A DNA stretch of 64,000 nt from Obrimoposthia wandeli (GCA_977020255.1 CDROCS010006636.1:1-64000), one strand, 5' to 3'; shown: positions 1 through 64,000, numbered from the stretch's first letter. Numbers and translations are program-made. Notes: generated from the sequence alone by a model not told the origin.

Positions 1-1
1 T

Positions 2-133
2 ATCACGAAAAATAATGAAACTAAAGTTAATGCTGTTTACCTCAGTAATTTAAATTTCATGCTGGAAGAATTGCATGTAATTGATATACCTAAAGGTAAT
101 ATGACCAATTGTATTGGCACACAGCGTAGGTAA
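2..133 (+). CDS. possible 3' end of an upstream gene (partial, 43 codons)
   Basis: Frame open from the window edge to TAA at 131-133 (ITKNNETKV...GTQRR*); no recognisable motif. Confidence 0.3.
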   Translation: MTKNNETKVNAVYLSNLNFMLEELHVIDIPKGNMTNCIGTQRR

Positions 134-171
134 ATCAAACTGTAGTATTTAATTAACTAAAGGAATAAAAA

Positions 172-684
172 ATGAATAAAAGGATTTTATCTGCCATTTT
201 TGGCATTTTAGCAACATCGACTGCTTTAGCCGAAACATCGGGCTATTATGCAGGGGCATCATATCTCAGTGCTGAAACCGACTTAGCTGGAGAGTCTAAA
301 TATAATTCTGGTTATGACATTCACATAGGATACAAAATTAGTTCATCGTTTGCTGTTGAAGCTAGTTATCTTGATTTAGGCAGCTATGATTTAACCAAAT
401 CAAATACAAAATATTCAATAGATACCGATGCACTTTCAGTTTCCGCACTTTACACCTATCCGTTAGGCCGTTTTAATTTAATTGGAAAGCTAGGTTACCT
501 CTCTCAAAGTAGTGACATTTCAATAGTGCCAACCCTGGATAATTATTCTGATGAATCAGGTGGAGGGCTAGTTTTTGGCGCTGGTCTTTCGTATAAATTC
601 AATAAAAAAATAGAAATTAAAACTGAGTTTAATGTTGCATCATATACAAACTTCGCCGCTGTAGGTTTAAATTATTATTTCTAA
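172..684 (+). CDS. outer-membrane beta-barrel protein (OmpA-like transmembrane domain)
   Basis: Signal peptide (…STALA), alternating beta-strands, GYKISSSFAVEASY motif, C-terminal YYF. Confidence 0.85.
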   Translation: MNKRILSAIFGILATSTALAETSGYYAGASYLSAETDLAGESKYNSGYDIHIGYKISSSFAVEASYLDLGSYDLTKSNTKYSIDTDALSVSALYTYPLGRFNLIGKLGYLSQSSDISIVPTLDNYSDESGGGLVFGAGLSYKFNKKIEIKTEFNVASYTNFAAVGLNYYF

Positions 685-688
685 TTAA

Positions 689-787
689 AGCTAACAAGCC
701 AATCAAGCAGGACTAAAAACAGTTGGCTGTTTTGTTCTTCGCACATTTTAGCCAACCATTACTTAGCCTATTATTTGGGCGTTATAA
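689..787 (+). mobile_element. attC site (best preserved, 99 bp)
   Basis: AGCTAAC-AAGCCAATCAAGCAGGAC...ACAGTTGGCT...TTTTAGCCAAC...GCCTATTATTTGGGC-GTTATAA. Confidence 0.85.
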
Positions 788-796
788 CTCTCTTGG

Positions 797-1234
797 ATGT
801 CGAAACATATGAATCTTGTAGTAACTACTTCACCTACTGAGGAAGATCTTAAAGCATTAAGTGTCGGTATTGGCTCTTTTAATAAAGATTACCTACCTGA
901 TGAAGTTGGCTTTGAAAAAGACACTAGATTTGCTGTCATTGCTAAAGACGAAAATGGAAAAGTCTTAGGAGGCATTAGAGCAAATGCATTCTGGAACTAC
1001 TGCACTATTGAGTTGCTCTGGTTATCTAAAGAAACTAGAGGCTTAGGGCTTGGTAGCAATTTAATGGAAGCAGCTGAAAAATTTGCTAAAGATAAAGGGT
1101 TTGGCTACATGCGTACTGAAACTCTTAGCTTCCAAGCAAAACCTTTTTATGAAAAGCTAGGTTACAAGGTATTTGGTGAGTTACCTGATTATCCAAAAGG
1201 CCATACTACATATTGTTTAGTTAAAGAGTTATAA
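797..1234 (+). CDS. GNAT family N-acetyltransferase
   Basis: Motif A RGLGLGSNLM, TLSFQAKPFYEKLGY. Confidence 0.93.
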   Translation: MSKHMNLVVTTSPTEEDLKALSVGIGSFNKDYLPDEVGFEKDTRFAVIAKDENGKVLGGIRANAFWNYCTIELLWLSKETRGLGLGSNLMEAAEKFAKDKGFGYMRTETLSFQAKPFYEKLGYKVFGELPDYPKGHTTYCLVKEL

Positions 1235-1327
1235 CAAGCCAATTCAGACGGGACACGTAACAGTTAGCTGTTTTCGTTCCTCAACATTTTATCAAACTAA
1301 ATCCCCCTCATAACGAGGGAGCTAAGT
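1229..1327 (+). mobile_element. attC site, right end degenerate (99 bp)
   Basis: R'' TTATAAC overlaps the stop codon and is the exact complement of GTTATAA at 781; core ACAGTTAGCTG; right end GCTAAGT instead of GTT. Confidence 0.75.
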
Positions 1328-1417
1328 TTTCATCAATGTTCATTTTTGTTGAACTTTATGAGTAATAAATCACTCTATTACTCATAAATATTAGCATCAA
1401 AAATTTTAGGTTATTCT

Positions 1418-1624
1418 ATGAATAAATTTATTGTTTCCCTCTTGTTTGCAATCTTACTAACAGCTTGCAGTAACAAAGAATTATACCAAGTAGGTCAAGA
1501 CTACCAAAAAAGTGAGTGTGTCAATAATGCTCAAACTGAAGAGCAACATGCAGAATGTACCAATACTAAGAGTAAGTCTTACGAAGAGTATGAAAAAGAG
1601 CGCAAAACGGTTATTAAAAAATAA
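1418..1624 (+). CDS. small lipoprotein, hypothetical
   Basis: Lipobox LTAC; 68 aa; two further Cys. Confidence 0.8.
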   Translation: MNKFIVSLLFAILLTACSNKELYQVGQDYQKSECVNNAQTEEQHAECTNTKSKSYEEYEKERKTVIKK

Positions 1625-1717
1625 CTGTTAGCTGTTGCGTCGATCATTTTGGTCAACAATATTATTGCCCTAAATGAGGGCTTACCGAGTAATGTAAATT
1701 TTTAGGATAGGCGTAGT

Positions 1718-2173
1718 ATGATCAATCAACTTGATAATTTGAATGAAGAAGTAGCAAACCAAATTTTCACTGTATTTCAAAATTCTTATAAAATTGAAGC
1801 TCAACTTATAGGTACTCTCGATTTTCCTCCTCTATCGAGAAGTGCTAAAGATATAGAAAATTCAAAAACATTATTTTATGGCTTTAGTGAGAATGAATGT
1901 CTCGCTGCAGTTATAGAGATTGTTATAGAAAATCAGCATTTAGAAATTAATAGTTTCACTGTTGACCCTAATTATTTTAGGAAAGGTATCGCAGATAAAT
2001 TAATAACCTATGTTCTAGAGAAATTCGATTTTTCAGAGGCAATTGTAGAAACAGCTGTTGTAAATACTCCAGCAATCAATTTATACAAGAAACATGGCTT
2101 TGTTGAATTCAAAAGGTGGACTCCATCTCATGGCATTGAAAAACTTGCAATGTCGGTGGAATCAGCGCTATAA
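1718..2173 (+). CDS. GNAT family N-acetyltransferase
   Basis: VDPNYFRKGIA motif A; NTPAINLYKKHGF motif B. Confidence 0.92.
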   Translation: MINQLDNLNEEVANQIFTVFQNSYKIEAQLIGTLDFPPLSRSAKDIENSKTLFYGFSENECLAAVIEIVIENQHLEINSFTVDPNYFRKGIADKLITYVLEKFDFSEAIVETAVVNTPAINLYKKHGFVEFKRWTPSHGIEKLAMSVESAL

Positions 2174-2266
2174 CAATCAATTCAGGCGGGACAAAATACA
2201 GCTTGCTGTTTTCGCCTAGCTCAATACTTTTGACAACAATTATGTGCCCTTTAGTGGGCGTTATAT
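2168..2266 (+). mobile_element. attC site (intact-looking, 99 bp)
   Basis: CTATAAC-AATCAATTCAGGCGGGAC...GCCCTTTAGTGGGC-GTTATAT. Confidence 0.85.
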
Positions 2267-2280
2267 GAAATGGAGTTTAT

Positions 2281-2457
2281 ATGAAAATTTTCGGTTTGTT
2301 TCTCGCTTTATTTATATCGGCCTGTACATATTCTCCTGGAGGTAGCGGCGTTAATAGCCAAGACTGCTCTCAGGTTCAAAGAGAATGTATACGTGGCGTG
2401 TATAGTGAATGGTTCCAAAAAAATGGTGATTTAGCTTGTACTTGTTCTGGTACTTAA
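2281..2457 (+). CDS. 58-aa Cys-rich lipoprotein (absent from ORF track)
   Basis: Translated by hand: MKIFGLFLALFISACTYSPGGSGVNSQDCSQVQRECIRGVYSEWFQKNGDLACTCSGT*; GGAG RBS; lipobox ISAC; lies between two attC sites. Confidence 0.8.
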   Translation: MKIFGLFLALFISACTYSPGGSGVNSQDCSQVQRECIRGVYSEWFQKNGDLACTCSGT

Positions 2458-2462
2458 TTTTC

Positions 2463-2513
2463 ATATGACAAGATAATAAAACGGGACTGCCAGCTCTTAC
2501 TAGGACGTTAGTT
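2463..2513 (+). mobile_element. internally deleted attC remnant
   Basis: ATATGAC (1 mismatch to the complement of GTTATAT at 2260) - AAGATAATAAAACGGGAC ... GGAC-GTTAGTT. Confidence 0.6.
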
Positions 2514-2559
2514 TTATAATAAAACAATCGTTCAACTTTACACAAAGGAATTATTATCG

Positions 2560-2823
2560 GTGAGTTCCCTAAAAAAGGATGATTATTATAGAATATTAAT
2601 ACTTTCTATTAAGAATACTCTTTATTTTATAGTGCCATTAACGGTGTTAATGTTTTTTATTGAAATTGGATTTGAACTTAATGAAGGCGGTTCTATAACG
2701 TTATTTTTTACGCCAGAATTCATTATTAATTTTATATTCCATGAGTTAATACTCAGTTTATATTTTGTTCTATTTCTATTAACTTTTGCAATCCGTTTAA
2801 TATTACTTAAGACTAGAAAATAG
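2560..2823 (+). CDS. hypothetical membrane protein (2 TM)
   Basis: Two hydrophobic segments, basic C-terminus, cassette position. Confidence 0.7.
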   Translation: MSSLKKDDYYRILILSIKNTLYFIVPLTVLMFFIEIGFELNEGGSITLFFTPEFIINFIFHELILSLYFVLFLLTFAIRLILLKTRK

Positions 2824-2906
2824 CAACATAACAAATAATTCAGCCCATTATTATTTAACCAGTTATCAAGGCATTAACAGTATGGCAGGTATCTGTCGTT
2901 AAATTT

Positions 2907-3149
2907 ATGGATAAACTAATGAATCTTAGCTTTAAAAATACCATCGTAACCCTAGGTTTATTCTTTATATTTATAGGCATTGTCTTTCTAACTGTAGAAA
3001 ACACGTTTTATCAATACCTTGACGAAAATCTTGTTCTTCATGAAAGTTTATTTTTGCCACTGGGTGTTTTAACAATAATTATAGGTACATTATTACTTGT
3101 TTATTCAGTCCTTAAAAAAACATTCAAGTCATTGAATAAAAGAAGTTAA
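2907..3149 (+). CDS. DUF3955-like small membrane protein
   Basis: ENTFYQYLDENLVLHESLFLPLG between two TM helices (family recalled, not searched). Confidence 0.75.
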   Translation: MDKLMNLSFKNTIVTLGLFFIFIGIVFLTVENTFYQYLDENLVLHESLFLPLGVLTIIIGTLLLVYSVLKKTFKSLNKRS

Positions 3150-3152
3150 TTC

Positions 3153-3254
3153 ACATAACCAACAGTTCAACACAACAATAAATTGTTGGCTACATTCTAT
3201 TTCACTACACAGTTTTACTCACTCTATTATTTACCTCTTAGTAAAATGTTATTT
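3153..3254 (+). mobile_element. degenerate attC site
   Basis: ACATAAC...TTGTTGGCT...ACCTCTTAGTAAAAT-GTTATTT, 102 bp. Confidence 0.55.
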
Positions 3255-3393
3255 GCCTTAAGTGCTCTGTGCACGCCTTATTGTTCCTATTCTGAAGCAG
3301 TTACGGGTACTGTTGATGCAATGAGTAGCGCATTCTGCTGGGAAATACCGTATTCTAAGGCTTAAGTCTTGAAGTTAAGTTAGGAGAATACTA

Positions 3394-3540
3394 GTGGCTA
3401 AGCAAAATTACTCTTTCGAAAAACGCCAGAAAGAAATAGCTAAAAAGAAAAAGAAAGAAGAGAAACGCTTGAAGAAAGCAGGTGTGGACAATGAACAACC
3501 GCAGGAATCTCAGCCTACTGAGGGTGCCGACAGCGAATAA
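3394..3540 (+). CDS. 48-aa basic/acidic small protein (absent from ORF track)
   Basis: AGGAGA RBS at 3382, GTG start; MAKQNYSFEKRQKEIAKKKKKEEKRLKKAGVDNEQPQESQPTEGADSE*; stop lies inside the R'' box GAATAAC. Confidence 0.8.
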   Translation: MAKQNYSFEKRQKEIAKKKKKEEKRLKKAGVDNEQPQESQPTEGADSE

Positions 3541-3633
3541 CATGTTGTTCAACCGAGATAGAATACAGTTGGCTGCTTTAGATCCGTTTAATATCTAGCC
3601 AACTGTTATCACTACCTTAAATGGGTATTACAT
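3535..3633 (+). mobile_element. attC site with mutated crossover (99 bp)
   Basis: GAATAAC...ACAGTTGGCTG...TCTAGCCAACTG...AATGGGT-ATTACAT. Confidence 0.7.
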
Positions 3634-3637
3634 ATCC

Positions 3638-4168
3638 ATGGAGCTTCGATTGTATAGAGCACTAATAATTATAGGCGTTTTTCTTCTTAGTAGCTGCTTA
3701 GGCATGCCTAAATTGGTCAAGCCAGTATCAGATTTTGAATTAAATAATTATTTGGGTAAATGGTATGAAATCGCTCGGCTTGACCATTCTTTTGAACGAG
3801 GATTGAGTCAAGTTACCGCTGAATATAGCACAAAGAATGATGGTGGTGTTTCAGTTCTCAACCGTGGATTTTCCGCCTCGGATAATGAGTGGCAAGAAGC
3901 CGAAGGAAAGGCTTATTTTATCAATGAAAACACCGAGGGATATTTAAAAGTATCATTTTTTGGGCCCTTTTACGGCTCTTATGTTATTTTTGAGTTAGAT
4001 CATGAACACTATCAATATGCTTTTATTTCAGGACCAAACTCTGATTATCTCTGGCTTTTATCAAGAACGCCTACTGTTGAAGCTGAGGTGCTTGAAAAAT
4101 TTATCACTATGTCAAAAGAACGTGGTTTTAAAGTAGAAGATATAATCTACGTAGAGCAGGACGACTAG
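3638..4168 (+). CDS. blc: bacterial lipocalin (outer-membrane lipoprotein)
   Basis: Lipobox LSSC; YLGKWYEIARLDHSFERG and YLWLLSRTP lipocalin motifs. Confidence 0.93.
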   Translation: MELRLYRALIIIGVFLLSSCLGMPKLVKPVSDFELNNYLGKWYEIARLDHSFERGLSQVTAEYSTKNDGGVSVLNRGFSASDNEWQEAEGKAYFINENTEGYLKVSFFGPFYGSYVIFELDHEHYQYAFISGPNSDYLWLLSRTPTVEAEVLEKFITMSKERGFKVEDIIYVEQDD

Positions 4169-4268
4169 TTAACAAGGCAATTTAGTTGGATTCGTAGCAA
4201 ATTTCTCGGCTCCACTTTGTTTCACCATTTTATCAAACAATTAAATACCGCATACTGCGGCGTTATGT
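4167..4268 (+). mobile_element. attC site (102 bp)
   Basis: AGTTAAC-AAGGCAATTTAGTTGGA...CCGCATACTGCGGC-GTTATGT. Confidence 0.8.
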
Positions 4269-4293
4269 TTACATTAAATTATGGAGAATTATC

Positions 4294-4527
4294 ATGACTA
4301 AACCAGTACGAGCATCTAATACCCCCTTTGCAGTAGAAGTTGAAGAAGGTAAAAAATATTCTTGGTGTTCTTGTGGTAAGAGTGAGAAACAACCATTTTG
4401 TGATGGTTCTCATAAAGGCTCTGAATTCTCGCCGGTAAGATTTACCGCAACAGAGTCTAAAAAATTATTTTTTTGTGGTTGTAAGCTCACGGCATCACAA
4501 CCATTGTGTGATGGTAGTCATAAATAA
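4294..4527 (+). CDS. CDGSH iron-sulfur domain protein (two CDGSH motifs)
   Basis: WCSCGKSEKQPFCDGSH and FCGCKLTASQPLCDGSH. Confidence 0.95.
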   Translation: MTKPVRASNTPFAVEVEEGKKYSWCSCGKSEKQPFCDGSHKGSEFSPVRFTATESKKLFFCGCKLTASQPLCDGSHK

Positions 4528-4625
4528 ACCTTACAAAAGATAAGTAAAAATACGTAGCTGTTGGTTACTTTCCACTTAGTTTACATTGTAGCCAACTATT
4601 ATAAGCCCTCTCTTGGGCATTATAT
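4528..4625 (+). mobile_element. attC site with mutated crossover
   Basis: ACCTTAC...CTGTTGGTT...GTAGCCAACT...AGCCCTCTCTTGGGC-ATTATAT. Confidence 0.7.
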
Positions 4626-4642
4626 TTATCGAGGGAATTCTT

Positions 4643-4957
4643 ATGATTTCGTGGCCATGCACACTAAAGTTAGATGGCGATGACGAGTTGATTTACTTGG
4701 GTTCTGAGCAAGATTTTATTTCTGAATGCCGTGAATTACTCCTGTGTGATAACGACTATGTTATTGACTCTGTTGGCAATAGCTATTTAATCGAGTCAAC
4801 TTCAGGGAAGCTATCGCTAATCAAAACAAAGCGGATATTAGTTGCAAACGAAGTGACGAGTTTAATACGCGCTCATGAGTTTAAAAAGGCTAGTCTTTGC
4901 CTCACTAAAATTCACTTTCTAACTGTCTCTGATGCTATTGAGTCATTGACCTATTGA
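4643..4957 (+). CDS. DUF4144-like hypothetical protein
   Basis: MISWPCTLKLDGDDELIYL N-terminus; start moved to the ATG after the GAGG RBS. Confidence 0.75.
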   Translation: MISWPCTLKLDGDDELIYLGSEQDFISECRELLLCDNDYVIDSVGNSYLIESTSGKLSLIKTKRILVANEVTSLIRAHEFKKASLCLTKIHFLTVSDAIESLTY

Positions 4958-4963
4958 TAGTAA

Positions 4964-5081
4964 AAATAACGAACCACTTACGTAACGACAAACTAATAAA
5001 CTAGCACAAAATACCGTTGGCTTTTTCCTTCGTCACTTACTCTAGCCAATTAAACTTTGTCCATAAGCTAGATCGCTAAGC
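4964..5081 (+). mobile_element. degenerate attC site
   Basis: AAATAAC...CCGTTGGCT...TCTAGCCAATT...GATC-GCTAAGC. Confidence 0.55.
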
Positions 5082-5102
5082 TTTATAAGTACAGGAGGCT
5101 TC

Positions 5103-5678
5103 ATGAATTTTTATGATGACCCAGTAAATGTCAAAAAGTACATTAAAATGTGCAACGGTTATGATGGAACTAATATCTATAAGCTTCTGAGCAAGTCATT
5201 GCCAGTTGGCTCGACATTACTTGAGTTAGGCTCAGGTGGTGGGTTGGATATTGAGTATTTAAAGAGAGTTTATTCAATTACGGGATCTGATTTATCAGAA
5301 GCCTTCTTGAACGTTTGTAAAGAAAAACATCCTGAAGTCCCTTTTATAAAGCTCAATGCGAAAAATCTTGAATTGAGTGAACTATATGATTGTATTTATT
5401 CAAATAAAGTACTTCACCATTTCACTAAAGAAGAATTAAAAGAGTCTCTTTTACAACAAACAAAGTTTTTATCTTCTAGAGGTCTTATAGCCCATTCATT
5501 CTGGCTGGGTGACGAAGATGAAGAAATGAATGGTTTGTTATTTACTTACTATAATCGAGCCGAACTAATCAGTATTATTTCAGAATCATACGACATACTC
5601 TCTACGCTGAGTTATCAAGAATTTAAAGAAGATGATTCACTGTTTGTAGTAGCGAGAATAAAAGAAGTCAAAGAGTAA
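5103..5678 (+). CDS. class I SAM-dependent methyltransferase
   Basis: LLELGSGGG motif I; YDCIYSNKVLHH. Confidence 0.92.
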   Translation: MNFYDDPVNVKKYIKMCNGYDGTNIYKLLSKSLPVGSTLLELGSGGGLDIEYLKRVYSITGSDLSEAFLNVCKEKHPEVPFIKLNAKNLELSELYDCIYSNKVLHHFTKEELKESLLQQTKFLSSRGLIAHSFWLGDEDEEMNGLLFTYYNRAELISIISESYDILSTLSYQEFKEDDSLFVVARIKEVKE

Positions 5679-5780
5679 CAGATTCATAACAACCACATTA
5701 AATTTAAAGGCATTGTCAGCTTCTATTAGATTAGATATAGAACTATAATTGTCAGGAACTGCACAAAGAATCAGGTATTC

Positions 5781-6134
5781 ATGAACAATAATAAAGAGAT
5801 AGTCGACAGTCTGCGTGAGCGTATTCCGACATTTAAATGTACACCCGGCTGTCACGATTGTTGCGGACCAGTAACAACGTCTTCAGAAGAAATGTCTCGC
5901 CTGCCGGTGAAAACTGACGCTGAGCATGAGGCCGCATTAGACCAATATAATTGCGTACATTTGGGCCCTAATGGTTGTAAAGTTTATGACGAACGTCCGT
6001 TGATCTGCCGCGTATTTGGCACCACACCGAATATGCCCTGCCCCAATGGTTGTCGACCAGAAGAAATGATTGACTCTAAAATTGAGCGTCATATCCATCA
6101 CTACATCAAGAATACACGACAAGTATTAGTGTAA
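5781..6134 (+). CDS. YkgJ-family cysteine cluster (Fe-S/Zn) protein
   Basis: CxxGCxxCCG...CVHL...CxVYDERPLICR. Confidence 0.92.
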   Translation: MNNNKEIVDSLRERIPTFKCTPGCHDCCGPVTTSSEEMSRLPVKTDAEHEAALDQYNCVHLGPNGCKVYDERPLICRVFGTTPNMPCPNGCRPEEMIDSKIERHIHHYIKNTRQVLV

Positions 6135-6206
6135 GTAATCAAAAAGGTGTTTTAACTTAAGTAAGCACGTCATAGTCCAGAAAGCTCATTAAACGGGCAT
6201 TTTATT

Positions 6207-6770
6207 TTGAATCAAAAGGTGGAGAATATGGATAAAGCACTTCAAACAATGATTAATAATATGCCTGAGAAAACAGGAAAGAAGTTAGAAGAGTGGCTTA
6301 AAATCTTGCATAAAGAAAACCTAGAAAAACATTCAATGGCTGTGAGTTTTTTGAAAACTGAATACGGATTAACGCATGGATTTGCCAACACAATAGTCAC
6401 TTTATCAAAAGAAAAAAATGAATCTTCTGAAGACTTGGTGGTAAATCAATATATTGGTAAAGAGTCACTTACACCAATTTATAACCTGCTGATTTCTACC
6501 ATCGTAAAACTTGGTAGCGATGTTATAATTACGCCAAAAAAAGGCAGTGTGAGTTTAATTAGAAAAAAACAATTTGCCTTAATAAAACCTGCAACCAAAA
6601 CAAGAATAGATTTAGGCTTAAAACTAAAAGATGTTGAAGTCCAAGGCCGCCTTGAGAATTCAGGTCCTTTTGGAACTATGTGCACTCATAGAATACAACT
6701 AAAAAACATTGCTGATATTGATGTTGAAGTCATTAAATGGCTTTCGATGGCGTATGGTAAATCTGTATAG
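6207..6770 (+). CDS. DUF4287/DUF5655 domain protein
   Basis: EKTGKKLEEW...LKTEYGLTHGFANTIV; KKGSVSL...FA C-terminal domain. Confidence 0.85.
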   Translation: MNQKVENMDKALQTMINNMPEKTGKKLEEWLKILHKENLEKHSMAVSFLKTEYGLTHGFANTIVTLSKEKNESSEDLVVNQYIGKESLTPIYNLLISTIVKLGSDVIITPKKGSVSLIRKKQFALIKPATKTRIDLGLKLKDVEVQGRLENSGPFGTMCTHRIQLKNIADIDVEVIKWLSMAYGKSV

Positions 6771-7027
6771 TTAACACATGATAAATGGTTAAATAAACAT
6801 AGATACAGTTGACTGTTATCGCTTCTATACAATATTTAAGCCGACTGGATTTACCCGCCACATTTATCTGCTTGAATAGTCGGTATACATATCAGTGCAC
6901 TGGGTAAATAAAGCCTCCACTTAACTTCTCGAAAAAACTTTTCATCATGATGTCGGTGTTCCAAGAGGAATATGCGAAATATGCGTGAGACTTATTTAAT
7001 TAAAATATAAAACTTTTAGGAATATTA

Positions 7028-7555
7028 ATGAACATTGAAAAATCATTAGCCCTCATACCTGAACTCAAAGACCAAGTAGATCTGTTCAAAGCAACATTCA
7101 CCCAAGAAAATCACCTCTCAGAAGAGAATAGAAAAATAGTCGCATGGGCAACAGCTATTGCTAGCCAATCTAAAGAAGTAACAAATTTTATTAAATCTGA
7201 AGTTGGTGAGTTATCCGATTCAGATAAAAAGATTGTTCTTAGCGCGAGTAGCAGAATGGCGGTAACAAACCCTTACTTCATGAGCAGAAATGCTCATCCA
7301 TTGAAAGCTGGGGGAACTCTAGATTCACTAATGATGAGACCATTTCAAGATCTTAATATTGAAAACTCACAAGGTTACCATTATGCCTGTATCGCGATAT
7401 CACTAATCAATAATGGCTTTGTATGCTTCAACAGTCATATAAGTAGCCTTAAAGCAGATTCACAAAAGGATGCTGCAATTGATCAAGCTATGAGACTGGT
7501 GGCTTCTATTTGTGCAATAAAACAACTGCTATTTAATGAACACATTTTTCAATAA
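7028..7555 (+). CDS. AhpD/carboxymuconolactone decarboxylase family protein
   Basis: AhpD-like layout: AWATAIA, MAVTNPYF, AISLINNGFVCFNSH. Confidence 0.75.
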   Translation: MNIEKSLALIPELKDQVDLFKATFTQENHLSEENRKIVAWATAIASQSKEVTNFIKSEVGELSDSDKKIVLSASSRMAVTNPYFMSRNAHPLKAGGTLDSLMMRPFQDLNIENSQGYHYACIAISLINNGFVCFNSHISSLKADSQKDAAIDQAMRLVASICAIKQLLFNEHIFQ

Positions 7556-7576
7556 CCAACAGCAGCTTATTTCACA

Positions 7577-7719
7577 TATACCCGTTACCAATCAAAGTGC
7601 AGAATTTCAGTGGGAATTAAAACCACTTTAGGCAAGGTAAATAATTTAAGCATAGTCATTCTATGGTTTGATTATTTAACGCCGTATAAAATGATTTTAA
7701 ACCCATCAAAGAAGCGCTT
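7577..7719 (+). mobile_element. truncated ERIC-like MITE (left half of the 26791 family) inserted in an attC site
   Basis: TATACCCGTTACCAATC...CATAGTCATTCTATG...GAAGCGCTT, colinear with 26791-26933; flanked by R'' CAATAAC (7550) and an attC right half (7720-7765). Confidence 0.85.
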
Positions 7720-7765
7720 CACATTTTAGCTCACTATTACTTAGCCCCTTATTTGGGCATTATAC
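7720..7765 (+). mobile_element. right half of an attC site with mutated crossover
   Basis: CACATTTTAGCTCACTATTACTTAGCCCCTTATTTGGGC-ATTATAC, nearly identical to 742-787. Confidence 0.8.
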
Positions 7766-7783
7766 AAATCAGGAACTTTAGTT

Positions 7784-8059
7784 ATGGAATCCATTTTAGC
7801 CTTTTTAATCTTGTTTTATTTGGTTGCTTTTGCTTATGACAAAACAATTGATAATGAGATCAAAGGTAATCAAGCATTAGCGAATAAGTTAACCGAGTTT
7901 AAATACTTTCATTCATTTCAATCACGTCCAAAAGCACTATCTTGCGTGTTGAGTTTCAAATTTTTTGGTATCTCAACTGCGTTAAATATTGTTGGTAGTG
8001 TCTTTTCATTAATGATGTATTTCGGTTTAGTTGTTGGACTATATTTACTGGTTCAATAG
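7784..8059 (+). CDS. hypothetical membrane protein
   Basis: N- and C-terminal hydrophobic segments; AGGAA RBS; follows an attC. Confidence 0.6.
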   Translation: MESILAFLILFYLVAFAYDKTIDNEIKGNQALANKLTEFKYFHSFQSRPKALSCVLSFKFFGISTALNIVGSVFSLMMYFGLVVGLYLLVQ

Positions 8060-8097
8060 AGCTCAACAGTCAGTGTCAACTGCCCGAAATAGACAAT

Positions 8098-8164
8098 CAA
8101 TACCTTGCCTAAAACCGGTTCTAATGTAAGCTGAATTCTGCATTTTAGGTAACATGAGGGTATA
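8098..8164 (-). mobile_element. ERIC-like MITE end, inverted
   Basis: Reverse complement TATACCCTCATGTTACC...TGCAGAATTCAG...TTTAGGCAAGG resembles the left end at 7577/26791. Confidence 0.65.
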
Positions 8165-8214
8165 TAGTTTTGTATGGCTTTTATATGACTTTTAAACGAA
8201 AAAATGGGTAATCG

Positions 8215-8817
8215 ATGAACTTTGATATTTCAGAACTAGGCGTTCAAGAAAAGTACCGTCTTTTAAATGGCGGTGTAACCCCAAGACCTATTGCTTGGAT
8301 TAGTACGCGTTCAAAAGACGGGATTGACAACCTTGCACCTTATTCCTTTTTTACTGTGGCAAGCTGTAATCCTCCTGTACTTCTTTATACACAGGTGACT
8401 CAGCGAAGCGGCATTGATAAAGACACTTTGCAAAACTTAAAAGAAACCGGCGAATGTGTGGTTAACATTGTTAATTCTCATTTATTGGAAAAAATGAACA
8501 CCACCAGTGCCAGCATCGCCATTGATAAAAGTGAGTTTGACCTAGCACAGGTTAGGCAAAGCAATAGCTGTAATGTCATTCCTTTTTCGGTTGCTGAATC
8601 ACCCATTCGATACGAATGTACCTTAAGAGAAGTTATTTCTGTTGGTGATTTACCCGCAGGGGGCACTATTGTACTTTTAGATGTAAAGTCTGTGTATGTA
8701 AGAGATGATCTCTACACTGATGAAGGCATTAACCAAGAGCTAATTGACTCAGTGGGTAAAATGGGTGGCGATGGTTACAGCCCTACTTCACACTATGTAA
8801 CGCTAAATCGACCCTAG
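8215..8817 (+). CDS. flavin reductase-like (DIM6/NTAB) FMN-binding protein
   Basis: VTPRPIAWIST...NLAPYSFF...KDTLQNLKETGECVVN. Confidence 0.93.
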   Translation: MNFDISELGVQEKYRLLNGGVTPRPIAWISTRSKDGIDNLAPYSFFTVASCNPPVLLYTQVTQRSGIDKDTLQNLKETGECVVNIVNSHLLEKMNTTSASIAIDKSEFDLAQVRQSNSCNVIPFSVAESPIRYECTLREVISVGDLPAGGTIVLLDVKSVYVRDDLYTDEGINQELIDSVGKMGGDGYSPTSHYVTLNRP

Positions 8818-9027
8818 TAAAAATAACCAGCCCATGTATTGGCGTTTTCTTTGATAGTTTAGTTATTAAAAATCATCTGTTTTTGTTAGCTGTCTTCGTA
8901 TAGAATTCGCCCTATAATTTTTACTTAGTAAAATTCTCCAAATCAGAGAAGTCTCAAACGGGGAAGTTCAAACAGTAAAAGTAAACGAACGCCCCTTCTT
9001 ATCCCTTTCTAAAATGATAATAAACAA

Positions 9028-9897
9028 ATGAATGATAAAGTAATAGCAACTCACAATGGTAATTTTCATGCAGATGATGTTTTCAGTATCGCTGCACTTA
9101 AGAATATTTTCCCTTCTTTTAAGCTCATACGTACGCGTGATTTAGAGGTTATTGGTAAGGCAGATATTGTGATAGATGTAGGTGGTGAATATGATGCCGA
9201 AACAGGCCGTTTTGATCACCATCAACGTGGCGGTGCTGGAGAGCGCGAAAATGGTATTCCTTATTCCTCATTTGGTTTAATTTGGCAGAAATATGGCCTA
9301 GAAATATGCCAAGGTAACCAAGAAGTAGCTAATAGTGTTGATGCTGGTCTAGTATCAACGATTGATGCTATCGATTGTGGTCATGTCGAAGGTGTTTCAC
9401 AAGGTATCAGCCTTAGCCAAACTATTTCAATGTTTAACCCAACGTGGCAAGAAGATAGCCACTTTGATACTTGTTTTGATGAAGCCGTTGAATTTGCATC
9501 ACGCGTATTAACACGATTCATAGCCTCTGCTAGCGGCGGTATCAATGCGAAAGATATTGTGGCTAAAGCCATCGATAATGCAGAAGATTCAAGAGTAATT
9601 GTGTTAGAAAAGTATACTCCTTGGAAAAGAACAGTTCATGCCTTATCTGAAGAAGCTTTATATATGGTTTACCCATCACCTTCTGGCCAATGGAGAATTC
9701 AAACCGTACCTGTTGAACCTGGTTCATTCGAAGACAGAAAACCGCTACCTAAACAATGGGCTGGTTTATCTGATGATGCGCTTAAAGAAGTTACTGGCAT
9801 TGATGATGCAATGTTTTGCCATAATGGTTTATTTATTGCGGGTGCAGAATCATTTGAAAGCACTATGAAAATGGCATCTATTGCACTTCAAGAATAA
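9028..9897 (+). CDS. MYG1 family protein (metal-dependent exonuclease/hydrolase)
   Basis: THNGNFHADDV, RTRD, DVGG, FDHHQ motifs. Confidence 0.95.
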   Translation: MNDKVIATHNGNFHADDVFSIAALKNIFPSFKLIRTRDLEVIGKADIVIDVGGEYDAETGRFDHHQRGGAGERENGIPYSSFGLIWQKYGLEICQGNQEVANSVDAGLVSTIDAIDCGHVEGVSQGISLSQTISMFNPTWQEDSHFDTCFDEAVEFASRVLTRFIASASGGINAKDIVAKAIDNAEDSRVIVLEKYTPWKRTVHALSEEALYMVYPSPSGQWRIQTVPVEPGSFEDRKPLPKQWAGLSDDALKEVTGIDDAMFCHNGLFIAGAESFESTMKMASIALQE

Positions 9898-9907
9898 TGA
9901 AAGTGAC

Positions 9908-9990
9908 AAAGATATTAACCAATAATTAATTGACTTAGTGGTTAATATTTTTGGCATTGATTATAGCTCTACTTCAAATTAGGTAGAGCT
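9908..9990. terminator. two hairpins between convergent genes (probable intrinsic terminators)
   Basis: ATATTAACCA/TGGTTAATAT followed by a T-run; AGCTCTAC/GTAGAGCT. Confidence 0.6.
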
Positions 9991-10030
9991 TAATCAACCT
10001 TAAAACAAATCAACAAAACGGAGTAGTTTA

Positions 10031-10543
10031 TTACAAGTCTTTCCATTCTTTCAATTTTTTTGGCACTTCTTTTACTTCTGCGACTTCTGGCACTTCAACA
10101 ATCTCTGCTACTTCTGTTACTTCTGTTACGACACCTAACTCTTCTAATAAATCACTGATTTCAGCTTTTAAATCTTTATCCGCAATTTTGTTACTATTAA
10201 TTTTAGCATTTTTTAGATGTTCAATAGCGCTCGCTTTATCACCTAATTCTATTTGCAATGACGCAATTGCAAAAGCGATTGATGAAAGAAAATCTTTAGA
10301 ATTAATCGCTTCAGCTTTAACTAACGCTTTGTCATAAATCGAAATGGCTAATTCAAGATCATCAGTAAAATCAGCAAGTGTTTCCCACTGCACCGGATGA
10401 TCTTTATCGCTACTTTCATTATCTTCACATACTTTCTTTAATTCAGCGTAACATTCATCGAAGCGAATTTGATTTTTTCTATGAACCGCTTGCATTAAGT
10501 CTTTAGCTAACGAGTGCACGTGCTTGTATATTTTTGTATTCAT
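10031..10543 (-). CDS. TPR-like helical protein with low-complexity EV-repeat tail
   Basis: HPVQWETLADF, helical repeat pattern; C-terminal VTEVTEVAEIVEVPEVAEVKEVP. Confidence 0.75.
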   Translation of the reverse strand: MNTKIYKHVHSLAKDLMQAVHRKNQIRFDECYAELKKVCEDNESSDKDHPVQWETLADFTDDLELAISIYDKALVKAEAINSKDFLSSIAFAIASLQIELGDKASAIEHLKNAKINSNKIADKDLKAEISDLLEELGVVTEVTEVAEIVEVPEVAEVKEVPKKLKEWKDL

Positions 10544-10701
10544 GATTTACCTTACTTTATATTTTTCATAAAAATCTTACGGTGATTATAATGCTTTTCG
10601 TAAAACTAATCAGGCTGTTTGATCAAAATATTGAATCACAACGTAAACTCAGTTAGTGTCATTGAAATAAACATAATAAAATCTACTGATAGAGACCTTG
10701 T

Positions 10702-10914
10702 ATGAGCAATATAATTCTAGAGTCAGTTATTACTTGTCCTGAATGTGGTTTTAATAAAAAAGAGGTTATGCTTACAAATGCGTGTCAGTATTTTTATAAA
10801 TGCACCTCATGTCACGTTATTATTAAACCCCTAGCCGGAGATTGTTGTGTTTATTGCTCATTTGGAACCGTAAAATGCCCTCCCATTCAAGAAAAAAGGG
10901 CGTGTTGTAACTAA
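10702..10914 (+). CDS. GDCCVxC domain small metal-binding protein
   Basis: TCPECG...CQYFYKCTSC...PLAGDCCVYCSFGTVKCPPIQ. Confidence 0.93.
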   Translation: MSNIILESVITCPECGFNKKEVMLTNACQYFYKCTSCHVIIKPLAGDCCVYCSFGTVKCPPIQEKRACCN

Positions 10915-10917
10915 TTC

Positions 10918-11014
10918 ATATAAAGTACCAGTAAACAGATACAAAACAGTTGGCTATCTTCATTTATCATGTCTTTTAGCTGCCATTATTTAACCTCTTA
11001 TTGAGGTATTATAT
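10918..11014 (+). mobile_element. degenerate attC site (both AAC and GTT mutated)
   Basis: ATATAAA...ACAGTTGGCT...TTTTAGCTGCC...ACCTCTTATTGAGGT-ATTATAT. Confidence 0.65.
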
Positions 11015-11031
11015 TTTTCAGAGAACCAATT

Positions 11032-11316
11032 ATGAATTTAGATAAATCGACAAAACGTATAGCAAAGAGAGTTAAAAAGGGATTTCAGGGTTATCCACAA
11101 ATTTCACTCGCTTATTTTGGTGAATCGGTGAACTGCGCAACCCAAGTTGTTGTAGGCTTTATCCAAGAAGAAGGCGCAGCTGCTCAGGAACAAACATTTT
11201 CCAGTAAAGACGATGCGAGAAAAGACGAAACGATTCAAACGACCTTATTAAAAATTATCGAGCGAGCAGATGCAAAAACAGTGGTAGAAGTTGCTGGTGT
11301 TGCGCTTATTAAATAA
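11032..11316 (+). CDS. conserved hypothetical protein
   Basis: Clean 94-aa ORF directly after an attC. Confidence 0.8.
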   Translation: MNLDKSTKRIAKRVKKGFQGYPQISLAYFGESVNCATQVVVGFIQEEGAAAQEQTFSSKDDARKDETIQTTLLKIIERADAKTVVEVAGVALIK

Positions 11317-11369
11317 TGATAGCTAAGTAGAATATAAGAGGCTTTATGGTCGGGAGCAGAGAAAGTTAG

Positions 11370-11708
11370 ATGAGAAATTTACTTAAAGTCATTCAGTACG
11401 ACATGTTAGATTTTATTGAAGGTGATGATGAAAACGAGACTGATTATACCGCAAAGGATGTGACGCTTTGTATAACAAGTCTGCTAGAGTTCATGTCATC
11501 TATGGAGTCTGAAGTACAGACAGTAGAAAGCGCAAAAGGACATGTTGAAACGGTAGTTTTGTCTCTGAATTCGTTAAATCACCAATGTGGTGATTGTTTG
11601 ATAGAAACAGAGCAACGTGAGGATATCTGTCAGTTCATTCAAAAGGTAATATCTGCTGCAAATGTCGAGTTTGTTGGCGATGTCACAGAAGAATGGAGAG
11701 AGTGGTAA
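11370..11708 (+). CDS. acidic hypothetical protein ending DVTEEWREW
   Basis: 112-aa ORF; stop within TGGTAAC (R''-like). Confidence 0.75.
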   Translation: MRNLLKVIQYDMLDFIEGDDENETDYTAKDVTLCITSLLEFMSSMESEVQTVESAKGHVETVVLSLNSLNHQCGDCLIETEQREDICQFIQKVISAANVEFVGDVTEEWREW

Positions 11709-11746
11709 CGGGTATAACCCAAGCAGAATTGCGCATTACTTTTTAG

Positions 11747-12427
11747 TTAATCGCATTCACTACGAATTTTCGCTACAGGGCTTACCCTCGCCCAATGAAA
11801 TAAATACATAATAATGAGTTTTGTTGTACCGCTAACTGTAGCCAAAACGATTAACGGCCAACCTTGAGCAAGGCCCATTGTCATTGCAAAAGCAATTGTA
11901 GACATATCCATCATTAAAATGAATTGGCTCATACGAATATCAATAGCCCCTGTTTTGCCAGAGCTAATAATAAGTTTTATTTGGTGCGTGTATCCTTGAG
12001 CAAGTAACAAGGTAATGATCATAATAAGAATTGTCGACACTTGTTTACTGTGATCAGCAAAGCTCTCATTAAAAGCTAGACCTATTATTCCTAATGTAAA
12101 ACACACACTCACCAATACTAGGCTCGTAACCGAGGCCGTAGATTTTCTGTCTTTCCACATTTCAACCAATATCAACATCACCAAAACCGAAGCAATCAGC
12201 CTTGGCCAAACAATATAATGATTAAATATATCAATACTATAGCCATATACAAAGAATGAAAAATAAGCCAAAAAACTCATGGTGAATTGGTTTTGTGATA
12301 ATACATCAGTCACCTTTTCCTTACCGTTTGCTTTTCTTAACCACAGTTTACTTAGCTGTAAATAGACACCGTATAAGCTGACAAAAATAAACAGCGTATT
12401 TATCGAACCAAAAAAGTTATACCACAT
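11747..12427 (-). CDS. multi-pass membrane protein, PQ-loop/SWEET-like duplication
   Basis: About 7 TM; two LQLSKLW/HQIKLII half-repeats; start moved to MWYN behind the GGAG RBS. Confidence 0.75.
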   Translation of the reverse strand: MWYNFFGSINTLFIFVSLYGVYLQLSKLWLRKANGKEKVTDVLSQNQFTMSFLAYFSFFVYGYSIDIFNHYIVWPRLIASVLVMLILVEMWKDRKSTASVTSLVLVSVCFTLGIIGLAFNESFADHSKQVSTILIMIITLLLAQGYTHQIKLIISSGKTGAIDIRMSQFILMMDMSTIAFAMTMGLAQGWPLIVLATVSGTTKLIIMYLFHWARVSPVAKIRSECD

Positions 12428-12447
12428 ATCAATCTCCAAAAAACACC

Positions 12448-12521
12448 ATTGTCGACAATAATACAGTTTAAATTCTAAATATCAATACCAAAATGGAATC
12501 ATCACGATAATTGTCGACAAT
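12448..12521. promoter_or_regulatory. pair of perfect 12-bp palindromes ATTGTCGACAAT (candidate GntR-family operator)
   Basis: Copies at 12448-12459 and 12510-12521; GT-N2-AC core as in GntR-family sites. Confidence 0.6.
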
Positions 12522-12709
12522 ATAACATTATTGAAATATGATTGAAGAAGTTAATTAAAGATAGTCATGTTTGAGGGATTATTAACAAGTAGTCATGATG
12601 GTTTGACCAAGTCACGGCTTAACACCGTTGATAAAATGCTAACTTGGTTACCCCTAAATAAATCACACATATGGCACAATAGTATTAGTCAATTCTAAAA
12701 GGATAGATA

Positions 12710-13462
12710 ATGAGTAAAGTAAAAGTAGCAATAATTACTGGCGCTGGGCGAGGCATTGGCGCGGCAACCGCAAAGCTATTTGCCCATAACGGCTATGCGG
12801 TTTGTATTAACTACAAATCAGATGAAAAATCGGCTAATGATTTAGCTAAGCTTATCACCGCTGATGGTGGTCAATGTATTACCGTACAAGCCGATGTATC
12901 GCGTGAAAGTGATGTAGTGCGCTTATTTTCTACCGTAGATAAAGCATTGGGCACAGTAACTGTTTTGGTGAATAATGCAGGCATTTTGAAAAAACAGTCA
13001 CGATTAGAAGATATGACAGCTGAGCGTATTAATTCAATACTAACTAATAATGTCACTAGCTATTTTTTGTGTTGTCGTGAAGCAGTTAAACGCATGTCGA
13101 CTCGCCACAGCGGTTTAGGTGGTGTTATTGTCAATGTGTCTTCTGGTGCTGCCCGCTCAGGCTCGCCCAATGAGTACATCGATTATGCTGCATCAAAAGG
13201 TGCAATAGACACCTTAACCAAAGGTTTGTCGCTAGAGGTTGCTGCAGAAGGCATTAGAGTTAACTGTGTTCGTCCAGGACTAATCTATACCGATATGCAC
13301 GCCGACGGCGGAGAGCCTGAACGTATAGAAAGGCTAAAGAGTATTATTCCATTACAAAGAGGCGGACAACCCGAAGAGGTTGCCGAGGCTATTTATTGGT
13401 TGGCAAGCGAGAAGTCATCTTTTTCCACCGGTAATTATTTAGACTTAGCGGGTGGTTTGTAA
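12710..13462 (+). CDS. SDR family oxidoreductase (YgfF-like)
   Basis: TGAGRGIG, NNAG, YAASK motifs. Confidence 0.95.
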   Translation: MSKVKVAIITGAGRGIGAATAKLFAHNGYAVCINYKSDEKSANDLAKLITADGGQCITVQADVSRESDVVRLFSTVDKALGTVTVLVNNAGILKKQSRLEDMTAERINSILTNNVTSYFLCCREAVKRMSTRHSGLGGVIVNVSSGAARSGSPNEYIDYAASKGAIDTLTKGLSLEVAAEGIRVNCVRPGLIYTDMHADGGEPERIERLKSIIPLQRGGQPEEVAEAIYWLASEKSSFSTGNYLDLAGGL

Positions 13463-13527
13463 ATTTTATTTAGCCAGCCTTTCCTTGCAACTCACGATGA
13501 GATTTATCATGAAATAAACCCAGCATC

Positions 13528-13928
13528 CTACCCTATAGATAGAGGAGCAAGTATTTCGTCAGGAATGGGTTGCAAGCGTTTCTGCTTATCTAAGCAAACC
13601 ATTTCAATATCACCAATAACAGCTGGTTTACTCGCATTGGGACGCCAGAGTTCTTGTCGCCATAAGGTCTTATGACTTACCAAATTGATAAATCTGTACG
13701 AACATCGCAAATTTCAGCAAATTCGACACCATCTTGAAAAGTTAAGTTGGCTTTATATACGGCAAAACCTAAACCTTTTTCTTGCCATAATGTTGCCAAT
13801 TTATCACTGTCAATCACGTGTTCACGCGCACGTTCAAAATATTTGAGGAAATTGGGGTGATATACGACACCAGAATGGTCGGTATCTTCATAATATATTT
13901 GTACTGGATGATGGTAAATTTTACTCAT
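13528..13928 (-). pseudogene. pfaT: hot-dog fold acyl-thioesterase (Orf6/PfaT type), frameshifted near 13690 (possibly a sequence error)
   Basis: YYEDTDHSGVVYHPNFLKYFERARE in 13677-13928; C-half KTLWRQELWRPNASKPAVIGDIEMVCLDKQKRLQPIP in 13528-13710. Confidence 0.8.
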
Positions 13929-13980
13929 TTAAATTCCATATATTTTGTTCAAAAGTGGCTCAAAAATAACTACCGACTCA

Positions 13981-14012
13981 CTAACTACTAACTACTAACT
14001 ACTAACTACTAA
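13981..14012. repeat. 7-bp tandem repeat (CTAACTA)x4 plus CTAA, spanning the oleD stop codon
   Basis: Read directly from sequence. Confidence 0.9.
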
Positions 14013-15152
14013 AGATAGTTTAAGTTGCTTCATGCCTTCTTCTATTGATATGAGCGGTGTGTAGCCTAAATCTTTTTTGGCAGCGCTTATATCAAAATAA
14101 TGACTAGTAGAAAGTTGTCTTGCAACAAACCGCGTCATTATTGGCTCTTTTTTTATATTCAATATTTTATAAAACACTCTAACGTCGTACCAACAGCATA
14201 AGCAACAGCGCTGGGTACTCTTTTTTGTTACCGATTGTGGTAAATCAACACACCTAATGAAGAATGTTATTAAGCATGGTGGCCATGAGTGATTGGCTGA
14301 TCGTTGCTAATAAAATACGCCACTTACCGGATACAAGTCGCTTTGGGTTTGTTCAATGCTACTGCAGCTAATATATGCGCATAAGCGGCATTATCAACAA
14401 AGATGGTATCGACAGTTTATCCGCGCCAACAAGTTTTGGCTTACCTGCTCGGGCACGTTCTAATACTCGAGGTACAAGATGGGGATCGTTTGGCCCCCCA
14501 AATTAGCCAGGAGGTGTGCGGACGGAGCGCCACGGTTTTTAAAGGCTTCTTTCAAACCATGTGAGGCAGATAACACTAGTTGCTCAGCTAACGCTTTAGG
14601 ACTCACCATAAAAATTTAAAAATTATCAGCATAAGGTTGCGATTCATCAATACCAGCCTCATCAACGCCAGCAAAAGTGACACTCGGTGTACTGGTATAA
14701 ACCAAGCGAGTAATGGCAAGTTCTTGACAGGCTTGGATAATATTCTTGGCACCTTGCACATTCGGTTTAAAGTAATCATCTTTACTACCCCAAACGCCTG
14801 CTTTGGCTGCTACATGAAATACCAAATCGCATGATTTCATTGTCTCTTTAAGGCGAATAAAATCTGTTATATCGCCTTGCACCATATTAACGCCCATTTG
14901 GGTCAGTTCAGGATAATTTCCTCGGGCAAAACCCGTCACTTTAATATCAGCTAAACGCAGTAATCGACAAATAGCTTTCCCCAAAAAACCGCCAGCTCCT
15001 GTAACAAACACATGGTTAGTTTGTGCTGCTAGCTCGCTTAGTGGTTGTTGAACAGCCTCGTTGAAATTGGCTGTAACATCGATGTTGTTATCGCTATTAC
15101 TTTTGGCTTTGGAATGAGCTGGAATAGCGCTTTTTTGCGAATGTTCAATCAT
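13995..15152 (-). pseudogene. oleD: OleD 2-alkyl-3-oxoalkanoate reductase (3-beta-HSD/extended SDR), multiple frameshifts
   Basis: VTGAGGFLG, VFHVAAKAGVWG, YTSTPSV; C-terminal MTRFVARQLSTSHYFDISAAKKDLGY. Confidence 0.85.
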
Positions 15153-15177
15153 GGTTGAGCTCTAGTTATACGCTAAA

Positions 15178-16946
15178 TTAGTCAAGTTCATCTTGTGCCC
15201 ATACAGGCAAGCTTTTCACTGAAATATCTATGTTGGCGACGTATATCCACAGGGAAGTTTTCATGGATTAAAAAGTGTGAAATCGCGGATGTTTGTTTAT
15301 GAGCAAGTGCAGATACTTTTAACGCTGAGAAGAGGATTGCCTCATCAAAATCTTTATTGTTTTTAGCTTCATCCGTTAACTCAACACAAAGTAACGGCAC
15401 ACTTCTACGGTTAATTTTAACACCTACTAAAGCAGTGCGTTTTACTAAATTGTGGGTATTAAATATCTGCTCACAAGGGATAGAAAATAAAACCTTCTTA
15501 TCGGTTTCAACCCGATGGTTTTACGTCCACACATCCATAGAGCACCAAATTCATCAAGATAGCCCAAGTCGCCCATACGATGACGAACTACCTGACCAGT
15601 AGAATCAGCACAGTTAGAATGAGCATCATTAGAACCAGCATCAAGAATTTTCACCAGGCAGTTGCCGATGCTGATTATAATATTGTTGGCTGTAACCATA
15701 TCGCTCTTTGCAACACGATTTCGTCGACGGTGTTCGCAGGCAAGAAGCAATCGTCATGCCATGGTTTCAATCACATTGTCGTTAATGTCAATGATATTGA
15801 TATCGACGCCATTTACAGGAGTACCTACACAAATACCACCGCCATTGTCAGTTATAGACCGTTGCAAGTAAGTTCGGTGCTGGTTGTTTTAGTCAGCGGT
15901 AGCGATTCAGAAAACAGACGTTAGCAATAGGTACATTGTCGCTAAGTAGTTGGGTAAATCGCTCTATAGAGGTCAGGGTTGCAGGTGCGCCCGCAGAAAT
16001 CACTCTTTTTAAACTCTTTAACTTAACAACGGGTTTATTAGTTCCGGCTTGCCCTAATACTTCTATCAGCGCTGGATTGGCAAATAAGTTTGTGCATTGA
16101 TATTTTTCAATGGCCGCAAAGATAAAAGCAGGATTTGCTTTAATCGGTTTACTTGCATCCATATCAGGAACAATTGAGGCCATGCCTAGTGCAGGACCAA
16201 ATAATGAAAATAATGGGAAGGTTGCTAAATCACGTTCGCCTGGCTTAATGGCATAATCATCTTTTAGTGCGGTAATTTGTGCTTCGAACATTTTATGGCT
16301 GTAGACCACACCTTTAGGTGTACCGGTACTACCACTGGTAAATAGAATTGCAGACATAGCATCATCGCTAAGTTTCACCATGTCAAAAGAGCTACTTTCT
16401 TTTGGTAAAGCAGTATTTTGTATCGGGTAGCGAGTTAATAACTTGGTTAAACTCATACCACCAATAAGGGAAGAGAACACATTTGCGCCAGCGCCAGAAC
16501 CGGCTGGTGTAACCGTTAAGAGTTTTTTAACGCTAGCTTTCCCCCAGCCAAATAATATTCTAGCTATATGGGCTTTAGGGATACCAATAAAAGCATCAGG
16601 AGCAGATTCAACAAAACATTGTTTAAGGTTTTTAATACCCATGCCTGGGTCAACTAAAATAGGGATAATACCTGCTTTAAATAACGCAAACGTTAAGGAG
16701 AAAAAATCAATACTTGGGGTGACCATTAACACCGCTTTCATGCCTGACTTTAGGCCATAAGCATTTAACGCATAGGCAATTTCATCACTACGTTGGTGTA
16801 AAGAAACAAAATCAATTTCTTGATAATTAAGTTTTGTTCGTTATTTTTTTTGTACCGCAACAGCTAACGCGTTGGGCGTTGCTATTGCTGCATGCGAGAT
16901 GGCGACATAAATTAGCTTGATTGGACTTATCCATGGTCTCTGTCAT
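15178..16946 (-). pseudogene. oleC: OleC olefin beta-lactone synthetase (AMP-binding), multiple frameshifts
   Basis: [14 protein letters not shown]-binding motif, [26 protein letters not shown]; start MTETMDKS at 16946. Confidence 0.85.
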
Positions 16947-17003
16947 TAACACTTTACCTATTAAATAAGTCCTACTAAATGATACCAATCGGACTAATTT
17001 ATT

Positions 17004-17884
17004 CTAAGCTAATTTGGCTTCGCTTGTTTTTAAGAAATCATCTATTAAGGAACGACTTCATCACTAGCATCTTCTAGAATATATCGATCACAATCATCAA
17101 AAGCATGAACTTGTGCATCAGGAAACGTAGTTGCCATTCATCTAAAAATGTTTATCAAAAACGAAGTCTTTAAGCCCCAACAAACTAATACCGGTAGCTT
17201 TTTAAACTGCGCTAAACTGCCCGCAATATCTGAGACTAATTGATAGTTTCATCCGCTGGTTTAACGGAATGCTCCAGAATAGCGCAAGGTTGAAATACGA
17301 TTTGTCCAAGAATTAAAAGGTGCTACATAAGCTTCGCGTGCTCTTTTGTGACATTGCTTTTCGCTTTACACCAATATATGAAGCAACACTTGAAAAAGCA
17401 TTGAAGCTCTTCACTAGTGCAGTTCCTACAAAAGTATTACGGCCTAACCATAAAGCAGGTGGTAGCTTAGCTTTAGGTAAATGAAAAGCGCCAGTGTTTA
17501 AAATAACCAGACGTTTGATACGTTCAGGATAAGCGCGCAGCATAACCCATACCAATCATTCCGCCCCAATCATGTACCACTAGAGTAATATTTTCTTTAC
17601 GTCTAAATGTTCAAGTAATGCTTCTAGGTCATCTATACGATTCGCTAGGTGTAACTATAACCGCCTATCATCGGTTTATCAGACAAACCACAGCCAATAT
17701 GATCTGGCACTATACATTGGTGATTCTACTACTATTAACTAAATTACGGTAATAAAAGACCAACTTGATTGCCATGAACCATTACAACTGGAGAGCCCTG
17801 CCCTTCATTAACATAATGATATTGATGACCATTACGATGATAAAATTGCGGGTAAAGGGAAATAGTTTTGTTAACTTTCAACAT
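17004..17884 (-). pseudogene. oleB: OleB beta-lactone decarboxylase (alpha/beta hydrolase), multiple frameshifts
   Basis: Hand translation of the minus strand gives NGHQYHYVNEGQGSPVVMVHGN, VVHDWGGMIG, RLVILNTGAF, FPDAQVHAFDDC. Confidence 0.85.
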
Positions 17885-17899
17885 ACTTTCCTAACATAA

Positions 17900-18942
17900 C
17901 TACCACTTCAGCCCTAACATCATGTTAATTTAAGCTACTCATCCCTAAAAGTTTAAGATATCGCCTTTTGTAAGAAGTTTCTGGATCATGAGCCATCGCT
18001 GCCGTTACCGGCAAAGAAACTGTACCCATATTGCCAAGTAGCTTAAACGTTGGAAATTTTTTTCAGGGTTAATGCATAAGGCGGTTAGCACTTTTCTTTG
18101 ATTCGCGGCGCCCACTTGATGGCAACAACTTATCAACGTTTTCTTCAACTTCATTGACGTTGTTCTAAAAATGTCTCTGTATCTTTCGCTAACGAGACAC
18201 CCTCTTTAAGTAAACTTACAGCGTCAGTACGCATAAATTCACGGAACAATTGTGGACCGACTTCTTTTAAGCCCCATTGACACAGATTATTATGCTCGGG
18301 TGCCGATAAGTGACTGGCTCCTAATAATTGATGATTACGGTCAGTATCTAGATTTAAACTACCATCGGTAAGTAACACTGCAACAGCACCTGAACCACCC
18401 GTTAGGGTCGCTAAAGAGCGAGCATAATTTTGCATTGTAGGGTCGGCGTTAGCTGTCATCACGAGCAGATCAGCCATTGCGACGCTGATTCACAATGAAA
18501 CAACAAGACCCGCTTTAATTTGTCCAAGTTCAATACGATTCGCAATATCTAAAATACCTGATAGCACGCCTAAACAGGCATTACTGATATCGTAAATTGC
18601 CGTGTCTTTTAACACGCCAAGCTTAGCGGCTATACGACAGGCAGTAGCTGGCTCGTGCTGATCACGACATACACCGGTGTAAACAACTGCGCCTATATCA
18701 GCCGCAGCAATACCTGTTTCGTTCATTGCTTTTTGAGCCGCAACAATAGCGCCATCTGAAAGAATATGATCTGTTGGCCACCAACGGCGTTCCTCGATCC
18801 CAGTTAACGCAGTGAGTTGCCCCATTGGAATACGAAACTTTTGATATAACGGGGTCAAACGAGATTCAAGCTCTGCACTGGTTACCACTTCAGGGGCCAG
18901 TTCATACGCTAAGCTATTAATAAAGACGCGGGAATATTTCAT
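17900..18942 (-). pseudogene. oleA: OleA thiolase-type acyl-CoA condensing enzyme, frameshifted
   Basis: [31 protein letters not shown]-like, C-terminal MMLGLKW*. Confidence 0.88.
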
Positions 18943-19200
18943 TTATGTGACTGTTGCTTATTATGTCTAGGTTATCTGTAGCAATACAATTTTAAATCCA
19001 TCGATGTATTGAGGAAACATGCGAACTAAGTAACCAATGTTAATTATTTATGACTCTGGGGCGCCATTTGAGCAAGAATATGCCAAGGATTCAACCAAAA
19101 ACATGATTTATCGATGATCTACGCGAAATTAGGGTAAATTAATTGAAGTTATCGTAAGTTAACCATAATTAGGCTATGTCATGATAATAAATTAACTAAC

Positions 19201-19223
19201 TAGGCACTCATAATAAGAGCCTA
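19201..19223 (-). terminator. probable intrinsic terminator after the TSP3-repeat gene
   Basis: TAGGC(A)CTC-ATAATAA-GAGCCTA hairpin. Confidence 0.5.
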
Positions 19224-19281
19224 TCCCCGTTACCAATCAAGATGCATGTTTCAGAGTGCACTTTGAATGGCAACGGGTATA
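19222..19281. mobile_element. 60-bp mini ERIC-like element (termini only)
   Basis: TATCCCCGTTACCAATCAAGATGCA...TGCACTTTGAATGGCAACGGGTATA. Confidence 0.8.
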
Positions 19282-19334
19282 AATAATTCAAGATAAACAT
19301 TGCTGCTTAGTTCACGTTTTAGCTTTCTGTTTAG

Positions 19335-22300
19335 CTACTCTTTAGCTAAGTATTTTGGTCGCTGTAATCTCGATATAAATAATGAAAATAAAGCGAACAA
19401 AGTAAAGAAGGCGAAACTACCACTGCTTGATTTTTCAGGGGTCACTTCAAGTGAAATAGTATTGTTGTCAACCACGGCTATGCCGCCAGGATCATCAATC
19501 ACACCATTAGCAATGCCATCTGCATCATTGGCGCCACCATCTTCAATAAATAACTTTAAACAAGTATCTCCAACATTAAGGCCAGCTTGATAAAGCTCAC
19601 TATGTGGTGGCGGACAAACACCATTAACAGCCTTACTGGTGGCAATTACGTTATTACTGTCTTCAGCAAAATCTGCCCATTGCTGTTCAGCGTTTACCTT
19701 ACGATAAACAGAGTATTCAACGATAGCAGCTGATAGGGGCAAAACAATGGCAACTGAGCGACCAAAAGGAGCTATGTTGTGTATTTCCAAAATCAAAATA
19801 GCCCATTGTATTCGTTAAACTATCTTGTTCAACTAAACCTGTAGCCAAAATTTCTTGTTGCGAAAGCTCTATACCATCAGAGCTTTGCAGCAGCGCAAAC
19901 TTACCCAGTTTTAATTGCAAGCCTGGCTCAGTTTCCGCTAACTTCACTAATGCCGCATTAATATGTAATGGCTGTAAGTATGGAATTGTTGAATTATCCA
20001 TGTAAGCGGGCAATCCGTCTGAGTCTGCATCGCTAAAGCCTTCAACCAAATCACTAATGCCGTCTCTATCACTATCTAAACCACGTAATGTTCGTTGAGT
20101 CGCCAATAAAGCTAGGTAAACCTGCTTAGTTTGTGACAGCTCTTCTGTACCGCTATTGGTGGTATTACCGCTATCAGTCACTGTGACGCTAAGATTAATA
20201 AGGCCTTTATTCTCTTCAGGTAGATTCAAACCATCGACGGGGAAGACAAGTTGTAATTTATCCGTTGAAAGCACAGCACTTAAGTAGTCAGGAATTTGCC
20301 AATCAATTTGATGGGTATCTTGAACATTAGAGTCTTTAATCCTTAAAACGACTGTCACTTCACCATCATTGATAGCAATGCTAGGCACTTGTATACCTTT
20401 TTGCCAGATTGCTAGGTCGATATTTGGCGCAACATTATCTTCTGTAATCGTAATGATATGTTTCGCATGAACGCCAGCATTTACACCTTGTTCAAGACTA
20501 ACAATCAGCTGCTCATCACCTTCTAGTTGAAAATCACTATTAATATTAATATCGATAAAGCCTGCAGTACCCTGCGTTATTACGATCTTGTTATCTGCAA
20601 TATTATAATCCGCATTATCGACACCACCTGTGATTGTTAGTGGCAAGGTCACTGGATAAGCAGGCGCTTCACCAGATAACACCACTTCTACTCGGGCAAC
20701 GCCACCTTCAGCAACAATTTGTGCCGATGCAAAGTTCACTAACGGATGAATGTTTAATACTTGTGATACGTTGGCAATATTACCGGCGTTATCTACTGCT
20801 CGCCATAATATTGGGATCAAACCAGAGCTAACATTTTTAGCACCTGTTTCAAAACCTAATGCAGTTAAACCACAGCAGTTTCTGCCATCGAGACCATCAC
20901 GTACTGTAATATTGGTTAAGTCGATTAACCGCTGTAAATCTAATAAAGTAAACGTATGATTGGCATTTATATGCACAGCTTGTGGCGGCGTAATAATTGG
21001 CGCGTAATCATCCCGCAATGGGTGACTGCCCGCTAAAGCTTCTGCTACGTTGGTAACACCATCAAAGTCGGTATCTAAAAGTCCATCATCACCATTAAGT
21101 GGGTCAAAGTTATGCAATAGTTCAAATGCATCACTCATACCATCACCGTCATCATCTAAATCCGCGTTATTACCAATTAAATCGCCGTCAGTGTCAAACT
21201 GTTCACTAGCATCTAGTGGCAGCTGGTCTTGAAAGTCTGATACACCATCATTATCATCATCACTGTCAAAAACATTACCTAAACCATCACCATCAGTATC
21301 AAACGCTTCAACTGGGTTATTAGGAAATGCATCGTCTATATCTCTGATGCCATCATTATCATCATCACTATCGCTGTTATCTCCTAAGCCATCATTATCT
21401 GCATCAAGCCATTCTGTTGCATCCAGAGGGAATAAATCGATACTATCGAGACGACCATCGCCATCATCATCGGTATCGGCATTATTACCTGTGCCATCTC
21501 GGTCAGTATCAAACCATTCTAGCGGATCATCATCGAAAGCATCTATCGCATCAGAAAAACCATCATTATCATCATCACTGTCCGCATTATCGCCAACGCC
21601 ATCACCATCGTTATCGTATTGTTCGTTGGCATTTAGCGGATAAATATCATTGCCATCTAAAACGCCATCACCATCATCGTCTGTATCAGCATTATTGCCC
21701 GTTAAATCGCTATCCGTATCAAGCCATTCAGCAGGGTTAAGAGGGAATGCATCGACACTATCAGGGTAACCATCGCCAGCTAGTGTGACATTATGAGTAT
21801 CATCATCAGAGTCGCTATTGTTACCTATACCGTCACCATCTGAATCAACTGATTCTAGTGAATCAAATGGGAAATCATCTAGCCCATCAAGTACACCATC
21901 ATTATCATCATCTAGATCAGCATTGTTCCCCGTACCGTCACCATCAGTATCACGGTCTTCCAGCAAATTAATTGGAAAGGCATCTGCAATATCAGTAATA
22001 CCATCATCATCATCATCACTATCGGCAATATTATTTCCTAAACCGTCGCCGTCAGTATCTAACCATTCTGCAGGATCAAGTGGAAAGGCATCTGTGGCAT
22101 CAGGTATACCGTCACCAATAAGTGTAACGTTATGGGTATCATCATCTGTATCAGCATTATTGCCGATGCCATCACCGTCAGTATCTATATACTCACCAGC
22201 ATCAAAATCAAAGTCATCATTAGCATTAGTAATACCATCGCCGTCTATATCGGCATCGCTGTTATCACCTAAACCATCACCATCTAAATCAAATTTCTCA

Positions 22301-23391
22301 GTCGAGTCTAAAGGAAAAGCATCTGTAGCATCTAGCTCACCATCACCATCAGCATCAGTGTCAGGTCCATCACAAGTCCCGTCATTATCGGTATCTAAAC
22401 GCTCAAGAGGATCTAATGGACATTTATCAGTACCATCTTGTACACCATCACCATCATCGTCATCATCGGCATTATTACCTATACCATCATTGTCCGTATC
22501 TAATGTTTCTAATGGATCAAGTGGCATATCATCATCAACATCAAGAACACCATCATTATCATCATCGGTATCGGCATTATTACCTATCATATCCCCATCG
22601 GTGTCATACCATTCACTATTGTCATAACGAAAAATATCAAGGGTATTTACAATGCCATCACCATCAATATCTGGATCTTGTGCATTACCAATACCATCTG
22701 CATCCAAATCAGCATTGACATTAAAATCTAAAGGAAAAGCATCACTGCCGTCATTGACACCATCCCCATCATCATCTATATCAGCATTATTACCAATGCC
22801 ATCAAGATCGGTATCGATAGTTTCAAGGGGGTCAAGTGGGAATTGGTCATAAACATCAAGAACACCGTCAGCATCATCATCACTATCGGCATTATTACCT
22901 ACACCATCATTGTCAGAATCTAAGCTTTCTTGACTGTTAAGCGGGAATACATCAAGTAAATCAGGCGTACCATCATTATCATCATCGGTATCAGTATTGT
23001 TACCTATAGTGTCATTATCGGTATCAAGCCATTCACTGGGATCTTTAGGCAGGGGGTCATGAATATTGATAGCTAAGTCGCCATCATCGTTATTATCATC
23101 GCCACCATCTAAACCATTGAGTAGGCCATCGCCATCAATATCGGGATCACTGTTATTACCTTGGCCATCGAGATCAGTGTCAATCCATTCAAGTGGATCG
23201 CTAGGGAATAAATCAACAGCATCGTCATAGCCATCAAGATCAGTATCTACGGCAAAAGCACTGGTACTAATGACCAGTGTAAGTATGCTTAAGAATTTAA
23301 AGCTACGTATTTTATACTTCAACACACGTTTCTCCACGGAGAGTATTATCTGGAATTGAAACCAGATATTTATGTCAAATAACTTTAGCAA
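19335..23391 (-). CDS. large secreted Ca-binding TSP3-repeat surface protein with GlyGly-CTERM-like anchor; one +1 frameshift near 19789
   Basis: Signal peptide …STSAFA; ~20 units of 35 aa DxDxDGxGNNADxDDDxDG..D.FP.D..E; GGANDADGIANGVIDDPGG; tail SSSGS + TM + basic residues; frames rejoin as GYFDF/EIHNIAPFG. Confidence 0.85.
21030..23245 (-). repeat. ~105-bp coding tandem repeat (~20 units)
   Basis: Units counted in the translation; two carry a 7-aa THNVTL(I/A) insertion. Confidence 0.9.
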
Positions 23392-23514
23392 AGCTATAAG
23401 GCATAAAGGGATAGAATAAGTTTAACTGCAACAATCCGTTTACAGGTTTTCTTTTATGTCTTGCCAATGTACATCTAACTTCGAATACTAGCAAGTTACT
23501 GAATCCCTGTAACG

Positions 23515-24121
23515 TTAGTAGCCAACTTGACGACCAAAGCGATAATTAAAGCCGATAAATACGGTGCTGATACTGCCAAAATCAGAATGGAATATTAGTG
23601 TTGAAACTTATAAGTGCAATAGAGTTTTTGGTGAAGCTTTTTGTAAAGAAATAGACATAATAGATTTAATATCACCTTGCTCTGCAAAGTAAACATCATC
23701 TAAATTAAGATCCGGATCAGGAATTAGTTTATTTTCACTGAGGTTAATAGATGCGCCCAATTGAAATTCAAGCATAAGGCTACTGATAAATTTATCATAA
23801 GATTTAGGGTAATAACGATAAGCTAAAGATAAGTCTATTGTTTGGAGAGTAAAATCGAAACCTGCTTTATCCCACACTTCACTTGTTTCATCCAAGTCGC
23901 TAATCGCTACATTTTCAAGGCGATTATAACTGAACCCGCCGCAATTTGGAACGCTTTTTTGACGAAGAACTCATCACCTACGAAAGCATATGAACAAAGC
24001 TTTTATCTTGATCAACTTTATGCAGTTGTACTGAGCTTTCTAATGCATGACTTTTACTTGTCAAAATAACAATAAAAAGACATAACACTTGAGCAATATA
24101 CGGAAGTTTTTTCGAGGTCAC
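23515..24121 (-). pseudogene. small outer-membrane beta-barrel protein, frameshifted
   Basis: GTG start, signal peptide MTSKKLPYIAQVLCLFIVILTSKSHA; beta-strands LSLAYRYY, LEFQLGASINL; C-terminus STVFIGFNYRFGRQVGY*. Confidence 0.6.
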
Positions 24122-24366
24122 TATTTTACACTCCTGCCAACATTTTGTCGGTTTTAAGGAACTACTGATAAATAGAGTTAAGCAATTATCGCACCAAATT
24201 AATTCAGACTTATTTAATAACTACAGTGTCAACGATGTTATCTAGTGATTGGGAGTAAAGGTAAAGAAGGTTTGGATTGGGACTAGTACAGATAATGGCG
24301 ATAAATTGACGGATAAACTTTCATTTATTAGAACCAGTTTGCTTTATCTAGACAAACAAGCCTGAC

Positions 24367-24421
24367 TATACCTGTTCCACTTCAAGATGCCTGCTCAGGA
24401 TTTTGAAGTGGAACGGCTATA
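24367..24421. mobile_element. 55-bp mini ERIC-like element
   Basis: TATACCTGTTCCACTTCAAGAT...ATTTTGAAGTGGAACGGCTATA. Confidence 0.75.
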
Positions 24422-24427
24422 AATGAC

Positions 24428-25970
24428 TTAACGCCCTAGCACTAATCCTTCTCTGCGTGGATCAGCACCGCCAACAAGGCCATCTTTAATAACTTCAATC
24501 GCATGTAAGCCACTATTCAACGCTCGAACGCTAACTTTATGCCCTCTAGCTTCAAGAGCAGGTTTGAGTTTAACAACATCGGTATCTAGCTCTAAGGTAG
24601 TAACATAGTTTCGATTAGTTACTTTAGGCAAGTTAATAGCCTGTTGCACATTAAGTTGCCAATCTAAAACACCTATAATTGTTTGCGCAACATAATTAAT
24701 AATACGACTACCACCGGGTGCACCAACAATCAAACGTAATGAATTATCTTCATTAAATACCATCATGGGTGCCATAGAGCTGCGTGGTCTCTTCAACGGC
24801 TCTACTCGATTAGCTACCCATTTTCCATCACGCTTTGGCGCCAGTGAAAAATCAGTTAACTGATTATTTAAAATAAAACCCTGCACCATTAACGCTGAGC
24901 CAAAACCATTTTCAATACTACTGGTCATTGATATGGCATTACCTTGTTTATCAACAACCACCAAATGGGTGGTTGATGGTCTTTCAATAGCGTTATCATT
25001 GCCTAACACTAAACTATCTTGAGGATTGCCTGCCATTGCCTGCCCCATATCTCTTTTTTCATTAATTAAAGTGGCACGTTTAGCGATGTAATCTTCGGCT
25101 AATAAACCTTTAACGGGTACGCTGACAAAATCGCTATCGGCAATGTATTTATTTCTATCAGCGAAGGCTAATCGTGAGCTCTGTGTTAACAGGTGTATCG
25201 CAAAAGAATTGGTGTATTGATGTCTCTGAAATGACGAGAAGTTGAGCTTAAAATCTGAAGTATTGATAATAATTAAGTGCCATGCCACACACTTTATATT
25301 GATGGTAAGGCCCGCAAACAGAAGCTCGCTCTATCGCCTGATATTTTTTCATATCATCGAGACTTAACAACCCCGGTGAAATGGCTGAATTTTGCACCTT
25401 TTCAACTATTTTTTTCGCTATCCAACCTTGATAGAAAACGTCTACTCCTTCGTTAGCAATACTACGAAATGCTTTAGCAAGCTTAGGGTTTTTTAAGGTA
25501 TCTCCTGCTGTTATACCGATACCATTTGCGAAAAATACCCAATCAAATATGAATGCCCCGGATTGAAACCCATACCCAGTAACTTTTCTAAACGCGGCGA
25601 TATAATAAAGCCGTTTTCAGCTAACCCAACCGCAGGCTGAACAAATACACCAATTGTTCATGCGCTTGGCTGCACCAACAGATTTACCACCCACAACGGC
25701 ATCAGACCAGCTAAGTGGCTTGCCATTTTCATCTAAAAACAACTCGTTTTGTCGCATTTTAGGCAGTCATATCGTCATAAGTAGTTAGCTTTTTGGTCTT
25801 TATTATGCCAATGCAGCATAAAAGTACCACCTCACTAAGACCTGAGGATTGCGGTTCAACTAAGTTAAGTACGAGTTGAGCTGCATTGATTTCAATGCTC
25901 GACCTGTCAAAAAAGATATTTAAATAAATGCGAGTGTAGAAAGTCGTAATAAAAATGAATGATGAATCAT
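24428..25970 (-). pseudogene. ggt: gamma-glutamyltransferase; 5' half frameshifted and internally deleted
   Basis: Intact 3' part STTHLVVVD, GFILNNQLTDFS, KRPRSSMAP, GAPGGSRII; 5' remnants QLVLNLVEPQSSG, AVVGGKSVG; ATG overlaps the upstream TGA at 25970. Confidence 0.85.
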
Positions 25971-26700
25971 CAAGTTTCCTTAAGGGATTTGTTCGCAGGT
26001 CTAAAAGATAATTGGAACTGGTTAAATTGTTTAAATTTTTCAAGTAGCGGCTGGTATTTTCCCGCATGTTCAGGCGTAATCGGCACAGAATCATTACCCT
26101 GCTCTGCTGAGTCATAAATCTGTTCAATACTCTGCTCCAAAAGGGCTAAAGCATAACAGCTTGCTTCTAAACTAGATAAGGCATTTTTTTTCGCTACTTT
26201 TCTAATAAGATATTGCCCCGTATTCGCTACATAATCAGGTAGGCATACTTGCGGTAATTGTTGAAGTTTTGTTGATAGCATAAACATGCGGTAAGCTTTT
26301 TTCCACGTACCATCAAGAATAAGTAAACAAAGAGGTTTGGCTTCAGTATTAGTATTGGATTTAGCATTGGTCTCTATATTTTCATTACTTTGATCATGAT
26401 TAGTCAATTTCATTACTAAGTTTTGATCAAGAGTTTGTGCTTGCTCACCAGGATAAAGTAAAACGAGCTGGTACTGCTCCATCATTTGTAAGAAAGAAGC
26501 TTCAATGCAAAACCTCACTGAATCATTAACTCAAAAGATTTCAATGATTTTGCTAATAACGCAACTGTCCCTTTTGTTTGTGATACTTCACTAGGATGCT
26601 GTAGTACCACAAGATGAATATCATTCTCGATATCTGCAATAAAAGTACAAATACAAGCTTTTGGGGGCCGTTGACAACAAGGGCAAAGTGTTCGAGACAT
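25970..26700 (-). pseudogene. DTW-domain tRNA-uridine aminocarboxypropyltransferase-like protein, split near 26518
   Basis: CxxCxRPxxxCIC, LQHPSE, LDGTWKKA, LSSLEA motifs in two frames. Confidence 0.85.
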
Positions 26701-26790
26701 AGAGTAGTAAAATAAAGCGCAATTAATTAGGCAGTCATTGTATACTTTATCACTCTTTTATAAATCACTAACTGATAACTTTTAACTATT

Positions 26791-27054
26791 TATACCCGTT
26801 ACCATTCAGAGTGCAGGTTTTCAGTGGGAATTTAAATAGCTTTAGGCAAGAAGAATAATTTAAGCATAGTCATTCTATGCTTTGATGATTTGACGCCGTA
26901 TAAAGTCATTTTAAACCCATCGAAGAAGCGCTTGAGCAACATCACTTCATCGTTGCTTTGACTTATAAGGGAATAACCATTACTTCATCACAGTGCCTTG
27001 AATTGAAATTGCTCAAGCACTCTGAAACCTGCATCTTGATTGATAACGGGTATA
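26791..27054. mobile_element. 264-bp cloverleaf MITE, family 1 (ERIC-like termini)
   Basis: TIR TATACCCGTTA(C/T)CA...; arms GGG..TTTAAA/TTTAAACCC and GCTTGAGCAA/TTGCTCAAGC. Confidence 0.85.
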
Positions 27055-27079
27055 CATTCAATGACTAACAATTAAGCGC

Positions 27080-27700
27080 ATGACACTAACATTTAAAAAC
27101 CTTCCACTGAAAAAACAACACAGCATGGTCGTTACAATCGTCGCTATGCTCGCTATTCTCGCCTATTTTTTCAATGATGCTATAAGTGGGCTTTTCGTTT
27201 ATCAATACCAATTAATTAGCCAAGGTGAATTATGGCGTACTTTCACCGGACACTTTTTTCACACCAACGGAATTCATTTATTATTAAATTTAGCTGCATT
27301 AGCTCTTCTGTGGGCTTTACATGGCCATTTTTATAATTTTAAAAGCTACAGTTTACTCTTTATCACATCGGCTTTAATTTGCAGTGCCGGACTGTATTTT
27401 TTCTCTCCTGAAATTCGTCAATATGTTGGACTTTCAGGTGTTTTACACGGAATTTTCGTTTTTGGCGCCATCATGGACATTCGACATAAAGATAAAACTG
27501 GCTACTTATTATTTGTCGGAGTATGGCTAAAAATAGCACATGAACAATTTTACGGAGCAAGCGAGCAAGTATCGACATTAATTAATGCTAATGTAGCGAT
27601 CGATGCGCATTTATGGGGAGCTGTAGGTGGATTACTCTTTAGCTGTTGTTATGTGGTGGTAACTAAAGAGAAAATTTCATCAAATAATAATGAACATTAA
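27080..27700 (+). CDS. rrtA: rhombosortase (rhomboid protease of GlyGly-CTERM proteins)
   Basis: GELWRTFTGHFFH, HLLLN, YVGLSGVLHG (catalytic Ser), AHLWG (catalytic His). Confidence 0.9.
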   Translation: MTLTFKNLPLKKQHSMVVTIVAMLAILAYFFNDAISGLFVYQYQLISQGELWRTFTGHFFHTNGIHLLLNLAALALLWALHGHFYNFKSYSLLFITSALICSAGLYFFSPEIRQYVGLSGVLHGIFVFGAIMDIRHKDKTGYLLFVGVWLKIAHEQFYGASEQVSTLINANVAIDAHLWGAVGGLLFSCCYVVVTKEKISSNNNEH

Positions 27701-27706
27701 AAAACG

Positions 27707-27745
27707 AAAAAAAAGACCAAAAGTATAAACCCTTAGTCTTTTTTT
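27707..27745. terminator. bidirectional terminator between rhombosortase and galE
   Basis: AAAAAAAGAC...GTCTTTTTTT between convergent genes. Confidence 0.6.
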
Positions 27746-27784
27746 GCTTTTTATATCAGTCAGTACTTTAACTTTGATTAGTAT

Positions 27785-28807
27785 TTAAAAACCATTCGGG
27801 TTTTCAGACTGCCAACGCCAAGTATCTTGGATCATGGCAGTTAAATCGAGCTTAGCTTGCCAATCTAATAGTTCATTCGCTAAAGATGCATCAGCGTACA
27901 CAGTAGCTAAATCTCCAGCTCTGCGTGGCACTACTTGATAAGGGATATCTTGTTTACTAATGTCTTTAAAGGTATTAACTATCTCTAGTACCGATGTACC
28001 GTTACCGGTACCTAAGTTAATTGCCTGACAACCTTTAACGGTGCCTTTAGCATGACCTAGACTTTCTAACGCTTTTACATGGCCTTGTGCTAAGTCAACC
28101 ACATGAATATAGTCACGTACACCGGTGCCATCTTGCGTATCATAATCATCGCCAAAAACTTGTAACTGCGCTAAACGCCCTACTGCCACCTGCGCTACGT
28201 AAGGCAATAAATTATTAGGAATGCCGTTAGGGTTTTCACCGATCAACCCAGATTGGTGTGCGCCAATAGGATTAAAGTAGCGTAAACAAGCAATAGACCA
28301 AGAGGCATCACTTTTGGCTAAATCAAATAGAACATGTTCAACCATCAGCTTGGTTTGACCATAAGGGTTAGTTGCTGAAGTAGCCATGGTTTCGTTTAAT
28401 GGTGAAACGTTATTCCCATAAACAGTGGCTGAAGAGCTAAAAACTAAATTCTTTACCTGATGTTTTTCCATGACTCGCAATAACGTAATCGTACCTGAAA
28501 CATTATTTTGATAATACGCTAATGGAATTTCAGTAGACTCACCAACCGCTTTTAGTCCAGCAAAGTGAATTACCGCTTCTATCTTATGCTGATTAAACAC
28601 TTGGTCTAAGGCATCTGCATCACAAACATCCGCTTTAATAAAGGTAACGGTTTTATTGGTGATTTTTTCAATACGTTCAAGTACTTTAGTTGACGAGTTC
28701 GATAAATTATCAACTATAACAATTTCTTGCTCATTGGTACTTTGTAGTAACTCAACAACAGTATGACTACCAATATAGCCTGTACCGCCTGTGATTAATA
28801 AACTCAT
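27785..28807 (-). CDS. galE: UDP-glucose 4-epimerase
   Basis: TGGTGYIGSH, FSSSATVYG, YGQTK, LRYFNPIGAH. Confidence 0.97.
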   Translation of the reverse strand: MSLLITGGTGYIGSHTVVELLQSTNEQEIVIVDNLSNSSTKVLERIEKITNKTVTFIKADVCDADALDQVFNQHKIEAVIHFAGLKAVGESTEIPLAYYQNNVSGTITLLRVMEKHQVKNLVFSSSATVYGNNVSPLNETMATSATNPYGQTKLMVEHVLFDLAKSDASWSIACLRYFNPIGAHQSGLIGENPNGIPNNLLPYVAQVAVGRLAQLQVFGDDYDTQDGTGVRDYIHVVDLAQGHVKALESLGHAKGTVKGCQAINLGTGNGTSVLEIVNTFKDISKQDIPYQVVPRRAGDLATVYADASLANELLDWQAKLDLTAMIQDTWRWQSENPNGF

Positions 28808-28971
28808 TGCATCCCTACTCTTTTCGTTAACTGACTGAAATAGCTCGTTGAATTAATTTGTTGAAATTAAGTAAAACAGTTCAACTTGATACTAACTATT
28901 TTAGCGCTTAGTTTTTGACTTTGATACTAATTTCTATTTTTGATGGTAGGTTCTAACGTTACAATTTTTTT

Positions 28972-29970
28972 CTAATGTCGATAATAGCTTTCAACCTGCT
29001 TTATAAATTCAACTAATCTACCCTTGGGCAAAGCATTAACGCCTGCTGCAGCTGCTCTGCCACCGCCTGTTGGAAACTGAGCACAGATATCACCAGCACC
29101 CTGTTTATTATTTAACGGTGCCCGTAAACTTAAGGTATAACTTTGCTCATTTTGAATTTTATTTTTCGATTGTAGATCAACTTCAATTGGATTTAGCGTA
29201 ATCACAATGTGGGCTTTATCTGGTGCTTGATTGGCTAGGTCATTACCAAAAACACCGCTGACTCGACGAGACCACGCTGCATCTTCAAGCACTATCGTTT
29301 TGACAATGTCATTATCACTCAAAACATCTGCGGTGCGCGCTTTAGCCATATCAGCTAAATAAGCAGCTTTGAGTTGACTAAAAATAGAGTTTTCTTGATT
29401 AATTAATACGAAAGGGTCGGGATACTCAAGTAATGACTGGTATAGCGCTGCGGGATGAAAGTGTAAGTCACTTAACTCCTGCCCATAACCATTATAATTA
29501 ATATAAGTACCTAACTCATTGAGTTGATCTTTCTGCCGTTCTGATAAACCAACTTTCTGCGCTAAATCGCTAGCACTGGCATGCATATTATCGCCAAAAG
29601 CTGCGGCAATGGCCCAATAGCTATATTGACCTTTTAACAAATCATTAACTAACAAACTGGTACAAGTATTTGCATCAGTATTAAGTAATGTCGTTAGTTT
29701 ATTTGATTTGGGAATATCACCCGTTCTATGGTGATCAACATAAAACACATCAACTTGATTATTGATTAGTGCTTGGAGCGCTTGATTATTCTTTTCTAAA
29801 GAGATGTCTAACACAGTTACCGCTGTTGCTTTATTTACATCAACTTGTTTTAGCAGGCCAATATCACGCTTAACGCCCGTAATTAACAACGAATCTTTAG
29901 GCGTGGCTAAGCGTAACTGGAGTAAGGCAATAATGCCGTCTGCATCGCCATTAAACACATCATAATGCAT
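28972..29970 (-). CDS. DHH/DHHA1 family phosphoesterase
   Basis: NGDADG, LDIS, YVDHH, FGDN, GGGRAAAAG motifs. Confidence 0.88.
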   Translation of the reverse strand: MHYDVFNGDADGIIALLQLRLATPKDSLLITGVKRDIGLLKQVDVNKATAVTVLDISLEKNNQALQALINNQVDVFYVDHHRTGDIPKSNKLTTLLNTDANTCTSLLVNDLLKGQYSYWAIAAAFGDNMHASASDLAQKVGLSERQKDQLNELGTYINYNGYGQELSDLHFHPAALYQSLLEYPDPFVLINQENSIFSQLKAAYLADMAKARTADVLSDNDIVKTIVLEDAAWSRRVSGVFGNDLANQAPDKAHIVITLNPIEVDLQSKNKIQNEQSYTLSLRAPLNNKQGAGDICAQFPTGGGRAAAAGVNALPKGRLVEFIKQVESYYRH

Positions 29971-29999
29971 GATAAAATATCCCTGACTTTTTCAGATTA

Positions 30000-30267
30000 T
30001 AGGGTCTGTTGATCTTTCGCGGTTAAATTTTGTTCGAGATAAAAGCGTTTTAGTCGCGGCGAGTAGTGTGTAGCCTAGTCACTCTAAGCAAATACTACTC
30101 AACAAAGAGTAAAACGCTTTTAGCCGAATCCTTCGGACAGCGTTTGTTGGTCATTTTTACGGCGTTATCGCCTTTTTATGTGGAATAACCACATGACAAA
30201 GGCTCTACCTTGTATAAATACCCAACAAATAGCTGCAAAAACAATCTCGAAAGATCAACTGCCCCTA
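30000..30267. mobile_element. 268-bp cloverleaf MITE, family 3
   Basis: TIR TAGGGTCTGTTGATCTTTCG / CGAAAGATCAACTGCCCCTA; arms AAAAGCGTTTTA/TAAAACGCTTTT and TTTGTTGG/CCAACAAA. Confidence 0.85.
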
Positions 30268-30304
30268 GTATTTAATTGAAAGGTAACTGATAGTTAACTA
30301 ATTA

Positions 30305-30949
30305 TTAGCCTAGCGTCGCTTCACTAATAAAGCCTTGCGATATTAAGTAACCAACAATTTGCTCTGCACATTGCTCAACAGATTGCTCTGCCGTTTTTAC
30401 GTGAATTTGCGGCAACGTTGGTACATCGTACGTTGAATCGATACCGGTAAAGTCTTTTATCTCACCTGCTCTCGCTTTTTTGTATAACCCTTTAGGATCG
30501 CGCTGTTCACACACACTGATAGGGGTATCAATAAAGACTTCAATAAACTCTCCATCTTCAAGCTTAGCTTTGGCTAATGCTCTATCACTAGCAAAAGGAG
30601 AAATAAACGCGGTTGAAACAATTAGGCCTGCATCAAGGAATAATTTAGCCACTTCTGAAATACGACGAATGTTTTCAATACGCGCTTCATCACTAAAACC
30701 TAAATCTCCATTCAGACCGTGACGAACATTATCACCATCAAGTAAATAGCTATGACAACCCAATTTAAACAACAACGCATCCACGGCATTAGCTACGGTA
30801 GATTTACCTGAGCCACTTAAACCGGTATACCAAAGCAGTGCTGGTTTTTGCTGTTTTAAATTAGCACGTTGTTCTTTGCTGATTTGTTGATTATGCCACA
30901 CGGTATTTTCTGTTTTCATACTGGCTGTTTTCTCATTGGCTGTTGTCAT
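30305..30949 (-). CDS. cysC: adenylyl-sulfate kinase
   Basis: TGLSGSGKST, LDGDNVRHGL, RDPKGLYKKARAGEI. Confidence 0.97.
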   Translation of the reverse strand: MTTANEKTASMKTENTVWHNQQISKEQRANLKQQKPALLWYTGLSGSGKSTVANAVDALLFKLGCHSYLLDGDNVRHGLNGDLGFSDEARIENIRRISEVAKLFLDAGLIVSTAFISPFASDRALAKAKLEDGEFIEVFIDTPISVCEQRDPKGLYKKARAGEIKDFTGIDSTYDVPTLPQIHVKTAEQSVEQCAEQIVGYLISQGFISEATLG

Positions 30950-31042
30950 GCTAAGTAAGCTCTATATTGGGATGTAATCAAGGCCACTAATTAGATTGCA
31001 TTAAATTAAGCAAAATAATTAACGACTAAGTTAACAGGAAAA

Positions 31043-32770
31043 TTAAAACGGATAAACAATGGGAATAACCAAAATTACCGTTGCGCTATAAATCAGTGAA
31101 ATAGGTAAACCAAAACTGACAAAATCTTTTAATTGGTAATTACCGGCGTTATACACCATGACATTGGTTTGATAACCATAAGGGCTGATAAAGCTACCAC
31201 TTGCAGCAAAAGCTACCGCCATTACAAAGGGCGTTGGGTCTACGCCAAGGCCGAGGGCAATATTATAAGCAATAGGAAAGGCTAATGCTGCTGCAGCGCT
31301 ATTGGTAATCAACTCAGTCATTATCAGCGTTAAAAGAAAGATACTAACAAAAGCGATATAGATATTTTGACCGTGTAAAAATCCTTCAATATTTTGCGCC
31401 AACATAACGGCAATGCCCGTATTTTCAATGGCTGAAGCTAACGTTAATGCACCTAATACAATCATCCAAATTTCTAAGGGAAAACGGCGTTTTATTTCAT
31501 TCACTGAGAGTGAGTCACTGAAAATTAAAAAAGCTAAGTAGATAAATAAGCAGCTAAGTAAAGGCAGTGGCGTAAAAACTGACACTAAAATACTGGTAAT
31601 AAAACCCCATACCGTGGTGTAATCACGCCAACCATTGAGCATATTCTCAGCCTGATGGCCTGATAATATGAAAAAGTTTTTTGACAAATTAGGTCTAGTG
31701 GCAAAATCTTGCCCTACCGCTAACACCAAAAAGTCTCCTGGTTGTAGTACGATATCGCCTAATTTTCCTGATAATGCTCCACCTTCTCGGCGAACCGCAA
31801 CAACAGCTGCATCAAAACGCGCACGAAAGCCGGCTTTTTTTAAGGTTTTTCCTGCGATGGTTGAATCAGCTTTTACTAGTACTTCAGTTAAATTATCACG
31901 TAATAAATCATCTTGCTCTGCATACAAATTCAAACCATCAAACTGCTGTAATGTCAGTACTTTTGATATATCTCCACTAAAAATGAGCTTATCTTGTGCT
32001 TGGAGGCACTCTTCAGGGCAGACAGGTGAAATTAATCGTCCCTGACGTACTATTTCAACGAGAAATAAAGAATCTAAATTTCTCAGGCCATTTTCTTCAA
32101 TACTTTTACCAATTAAAGCAGATGCTGTTGCTACTTCGGCTTCGAGCAAATATTCATTAGTCGCTAAATCATCATCAACTAAGTTAGGTAAAGTGCGGCT
32201 GCGCACTAAGATAACAAATAAACATAAAACAAAAGCCGATAGACCAATTAAGGTAAAATCAAAAAAACCAAAACCTTGATGACCTTGTTTAATCAATAAG
32301 CTGTTTACAATAAGATTGGTAGAAGTGCCCACTAACGTTAGCGTTCCCCCTAAGATAGCGGCAAACGACAAGGGTAATAAAAGCTTACCAGGATTAATGA
32401 GTTTATTTTTTTTCACGGTATTGATGAGCGTTGCTACCACCGCAGTGTTGCTCATAAGCGCTGAAGCCAAAGCAGTACCGAGTAATAATCGTAAGGTCGA
32501 CTTTACTTTTGAGCCGTTAAAAACACCGGCTGATAAGCGTCTTAAAATACTGGTTCGTTCAAATGCAAAAGAACACAATACTAACAAAACCAGGGTAACA
32601 AGACCTGGGTTAACGGCATTCGTTAAAATGTCATCAACGCTGACAAACGACAGTGCCAAACACAACAAGACCGTCACAGAGAAAACCCGCTCTGGTACGT
32701 GGCTGTATTTAACTAAGCTGATAAAAGTGGCAACAAACACACCTATCATCAACCACTGTTCTATTGCCAT
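31043..32770 (-). CDS. SLC13/CitMHS-type permease with TrkA-C domains (putative sulfate transporter)
   Basis: LGGTLTLVGTSTNLIV, two TrkA-C regions, SPYGYQTNVMV. Confidence 0.9.
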   Translation of the reverse strand: MAIEQWLMIGVFVATFISLVKYSHVPERVFSVTVLLCLALSFVSVDDILTNAVNPGLVTLVLLVLCSFAFERTSILRRLSAGVFNGSKVKSTLRLLLGTALASALMSNTAVVATLINTVKKNKLINPGKLLLPLSFAAILGGTLTLVGTSTNLIVNSLLIKQGHQGFGFFDFTLIGLSAFVLCLFVILVRSRTLPNLVDDDLATNEYLLEAEVATASALIGKSIEENGLRNLDSLFLVEIVRQGRLISPVCPEECLQAQDKLIFSGDISKVLTLQQFDGLNLYAEQDDLLRDNLTEVLVKADSTIAGKTLKKAGFRARFDAAVVAVRREGGALSGKLGDIVLQPGDFLVLAVGQDFATRPNLSKNFFILSGHQAENMLNGWRDYTTVWGFITSILVSVFTPLPLLSCLFIYLAFLIFSDSLSVNEIKRRFPLEIWMIVLGALTLASAIENTGIAVMLAQNIEGFLHGQNIYIAFVSIFLLTLIMTELITNSAAAALAFPIAYNIALGLGVDPTPFVMAVAFAASGSFISPYGYQTNVMVYNAGNYQLKDFVSFGLPISLIYSATVILVIPIVYPF

Positions 32771-32928
32771 TTAGTTTCCTTATTCTCAAAAAAAGACGCC
32801 ACAAACACTATTACCAAAAGGTATAAAGAGTTTATGGCGGTATTTGTGCTGTAAAAGGTAGCGCGACATTATATCGCGCTAAATTGATACTATTACTCAG
32901 TACTTTATTAAGTATTTTACTTAATACG

Positions 32929-34326
32929 CTACTTCGTAATGTCGCGAGCACCCCAGTGTGGGAACTGCTTGCGAACTAATGCATTCAACTCTAATTCAAA
33001 CGCTGAGTACTCATGTGTTTTCTCATCGATAGCATGATTTATCATGCCCGCACCAACGGTAACATTACTTAATCTGTCGATGATAATGAAAGCGCCCGTG
33101 CCTTGATTATCTTCATAAGCGTCAAAATGTAAGGTTTCGCCAGCAACAAAGTTAACGATACCGATATCGTTAACCGCTAGCTGTGAGCTAGGTAAACTTT
33201 CCATGGTGTTAACGTCATACTTGCTAACAATGCTTTGCGCATGACCTGTGGTCATTTTGCTGCCGTGTTTGATAAAGTACTCACGACCCGGCTCAAGTTC
33301 ATTCTCATGCATCCATACTACGGTTGCATTAAGCTCTTTCGCTGAAATAGGTAAACAACCCTTTTTAACGATGATTTCGCCACGGCTGATATCAATTTCA
33401 TCTTCAAGCGTTATCGTTACCGCCATACCTTTATCAGCACGCCTTAAATTACCATCAAAAGTGACTATTTCTTTAACAACACTTTCTTTACCCGATGGCA
33501 AAGCAACAATGGTATCGCCAACCAATACATGGCCTGAAGATATAGTGCCGGCAAAACCACGGAAATCTAAATTAGGGCGATTAACATATTGCACTTGAAA
33601 ACGTAGTTGTGTACCCTTCTTGCTTCTTCACGTCAATAGTATTTAGGAGCTTCATTAATGTAGCGCCTGATACTACAGCGTTTACGCTTTCTGTCTACCA
33701 CGTTATCGCCATTAAGCGCTGACAGAGGTAATAAAACGTACATCACTAAACGTTAACGATTCGGCAAATTCACGGTATTCTTTTGATTTCTTGCAGCGCT
33801 CGCGAGTAATCAACCAAATCCATTTTATTCACGGCAACAACAATATGTTTGATACCCAATAATGAACAAATAAACGAATGACGACGTGTTTGAACTTGCA
33901 CACCATAACGCGCATCAATCAAAATAATAGCGATATCACAGGTAGATGCACCCGTTGCCATATTACGAGTATATTGCTCATGCCCTGGAGTGTCTGCAAT
34001 AATAAATTTACGTTTGTCGGTTGAGTGTGCTAACGATAAGCAACATCATTAGTGATGCCTTTTGCTCACGTTCAGACTGTAAAACCATCAACAAGCAGTG
34101 CTAAATCGATAGCCTCACCTGTTGTACCTGATTTTTTTGAATCTTTTTCAATCGCAGCAAGTTGATCTTCAAAAATCATCTTTGAGTCATGTAATAAACG
34201 ACCAATTAAAGTGCTTTTACCATCATCTACGCTACCACAGGTTAAAAATCTTACTAATTCTTTGTTTTCATGTTGCTTTAAATAAGCTTGAATATCGTCT
34301 TCAATTAACTCTGACTGGTGACTCAT
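32929..34326 (-). pseudogene. cysN: sulfate adenylyltransferase subunit 1, broken into three ORFs (probably sequence errors)
   Basis: [51 protein letters not shown]. Confidence 0.92.
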
Positions 34327-34382
34327 AAGGTTTTCCTTGCAAAAATTTTCATCAATAAAATGCTATAAAGTAAAGTTGGGGC

Positions 34383-35282
34383 TTAGAAGTAGCCTTCCAT
34401 CTTTTTCTTTTCCATCGAACCAGCGCTATCGTGATCTATCACGCGCCCTTGACGTTCAGAGGTTTTCGTTAATAACATTTCTTGAATAATTTCAGGTAAG
34501 GTATTCGCCGTTGACTCAACCGCGCCCGTTAATGGATAACAGCCTAAGGTTCTAAAGCGTACACTCTTCATTTGTACTTCTTCATCTTCACCAATAGGCA
34601 TACGATCATCATCAACCATAATTAACGTACCATCACGCTCAACTACAGGACGTTTTTCTGCAAGATAAAGCGGTACAATTGGAATACCTTCTAAATAGAT
34701 ATATTGCCAAATATCAAGTTCTGTCCAGTTAGACAATGGGAAAACACGGATGCTTTCGCCCTTTTGTACTTTGCCATTATAGATATTCCACAATTCAGGA
34801 CGCTGATTTTTCGGGTCCCAACGGTGGTTTTCGTCACGGAAAGAATATACGCGTTCTTTCGCACGAGATTTTTCTTCATCACGACGTGCGCCACCAAAAG
34901 CAGCATCAAAACCGTATTTGTTTAACGCTTGTTTTAAACCTTGGGTTTTCATCACATCAGTATGCGTAGCACTACCATGAGTGAACGGACCCATACCCAT
35001 TTCAATGCCTTCTGGATTTTTATGTACTAGCAACTCAAAATCGTAGTCTTTAGCCATTTGATCACGAAAGGCAATCATCTCTTTAAATTTCCAATCCGTA
35101 TCAACATGCAATAACGGAAAAGGTATTTTACCTGGAGCGAAGGCTTTGCGAGCTAAATGTAGTAATACAGCCGAGTCTTTGCCGACAGAATACAACATCA
35201 CGGGATTATCAAATTCAGCCGCTACCTCACGAAAAATATGGATAGATTCAGCTTCAAGTGTTTTTAAATGGGTTAAATTCAT
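34383..35282 (-). CDS. cysD: sulfate adenylyltransferase subunit 2
   Basis: [36 protein letters not shown]. Confidence 0.98.
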
Positions 35283-35462
35283 TGCTAATACAAACTTTAT
35301 GAAAAATTAATAAGCTTATAATGCCATAAATAGATATATTTTCCATATAAGAAACGTATTCGATATAACCAAAAGTAATATAGAGCCCTAAAGCTAATAT
35401 AATTATTGTGATATTACCGCTACATTTTATGAAAGATTATACTAAAAAATGCAAAATTAAAA

Positions 35463-35487
35463 AAAAGTCAGCATTACGCTGACTTTT
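35463..35487 (-). terminator. intrinsic terminator after comEA
   Basis: AAAAGTCAGC-ATTAC-GCTGACTTTT, with an A-run giving a U-tail on the minus strand. Confidence 0.75.
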
Positions 35488-35515
35488 AAATAATGGATCT
35501 GAGCTTATACCAAGC

Positions 35516-35854
35516 CTAAATACTTAACCTCGCCTTATTTTCACTAACAATCTTTTCACCAATACCACTAACATTAGTTAGCTCATTGACCGATTTGAAG
35601 GCACCAACTTGTTGGCGATAAACAATAATGGCTTGAGCTTTAGTATGCCCGACGCCCTTTAATGTGACCAACTGTTCAAATGTTGATTTATTCAAGTTAA
35701 CAACTTGCTGTTTTACTGATTGCTCACTTTGTCCTTGTGCAGCCTGAGTAACATTGGTCTCTTTAGCAAGACCGAATGAAGAGTTAACAAGTAAAATAAT
35801 GCCTAAAGTTAAGGCTGAAAGGGTTTTGTTGAGGTGTTTTGGCTGAATATTCAT
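35516..35854 (-). CDS. comEA: ComEA helix-hairpin-helix DNA-binding protein
   Basis: Signal peptide; VNLN...LKGVGHTKAQAI...FKSVNEL..VSGIG. Confidence 0.92.
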   Translation of the reverse strand: MNIQPKHLNKTLSALTLGIILLVNSSFGLAKETNVTQAAQGQSEQSVKQQVVNLNKSTFEQLVTLKGVGHTKAQAIIVYRQQVGAFKSVNELTNVSGIGEKIVSENKARLSI

Positions 35855-36057
35855 CTTTAATTCCTTGTAAAGTTATCCATTAAAAAAGCAACTGAATAGC
35901 GTCTAATAAAAAACCTAGTAGCAACTGAACAGTCATTACTAGGTTTAGATCGATAACTCGCTTTTGTCAAAATACACTTTAAACATTCAAATTATTATTG
36001 GCTGGTTCGCTACAAGCTAATAATGATTATCTTATGCTAAGTTATTGTTAGACTATT

Positions 36058-36582
36058 TTATTTCCAAACGATCTTAGCCAGTTGCTGTTCACCTTCGGCC
36101 AAGTTCATTTTGATAATTTTATTATTTTCACCAATGGTGATCAAACGAGGAATACCACCCGAAGCAAAGCGTCTATATATACTACGGTCATTATCAACCG
36201 CTAATGCGACCTTAATACCACGCTTATCACGCCAAGCCGTAACCGTCTCAATATCTTCTTCTCGAGCAATAGCAATGACTTCAATATCTTCCATTTCGAG
36301 TAAAGGGGAACTATTTAACGCTTTAAGTAAACGATTAGAATCATGACACCAAGTGGCAAACAAAATAACCAATTTACGTTTTCCTAATTGCTGTAAATCC
36401 AGTTCTTCACCGTCAATAGTGGTAATAGTTTCAATGGGTAATAAGTCGCCCGAATTCACATATTCATCATGTACTATAGCTTGCGATTGGTTCAATGGCA
36501 TAGCCTGACAAGCAGACAAAACAATCGTTAAACTAACGATAAAAAATAACCGTTTTAATTTACTCTCAGTGGTTTTAACCAT
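36058..36582 (-). CDS. TlpA/ResA-like thioredoxin-fold lipoprotein (CxxS)
   Basis: Lipobox LSAC; FATWCHDS; GIPRL. Confidence 0.85.
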   Translation of the reverse strand: MVKTTESKLKRLFFIVSLTIVLSACQAMPLNQSQAIVHDEYVNSGDLLPIETITTIDGEELDLQQLGKRKLVILFATWCHDSNRLLKALNSSPLLEMEDIEVIAIAREEDIETVTAWRDKRGIKVALAVDNDRSIYRRFASGGIPRLITIGENNKIIKMNLAEGEQQLAKIVWK

Positions 36583-36789
36583 GAAAAATATCCCTAAATA
36601 AATTGAATTTTGTTAACAAACCTGAACTTTGTTTAATACTTTAACTATCCAATAAACAGAGTTCAGGTTAACTACCTAGTATTTAACCCTAAATTCAACT
36701 ATTTTCCAACAAACAAAACAAAAATACGTATCTACTAGCGCTTTGCTCATAGCTTAATTAGAATAGCTGTCATTATTATTATTGTCTGT

Positions 36790-37055
36790 CATATCAATCA
36801 GATTAAATAAGTGATCACTTAGCGAGAATTAAAAGGCTTAGAGGCAGGCATTGATTGAAGAGAATGGTTATTCCCTTGTCAAGATCGATAACGCCGCATG
36901 TAAGCCTTTTTAAACTCGCCCTTCGGGAGCTCATTAGCAAACTGATAACATCACAAAATGAATAAAATATAGAATGACTATGTTTAACCCATTTTATTTG
37001 TTCTAAGCTCGCTAATGTAGCTCTAAGTTGGTCAGTTAATTAATACGATTGGTAT
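36790..37055. mobile_element. 266-bp cloverleaf MITE, family 2
   Basis: TIR ATATCAATCAGATTAAATAAGTGATC / GGTCAGTTAATTAATACGATTGGTAT; arms AAAAGGCTTA/TAAGCCTTTT and GAGCTCATTAGC/GCTAATGTAGCTC. Confidence 0.85.
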
Positions 37056-37073
37056 CATTAGTGTAAGGAAATC

Positions 37074-40000
37074 ATGAGCAAAGCAAGCAGCCTGTTAACC
37101 CCGGTATTGGCCAAGCGCCGTGGCAAAAATCCCGATAAGAAGAGTTGGCATAATTTACATGGCAGCAGCAGCAGTTTTGCCCTTTATCAAGCAGCGAAAA
37201 CAGCGAAAACGCCTATATTATTGATCACCAGTAATACTCCCCAGGCGCTTAAAATTGAGCAAGAGTTACTCAGTTTAGCTAAGAGTGATAGCCAAAATAA
37301 GGCTAATATCTGCTTGTTTCCTGATTGGGAAACATTACCGTACGATAATTTTTCACCTCACCAAGATATTATCTCTCAGCGCCTTGCTACCTTGTACCAA
37401 TTATCACGTATGGACTCTGGCATTATTATTGTGCCGGTAACCACCCTAGTACAAAAGCTTGCTCCTAAACAATACATTGAAGCAAACAGCTTAATAATAA
37501 AACAAGGTGATAAGAGAGATTTACATCAAATGCGACAAGCCCTAGAAGCAAGTGGCTATCGTAATGTTGATCAAGTATTAGAACATGGAGAGTTTTCTGC
37601 TCGAGGCGCTATTTTAGATCTTTTCCCTATGGGAAGTAATAAGCCATTTCGTTTAGATTTCTTTGATGATGAAATTGATGAAATTAGACTCTTTGATACT
37701 GAGAGTCAGCGTTCAAAAGAGAAAATTGAGGAAATTAATTTACTGCCCGCGCACGAATTTCCCATAGATGAAGCAGGTATCAACTTATTTCGTAGTCAAT
37801 TTCGTGAACAATTTCAGGGCAATATTCATAAAGAGTCTGTTTATCACCAAGTCAGTAATGGTATTTTACCGCCTGGTATCGAGTATTACCTCCCCCTGTT
37901 TTTTGATAACAAACAGGACAGTGAAAAAGAAGGTGTAATACTTAGCAATACTCTTTGTGATTATTTAACTGATAATACTCTGGTCGTTATTAGCGGTGAT
38001 ATTGAACACTCTTTAACGCAATACTGGCTTGATATAGAGTATCGTTATGAAAATAGACGTTACGACCCTACTCGGCCTTTATTACCGCCAGAACAGCTAT
38101 TTTTAACCGCTGATACGCTTTATAGCGCGTTAAAGCCGTTTGATCGTATCACCATTGCCAAGCAAACCTCAACAGAGCAGAGCCAAACGCAAAGTGATAT
38201 CAATCAAACTGGTGAAGATGTTCTTATCACAGAGAATATTGATGAAAGTGTTGAGGTAAAAAGCAAAAGCAGTGAAATATGTTTTGATGTTAAACCGCTA
38301 CCTGATTTAACCATCAACCATAAATTGAAGCAGCCGTTCGAATTAATCAATCAATTCATCCTCAGCAAAGAAACCCCCAACAAAGTACTTTTTATCGCGC
38401 AAAGCCAAGGTCGCCGAGAAAGTGTGCTTGAGTTGCTCGAACGTGACAATATTAAACCTGCTCAGTTTGATAACATCGATGACTTTATCAATGCAACGGA
38501 TACCATTGGTATTACCGTAAATAGCTTAACTCAAGGATTTGCTTTTCAAGCAAAAGGTAATAGCCAGAAAAATGCGATTGCACTGGTTACTGAAGCCGAG
38601 TTATTGGGTGATCATGTATCTCAAGCCAGACGACGTACCAAAGCGCAAGATTTACAAGCTGATGCCTTATTTAAAAACCTTGCTGAGTTAACCATTGGCC
38701 AACCAGTTGTTCACATAGAGCATGGTATTGGACGATATTTAGGTCTGCAAACGATTGAAAATGGCGGCATAGTTACCGAATTCCTCGTGCTTAGTTACGC
38801 GAACGAAGCCAAACTTTATGTACCAGTAAGCTCTTTACACTTAATAGGTCGATATTCTGGCGCTGATAGTGACCATGCCCCACTGCATAAGTTGGGTAAT
38901 GATACTTGGAGTAAAGCCAAGCAAAAAGCGGCAGAGAAAGTCCGTGACGTTGCCGCCGAATTACTTGATATTTACGCAAAACGTGCAAGTAATCATGGTT
39001 ATAGTTTCAAACGTGACAAACAAGACTACCAAGCTTTTAGTGACAGTTTTGGTTTTGAAGAAACCTTCGACCAAAAACAAGCAATTAATGCCGTAGTAAG
39101 CGACATGTTATCGCCTAAAACCATGGACAGACTTGTCTGTGGTGATGTTGGTTTTGGTAAAACTGAAGTCGCTATGCGTGCTGCTTTTGTGGCGGTAAAT
39201 GATGGCAAACAAGTCGCAATACTTGTCCCCACAACATTACTGGCTCAACAACATTATGAAAACTTTAGAGATAGATTTGCCAACTGGCCGGTAGTCACTG
39301 AAGTATTATCACGATTTAAAACACCTAAAGAACAAAAAGAAGTCATTGCTAGAGTTGAGTCTGGTCAAGTCGACATTCTTATCGGCACCCATAAGTTACT
39401 GCAAAACAGTATAAAATATAAAGATCTTGGCTTATTGGTTGTTGATGAAGAACACCGATTTGGTGTTAAACAAAAAGAAAAAATCAAACAACTACGCAGT
39501 AACGTTGATATTTTAACGCTAACGGCAACCCCTATTCCACGTACCTTAAATATGGCCATGGGCGGTATGCGTGATTTATCTATTATTGCCACTCCGCCTG
39601 CAAAACGCTTAGCGGTAAAAACCTTTGTTCGCGAACACGATGAAGCCTTGATCAGAGAAGCTATTTTACGTGAAACCTTACGTGGTGGTCAGGTCTATTA
39701 CTTACATAACCATGTTGATACTATTGATAAAACAGCCGCAGACATTCAAAAATTAGTACCTGAGGCGCGTGTCGTTACCGCCCATGGACAAATGCGTGAG
39801 CGTGAGCTTGAGCGCATCATGAGTGATTTTTATCATCAACGCTTTAACGTCATTGTTTGTACTACCATTATTGAAACGGGTATCGATGTACCCAGTGCCA
39901 ATACGATCATAATGGACAGAGCAGACCATCTTGGTTTGGCACAATTACACCAACTGCGTGGCCGAGTAGGTCGTTCGCATCATCAAGCTTATGCTTACCT

Positions 40001-40694
40001 ATTAACGCCACATGAAAAACGTATCACTAAAGATGCTAAAAAACGATTAGAAGCTATCGCCTCATTGGAAGATTTAGGCGCAGGTTTTACTTTAGCGACC
40101 CACGATCTGGAAATTCGTGGCGCGGGTGAGTTATTAGGTGAAGACCAAAGTGGTTCAATGTGCCAAGTTGGCTTTAGTTTGTATATGGAAATGCTAGATC
40201 AAGCTGTTGCAGCACTAAAAGAAGGTAAACAACTCTCATTAGACCAAGTAATGTCTACGCAGACTGAGATAGAGTTACGTGTACCTGCGCTGCTACCTGA
40301 TGATTACATTTTTGACGTTAGCTTACGCTTAAGTTTATATAAACGTATTGCCAGCTGTAAAAACAAAAATGAGTTAGATGATATTCAAGTGGAGCTCATT
40401 GACCGTTTTGGCTTACTTCCTCAACCAAGTAAAAATTTAGTTCAAATTGCTAAGCTACGTCTTAAAGCACAGACTATTGGTATTTCACGAATTGAGGCGA
40501 GTGCTACTGGCGGTTCCATTGAATTTAGTAATGACACTAGCGTTGACCCTATGCTAATTATTGGCTTAATTCAAAAAAATCCAGCTGTGTATAGCATGGC
40601 TGGAGCGAGTAAGTTGAAGTTTGTAAAAGCCAACGATGATACTCAAAAACGCTTTACCTTAATTTCTAATATCTTAAATGACTTAGCAAAATAA
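37074..40694 (+). CDS. mfd: transcription-repair coupling factor
   Basis: FPDWETLPYD, CGDVGFGKT, DEEHRFG, TATPIPRT, TRCF C-terminal domain. Confidence 0.98.
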   Translation: MSKASSLLTPVLAKRRGKNPDKKSWHNLHGSSSSFALYQAAKTAKTPILLITSNTPQALKIEQELLSLAKSDSQNKANICLFPDWETLPYDNFSPHQDIISQRLATLYQLSRMDSGIIIVPVTTLVQKLAPKQYIEANSLIIKQGDKRDLHQMRQALEASGYRNVDQVLEHGEFSARGAILDLFPMGSNKPFRLDFFDDEIDEIRLFDTESQRSKEKIEEINLLPAHEFPIDEAGINLFRSQFREQFQGNIHKESVYHQVSNGILPPGIEYYLPLFFDNKQDSEKEGVILSNTLCDYLTDNTLVVISGDIEHSLTQYWLDIEYRYENRRYDPTRPLLPPEQLFLTADTLYSALKPFDRITIAKQTSTEQSQTQSDINQTGEDVLITENIDESVEVKSKSSEICFDVKPLPDLTINHKLKQPFELINQFILSKETPNKVLFIAQSQGRRESVLELLERDNIKPAQFDNIDDFINATDTIGITVNSLTQGFAFQAKGNSQKNAIALVTEAELLGDHVSQARRRTKAQDLQADALFKNLAELTIGQPVVHIEHGIGRYLGLQTIENGGIVTEFLVLSYANEAKLYVPVSSLHLIGRYSGADSDHAPLHKLGNDTWSKAKQKAAEKVRDVAAELLDIYAKRASNHGYSFKRDKQDYQAFSDSFGFEETFDQKQAINAVVSDMLSPKTMDRLVCGDVGFGKTEVAMRAAFVAVNDGKQVAILVPTTLLAQQHYENFRDRFANWPVVTEVLSRFKTPKEQKEVIARVESGQVDILIGTHKLLQNSIKYKDLGLLVVDEEHRFGVKQKEKIKQLRSNVDILTLTATPIPRTLNMAMGGMRDLSIIATPPAKRLAVKTFVREHDEALIREAILRETLRGGQVYYLHNHVDTIDKTAADIQKLVPEARVVTAHGQMRERELERIMSDFYHQRFNVIVCTTIIETGIDVPSANTIIMDRADHLGLAQLHQLRGRVGRSHHQAYAYLLTPHEKRITKDAKKRLEAIASLEDLGAGFTLATHDLEIRGAGELLGEDQSGSMCQVGFSLYMEMLDQAVAALKEGKQLSLDQVMSTQTEIELRVPALLPDDYIFDVSLRLSLYKRIASCKNKNELDDIQVELIDRFGLLPQPSKNLVQIAKLRLKAQTIGISRIEASATGGSIEFSNDTSVDPMLIIGLIQKNPAVYSMAGASKLKFVKANDDTQKRFTLISNILNDLAK

Positions 40695-40699
40695 TGACC

Positions 40700-40760
40700 T
40701 ATATTCTCGTTACCAAACAAGATGCATGTTTTTAGCGTGCTTTGAGTGGTAACGGGTATA
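40700..40760. mobile_element. 61-bp mini ERIC-like element
   Basis: TATATTCTCGTTACCAAACAAGATGCATG...TTGAGTGGTAACGGGTATA; followed by the hairpin CTTGAGCAA..TTGCTCAAG (40769-40809). Confidence 0.8.
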
Positions 40761-40887
40761 ATGGTAAACTTGAGCAAGTAACGTTTTCGCTAAACTTACT
40801 TTGCTCAAGCCTCTAAACAGTTTTAATGTAAAAATAAAATTGAGTTAGCTCAACTGATATACTTTTGTCTTAACATACGGATTTTTA

Positions 40888-42567
40888 ATGAAATACCATT
40901 CAATTCTTACCCCTGCATTAACCTCATTATGCTTATTAACAAGTTGTATTGCTTTGGCAACCGACAGCGCTAATGTCTCAGCAGTTGAGGAAGCTCGTTG
41001 GTTTGAAATTGAAGTAATTATTTTTAAGCAAATTACAAATAATTCAAAAAATACCGAGCAATTTTCCCCTAGTGATCTAGCGGCTAAAAAAAGAAAAGCT
41101 ATTGACTTATTAGCACCTTATTTACAACCGGATATAGCCTCATTAAAAAAATTACTGCCAATTTGTGAGCAGCAACAAACAAAATTACCGTATGACATAA
41201 CCATTAAGCAATACAACCTTTGGCCTGAGAGTACTGATACTGAAGAAGCAGCTCTTCTATCAGAAAGCAAAAGCGGTCAAAAGATCAATAAGCCTCAACT
41301 TGATGATAATGAAGATGTAAAGTCTTCAGCCAATATGTCTGTAACTGTTCTTCCAGAAGTTATCAATGAAACAACTGAAGCTATAGCCGAACATAATATA
41401 ACGGAGCAAGGCGAGCAACCACAATATGTCGCGGTTGATGTACCGGTTTATAACCAATATCCGATTAATCGCCAAATGCCGTTATGTGTGATCCCTGCTG
41501 AATTTTTCCAACAGCACTTAACTTCAGAGCAACTTGAAAGCTTTAACATCGATGGTTTCCCCGTAGATAAACTAACAAACACAATCAATGGGCTTGAACA
41601 ATGGCGCGATGATGAAAATGGTGAAATCACCTGGGCAAGCGATACTCCCTACTTAATTAGTCAAGATTCTCTGCGTTTGAAATCTATTGCTAACCGCATC
41701 AAACGATCACGTAATTACGCACCGTTATTGCATCTTGGCTGGCGACAAATTGGTGAAAGTAAAAGAAAATCAAAAGCCATGAAGCTTTATGCTGGTGAAC
41801 ATTTAGACTTGCGATACCAACAAGCAATGGCTAAACAAGAATCTGAGCAACAGGCACTTGAGATACAAGTTATTTTAGAACAAAGAAAACAAGCTGAAGA
41901 GCTGATTCGTAGTCAAATTAATTTAGTTGGCAATGAAACGGCACAAGTAACTACAAATGCTACATCTACCATGACACCTGATAGTGTTACAAACAATGTT
42001 ATAGAGAGTTCTGAATCGTTCAATGAGTTGTCAATAGCAGAAGAATTACGCCAGCAAGCAAAACAGCAACAGCTTGATACTATATTTCAACAACTGTCGT
42101 TAGTGGACAATCAAAAAAGTAACTCTAGCAGCACAAATATAGATAACACTAATGAATCCGTTAACAACGAAGAGAATATCAAAAGTATTGTTGCTGAACT
42201 ATCATCTGATATAACGGTAAAAACTGGACCATTAAGTGCAAATAGCGCAACAGAAAATCAAGAACAAACCACACCACCGTTACAACCTTGGTCAATAGAT
42301 GGGCTTTTTAAGGTGCACTTAGATCATTATCTGTATATCGATACCGAGTTAAATATTATTGACTCATCTAATAACTCATCGACACTAACTGCGAAACAGA
42401 ATAAAACATCAAATCGAAATAAAGTAATTTCCTTTAAACAAGATCGCCGAGTGATCACCGGAGAGATTCATTATTTTGACCATCCACACATCGGCATGGT
42501 AGTACAAATTAGACGTTTTGATCCGACAAAACCTGCTGATGAAGCGGTTAGCCAGTCGAAAAAATAA
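40888..42567 (+). CDS. csiV: CsiV family peptidoglycan-binding protein with long insertions
   Basis: Signal peptide; RWFEIEVIIF, LLHLGWRQ, HLDHYLYI, GEIHYFDHPHIGMVVQIR. Confidence 0.85.
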   Translation: MKYHSILTPALTSLCLLTSCIALATDSANVSAVEEARWFEIEVIIFKQITNNSKNTEQFSPSDLAAKKRKAIDLLAPYLQPDIASLKKLLPICEQQQTKLPYDITIKQYNLWPESTDTEEAALLSESKSGQKINKPQLDDNEDVKSSANMSVTVLPEVINETTEAIAEHNITEQGEQPQYVAVDVPVYNQYPINRQMPLCVIPAEFFQQHLTSEQLESFNIDGFPVDKLTNTINGLEQWRDDENGEITWASDTPYLISQDSLRLKSIANRIKRSRNYAPLLHLGWRQIGESKRKSKAMKLYAGEHLDLRYQQAMAKQESEQQALEIQVILEQRKQAEELIRSQINLVGNETAQVTTNATSTMTPDSVTNNVIESSESFNELSIAEELRQQAKQQQLDTIFQQLSLVDNQKSNSSSTNIDNTNESVNNEENIKSIVAELSSDITVKTGPLSANSATENQEQTTPPLQPWSIDGLFKVHLDHYLYIDTELNIIDSSNNSSTLTAKQNKTSNRNKVISFKQDRRVITGEIHYFDHPHIGMVVQIRRFDPTKPADEAVSQSKK

Positions 42568-42642
42568 AGTACCAAGACTTACTCTGAAAAATACAAAACT
42601 CGAACTTATTATCAACAAAAAATCACTGTAAAGGTTAATAAA

Positions 42643-42930
42643 ATGGATAAAGAAATAGAAATTCAAGCAGCAGTATTTCGTCGTTTACTAGCACACTTGG
42701 ACTCACGTAAAGACGTACAAAATATTGAGTTAATGAATTTAGCTGGTTTTTGCCGCAATTGTTTTAGTAAATGGACAGTGAGTGAAGCCGAAAAGTTAGG
42801 TGTAGACGTTGATATAGATACTGCGCGTGAGCAGGTATACGGTATGTCTTACAGTGAATGGAAAGAAAAACATCAATTGCCAGCAACAGATGAACAGATG
42901 GCTAAATTTAACGAGCTAAATAAGAAGTAG
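42643..42930 (+). CDS. DUF1244 domain protein
   Basis: EIQAAVFRRL...DVQNIELMNLAGFCRNC...YGMSYSEWK. Confidence 0.9.
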   Translation: MDKEIEIQAAVFRRLLAHLDSRKDVQNIELMNLAGFCRNCFSKWTVSEAEKLGVDVDIDTAREQVYGMSYSEWKEKHQLPATDEQMAKFNELNKK

Positions 42931-42960
42931 AAATTTAGTTAGTAATGAGATTAGTCGCTG

Positions 42961-42990
42961 TACTTCAGTATTCGATCAAATACTGAAGTA
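42961..42990. terminator. hairpin between convergent genes
   Basis: TACTTCAGTATT / AATACTGAAGTA perfect 12-bp stem. Confidence 0.65.
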
Positions 42991-43024
42991 TCACTGCAAG
43001 ATGTTAGCTGCTCTCAGGTGAAAG

Positions 43025-43768
43025 CTATGAAAACTGAGCGATTTCATCTTCAGTTAAGTCACGCCATTCTCCTGGGGCTAAATCACCCAAGGTTATGTCT
43101 CCTATCTGTTCTCTGTGTAAACCCACTACCCTATTACCTACCGCTGCAAACATACGTTTAACTTGATGATATTTACCTTCGGTAATAGTAAGTAGTACTT
43201 CACTTCGATAAGAAGCTTCATCAACCAAGTTCTCTTTTTCTACCCGCGTTAATATTGCAGGTCGAGTAAGCGAGTCTTCACCTTGAAGCTGAAGTCCACT
43301 GTCAAACCTAGCAACTAAAGCTGATAACTTATCATCATCAATTTCACTGCGTAGCCATACACGGTATGTTTTTTGGCACTGCTTTTTCGGAGAAATAACG
43401 TTATGCGACCAGCGACCATCATCGGTGATCAATACCAAACCAGTGGTATCAGCATCTAATCGGCCCGCGATGTGCAAATCGAAAGCTTTATCTACCTCAA
43501 GAGAATGTAATACTGACGGGTAGACTTCATCAACATTTGAACAAATGGTGTCTACTACCTTATGTAAAATATAATAGCGAGAGCCACGTGCACTAAGTTG
43601 TTGACCATCGATAGTAATAATATTGTTTTCATGTACTTGCATTGCTGCATTTTTAGCAACTTCATTATTAACACGTACCTCACCACTTTTAAGCACTTTT
43701 TTAGCTTCGGTTCGGGTGAGTTCAGTACTTTTACAAATAAATTTATCTAAGCGCATATTGGCAAGCAA
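43025..43768 (-). CDS. rsuA: 16S rRNA pseudouridine(516) synthase
   Basis: MRLDKFI S4 domain, AGRLDADTTGL, ITEGKYHQVKRMF. Confidence 0.92.
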   Translation of the reverse strand: MLANMRLDKFICKSTELTRTEAKKVLKSGEVRVNNEVAKNAAMQVHENNIITIDGQQLSARGSRYYILHKVVDTICSNVDEVYPSVLHSLEVDKAFDLHIAGRLDADTTGLVLITDDGRWSHNVISPKKQCQKTYRVWLRSEIDDDKLSALVARFDSGLQLQGEDSLTRPAILTRVEKENLVDEASYRSEVLLTITEGKYHQVKRMFAAVGNRVVGLHREQIGDITLGDLAPGEWRDLTEDEIAQFS

Positions 43769-43947
43769 GGCCTTACTATCAATGAAAATAAGCCGCTATT
43801 ATCCGCATTGCTTATCAACAAGCAATAACTAATCTCATTTAGTTGTAAAAATGAAAAAATTAATAACTATTATTAACTATAAAAAAAAATTGATTATAAG
43901 TTAAGCTGTTATTATTAAATATAATTTTGTTGTAGGGACATAGCATC

Positions 43948-46900
43948 TTGAAATTTATACCAAAGCTAGCACAGCACACTATTCGATTTACCGTGGTGAG
44001 TATTTTCATTTTAGCTACGGTTGTTACTGCCGTTATTGCTATCAGTTTGCAATATCACTTCAGCAAAAATATGGCGACAGAATCCGCTAGCCAACTATTT
44101 TCATTATCGAGTCAAAAAACACAAGAGCATTTACAATCACTTGATCAAAGAGCTAAAAATATTACTCGCATGTTTGCTAAATTTGGAGACCTTGTTGAAG
44201 GTAATAAGGTAAGTAATTCTGTCGGGCCTGTTTTTTCAGAAGTGCTAAAGTCTAGTAGTGACTTTTATGCAGTATATATAGGTTTTGGAAATGGTGATCT
44301 CTATGAATTAATCAATTTAGACGCTAGTCCACTAATTCGTGCACAAGTCGATGCTTCAGTTTCCGACCGCTGGCTTATCATTGAAGTTAATGGCGAAGCA
44401 AGTAATAGGAAACGAGTCTTTAGTTATCTTAATGAAGACTTTACTGTACGAATAGCCCGTGAAGAATACAGTGATTATGACGCGAGTGTTCGGCTATGGT
44501 ATTTAAACGCTAAAATGGGAGAGGTGTATAAAACTGCCCCCTATATGTTCCAAAATTTGCAAGCCCCGGGGCAAACCTATTCAGCTAAAATCCCTGGCTC
44601 TGATGCTGTCCTTGCAGTAGATATTGCATTATCTTCTGTTGATCAATATTTAACGCGTCAAGGAGCTGCACAGCACGGTAATAGAGATAAAGAAGTCTAT
44701 TTATTTCAAAAGTCAGGGGAGATAATTTCAAGTAACCAAGGCAATATAACTAAGACTGCTGATATAAAAGTCAATAAAATAGCACTGTCCGATAAACAGA
44801 AGCAACTGATTGCAAACACCCCTCCGCTAAAAGTATCTAATGAGACTGATTGGGCCCCTATGGATTTTTCAGTCTCAGGGCAACCAAGAGGTTATAGCAT
44901 CGAAATGCTTTCTTTAGTTTCTCAGATGACTGGCTTAACATTTGAATATACCAATGGTTTTACTTGGCTTGAGTTAGTTAAAGAGTTTGAAAGCAAGAGC
45001 ATTGATCTACTTCAACCTGTATTCAAAACAGAAGAAAACAATCAAAGAGGAATATTTTCTAAAACATTTATCAACTTACCATTTACAATTATAACCCAGA
45101 AAAATGTAGATAAAATAAGCAAATTAAGCCAGTTACAGGGGAAAGATTTAGCAATTACTCAAGGTTGGTCAAACACAAAGACCCTTAAACAACATTTTCC
45201 AACTATTAATATTATTGAATACCCTTCAAGTAAAGCTATGTTAACAGCTGTGGCACAAGGGGAGGTTTTTGCCGGCTTTGATAACGAAGTTATTTTTCGT
45301 TACACCCAACAGCAGTTTTTTATTAAAAATATTCAATATCACTCCGATATAAACTTTTATCCAGCAGATTTAAAAAACTCATTACATTTCATGCTGCATG
45401 AGTCACAAACCGAGTTAATGGCCATTATTAATCTAGCTATAGATAATATTTCGGAAAAACAAAAAAATTCACTTAAAGCTAAATGGTTTAATGAAAATAA
45501 AAAACAGACCAAACAAGGAGTAGTCCCCTATGTGGAGTTAATTGCGTTAGCTGATAATGCCCCGCTTCATGGACAGCTTGTGCCATTAGTGATAAATGAT
45601 ATCGAGAGCTTTATCTACTTAACACCTATTAATCTCAGCGAAACAGAGTTTTTAGCCATAATAGTACCGCGTGAAACTATTTTGGCCCCCAGTGCTGCAA
45701 AGGTAAAGTTGTCAATTATCATCACAACAATTTGTTTATTGCTCGTGCTGCCGGTGAGCTGGATTTTTTCCAGCCCGATAGTGAAACCTATTAAGTTACT
45801 TGCTTTAGAAAATGAGAAAATTAAAAACCGAAAGTATGAGGAAGTCGATTTAGTTAAAAGTAATATTAAAGAAATTGATGACCTTGCCTCTTCATTAGTT
45901 GAAATGTCTGTTGCGATTAAAGACCATGAGCTAAAGCAGCAAGAGTTGATGGACTCTTTTATACAGCTTATCGCACAAACTATCGATGATAAATCGGCTT
46001 ATACTGGCGGTCACTGCAATAGAGTGCCTGAATTAGGCTTAATGTTAGTGAATGAAGTTGTTAAAGATAATAGTACCTTTAAAGATTTCTCATTCAAGTC
46101 CAATGATGAATACCGTGAATTTAAAATTTCTGCCTGGTTACACGATTGCGGGAAAATTATTACTCCTGAACATATCGTTGATAAAGGCAGTAAACTTGAA
46201 AGCATCTATAACCGTATTCACGAAGTAAGAATGCGCTTTGAAGTGTTATGGCGAGATGCTGAAGTGAATTATTATCAGGCTTTAATAGAAAAACCTGAAC
46301 AACAAAAAAAATTAGGTCAATTACTCACAGAGCAACAGCGACAATTAACACAAGACTTTGCTTTTGTAGCCAATGCTAATGTCGGTGGAGAGTTTATGGC
46401 TGAAGATAAAGTTGAGCAATTACATCTCATTGCTCAGCAAACTTGGCAACGTCACTTTGACGATACCTTAGGTTTATCTCCAGTAGAAGAGTTACATTTA
46501 GCTAAACAAAACGAACAGCAAGGTGACCAACAACAAACGGATGTGCAATCAAAAATTCTTCCTGTAACTGAACAGTTATTAACAGACAAAGCAGAACATA
46601 TTATTAAAAGAGATAATCCTGTCAAATTCGATGAAAAACTTGCTATAAAGATGTCTGCTCCTGAACATCAGGCTAATTTGGGTGAGTTATATAACTTATC
46701 TGTTTCTCGTGGCACATTAACAGCAGAAGACCGATATATTATCAATGAGCACATTATAGGTACGATCAAAATGTTAGAGCAACTGCCTTTTCCTCCTGAG
46801 CTTGCTAATGTTCCTCGATTTGCTTCAACACACCATGAAACACTTATTGGCACGGGTTATCCAAGACAGTTAACTGCTGAGCAATTAACTGTCCCTGAAC

Positions 46901-47139
46901 GAGTATTAGTGATTGCTGATATTTTTGAAGCTTTAACAGCTGCTGATAGGCCCTATAAAAAAGCAAAACCCTTAAGTGTATCAATTAATATTTTGCATAA
47001 ATTCGCACTTGATCAACATATCGATATTGATTTATTCGAGCTATTTTTAACTTCTGGTATTTATTTAACCTATGCCAATAAATACATGAAAAGCGAACAA
47101 ATTGACGAGGTTGATATCACTAAATATCTGCGTGTATAA
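43948..47139 (+). CDS. membrane HD-GYP cyclic-dinucleotide phosphodiesterase with Cache-like and PBP sensor domains
   Basis: TM; periplasmic Cache-like region; SBP_bac_3-like WAPMDF..GQPRGYSIE; HAMP; YTGGHCNRV, LHDCGK, HHE..GTGYP, ADIFEALTAADRPYK. Confidence 0.9.
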   Translation: MKFIPKLAQHTIRFTVVSIFILATVVTAVIAISLQYHFSKNMATESASQLFSLSSQKTQEHLQSLDQRAKNITRMFAKFGDLVEGNKVSNSVGPVFSEVLKSSSDFYAVYIGFGNGDLYELINLDASPLIRAQVDASVSDRWLIIEVNGEASNRKRVFSYLNEDFTVRIAREEYSDYDASVRLWYLNAKMGEVYKTAPYMFQNLQAPGQTYSAKIPGSDAVLAVDIALSSVDQYLTRQGAAQHGNRDKEVYLFQKSGEIISSNQGNITKTADIKVNKIALSDKQKQLIANTPPLKVSNETDWAPMDFSVSGQPRGYSIEMLSLVSQMTGLTFEYTNGFTWLELVKEFESKSIDLLQPVFKTEENNQRGIFSKTFINLPFTIITQKNVDKISKLSQLQGKDLAITQGWSNTKTLKQHFPTINIIEYPSSKAMLTAVAQGEVFAGFDNEVIFRYTQQQFFIKNIQYHSDINFYPADLKNSLHFMLHESQTELMAIINLAIDNISEKQKNSLKAKWFNENKKQTKQGVVPYVELIALADNAPLHGQLVPLVINDIESFIYLTPINLSETEFLAIIVPRETILAPSAAKVKLSIIITTICLLLVLPVSWIFSSPIVKPIKLLALENEKIKNRKYEEVDLVKSNIKEIDDLASSLVEMSVAIKDHELKQQELMDSFIQLIAQTIDDKSAYTGGHCNRVPELGLMLVNEVVKDNSTFKDFSFKSNDEYREFKISAWLHDCGKIITPEHIVDKGSKLESIYNRIHEVRMRFEVLWRDAEVNYYQALIEKPEQQKKLGQLLTEQQRQLTQDFAFVANANVGGEFMAEDKVEQLHLIAQQTWQRHFDDTLGLSPVEELHLAKQNEQQGDQQQTDVQSKILPVTEQLLTDKAEHIIKRDNPVKFDEKLAIKMSAPEHQANLGELYNLSVSRGTLTAEDRYIINEHIIGTIKMLEQLPFPPELANVPRFASTHHETLIGTGYPRQLTAEQLTVPERVLVIADIFEALTAADRPYKKAKPLSVSINILHKFALDQHIDIDLFELFLTSGIYLTYANKYMKSEQIDEVDITKYLRV

Positions 47140-47428
47140 GTAGCAAATAAGGATGTCACCTGAAAGTAGACTAACAACCTTTAAGTTTAAGTTTGAGGTT
47201 TGCGGTTTACAAAGTAAATTTCGATTTGCGTAGATTGGCTACACCAAGTGATAACATGCCTTGTTTAATAATATCAGGGCATACAATCCCTATTACGGCT
47301 TTGGAACTCAGTTACACAATTAAAAAACTTGTGATAACACGGTCGATAGCTGCAAAAAAGGCTTCTGAATTAATTCAGAAGCCTTTGATCAATTAAAGAA
47401 ACTACATCACTTTATTATTCAATAATAG

Positions 47429-50377
47429 TTATCTAACAACCTTACTAAGTTCATTAGTAAAACACTGCTCAGTGCGACAAATACTCTTATCGTTCAAGGC
47501 TTGTTTGTAATCTTCATCACCTTGATGGGCAGTACCAAAACTTCGCACAATAATAGGTTGAGTTGTTTCTATTATTGAAGAGAAAAACACTTTCATATCG
47601 CTATGAGTTAACTTTTCAACTTCAGCAATAATTTTTTCTTTACTATTAAAATCAAACATTTTGTCATTAATTTCTGACCAGTAATGTCGTGTTCGCTCAT
47701 TTAAGTTCTTATCTTTGGCCTGTAAATCTTTAATCAGCCCTTGCTTATATTCATCAAATTTTTCAGCGGTCATCTCATTTAATGTCACTTTGAAATTAGT
47801 CATGAATTGATCGATACGGCGTTTTAATTCAACCGGCCCTGCTTTGGGCGATTGAACTAAAAATGATAATCCAGGTAGATTTTCTAACTTAGTATTTCGT
47901 CCACTCACAATATAACCAAGTTGCTGATCAGTACGAATAGATTTAAAGAATGGAGCACTAATCATGCTACCAAACAAACCATATTTAGCGCGATTAGCAA
48001 ATGAATCATCATTACTAATGTAGCTTTCAACGATGGTTGAATCGTTATGATCTACCACTAACTCTTGAATTAATGCATGATTGGTATTGTTTAGCTTAAC
48101 AACTTTATTGGCACGTTCTTTAGCTACAGAGTTGCTCATATTAAGTGCATGAAGCGTTTTGCCCAATTGAACCGACTCTGCTTTGAGCATATTACCGTGT
48201 ACCAATACTTCGACTTCAATCTCCTTATGGAAATCGTTAATATATTGCGCTAACTGTTTTGATGTTACCGTAGAAAGTTCACTGGCTAATGCTTTAGCTG
48301 AATAAACTTTACTACGTTGCATTTGTCCTAACGCTGAACGTGCTTGGCTATATGGGCGATCAAACTTAGCATTGTTCCATTTACGTACTAAGCGCTCTTT
48401 GTGTAAATTAAAAGCCGCTTCATCGATATCCAAATGTCGAATGCGTTTATTAATAGTACTTAATAGCATGGCTTGCTTTTCATCATAACCATTTACGCCA
48501 AAGCCCATTCCTGCACTAGTAGACCAAACGTTATAGTATAATTCAGCTTCTTTAGCGGGATAACCAAATTCATTTAAGCTGTCTTGTAATAACGCACTAT
48601 AAAGATAGTTTTTAGCGCGAGATAGAGCACTTTTTCCTGCTTGGTCAGAGTAAATTTGTACATTAACAGATGCTTTAGGAACTCTAAATTCAGTGTCTTG
48701 CTTGTGCCATAATGTAAAGCCTGACTTTTCAAAAGCGATGACTGGCTTGTTCGCATCAGACTCAACTTTTTTCATTGTTAGGTTAGTAGCAATAAATGGG
48801 TTAGGTGCTGGCAACGAAAAGGCATCAATGCTTTTAGGTGATTGATAACGACTCATCTCTTCTGCATTGATTTTACTCATTGCATAAGGCGTGTTGTATT
48901 CAGGTTGCACTTGATCCGTTGTTAACCCTTTAGCAACTAACACTAATCTCATATTTTCAGGTGTTATCTGCGCCAAGTATTCAGTAATTAATTGGTGAGA
49001 ATAGTCATTATACAAATAACCTTCATTTAAAATATTTTTTGGTGAAAAATACTGTAACTGTCTTGAAAGGTTGCTAGCGGTATCTGCCGCACCCTGTTTC
49101 TCTACAAAATCAAAACTATTTTTTGAGATAGCCGCTTGTTCTTTAAAGTACTGTTGGTTGTATTTCTCATTTGATAACAATTGTAAATAAGCAAATACTG
49201 CTTCAGTGACTTGTTGATAATCAGCTAAACCTTTAGGTGTCAGTGTAATTCTTACAGTAAAACGCTCAAAATCATCTGGACCATAAGCGCTAGTACCTAA
49301 AGATTCTATTAACCCTTGGTTTTTAAGGTGGCTATATAAGCTGCCTTTGCCTTCTTGACCTAATAAAGACGAGATAATAGTAAGTGGCTTTTCTTCAAAA
49401 TACTGAGTTGACTTGGTAACAGGAAATGCCAATGTTAACTTTCTTATATCTTTCATCGGCTCTATATTGATTTTTACGCCTAACTGCTCAGGTAAATAAG
49501 GCTCAACTTTTGCTGGTGTAGATTTTGAACCATTATTTGGAATGGCTGTAAATTTTTCACGTGCCCATTTCTCTAATGTGTCTAGGTCTTCACGACCTAC
49601 CAATGAAAGTGACATACGGCTAGCCGTATAGTTTTCTTTATAAAGCGCTTTTAAGTCATCAATAAGTGCATCATTTTCGCGATCCGCTAATGTATCTAAA
49701 TTACCTACCGAAAATTGACTCGATGGATGTTCAGGGTTTCGAGTATCTTTTAATACTTCTCTAATACGGCGAGCATCATCTTTAATTTTCATGCTGTATT
49801 CAGAGTGAACCGCATTTTTTTCACGGTCAACGTATTGCTTATCTAAACTAGGTGAGATAAAAAATTGTGCAAAACGATCCGTGGCTTCTTCTAAAGAATC
49901 TTGATTTACTTGGAAAAAATAATTGGTATGTTCTTGACCTGTTCCCGCATTTGACCAACCGCCATTCGCTTTTAAATATTCATTGTATTCACCCACATTC
50001 GGGTATTTATCGGTACCTAAAAACAACATATGTTCTAAGAAATGAGCAAGACCTTCGCGATCTTTAGGATCGGCCATATGGCCTATATGTACATCCATTG
50101 AAGCAGCAGATTTATCAGCGCTACTGTCAGAAACAAGTATCACTTTTAAGCCATTATCAAGCTCAACATAACGGTATTGGCGTTGATCATTTTGACTTTT
50201 AACTACCGTTTCTTGATTCGCTAATACCGATTGAGTGTTAGCAGTAGACTCAGTAGTGTTGCAACCACTAAGAGTACTAACGCCTAAGGCTGCGGCAACT
50301 AGGGCTGCGATTAAAGTATAATTGTTATTTCTCATTATTATCCTTGTGCTAATGACTTTGTAGCCACTAATATCCAA
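47429..50377 (-). CDS. M16A insulinase/pitrilysin (PtrA-like) metalloprotease, lipoprotein
   Basis: HFLEHMLF inverted Zn motif; lipobox LSGC (likely start MRNNNY). Confidence 0.92.
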   Translation of the reverse strand: MDISGYKVISTRIIMRNNNYTLIAALVAAALGVSTLSGCNTTESTANTQSVLANQETVVKSQNDQRQYRYVELDNGLKVILVSDSSADKSAASMDVHIGHMADPKDREGLAHFLEHMLFLGTDKYPNVGEYNEYLKANGGWSNAGTGQEHTNYFFQVNQDSLEEATDRFAQFFISPSLDKQYVDREKNAVHSEYSMKIKDDARRIREVLKDTRNPEHPSSQFSVGNLDTLADRENDALIDDLKALYKENYTASRMSLSLVGREDLDTLEKWAREKFTAIPNNGSKSTPAKVEPYLPEQLGVKINIEPMKDIRKLTLAFPVTKSTQYFEEKPLTIISSLLGQEGKGSLYSHLKNQGLIESLGTSAYGPDDFERFTVRITLTPKGLADYQQVTEAVFAYLQLLSNEKYNQQYFKEQAAISKNSFDFVEKQGAADTASNLSRQLQYFSPKNILNEGYLYNDYSHQLITEYLAQITPENMRLVLVAKGLTTDQVQPEYNTPYAMSKINAEEMSRYQSPKSIDAFSLPAPNPFIATNLTMKKVESDANKPVIAFEKSGFTLWHKQDTEFRVPKASVNVQIYSDQAGKSALSRAKNYLYSALLQDSLNEFGYPAKEAELYYNVWSTSAGMGFGVNGYDEKQAMLLSTINKRIRHLDIDEAAFNLHKERLVRKWNNAKFDRPYSQARSALGQMQRSKVYSAKALASELSTVTSKQLAQYINDFHKEIEVEVLVHGNMLKAESVQLGKTLHALNMSNSVAKERANKVVKLNNTNHALIQELVVDHNDSTIVESYISNDDSFANRAKYGLFGSMISAPFFKSIRTDQQLGYIVSGRNTKLENLPGLSFLVQSPKAGPVELKRRIDQFMTNFKVTLNEMTAEKFDEYKQGLIKDLQAKDKNLNERTRHYWSEINDKMFDFNSKEKIIAEVEKLTHSDMKVFFSSIIETTQPIIVRSFGTAHQGDEDYKQALNDKSICRTEQCFTNELSKVVR

Positions 50378-50894
50378 TTGTTTGTAGTAATATACACGCT
50401 AAAATAGTGTTAGTGAATGTATAAAGCACGCAATATGTAACATTAAATTCACTAAATAATCACCTTAAATTAACCTTTTGCCTTTTTCTTGTAAAAAGGA
50501 TATTCAAAGGATCAACTTTCCCCGCTAGGCACTTTTTGGGACATTCATTTTTAGCTTGAGTTTGGCATCTTGATTCGAAAGACGTGCAGACTGGATTTTT
50601 ATGTTTTAGCGAGAATCAAAGGCATAATTATGGCGTTTTTCTAGTTAGCGCTGAGGTGGGATCAGATTAGTTAAAACTGAAGATTAAATTTTATCCGTTA
50701 TCGATAGTTGACAAAGGCTCGTCGCAACTCGATATCAGTTCAAATCATGCCTGTCACTTTTGGGGAGGTATCACTACAGGTTTAGTCTAGAAGCGCTTTA
50801 TGCTGCGTTATTGTTCTACAATAACGCAGCATGGCTGTAGTTTATTAGAGTATGCTGGTGCATATTTTACTGAATAGCTATTATCTTTAATCAA

Positions 50895-50955
50895 TTCCTT
50901 GCCTAAAGGCGTTTCTTAATCCCAGCTGAACCCGCATATTGAAGTAACATAGGTA
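50895..50955 (-). mobile_element. MITE end remnant related to 8098-8164
   Basis: CCTTGCCTAAA...AGCTGAA...GCAT...GTAACA shared with 8103-8155. Confidence 0.55.
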
Positions 50956-51021
50956 CAACATAATCAGGTAACTGCCATTTTTGAAGGGCAAGCTCAGCTT
51001 AATTGACTAAAGCCAAGTTAC

Positions 51022-52173
51022 CTATTCTGCTTCAGCTAAATACCAATAACCTTGGTTCAACAACTCTGTCGCTAACTCAACAAAAGCTGCATTATGACTC
51101 CAGTCACTAAGATCATCAGGTAACAACATCACTTTGTCACAAAGTAGTTTAACACCATTAGCAATTTCAGCTGAGAAAGCCAATTCACTTCCATTGATGT
51201 AACACAAACCCTGTTCAACAGTATCTTCAAAGTAAAAAGCACGTAAGCCGCCTAATCGTTTAATAGCATGGCTATTGAGGAGATTGCTCACTTCTGAAAG
51301 TTCAAACGGCTCATCTGGTATTAAAATATCGAGTTCGTGTTTCGCCGCAGTTAAAAACTGGCCAGTGAATTTTTTAAAGCTCGTTTCATCATCAAGTAAA
51401 TTTTGAACTTGCGACTTAATACTCGCATAATCGTTATTACTCACTTCACCACTGTTGCTAACAACCTGTCTGTTAGGATCTTCAAGTAACTGACCGCCTT
51501 GTTCGCTATCAATTAAATGATCGGCAAAAGCGCTTAATAAACTTACCGCGGAGTTGGCTCTAAAACCAATAGAGAAACTCATCGACGTTTCAAGGGTAAT
51601 ACCTTCATGTGGAAAGCCTGGTGGAATATAAACGATATCTCCGGCTTCAAGCTCTTCATCAATAATGGCATCAAAAGGTTCTACGTGTAATAAGGCTTCA
51701 TGGGCAGCAAATTGTACGTGCTCTCCACGCGATCCTACGCGCCAGCGACGTTTACCTGAGCCTTGGCAAATAAATACATCATAGTTATCAATATGGGGGC
51801 CTACGCTGCCACCTGGTGTCGCAAAACTAGCCATTAAATCATCTAAACGCCAGTGCGGGATAAAACGAAATGCTTCAATCATTTCTGCCGCTTCTTCAGA
51901 GAAGTTATCAAGGGCTTGAACCACTAAAGACCAGTTCTCATTACCTAAATGTTCATAGCTTTCAAATGGACCAAAAGCAGCTTGCCATTGCCCATCTTTT
52001 TTATGAACCAAACGAGACTCTATTTGCTCTTCCATCGCAAGGCCAGCGACTTCATCAGCAGCAATAGGGTCAACAAAGTTTTTAAACCCTCCACGTATTA
52101 CTACAGGTTTCTTTTGCCAGTATTCGTCTAAGAATTCTTGCTGAGTCATTTGGTTCAAGTTTAAGGTATACAT
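51022..52173 (-). CDS. roxA: JmjC/cupin ribosomal protein uL16 arginine hydroxylase
   Basis: YWQKKP, WRLDDLM, GGSVGPHIDNYDVF, LEAGDIVYIPPGFPHEG. Confidence 0.9.
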   Translation of the reverse strand: MYTLNLNQMTQQEFLDEYWQKKPVVIRGGFKNFVDPIAADEVAGLAMEEQIESRLVHKKDGQWQAAFGPFESYEHLGNENWSLVVQALDNFSEEAAEMIEAFRFIPHWRLDDLMASFATPGGSVGPHIDNYDVFICQGSGKRRWRVGSRGEHVQFAAHEALLHVEPFDAIIDEELEAGDIVYIPPGFPHEGITLETSMSFSIGFRANSAVSLLSAFADHLIDSEQGGQLLEDPNRQVVSNSGEVSNNDYASIKSQVQNLLDDETSFKKFTGQFLTAAKHELDILIPDEPFELSEVSNLLNSHAIKRLGGLRAFYFEDTVEQGLCYINGSELAFSAEIANGVKLLCDKVMLLPDDLSDWSHNAAFVELATELLNQGYWYLAEAE

Positions 52174-52213
52174 AGTGCTCTCATTTAATTTATTTCAATT
52201 AGTACAATTGGTA

Positions 52214-53095
52214 TTAAGCCACGGACATGCCTGCAATTTTATGCCAAAAGCCATTACATTCGCTGATACCATCGAGCTCTTTCCTCGTTGGGTTAACGAG
52301 TTGTTCTCTAAAGTTGTCAAGTTGGGTAAAAGCAGCGGTACTATCTGCACTAATTCGGGCAATATCCACCCCCATTGCATCAAGGGCTGGCATTTCATTG
52401 ATGAGATTATACTGGTAACCCGACAAAGTTTGAATACCATTGAGCACAAATACTCGTTCTCCTTCGCGACTATTCATTCGACGACCTTCTGGGTACTTAA
52501 TACAACAGTACTCACAATCATCTTTTGCTTTATCTTCTGAGCGTGCAGTAAAGCAACGGGCAGAATAGGCTAGCGGTAGGTATCCCCACGAAAAAACTTC
52601 ACATTCGAACTGCTGACGAATACCTGCTTCAGTCGCTTGATCTAATAATATTTTCAACCAATCGCCACTGAGTTCAACTGGCATCAACCAACGCGTCATA
52701 CCCTGTTTTAATAAAACTTTGAGAGTTGATAAGTTATAACAATTAATCGCAGGGCCAGCGACAAAAGGCATTTTCAGCTCATGCATAATTTGCACTGCGC
52801 TTAAATCGTTGGCTTCTACCAGAAATTCACCATTATCACACAAGCGCTTTAACACTTGTATTTCAGCAGGAGATTCGAGTAAGGTCATCGTAGAAACAAC
52901 CACTTGTTTCTTGGTGTCTTTGGCAACGTCTTGCGCTAAACCCAGCCAATCTTTAGCGCGAAGTTCACGTCTTTTTGAACAAACCGTTTCGCCCAAATAA
53001 ATAATATCAGCACTCGATTCTTTCGCTTGTTGGTAGAAGTCTACCACCTCGTTTTTCGGCCAAAAGAATAGACTAGGTCCTAAAGAGAATTTCAT
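52214..53095 (-). CDS. ubiV: U32 family O2-independent ubiquinone hydroxylase subunit
   Basis: IIYLGETVCSKRR, LPLAYSARCFTAR...C..CC. Confidence 0.93.
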   Translation of the reverse strand: MKFSLGPSLFFWPKNEVVDFYQQAKESSADIIYLGETVCSKRRELRAKDWLGLAQDVAKDTKKQVVVSTMTLLESPAEIQVLKRLCDNGEFLVEANDLSAVQIMHELKMPFVAGPAINCYNLSTLKVLLKQGMTRWLMPVELSGDWLKILLDQATEAGIRQQFECEVFSWGYLPLAYSARCFTARSEDKAKDDCEYCCIKYPEGRRMNSREGERVFVLNGIQTLSGYQYNLINEMPALDAMGVDIARISADSTAAFTQLDNFREQLVNPTRKELDGISECNGFWHKIAGMSVA

Positions 53096-53319
53096 GATTT
53101 TTCCTAAATTTTATTGCTATCGCTAATTTTATAGTTATTCAGCGTTAAGCTGTATGTTTCAATTCAAAGGACAAAGCACGGAGTTGACGTTAGTCATTGC
53201 TCCTTACATCCAGTACTTCGCCTTACAGGTCATACTTCGGTGTTTAAATTATTTCCCGAAGAATGTGTGAGTACTTATGACAAATAAATTGGACAATACA
53301 GCGACAGAATAAGTGACGA

Positions 53320-54315
53320 TTACTGCCACTTTCGGTGATATGCACCTAACGTGGTTTGTGAGCCTTCAGATAAATTGGCTAAGGTATTCATCCAAGCACC
53401 TTCAACGGCAAAATTTTCTGGATTCTGCTGATATCTGTCTAATGCCATTCGCCAAGTTTTAGCCACTTGTTCAACATAAGCAGGGCTACGTTGTCTGCCT
53501 TCAATTTTTACCGATACTATCCCCATAGCAATTAAGTCAGGGATAAGCTCTAAGGTATTAAGGCTGGTAGGCTCTTCTAGGGCATGATAAACATTATTAT
53601 CAACTTCAAAGCGACCTTTACATAATGTCGGATAACCCGCATTTTCATCTTCTTGGTAACGATCGATAAGTACACCATTTAAGCGAGACTCTAAGCCTTT
53701 ATCTGTTTCTTGCCAGCGAACATATTTCGCCGGTGAGCACGCGCCTACGGTATTAGGAGACTCTCCCGTCATATAAGAAGATAAGTAACAGCGCCCTTCT
53801 GCCATTATACATAGGCTACCAAAAGCAAAGACTTCTAGCGGTACAGGACTGCTTTTAGCTAACTGTCTAACTTGTTGTACAGACAAAACTCGTGGCAGCA
53901 CTACTCGCTGAACATCAAAGTTATTTTTAAAGAATTTGATCGCTTCCAAATTCGTTGTTGAGGCTTGTACTGACACATGACGCTCAACATCAGGATATTT
54001 TGTAGCGGCGTAATCTAGTACACCTAAATCTGCGATAATTAAAGCATCTGTACCTATAGCAACAGCGTTATCAACGGCCTTTTGCCAACGTTCTTCACCA
54101 CCAGCATGCGCAAAGGTATTAATGGCTACATGCAGTTTTTTACCCCGTTGATGCACGTAATCTGCAGCTTTGGCCAACTTACCATCATTAAAGTTAAGAC
54201 CTGCAAAGTGGCGGGCATTGGTATCATCTTTTAAACCGATATAAACCGCATCGGCGCCATTATCTATAGCTGTTTTTAGTGCGGGTAAATTTCCAGCAGG
54301 ACAAAGTAACTCCAC
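53320..54315 (-). CDS. ubiU: U32 family O2-independent ubiquinone hydroxylase subunit
   Basis: MELLCPAG, GSLCIMAEGRCYLSSY, GACSP, KIEGRQRSP. Confidence 0.95.
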   Translation of the reverse strand: MELLCPAGNLPALKTAIDNGADAVYIGLKDDTNARHFAGLNFNDGKLAKAADYVHQRGKKLHVAINTFAHAGGEERWQKAVDNAVAIGTDALIIADLGVLDYAATKYPDVERHVSVQASTTNLEAIKFFKNNFDVQRVVLPRVLSVQQVRQLAKSSPVPLEVFAFGSLCIMAEGRCYLSSYMTGESPNTVGACSPAKYVRWQETDKGLESRLNGVLIDRYQEDENAGYPTLCKGRFEVDNNVYHALEEPTSLNTLELIPDLIAMGIVSVKIEGRQRSPAYVEQVAKTWRMALDRYQQNPENFAVEGAWMNTLANLSEGSQTTLGAYHRKWQ

Positions 54316-54388
54316 ATCAACTCCAAATTGTCATTGTTATTAGAAATAAAAATTTTCAGCAGTGTATGTTGTTCATCATTCTTATTTA

Positions 54389-54402
54389 TTGATGTGTATT
54401 AA
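54389..54402. promoter_or_regulatory. FNR-like box between divergent ubiU and ubiT
   Basis: TTGAT-GTGT-ATTAA (1 mismatch to TTGAT-N4-ATCAA); weaker TTGATCTGCAATAT at 54410. Confidence 0.65.
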
Positions 54403-54487
54403 AGAAAACTTGATCTGCAATATTAATTTATTTTTAAGCCTTGCTAGAATGTTCGCCAATCAATAAGCAGCATCAGAGTAAATAGAA

Positions 54488-55084
54488 GTGCTAAAAGTCC
54501 CTACGGTATTACCCCTTACGCAATCGATAACGGCAAGTCTAATTCCCTCTTTATCGTTAGTTGAAAAAAAAATTCCTTTACGATTAAAGGAAAAATTAAT
54601 TAAAGTAATGCCAAAGGTTTTGCAGCCAAGTTTGCGCTTTGTGCCTTTTAGTGCGCAAAGGTCTTTGCTTATTCCAGCACTACATTCTATTTTTAGTGAA
54701 GCAATTACAGACGGTGACTTTGAGTTTTTACAAGGTAAATGGCTAAAGATTTCTATCATCGATTTACAACTCAATTGGTGGTTAAGCTTTGATCAAGACC
54801 AATTAATCATGGCATCGCCCAAAGATAATATTGCTGAAGATGTAAGTTTTAGTGCTAACGGTGATGACTTGGTGCTCATTGCAGGTCGCAAACAAGATCC
54901 TGATACCTTATTTTTCCAACGTCGATTGAAAATTGAAGGCGATACTGAATTAGGGTTAGAAGTAAAAAACTTAATTGATGCCATTGATATTGAGCAATTA
55001 CCGAGTTCTATTCATGATTTAGTAGACTTTAGTGCCAGCTTTTTACAAAATACCCATGATGAACTTGCTTTAGTACAGGGTTAA
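54488..55084 (+). CDS. ubiT: SCP2-domain ubiquinone biosynthesis accessory factor
   Basis: FEFLQGKWL, RKQDPDTLFFQRRLKIEGDTELGLEVKNLID. Confidence 0.93.
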   Translation: MLKVPTVLPLTQSITASLIPSLSLVEKKIPLRLKEKLIKVMPKVLQPSLRFVPFSAQRSLLIPALHSIFSEAITDGDFEFLQGKWLKISIIDLQLNWWLSFDQDQLIMASPKDNIAEDVSFSANGDDLVLIAGRKQDPDTLFFQRRLKIEGDTELGLEVKNLIDAIDIEQLPSSIHDLVDFSASFLQNTHDELALVQG

Positions 55085-55487
55085 AAAACACCTATAAAAA
55101 TAGCCGAACCACTCTAAATTAATCACTTGATTTAACCAAGTAACATACGCTCACTTGTCAACTTCACTGACAAAGTGGCGGGTGATTATTACTCTGCGCG
55201 ATAACCTACTCCGACATACCTGCTAATCAACACTTAGCTTCCTTAGCACTATTGGAAGCCACGGAAGCCTTTTTATTTCCGTATTGGTCATTGAAACAGC
55301 TTTTTATTATTTTAAACGGATATTTGATAGAATAGAAACTATAGTTTACAGTAACTTTTCGTAATAACTCGTCACGGTTATCATCGCTATAGAATAAAAA
55401 ACACAGTACTAGCATTAATTCGTAAGGGATATATCGGATTGAATTATTAGGCTGTGTAAATGCTGTAATTAAAGGTTAGTAGTCTTA

Positions 55488-58400
55488 ATGAATTTATCCC
55501 AATGTGAAATAAAGAACATCCTCTATTCTTACGAAGATACTGTGGTTGCACGTGTTATCCCTAACAATGCTGAGTTTGCTAATACAACCTCTGAAAAGCC
55601 AACCGTTATTATTAAATACCAAAATACCGATTACCCTTCAACAGAATTAGACTCTCGTTGGAAAAATGAATACAGAATTTTACGTGCTATTGACTCAAAA
55701 TGGGTGATTAAAGCACACGCTTTAAAGCGACATAAGAACAGTCACATATTGGTACTAGAAGATTTTTCATCAACTACGTTAAGTGATCTCATAACGACAA
55801 ACGAACTAACTTTTAGTCAACGTTTACATATAGCTTGCCAGTTAATCTCCGCCTTAGCTGACGTGCATCGTTTACAATTAATCCATAGAGATATTAACCC
55901 AAGTAATATTTTAATAGACCCTGCGACACTGCAATTAAAATTGTGCGATTTTGCTTTAGCTACACGACTTAGTCATAAACAAATAAAATTACTTAATCAT
56001 GACCTGTGGGGGAGATTTGAATATATTTCACCTGAACAAACAGGGCGTACTAGTATCAAGGTAGATTATCGCAGTGATTTTTATTCGCTAGGCGTCACTC
56101 TATATGAACTTTTCAGCGGGCGATTACCCTTTACTTCACAAAATGCGATGACCTTATTGCACTCCCACATTGCTCGTACGCCCGAGTCTTTAGCCGATAT
56201 AAAACAAGGTATTCCAGCGGTAGTTTCAGCGATTGTCACGAAACTCATGGATAAATCGCCCGAGAACCGTTACCAGAGTACTTATGGCCTACAAGCTGAT
56301 TTAGATAAATGCTTCGAGCAATGGAACAAGAACAACACTATTGAAAATTTCATTTTAGCCGAATCTGATGTATCTCTTCATTTCAATGTATCGAATAAAC
56401 TTTATGGCCGAGAAAGTGAACTTGCTACTATTTTAGAAGCATATCAACGTGCCTGCACAGGGCATACCGAGTTAGCTATGGTTAGCGGCTATTCTGGTGT
56501 GGGTAAATCAGCATTAGTGCATGAATTGCAAAAAAACATTATTGCCACTGATGGGTTATTTATCACAGGTAAATGTGATCAATACAACCGTGGGCAGCCT
56601 TTTTTAGTCTTAATTGAAGCGCTACAACAGTTACTACAACATCTGTTAAGTGAAAGTAGTGAAAAACTCAGCCAATGGCGAACTAAGTTGCAAGTAGCCC
56701 TTGGTAACAATGCTGCCATTATCACTGAATTATTACCCGATTTAGCCTTAATCATTGGCGCTCCCCCCGCATTAACCTTATTACCACCTGCTGAAGCTGA
56801 GATGCGTCTGAATATGGTGTTTATTGATTTTGTGAGTGTGCTGTATTCTAAAGAGCAACCTCTGGTTATATTTCTTGATGACTTGCAGTGGGTTGATATG
56901 CCGACATTGACTCTATTACAACAGCAAGTTAACGATAGTAATAAAAATGGTTTATATGTTATTGGTGCCTATCGCGATAACGAAGTGGATGAAGCACATC
57001 CCCTTGCGATTGCCTTACAGAAGATAGAACAGGCAAACGCATTAACAAAAATACATCTTCTCCCGCTAAAGCTAAGCCACGTTCAAGAATTACTGTGTAA
57101 TACACTACAGTGCGATTTTGATGATGTATTGACTTTGGCTGAGTTATGCTTGAAAAAAACACAGGGGAATCCCTTTTTCCTCAACCAATTTTTATTGGCG
57201 CTTTATCAAAAAGACACCATTAATTATAACCATATAAAAGGGTTGTGGCAGTGGCGTATTGAAGAAATAAACCAACATTCAATGACCGATAATGTTGTTG
57301 ATTTAATGATTGAGAAATTTACACTACTTAATAGTGAAACACAGTTACTTGCGTCTATAGCTGCACACCTTGGGCATAGTTTTAGCCTCCGCCAATTATC
57401 ATCGGCATGCAAATACGACACGATAACAACCGCAAAAACCTTATGGCCACTACTCGAGGCAGGTTTCATATTGCCGCAAGATGAGTACTATCAATTTATC
57501 GATGATGAAGCGAGCTTAAACCAATCACGCTATTACTTTTTACACGATAAAGTTCAACAAGCCGCTTACCAATTAACGCCTGAAGCAGGTCGCGAACAAT
57601 TGTTGCTGCATATAGGAATAAATTGGCTAGAAAACATAACAGAAGAAGAGTTAGAACTTAACCTTTTTACACTTCTACGTGTGCTTAATGGCGCCATCAA
57701 TATCATAGAAAATAATGATGAATTAAAACAGATCGTCACCTTAAATTTGAGAGCTGGATTAAAAAGCAAAGATGCCGCAACTTATAATGCCGCGGCCAAT
57801 TATCTACGAATGGCTAAAGAACACTTAACGGTTGATGCATGGGAAGATGATCCACAGCAAACCTTAGCCGTATATAAAGGGCTAATAGAAACAGAATTTT
57901 TAGCAGGAAACATTGATACCGCAAGAGTTTTATACCTTAATAGTGTTGATAATGCTCCTACAATTAAAGGAAAAGTAGCCCTAATTTTAGTTCAAGCAGA
58001 GCAATTTCAATCACGAGGCAGTTTTCCTGATGCCATTGAAATATTGATGGGTGGCCTAGCCCTTTTAAATGTTGATTTCCCAGCAAACGAAAATGAAGCC
58101 GAACAAAAAGTAGTTGCAACTTTTACCACGACGCAAGAGTTACGTAATCAATATACTGACGAGCAATTATTAGCCGCAGAAAAGATGACTGATGAGCATT
58201 GTTTACTGAGAATGGAAATACATAATGCTTTAGCTTCCGCTTTTTACTTATCTGGCTGCGCCCGTTCATACGCGACTAACGCCTGTAATATGGTGCATTT
58301 AACCTTAGAATATGGCCAATGTGAACTTAGCTCAATTGGTTATGCTGCTTATGCCACAGCAATGTCTATGATGGGTGAAAAATACCCCGCTTGTTACCAA

Positions 58401-60599
58401 ATGAGTAAACTGGCAAAAAGTGTTTCAGACTTATGGGAAAGTAAATATCACCGCTCCACTATTTATCAATATTTTGCTTCAAGCTACCAACATTGGTGTG
58501 AACCTATCGAAAACAGCTATGTTTTTCAAGAACAGATTATAGCTTGGGGAGAAGAAGGTACTAATCTTATTTTCGCTGGTTATGGTGTTTTATTTAAAGC
58601 CTGTAACAAATTCATTAAAGGCGTACAGTTAGAAGAATTACAACAAGACATTGAACATGGCTTAGCTTTTTTAAATAAAAAACAACAACCAGCCACTGTA
58701 AATTTTGTTTTATTAGGTGCTTATCAATCGTTATTAGCCTTACAAGGTAAAACACTTACCCCACAATCATTGAACATAGAAGCATTAAACACAGAAACGT
58801 TTAACGTTGGACAATATTTTAATGATGATTTCCATACCCCATCCATGGATATGGCTTTTTATACCTTTGCAACTATCCGATATGCTTACCTTATGAATAA
58901 CAAAGCATTACAAGCGCAATGTATTAAAAATATTGATATTGTCTGCATGTTTTTACCTGACACTCCTGAAATGACAGAGAGCTTGTTTTATTTGGCATTA
59001 ATTTTACTGGATGACAATATAACTGATAAGAATATTACTGATAAGAATTCCAAAGATAATCTAAGCAAAGAAAACCTGATGAAAGCACAAGAAATTTGTG
59101 ACCAGTTTCAAACATGGTCGCTTCATAGTTCCGAAAACTATTCACATAAATACTTATTAATCGCCGCAGAGATAGCGCGAGTAAAAAAACAAGATACTCT
59201 AGCGACACAATTGTACGCTAAAGCACTTGATGCGGTTGAAATAGCCAATTTCAGTCATTGTGAAGCACTGATTAATGAACGTTACGCAAAATATTGGGCT
59301 GATGTAGGACAAAAACGTATCGCCGCAAATTTTATTAAAGATGCGCATTATCTTTATGCTCACTGGGGGGCTTCAGCAAAATGTACTCAGTTAGAAGAAC
59401 AGTGGCCGCAACAACGTTTCAATATAATCAGCGGTACTGTTCCATTTGGCGGCAGTTTACAAAGTTCAATACCAAACATAGTCACTGATCAAACTCAATC
59501 TATTGATTTACATTCACTGCTAAAAGCCAATCAGCTTTTATCTGAAGAAATTTATGTCAATTCATTATTAGAAAAGATGATGATAGTACTGATGGAAAAT
59601 GCAGGCGCTCAACATGGTGCAATTATAATTAATGAAGAAGAACAGTTGATAGTGGAGATAGTCGGTTCTATCAATGATTTTTCTGCCTGTATTGACAGCC
59701 AATTACATAACATCAACCTTGACAATGTTGATGCGGCAGAACAACCTTTATTACCTGATACCTTAATTCGTTATACGCAACAAACTATGAAAACGTTGCT
59801 CATAGATAACCCTAGTGAAGATCCTCGTTTTATTAATAATAGTTACTTACGGATAAATAATCCTAAATCGGTCTTATGTCTACCTATTACAGCCCAAGGT
59901 CGATTGATCGCTATCGTCTATTTGGAAAACAATCTCACAGAACACGCCTTTACTAAAAAGCATAAAGATACGGTTGAACTTATTTCAGCACAAGCGGCTG
60001 TTTCTTTAATTAACGCACGACATTATGAAACACTAGAAAAGAAAGTCGCGCAGCGTACAGAAGAATTACATTTATTAGCGATTAAAGACGGTCTTACCGG
60101 TATTTTTAATCGCCGTGAGTTTGATACCACCTTAGACAAAGAATGGAGTCGTGCTTCTAGAGAATTGGGCTCATTAACATTGATGATGATAGATATAGAT
60201 CACTTTAAAGACTATAACGATAATTACGGACACCCTGAAGGCGATTCATGTATAAAGTTAATTGCTCAAGCATTGAGTTCTGTAGTCGCACGTAAAAATG
60301 ACTTTGTCGCTCGTTATGGGGGTGAAGAGTTTGCCATTCTAATGACAACGTCAGATAAAAGTTCGATTGAACTTCTTGCACAACATTGTTTGAACAGGAT
60401 TAGGGATTTAGCTATTCCACATCAATTTTCAGACACTGCTGAACATGTCACCATTAGCATAGGTATTGCGACGATAAATGTATTACCTAAAGCTCATCCT
60501 GCTACATTAATAAAACAAGCAGATTCAGCTTTGTATCAATCAAAAGAAAAGGGTCGTGATCAATATACCTTTTCTTCCAAGCTATCAACGCTCGTTTAA
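55488..60599 (+). CDS. Ser/Thr kinase-like / AAA (STAND-type) ATPase / TPR-like / GAF / GGDEF diguanylate cyclase
   Basis: HRDINPSN, YISPEQTGR, DFYSLG; GYSGVGKS; FLDDLQW; GNPFF; GAF SVLCLPI; RKND I-site and GGEEF. Confidence 0.92.
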   Translation: MNLSQCEIKNILYSYEDTVVARVIPNNAEFANTTSEKPTVIIKYQNTDYPSTELDSRWKNEYRILRAIDSKWVIKAHALKRHKNSHILVLEDFSSTTLSDLITTNELTFSQRLHIACQLISALADVHRLQLIHRDINPSNILIDPATLQLKLCDFALATRLSHKQIKLLNHDLWGRFEYISPEQTGRTSIKVDYRSDFYSLGVTLYELFSGRLPFTSQNAMTLLHSHIARTPESLADIKQGIPAVVSAIVTKLMDKSPENRYQSTYGLQADLDKCFEQWNKNNTIENFILAESDVSLHFNVSNKLYGRESELATILEAYQRACTGHTELAMVSGYSGVGKSALVHELQKNIIATDGLFITGKCDQYNRGQPFLVLIEALQQLLQHLLSESSEKLSQWRTKLQVALGNNAAIITELLPDLALIIGAPPALTLLPPAEAEMRLNMVFIDFVSVLYSKEQPLVIFLDDLQWVDMPTLTLLQQQVNDSNKNGLYVIGAYRDNEVDEAHPLAIALQKIEQANALTKIHLLPLKLSHVQELLCNTLQCDFDDVLTLAELCLKKTQGNPFFLNQFLLALYQKDTINYNHIKGLWQWRIEEINQHSMTDNVVDLMIEKFTLLNSETQLLASIAAHLGHSFSLRQLSSACKYDTITTAKTLWPLLEAGFILPQDEYYQFIDDEASLNQSRYYFLHDKVQQAAYQLTPEAGREQLLLHIGINWLENITEEELELNLFTLLRVLNGAINIIENNDELKQIVTLNLRAGLKSKDAATYNAAANYLRMAKEHLTVDAWEDDPQQTLAVYKGLIETEFLAGNIDTARVLYLNSVDNAPTIKGKVALILVQAEQFQSRGSFPDAIEILMGGLALLNVDFPANENEAEQKVVATFTTTQELRNQYTDEQLLAAEKMTDEHCLLRMEIHNALASAFYLSGCARSYATNACNMVHLTLEYGQCELSSIGYAAYATAMSMMGEKYPACYQMSKLAKSVSDLWESKYHRSTIYQYFASSYQHWCEPIENSYVFQEQIIAWGEEGTNLIFAGYGVLFKACNKFIKGVQLEELQQDIEHGLAFLNKKQQPATVNFVLLGAYQSLLALQGKTLTPQSLNIEALNTETFNVGQYFNDDFHTPSMDMAFYTFATIRYAYLMNNKALQAQCIKNIDIVCMFLPDTPEMTESLFYLALILLDDNITDKNITDKNSKDNLSKENLMKAQEICDQFQTWSLHSSENYSHKYLLIAAEIARVKKQDTLATQLYAKALDAVEIANFSHCEALINERYAKYWADVGQKRIAANFIKDAHYLYAHWGASAKCTQLEEQWPQQRFNIISGTVPFGGSLQSSIPNIVTDQTQSIDLHSLLKANQLLSEEIYVNSLLEKMMIVLMENAGAQHGAIIINEEEQLIVEIVGSINDFSACIDSQLHNINLDNVDAAEQPLLPDTLIRYTQQTMKTLLIDNPSEDPRFINNSYLRINNPKSVLCLPITAQGRLIAIVYLENNLTEHAFTKKHKDTVELISAQAAVSLINARHYETLEKKVAQRTEELHLLAIKDGLTGIFNRREFDTTLDKEWSRASRELGSLTLMMIDIDHFKDYNDNYGHPEGDSCIKLIAQALSSVVARKNDFVARYGGEEFAILMTTSDKSSIELLAQHCLNRIRDLAIPHQFSDTAEHVTISIGIATINVLPKAHPATLIKQADSALYQSKEKGRDQYTFSSKLSTLV

Positions 60600-60788
60600 C
60601 TTTCTAGACAGAGTAAGATACTAGCGATATCAATGGTATGGTGGGTTGCTTTGATTATACAATTGTCATTATTTACTCATGTTAAATCCCATATGGGCCT
60701 CTTTTTATGATAAAAAGCATATAGGTTGGGGCCGTTTAATGGCCTAACAGAGATATTACATAGCCTACCTATTAAAAGACAAAGCAGG

Positions 60789-61637
60789 TTAAGCTAAGCT
60801 AGCGGCATAGGCTCTTGCTTTGGCTAAATCTTCTGGAGTATCAACACCCTCAACTGGTACATGGCTATTTGCTACTGCGACGTGAATTCTCTCTCCTTGA
60901 TATAAAACTCTTAGCTGCTCTAGCGCTTCAACTTGTTCTAACTCACTCGTTGGCCAATTGACATAATCTTTAATAAAGCCAGCACGATAAGCATAAATGC
61001 CGACATGTCTTAAGTAAAAATCACCTATCGCGCGAATGTTTTCTTCAGTATTAGCATCAGCAGTTAAAAAACGCTCTCTATCGTAAGGAATAGTTGCTCT
61101 GGAGAAATATAAAGCATAACCATCTTTATCAAGTATGACTTTAACCGCATTAGGATTAAAGGCTTCATCTACAGAATCAATGTTAATAGCCAGCGTCGAC
61201 ATCCGTGCTACACGACTATTTTGTTGCTGGTTAGCTAGGTTATTAGCTACTTGTGCAATATTCTCTGGCGGAATAAAAGGTTCATCACCTTGCACATTAA
61301 CAATGATTTCATCATCACTGAATTGGTATTGCTCCATGACCTCTGCAAGACGTTCAGTGCCTGATTGATGATCAGCGCGAGTTTTACACACTTCAGCGCC
61401 AAAACTACTAACCACGGCAGCCACTTCATCATTATCTGTCGCAACAATCACTTGGCGAGCACCACTCAATTGCGCTTTTTCAACAACCCATTGGATCATA
61501 GGTTTACCATTAATATCGGCTAATACCTTTCCGGGCAAACGTGATGATTGATATCTAGCGGGGATAACAACAACAAAGCTAGTATCGACATTGGCCTTAT
61601 CAATGACCGATGAACGAGAAGTATCACTAACAGCCAT
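60789..61637 (-). CDS. kdsB: 3-deoxy-manno-octulosonate cytidylyltransferase
   Basis: [33 protein letters not shown]. Confidence 0.97.
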
Positions 61638-61639
61638 GA

Positions 61640-61837
61640 TTAGCTATCCTGCTCAGTAGACTGGTTAGCATTAATTTCACGCGCTTCATTTTCGAGTAAT
61701 ACGGGTATGTCTTTTTCTATGCTATAAGCTAAACGATCAAAGTGACAAATAAGCTCTTGGGCTGCTTTATCATAATCTAACTTACCTTTACATACTGGGC
61801 AGGCAAGGATTTCCATTAATTTTGTATCAAAAGCCAT
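61640..61837 (-). CDS. ycaR: Trm112 family protein
   Basis: [10 protein letters not shown]...[10 protein letters not shown]. Confidence 0.93.
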
Positions 61838-61925
61838 GTTAACTTCTCTCTGGTTAATATTTTAATAGATGAGCAATATTCTCATTTACTGAATGTACTA
61901 GTGAATGTATTGCCGCTTATATTGT

Positions 61926-62972
61926 TTAATGTATAGCTGATTGAATTGCTATTTGAGTTTTATCGATTATTAACTGTCTGTCTTCGTCACTAAAAACGGC
62001 ATAAACAGGTAAATACCACCAGTTTTCTTTACAAAAACCATGACACTTAACGGCATCTTTTTCAGTCATTAATAAGGGTATATTATCATCAAATTCTTTA
62101 AAGTCATCAAGGACAAAAGCATGATGATCAACAAAACTTTGCTGATTAATTACCTTAAGTTGGTGCTCTTTTAGTGTATCGAAAAATCGCTGTGGTGCGC
62201 CAATGCCTGCAATTGCATTCACCGAGTCATTTAATTTAATAAAATCCGTTAAATTAATGCGTTCACCGGTAAATAAGTTACACAACTCTGTTGCTGCCAA
62301 TGTCATGTGCATACACGGATAAGGTTTTTTCTGGTAGTCCTGCGCATTGTTACCATTATAACCTGTACCATTAAAGATAACTAAGTCACTTTTAGGTAAA
62401 CGCCACTGCCCTTCTCGCAATGGGCCCGCAGGTAATAACAAACCATTACCAAATAAACGTTTGCCATCGACAACCACTAGCTCTAAATCACGGGCTAAAC
62501 GATAATGCTGTAAACCATCATCACTAATAATAATGTCGCAACCTTGAGCAATAAGTAACTCCGCGCTAGCGATGCGATCACTACCAACAGCAATAGGAAC
62601 CTGACAACGTTGCTGAATAAGTATAGGCTCATCACCGGCTTCTAATGAAGTAGAGTTTTCATTAAGCAAATAGGGATAGTGAGGCGCTTTACCGCCATAA
62701 CCTCGCGAGATTACACCTGGCGTTAAACCGAGTAAACGAGTCAGTTCAACCAAATATAAAACTATCGGAGTTTTACCATTGCCGCCGACACCTATGTTAC
62801 CAACAACAATAACAGGCTTACTTAATTCACATGATTTTGATAAACCAATGTTAAAACTGAGACGTCTTAATGTACTAATCAGCCAGAATAACGCTGATAA
62901 AGGCAGTAACATTGGTACTAACAGCCATTTAGCCGGATGATGATTAAACCAAACTTTCTCAATTAAGCGCAT
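61926..62972 (-). CDS. lpxK: tetraacyldisaccharide 4'-kinase
   Basis: VGNIGVGGNGKTP, SRGYG, DDGLQH, MTEKDAVK. Confidence 0.97.
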   Translation of the reverse strand: MRLIEKVWFNHHPAKWLLVPMLLPLSALFWLISTLRRLSFNIGLSKSCELSKPVIVVGNIGVGGNGKTPIVLYLVELTRLLGLTPGVISRGYGGKAPHYPYLLNENSTSLEAGDEPILIQQRCQVPIAVGSDRIASAELLIAQGCDIIISDDGLQHYRLARDLELVVVDGKRLFGNGLLLPAGPLREGQWRLPKSDLVIFNGTGYNGNNAQDYQKKPYPCMHMTLAATELCNLFTGERINLTDFIKLNDSVNAIAGIGAPQRFFDTLKEHQLKVINQQSFVDHHAFVLDDFKEFDDNIPLLMTEKDAVKCHGFCKENWWYLPVYAVFSDEDRQLIIDKTQIAIQSAIH

Positions 62973-62984
62973 ATCACCTCTTCC

Positions 62985-64000
62985 CTATTCAAATTGGAAA
63001 CTATGCAACTGGGCATAAGCACCTTGTTTGGCAAGTAAACTTTGATGGTTACCTTGCTCCACAATTTTACCTTGGTCCATAACTATTATTTTATCTGCAT
63101 TCTCAATAGTCGATAATCGATGGGCAATAACAATTGAAGTACGATTTTGCTGTAATGTTTGTAGCGCATCTTGAATATGACGTTCCGATTCTGTATCTAA
63201 CGCACTGGTTGCTTCATCTAAAATTAAGAATGGTGTATCGCACAATAAAGCTCGCGCAATAGCTACACGCTGACGTTGACCACCTGAAAGTAAAGCCCCA
63301 TTTTCACCAATATTGGTTTCAAGCCCTTGCTCCATATGTTCAGCAAATTCCATAACATGCGCACTTTTTGCCGCGGCGATAATTTCAGCTTCAGTCGCTT
63401 CAGGTTTACCATAGGCGATATTATTGGCTAAAGTATCATTAAATAATACAACCTGTTGAGATACATAAGAAAACTGCTTACGTAAATCTTTTAACTGAAA
63501 TTTTTCAATATTAGTATCATCGATTAATATCTCACCACGTGTGGCATCATAAAAGCGTAATAATAATGAACTTGCCGTTGATTTACCGCTGCCTGAACGT
63601 CCAACTAATGCCATAGTTTCGCCTGGCGCTAAGTCAAAAGTAAGATCACGTAGCGCTAGCTTAGTTTCTTGCTCTTTATCACTTGCTGCCATGGTATTTG
63701 TATAAGAAAAATCAACATGCTTAAAAGACAAAGTCCCTGAGGCTCTATCAAGTTTTTTGTCACCATTATCTTTTTCTTTTTCATGATCGAGTATCGAAAA
63801 TATACTGACACAAGCCGCCATTCCTTGTTGAAACTCACTATTGACATTAGTTAGCATTTTCAGAGGTCTAAGTAACATAGTCATATAAGTGATAATACTG
63901 ACAAAAGTACCTGGGGATATGTTATCGCGTAAACTATCTGAAGTGATGGCATAGAAAACAAAGGCTAAAGCAAACGAGGCTATTACTTGAATAATGGGTA
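62985..64000 (-). CDS. msbA: lipid A ABC exporter (partial; 5' end beyond the window)
   Basis: GRSGSGKS, LSGGQRQR, LDEATSALD; frame stays open to the window edge (PIIQVIASFAL...). Confidence 0.95.
   Translation of the reverse strand, partial: PIIQVIASFALAFVFYAITSDSLRDNISPGTFVSIITYMTMLLRPLKMLTNVNSEFQQGMAACVSIFSILDHEKEKDNGDKKLDRASGTLSFKHVDFSYTNTMAASDKEQETKLALRDLTFDLAPGETMALVGRSGSGKSTASSLLLRFYDATRGEILIDDTNIEKFQLKDLRKQFSYVSQQVVLFNDTLANNIAYGKPEATEAEIIAAAKSAHVMEFAEHMEQGLETNIGENGALLSGGQRQRVAIARALLCDTPFLILDEATSALDTESERHIQDALQTLQQNRTSIVIAHRLSTIENADKIIVMDQGKIVEQGNHQSLLAKQGAYAQLHSFQFE

Follow-up and report, generated by a model that had tools for sequence, protein, structure and literature searches.

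MITEs are usually seen as gutted copies of a single IS whose interior is filler. Those derived from IS630 and IS5 elements, among them Correia/NEMIS, MITEAba12 and Chunjie, are short, carry TIRs matching a resident IS, are flanked by TA, TNA or YTAR duplications and show presence/absence polymorphism, the ordinary ones being internal deletions of one IS. ERIC/IRU (MITEEc1, IS630 in ISfinder) is a TA-flanked, 127-bp element that lies between genes and folds as one central hairpin, with the motifs CAAGCG and AACGCAG around it. Inverted pairs of a small conserved hairpin are also characteristic of REP/BIME/REPIN elements, which are known to influence mRNA stability at the RNA level and to be bound by host proteins; REPs are 20–40 nt long, have neither TIRs nor target duplications and depend on RAYT (Y1) enzymes for their movement. 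Integron attC sites may serve as an analogy, being conserved in structure over sequence and functioning through one folded strand.

Three ~265-base repeats, E1, E2 and E3, were compared with these systems. They lie in a 64,000-nucleotide stretch of DNA (the window) from the Obrimoposthia wandeli assembly (GCA_977020255.1, CDROCS010006636.1:1-64000), and their host is a Colwellia-like marine bacterium. All three are intergenic and non-coding, spanning 264–268 bp. E1 (26791–27054, plus strand) is a 264-bp MITE of class A with ERIC-like ends, E2 (30000–30267, plus strand) is a class B MITE whose ends match an IS5-family IS, and E3 (36789–37057 including duplications, minus strand) is a class C MITE whose ends match IS630-family ISs. 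Corrected borders place E1 at 26793–27052 between two TA dinucleotides, presumably a target duplication, its ends reading TACCCGTTACC after the first TA and GGTAACGGGTA before the second. E2 occupies 30002–30265, opening with TA followed by GGGTCTGTTGATCTTTCG and closing on TA, and E3 occupies 36792–37054 between 3-bp TCA duplications. The terminal stem is paired at 93% over 16 pairs (60 copies), as expected of MITE TIRs. As the initial annotation had proposed, these elements combine dissimilar ends with one geometry and two invariant loops, and its coordinates and loops were confirmed; TIR identity between classes is 0.28–0.41 versus 0.45–0.49 for the core. Partial class A copies are also present in the window. 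A truncated copy on the plus strand (7577–7719) comprises the left end and arm 1 (7618–7700; 63.5 bits with the arm covariance model R1), ends where a 45-nt repeat starts and keeps arm 1 at the offset previously attributed to it. Ends-only elements, consisting of two class A ends without a core, occur at 19222–19281 (60 bp), 24367–24421 (55 bp) and 40702–40760 (59 bp).

E1, E2 and E3 are mobile MITEs. An empty allele of E2, joining 30001 to 30269 across a single TA, was found in public runs X1, X3 and X13, and public runs also yielded an empty-site contig for E1, together with loose contig ends at 26789–91 and 27054. Among the retrieved loci, no orthologous copies of the window's insertions were detected on other contigs. 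Target duplications vary by family, being TA for E2 and apparently E1, TNA for E3 and YTAR elsewhere; within class C, TNA was duplicated in 42 of 56 copies, with an equal middle base in 42 of 47 against a chance expectation of 0.43. The ends of E2 match those of an 857-bp IS at 18 of 19 positions. This IS encodes an IS5 transposase (NF033580, 275.6 bits) and is present in at least seven near-identical copies, or ~10 by transposase matches. The ends of E3 match ISs of 1117–1127 bp that encode an IS630 transposase (NF033545, 150.8 bits). The right end of E1 is identical to an E. coli ERIC copy at 27 of 36 positions, a score reached by 0 of 2000 shuffles, and class A ends are homologous to ERIC ends; the left end matches weakly, with a score equalled by 92 of 2000 shuffles, and E2 and E3 had no match in this comparison. 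The ERIC-like termini recognized earlier are therefore a property of E1 and not of E2 or E3. Our search found no IS bearing class A ends.

These matches bear on the earlier proposal that a single structure-specific system, either a HUH/RAYT nuclease or a cruciform-binding protein, recognizes the shared loops and moves all of the families. Loops and internal-loop motifs are indeed invariant across end types and genera, and IS630 partners are often missing: IS630-type genes were found in 7 of 81 sampled family genomes and in one of five element-bearing genomes, and the complete genome G001 lacks an IS630 gene but contains class C copies. Given its absence from 74 of the 81 relatives and four of the five element-bearing genomes, IS630 was rejected as a general partner. 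However, the ends match two unrelated DDE families, IS5 in E2 and IS630 in E3, and the staggered-cut duplications (TA, TNA and YTAR) are not a HUH signature. Y1/HUH transposases (Y1_Tnp) were not found in two of the five element-bearing genomes, so that the RAYT/HUH partner suggested by the initial annotation was likewise rejected for inconsistent co-occurrence. We regard a single mobilizing system as very unlikely.

In contrast to ordinary IS630- and IS5-derived MITEs, the interior of these elements has an origin other than the matching ISs. No significant similarity links the core to them, R1 finds no arm inside any of these ISs, and one interior is common to MITEs of two unrelated transposase families. 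It occupies the inner ~190–200 bp and comprises two mirrored ~80-nt hairpins, in most cases separated by a short G+C mini-hairpin. Each hairpin is laid out as CAAGGC, stem, R-GTYATTC-Y loop, stem and AACGCAG. The element is two-fold symmetric, arm 2 being a mirror copy of arm 1: motif order is identical in both halves, arm 1 aligns colinearly with the reverse complement of arm 2, and R1 matches each arm in the inward sense only. In E1, arm 1 (26832–26914, plus strand; R1 57.8 bits, E 3e-11) has the loop TAG-TCATT-CTA, with its tip TAGTCATTCTA at 26867–77, and arm 2 (26932–27015, minus strand; 70.4 bits, E 2.5e-14) has the loop GG-TTATT-CC on the minus strand, its tip reading GGAATAACC at 26970–78. 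The corresponding arms of E2 lie at 30040–30123 (plus strand, 63.5 bits), tipped by TAGTCACTCTA at 30076–86, and 30144–30227 (minus strand, 74.0 bits), tipped by GGAATAACC at 30182–90. Those of E3 lie at 36933–37015 (minus strand, 53.8 bits), tipped by TAGTCATTCTA on the minus strand at 36970–80, and 36830–36912 (plus strand, 74.2 bits), tipped by GGAATAACC near 36868 on the minus strand. Every loop of the three elements lies 76–79 nt from the nearer element end, in agreement with the offset of 78–79 nt noted before. A central mini-hairpin, initially ascribed to each element, is present in E2 (CCGAA-TCC-TTCGG, 30124–30136) and E3 (CCC-TTC-GGG, 36919–36927) but not in E1, whose centre has the CGAAG motif without a stem; overall, 107 of 173 copies have it, compared with 19 of 173 shuffles, and the E1 family lacks it.

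Although ERIC shares its end type with E1 and has similar motifs flanking its hairpin, its hairpin sequence is unrelated, and a 127-bp element with one central hairpin differs from a ~265-bp element with two mirrored arms. Loop and host range also differ, and the core described here occurs between non-ERIC ends as well. The ERIC core sequence is absent from E1, E2 and E3, and the ERIC hairpin was rejected as a homologue of the arms, as R1 gave no match on the E. coli ERIC copy, and the sole hint of a relationship lies in the CAAGCG/AACGCAG motifs.

All three elements fold far more stably than their shuffles (z = −7.2 for E1, −9.6 for E2 and −5.6 for E3) into a terminal stem, arm 1 and arm 2. 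In an alignment of 60 copies, compensatory double changes were observed in 54 of 62 stem pairs, 92.6% of stem cells were paired versus 36–42% with slid pairing, and the covariation score was 0.635 versus 0.10–0.13. Structural conservation is therefore real, with shape and loops kept while stems have changed across several repeat families and genera, which bears out the pattern of structural selection first read from the window. A fold without function would need the palindromes to be kept by descent and templated correction, and the loops to be conserved because the families are young. MITEs are commonly palindromic, these families share ancestry (core identity 45–49%) and chimeras (L165) record recombination between families, yet stems are almost wholly different between families while loops stay constant across orders of Gammaproteobacteria, and templated correction yields perfect pairs rather than the strand-dependent surplus of G·T relative to A·C described below. 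With substitution input at unpaired sites balanced, we consider a functionless fold highly improbable.

The two arms differ in the wobble pairs they tolerate. Across all copies, G·T:A·C was 241:34 in arm 1 and 45:143 in arm 2 (Fisher p = 1e-45), and the opposite bias persisted in 33 representatives of <80% identity (p = 4e-8), although these p-values overstate independence owing to kinship among copies. Rare within-family variants show the same tendency (24:4 in arm 1 versus 12:25 in arm 2, p = 2e-5), substitutions at unpaired sites are balanced, and the asymmetry is robust to deriving the structure from the opposite strand. The terminal stem has no clear bias (105:129). The hairpin is thus strand-specific, its ability to fold being maintained on the top strand for the left copy and on the bottom strand for the right one, and the opposite biases indicate selection on each arm to fold in the strand that runs from the arm's own end towards the centre.

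Arms that favour wobble on opposite strands exclude a single cloverleaf RNA and disfavour a plain cruciform; the initial annotation had raised both a structured RNA and a cruciform-binding protein. Reading the whole 265 nt as one repeated structured non-coding RNA gene would accommodate the strong fold z-scores, the covariation and the UNCG/GAAG-like central loops. It conflicts, however, with G·U favoured on opposite strands in the two arms and without clear bias in the terminal stem, with insertion polymorphism and target duplications, with copies that occupy every type of intergenic space in both orientations and with the absence of a promoter signal. No Rfam family matched either: a gathering-score search of the window gave no matches, and an E-value search of 26700–37150 gave a single chance miRNA match (E 0.55). 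We judge such an RNA gene extremely improbable. The asymmetry also argues against one shared HUH/RAYT nuclease, as the hairpins lie on opposite strands, unlike in IS200/IS605 or REP systems, and opposite wobble biases are unexpected for a cruciform, which needs both strands to fold. The elements further depart from REP/REPIN-RAYT and IS200/IS605 systems in having duplications, DDE-type ends and 80-nt arms with no consistent Y1 partner, and from attC, a single 57–141-nt site used on one strand only by a tyrosine recombinase, in having TIRs, duplications and a mirrored pair.

In a single-stranded DNA reading, the hairpins would form on the lagging-strand template or on the strand with its 5′ end at the transposon tip, helping the two ends to meet or recruiting a host DNA protein during transposition, and the mirror pair would ensure that either strand, when exposed, has one good hairpin. 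The asymmetry follows the ends of the element and not the neighbouring genes, and rare variants bear signs of selection, as they should if copies are filtered for their ability to transpose. Of the mismatches in DNA hairpins, G·T does the least harm, which leaves single-stranded DNA some plausibility. Gene context shows no bias in orientation or position relative to genes, which would suit this reading too. Of 106 copies, 57 were flanked by tandem, 30 by divergent and 19 by convergent genes. Neither gene 3′ ends nor convergent gene pairs were enriched for copies, distances to 3′ and 5′ gene ends were similar, and copies between tandem genes had no orientation bias (35 vs 22). A terminator-like placement, considered as a candidate, was unsupported by the same 106 copies, and a terminator and promoter scan of 26.5–37.3 kb gave counts at or below shuffle expectation and no consistent site in the elements.

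On the other side, ends-only class A copies of 55–60 bp also multiply without any arm, and at least 14 further C253 matches span nearly the whole short form; the core is thus dispensable for mobility. IS630 and IS5 transposition is not known to involve long single-stranded intermediates. Moreover, A·C is ~6-fold depleted relative to G·T, which appears near neutral, and this fits RNA better. We therefore infer that RNA is favoured over single-stranded DNA as the acting form, and consider a role as single-stranded DNA during transposition rather unlikely. Metatranscriptome contigs bridge the borders of E1, which fits transcription and DNA carry-over alike, and the contigs carry no strand or ends. 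ERIC elements are co-transcribed, and their effect on mRNA depends on orientation (PMC2229807).

Beyond the window, the architecture spans several repeat families and genera, as initially suggested, with at least six end types sharing this core. The census pattern TAGTYAYTCTA-N80-110-GGAAHAACC matched 65 times in the assembly versus 0 for the reversed control. Full copies in the assembly numbered ~27, 10 and 11 or more for classes A, B and C. A further >120 loci were found outside the assembly, in Colwellia, Shewanella, Thalassotalea, Psychromonas, Pseudoalteromonas, Thiodiazotropha, Halothiobacillus, Acinetobacter and other Gammaproteobacteria. Of 400 further genomes sampled evenly across the class, only one carried the pattern, and the element is therefore patchy rather than class-wide.

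Building on the observed mobility, layout, transposase-type matches, covariation and strand asymmetry, we propose that these elements probably form one MITE superfamily with two layers, in which family-specific ends enclose a shared, mirrored and strand-specific core with a single-strand role. The outer ~30–38 bp on each side would act as TIRs, recognized in double-stranded form by a resident DDE transposase (IS630-type for E3, IS5-type for E2 and ERIC/IS630-like for E1), and the ends would differ between families because the transposases differ. The hairpin would act in single-stranded form, most likely as RNA produced by read-through transcription, and the mirror pair would present one correctly oriented hairpin whatever the direction of insertion or reading. 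Its role may be that of a signal for processing, stability or insulation, or of a site for a conserved host protein, and a hairpin-binding factor common to the families is possible. More tentatively, the ~80-nt hairpin could be a portable module, that is, an RNA or single-stranded DNA signal bound by protein through the invariant loop UYAUU and the CAAGG/AACG internal loop, which moved between or was captured by unrelated transposons, became orientation-proof through mirroring and is kept by selection at insertion sites as a regulatory or insulating element.

In these elements the conserved part is the interior, which recurs between ends belonging to two or more unrelated transposase families, and its fold has been kept through wholesale sequence change with a mirrored, strand-specific signature of selection. 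If the two-layer model is true, it would provide a concrete, testable case on the old question of whether the folds of bacterial MITEs have a function, a defined ~80-nt hairpin with which to seek a partner protein or processing event, and an example of a structural module switching between transposon families. Ultimately, were the hairpin also a portable module, it would constitute a mobile, orientation-proof regulatory or insulating element across marine Gammaproteobacteria.

The window lies on a bacterial contig (37.7% G+C) within a 1.35-Gb eukaryotic assembly that contains further bacterial contigs, among them C253, a 4.68-Mb chromosome. Several related marine bacterial genomes are present in this assembly (C253, C1117, C4670, C6288 and others), and sequence near-identical to the window was found in marine metatranscriptome runs. 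The three elements, E1 (26791-27054, class A), E2 (30000-30267, class B) and E3 (36789-37057, minus strand, class C), are all intergenic, have their closest outside matches in Colwellia and relatives and carry the sequences, loops and offsets described in the initial annotation, with TAG-TCA(T/C)T-CTA tipping arm 1 (loop 1) and GG-AATAA-CC tipping arm 2 (loop 2). BLAST recovered approximately 27 full copies of E1, 10 of E2 and at least 11 of E3 from the assembly, besides sub-families, and the two loops at the correct spacing gave 65 matches compared to 0 for a reversed control. With a conserved CCTTG placed 17 nt past loop 2 added to the pattern, more than 120 loci were detected outside the assembly, spanning Colwellia, Shewanella, Thalassotalea, Psychromonas, Pseudoalteromonas, Thiodiazotropha, Halothiobacillus and Acinetobacter, as well as Methylophagaceae and other groups. 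Only one of 400 additional, evenly sampled genomes of the class contained the pattern, indicating a patchy element. Size variants (loci L052, L058, L037 and L038; L021-L023, L057 and L061) had an 11-12-nt insert (ACCTAATAAAAGGTA) right behind the centre in some copies and approximately 48 nt extra in others (311-312 bp).

The predicted fold of each element comprised a terminal stem and two long arms and was far more stable than that of shuffles (z = -7.2 for E1, -9.6 for E2 and -5.6 for E3). A central mini-hairpin, originally proposed for all three, was recovered as a short G+C hairpin in E2 and E3, whereas E1 has the CGAAG motif without the stem; 107 of 173 copies formed this hairpin, against 19 for shuffled segments. 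RNAalifold analysis of 60 distinct copies from at least four families recovered the terminal stem and both arms, with both-sided changes in 54 of 62 pairs, 92.6% of cells paired (36-42% with slid partners) and a covariation score of 0.635 (against 0.10-0.13), values reached by none of 500 shuffles. Loops and loop-closing pairs were invariant, upholding the proposal that shape and loops are conserved despite changed stems. Between end classes, terminal inverted repeats (TIRs) shared 28-41% identity, of which 28% is about the random level, and cores 45-49%.

The two arms are mirror images. Loop 2, when read on the opposite strand (GGTTATTCC), corresponds to loop 1 (AGTYATTCT), the two halves have one motif order in common (end ... 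TCAG ... CAAGGC, 16 nt, loop, AACGCAG ... centre), and arm 1 is colinear with the reverse complement of arm 2 in an alignment of 37 diverse elements. A covariance model built from these arms found exactly seven in the window: E1, E2 and E3 contributed a pair apiece, and the seventh lay in the truncated class A copy at 7577-7719. It matched every arm solely in the sense reading inward from the nearer end. Wobble pairs, counted on the top strand of 159 copies that fitted the structure well and came from other genera as well as this assembly, were skewed in opposite directions, with 241 G·T and 34 A·C in arm 1 and 45 G·T and 143 A·C in arm 2 (one invariant T:G column set aside), compared to 105 G·T and 129 A·C in the terminal stem. 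Arm 1 differed from arm 2 across all copies (Fisher p = 1e-45) and among 33 representatives below 80% identity (p = 4e-8), both p values being generous owing to kinship among copies. The direction was consistent across families, persisted among rare within-family variants (24:4 versus 12:25, p = 2e-5) and held when structure was predicted from the opposite strand using only the 54 shared pairs (167:28 in arm 1, 49:163 in arm 2), whilst the two substitution kinds were balanced at unpaired positions. Each arm is therefore selected to fold on one strand, with the two arms on opposite strands. This fits neither a structured RNA nor a cruciform, two of the options raised initially, since a single cloverleaf RNA needs the same strand for both arms and a cruciform needs both strands equally.

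The ends tell of separate partners. The complete genome of Pseudocolwellia sp. HL-MZ7 carries an 857-bp insertion sequence (IS) in at least seven near-identical copies (around 10 going by transposase matches), with termini TA|GGGGGTGTTGATCTTTG ... CAAAGATCAACAGCCCC|TA, 18 of 19 positions identical to E2 at the extreme tips, and an IS5-family transposase (NF033580, 275.6 bits, cut-off 110). The E3-type end, (T)ATACCAATTGGATTAATTAA, terminates 1117-1127-bp ISs in three other genomes that encode an IS630-family transposase over two frames (NF033545, 150.8 bits). Searches for an IS with E1 ends found none; the E1 right end matched an E. coli ERIC copy at 27 of 36 positions (0 of 2000 shuffles as high), the left end more weakly, and the E2 and E3 ends gave no match to it. 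By its ends E1 is thus a relative of ERIC, which ISfinder lists as MITEEc1 under IS630 (PMC11602168); membership in ERIC proper was rejected for all three elements, which fail on size, single-hairpin core and the model test. The core had no significant similarity to the interiors of the matching ISs, and the arm model found no arm within them. The HL-MZ7 genome has 10 E3-type MITEs and no IS630 gene, so these appear to be orphans; it also has approximately 35 IS200/IS605-type Y1 transposase genes. On C253, an IS630-type transposase gene (3878711-3881677), 75% identical to that of the E3-type IS, is split by approximately 2.4 kb of other DNA, and IS630-type copies on C2834 and C506 contain stop codons; partner ISs of this assembly look decayed.

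The elements are mobile DNA. Three public runs, two of them metatranscriptomes, contained alleles lacking E2 (joint 30001->30269, one TA remaining), E1 was absent from one public contig, and many unrelated flanks in public runs stopped exactly at 26789-91, 27054, 30000 and 30267; the empty joint and flank ends place the E2 borders at TA|GGGTCTG...|TA. Identical 3-nt TNA flanks were present in 42 of 56 class C copies, including E3 (TCA/TCA), and the middle base was identical in 42 of 47 (chance expectation 0.43). Class A flanks showed no repeat past the terminal TA, and another class, in Halothiobacillus, had 4-nt TTAA/TTAG flanks in two of three copies. Class A ends-only elements of 55-60 bp occur at 19222-19281, 24367-24421 and 40702-40760, with at least 14 additional matches on C253 spanning nearly the whole form; public contigs in which 206-213 bp of E1 are skipped seem to represent these short forms as well. 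A Colwellia MAG (DT_17) locus, L165, joins a class A left end to a class B, IS5-type right end through the common core, a chimera that is evidence for inter-family recombination through that core. IS-matched ends, a core unlike the ISs, ends-only forms and this chimera together make ends and core separable layers: family-specific ends confer DDE-type mobility, and the common mirrored, strand-specific hairpin core is dispensable for it.

Elsewhere in the window, a 45-nt direct repeat (CACATTTTAGCC..ATTACTTAGCC..TTATTTGGGCGTTATA) recurs at 742-786, 2834-2878, 7720-7764 and 10969-11013, lying just upstream of an ORF start at both copies examined (742 and 7720); the truncated MITE stops precisely at the start of one repeat. 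One possibility is a cassette-like array, another a common leader. An extended series of 105-nt (35-aa) repeats at 21100-23250 on the minus strand lies within a large gene, whose product resembles a surface or adhesin-type protein rich in repeats.

The functional unit would be one hairpin in single-stranded form, and the mirrored pair may confer independence from orientation. RNA is favoured as the acting form, on indirect evidence, because the elements occupy sites at which transcripts are expected to read through; ERIC, which is co-transcribed, affects mRNA stability in a way that depends on its orientation (PMC2229807). The main rival is a role as single-stranded DNA during replication or transposition. 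The metatranscriptome contigs that bridge E1 borders could derive from DNA. A·C pairs appear approximately six-fold depleted and G·T nearly neutral; the gene context of copies showed no bias, and no signal stood out in a terminator and promoter scan. As a kind, the elements are MITEs, and they differ from the descriptions we found in the literature in having one non-IS core common to MITEs of two unrelated transposase families, and in its mirrored, strand-specific selection signature.
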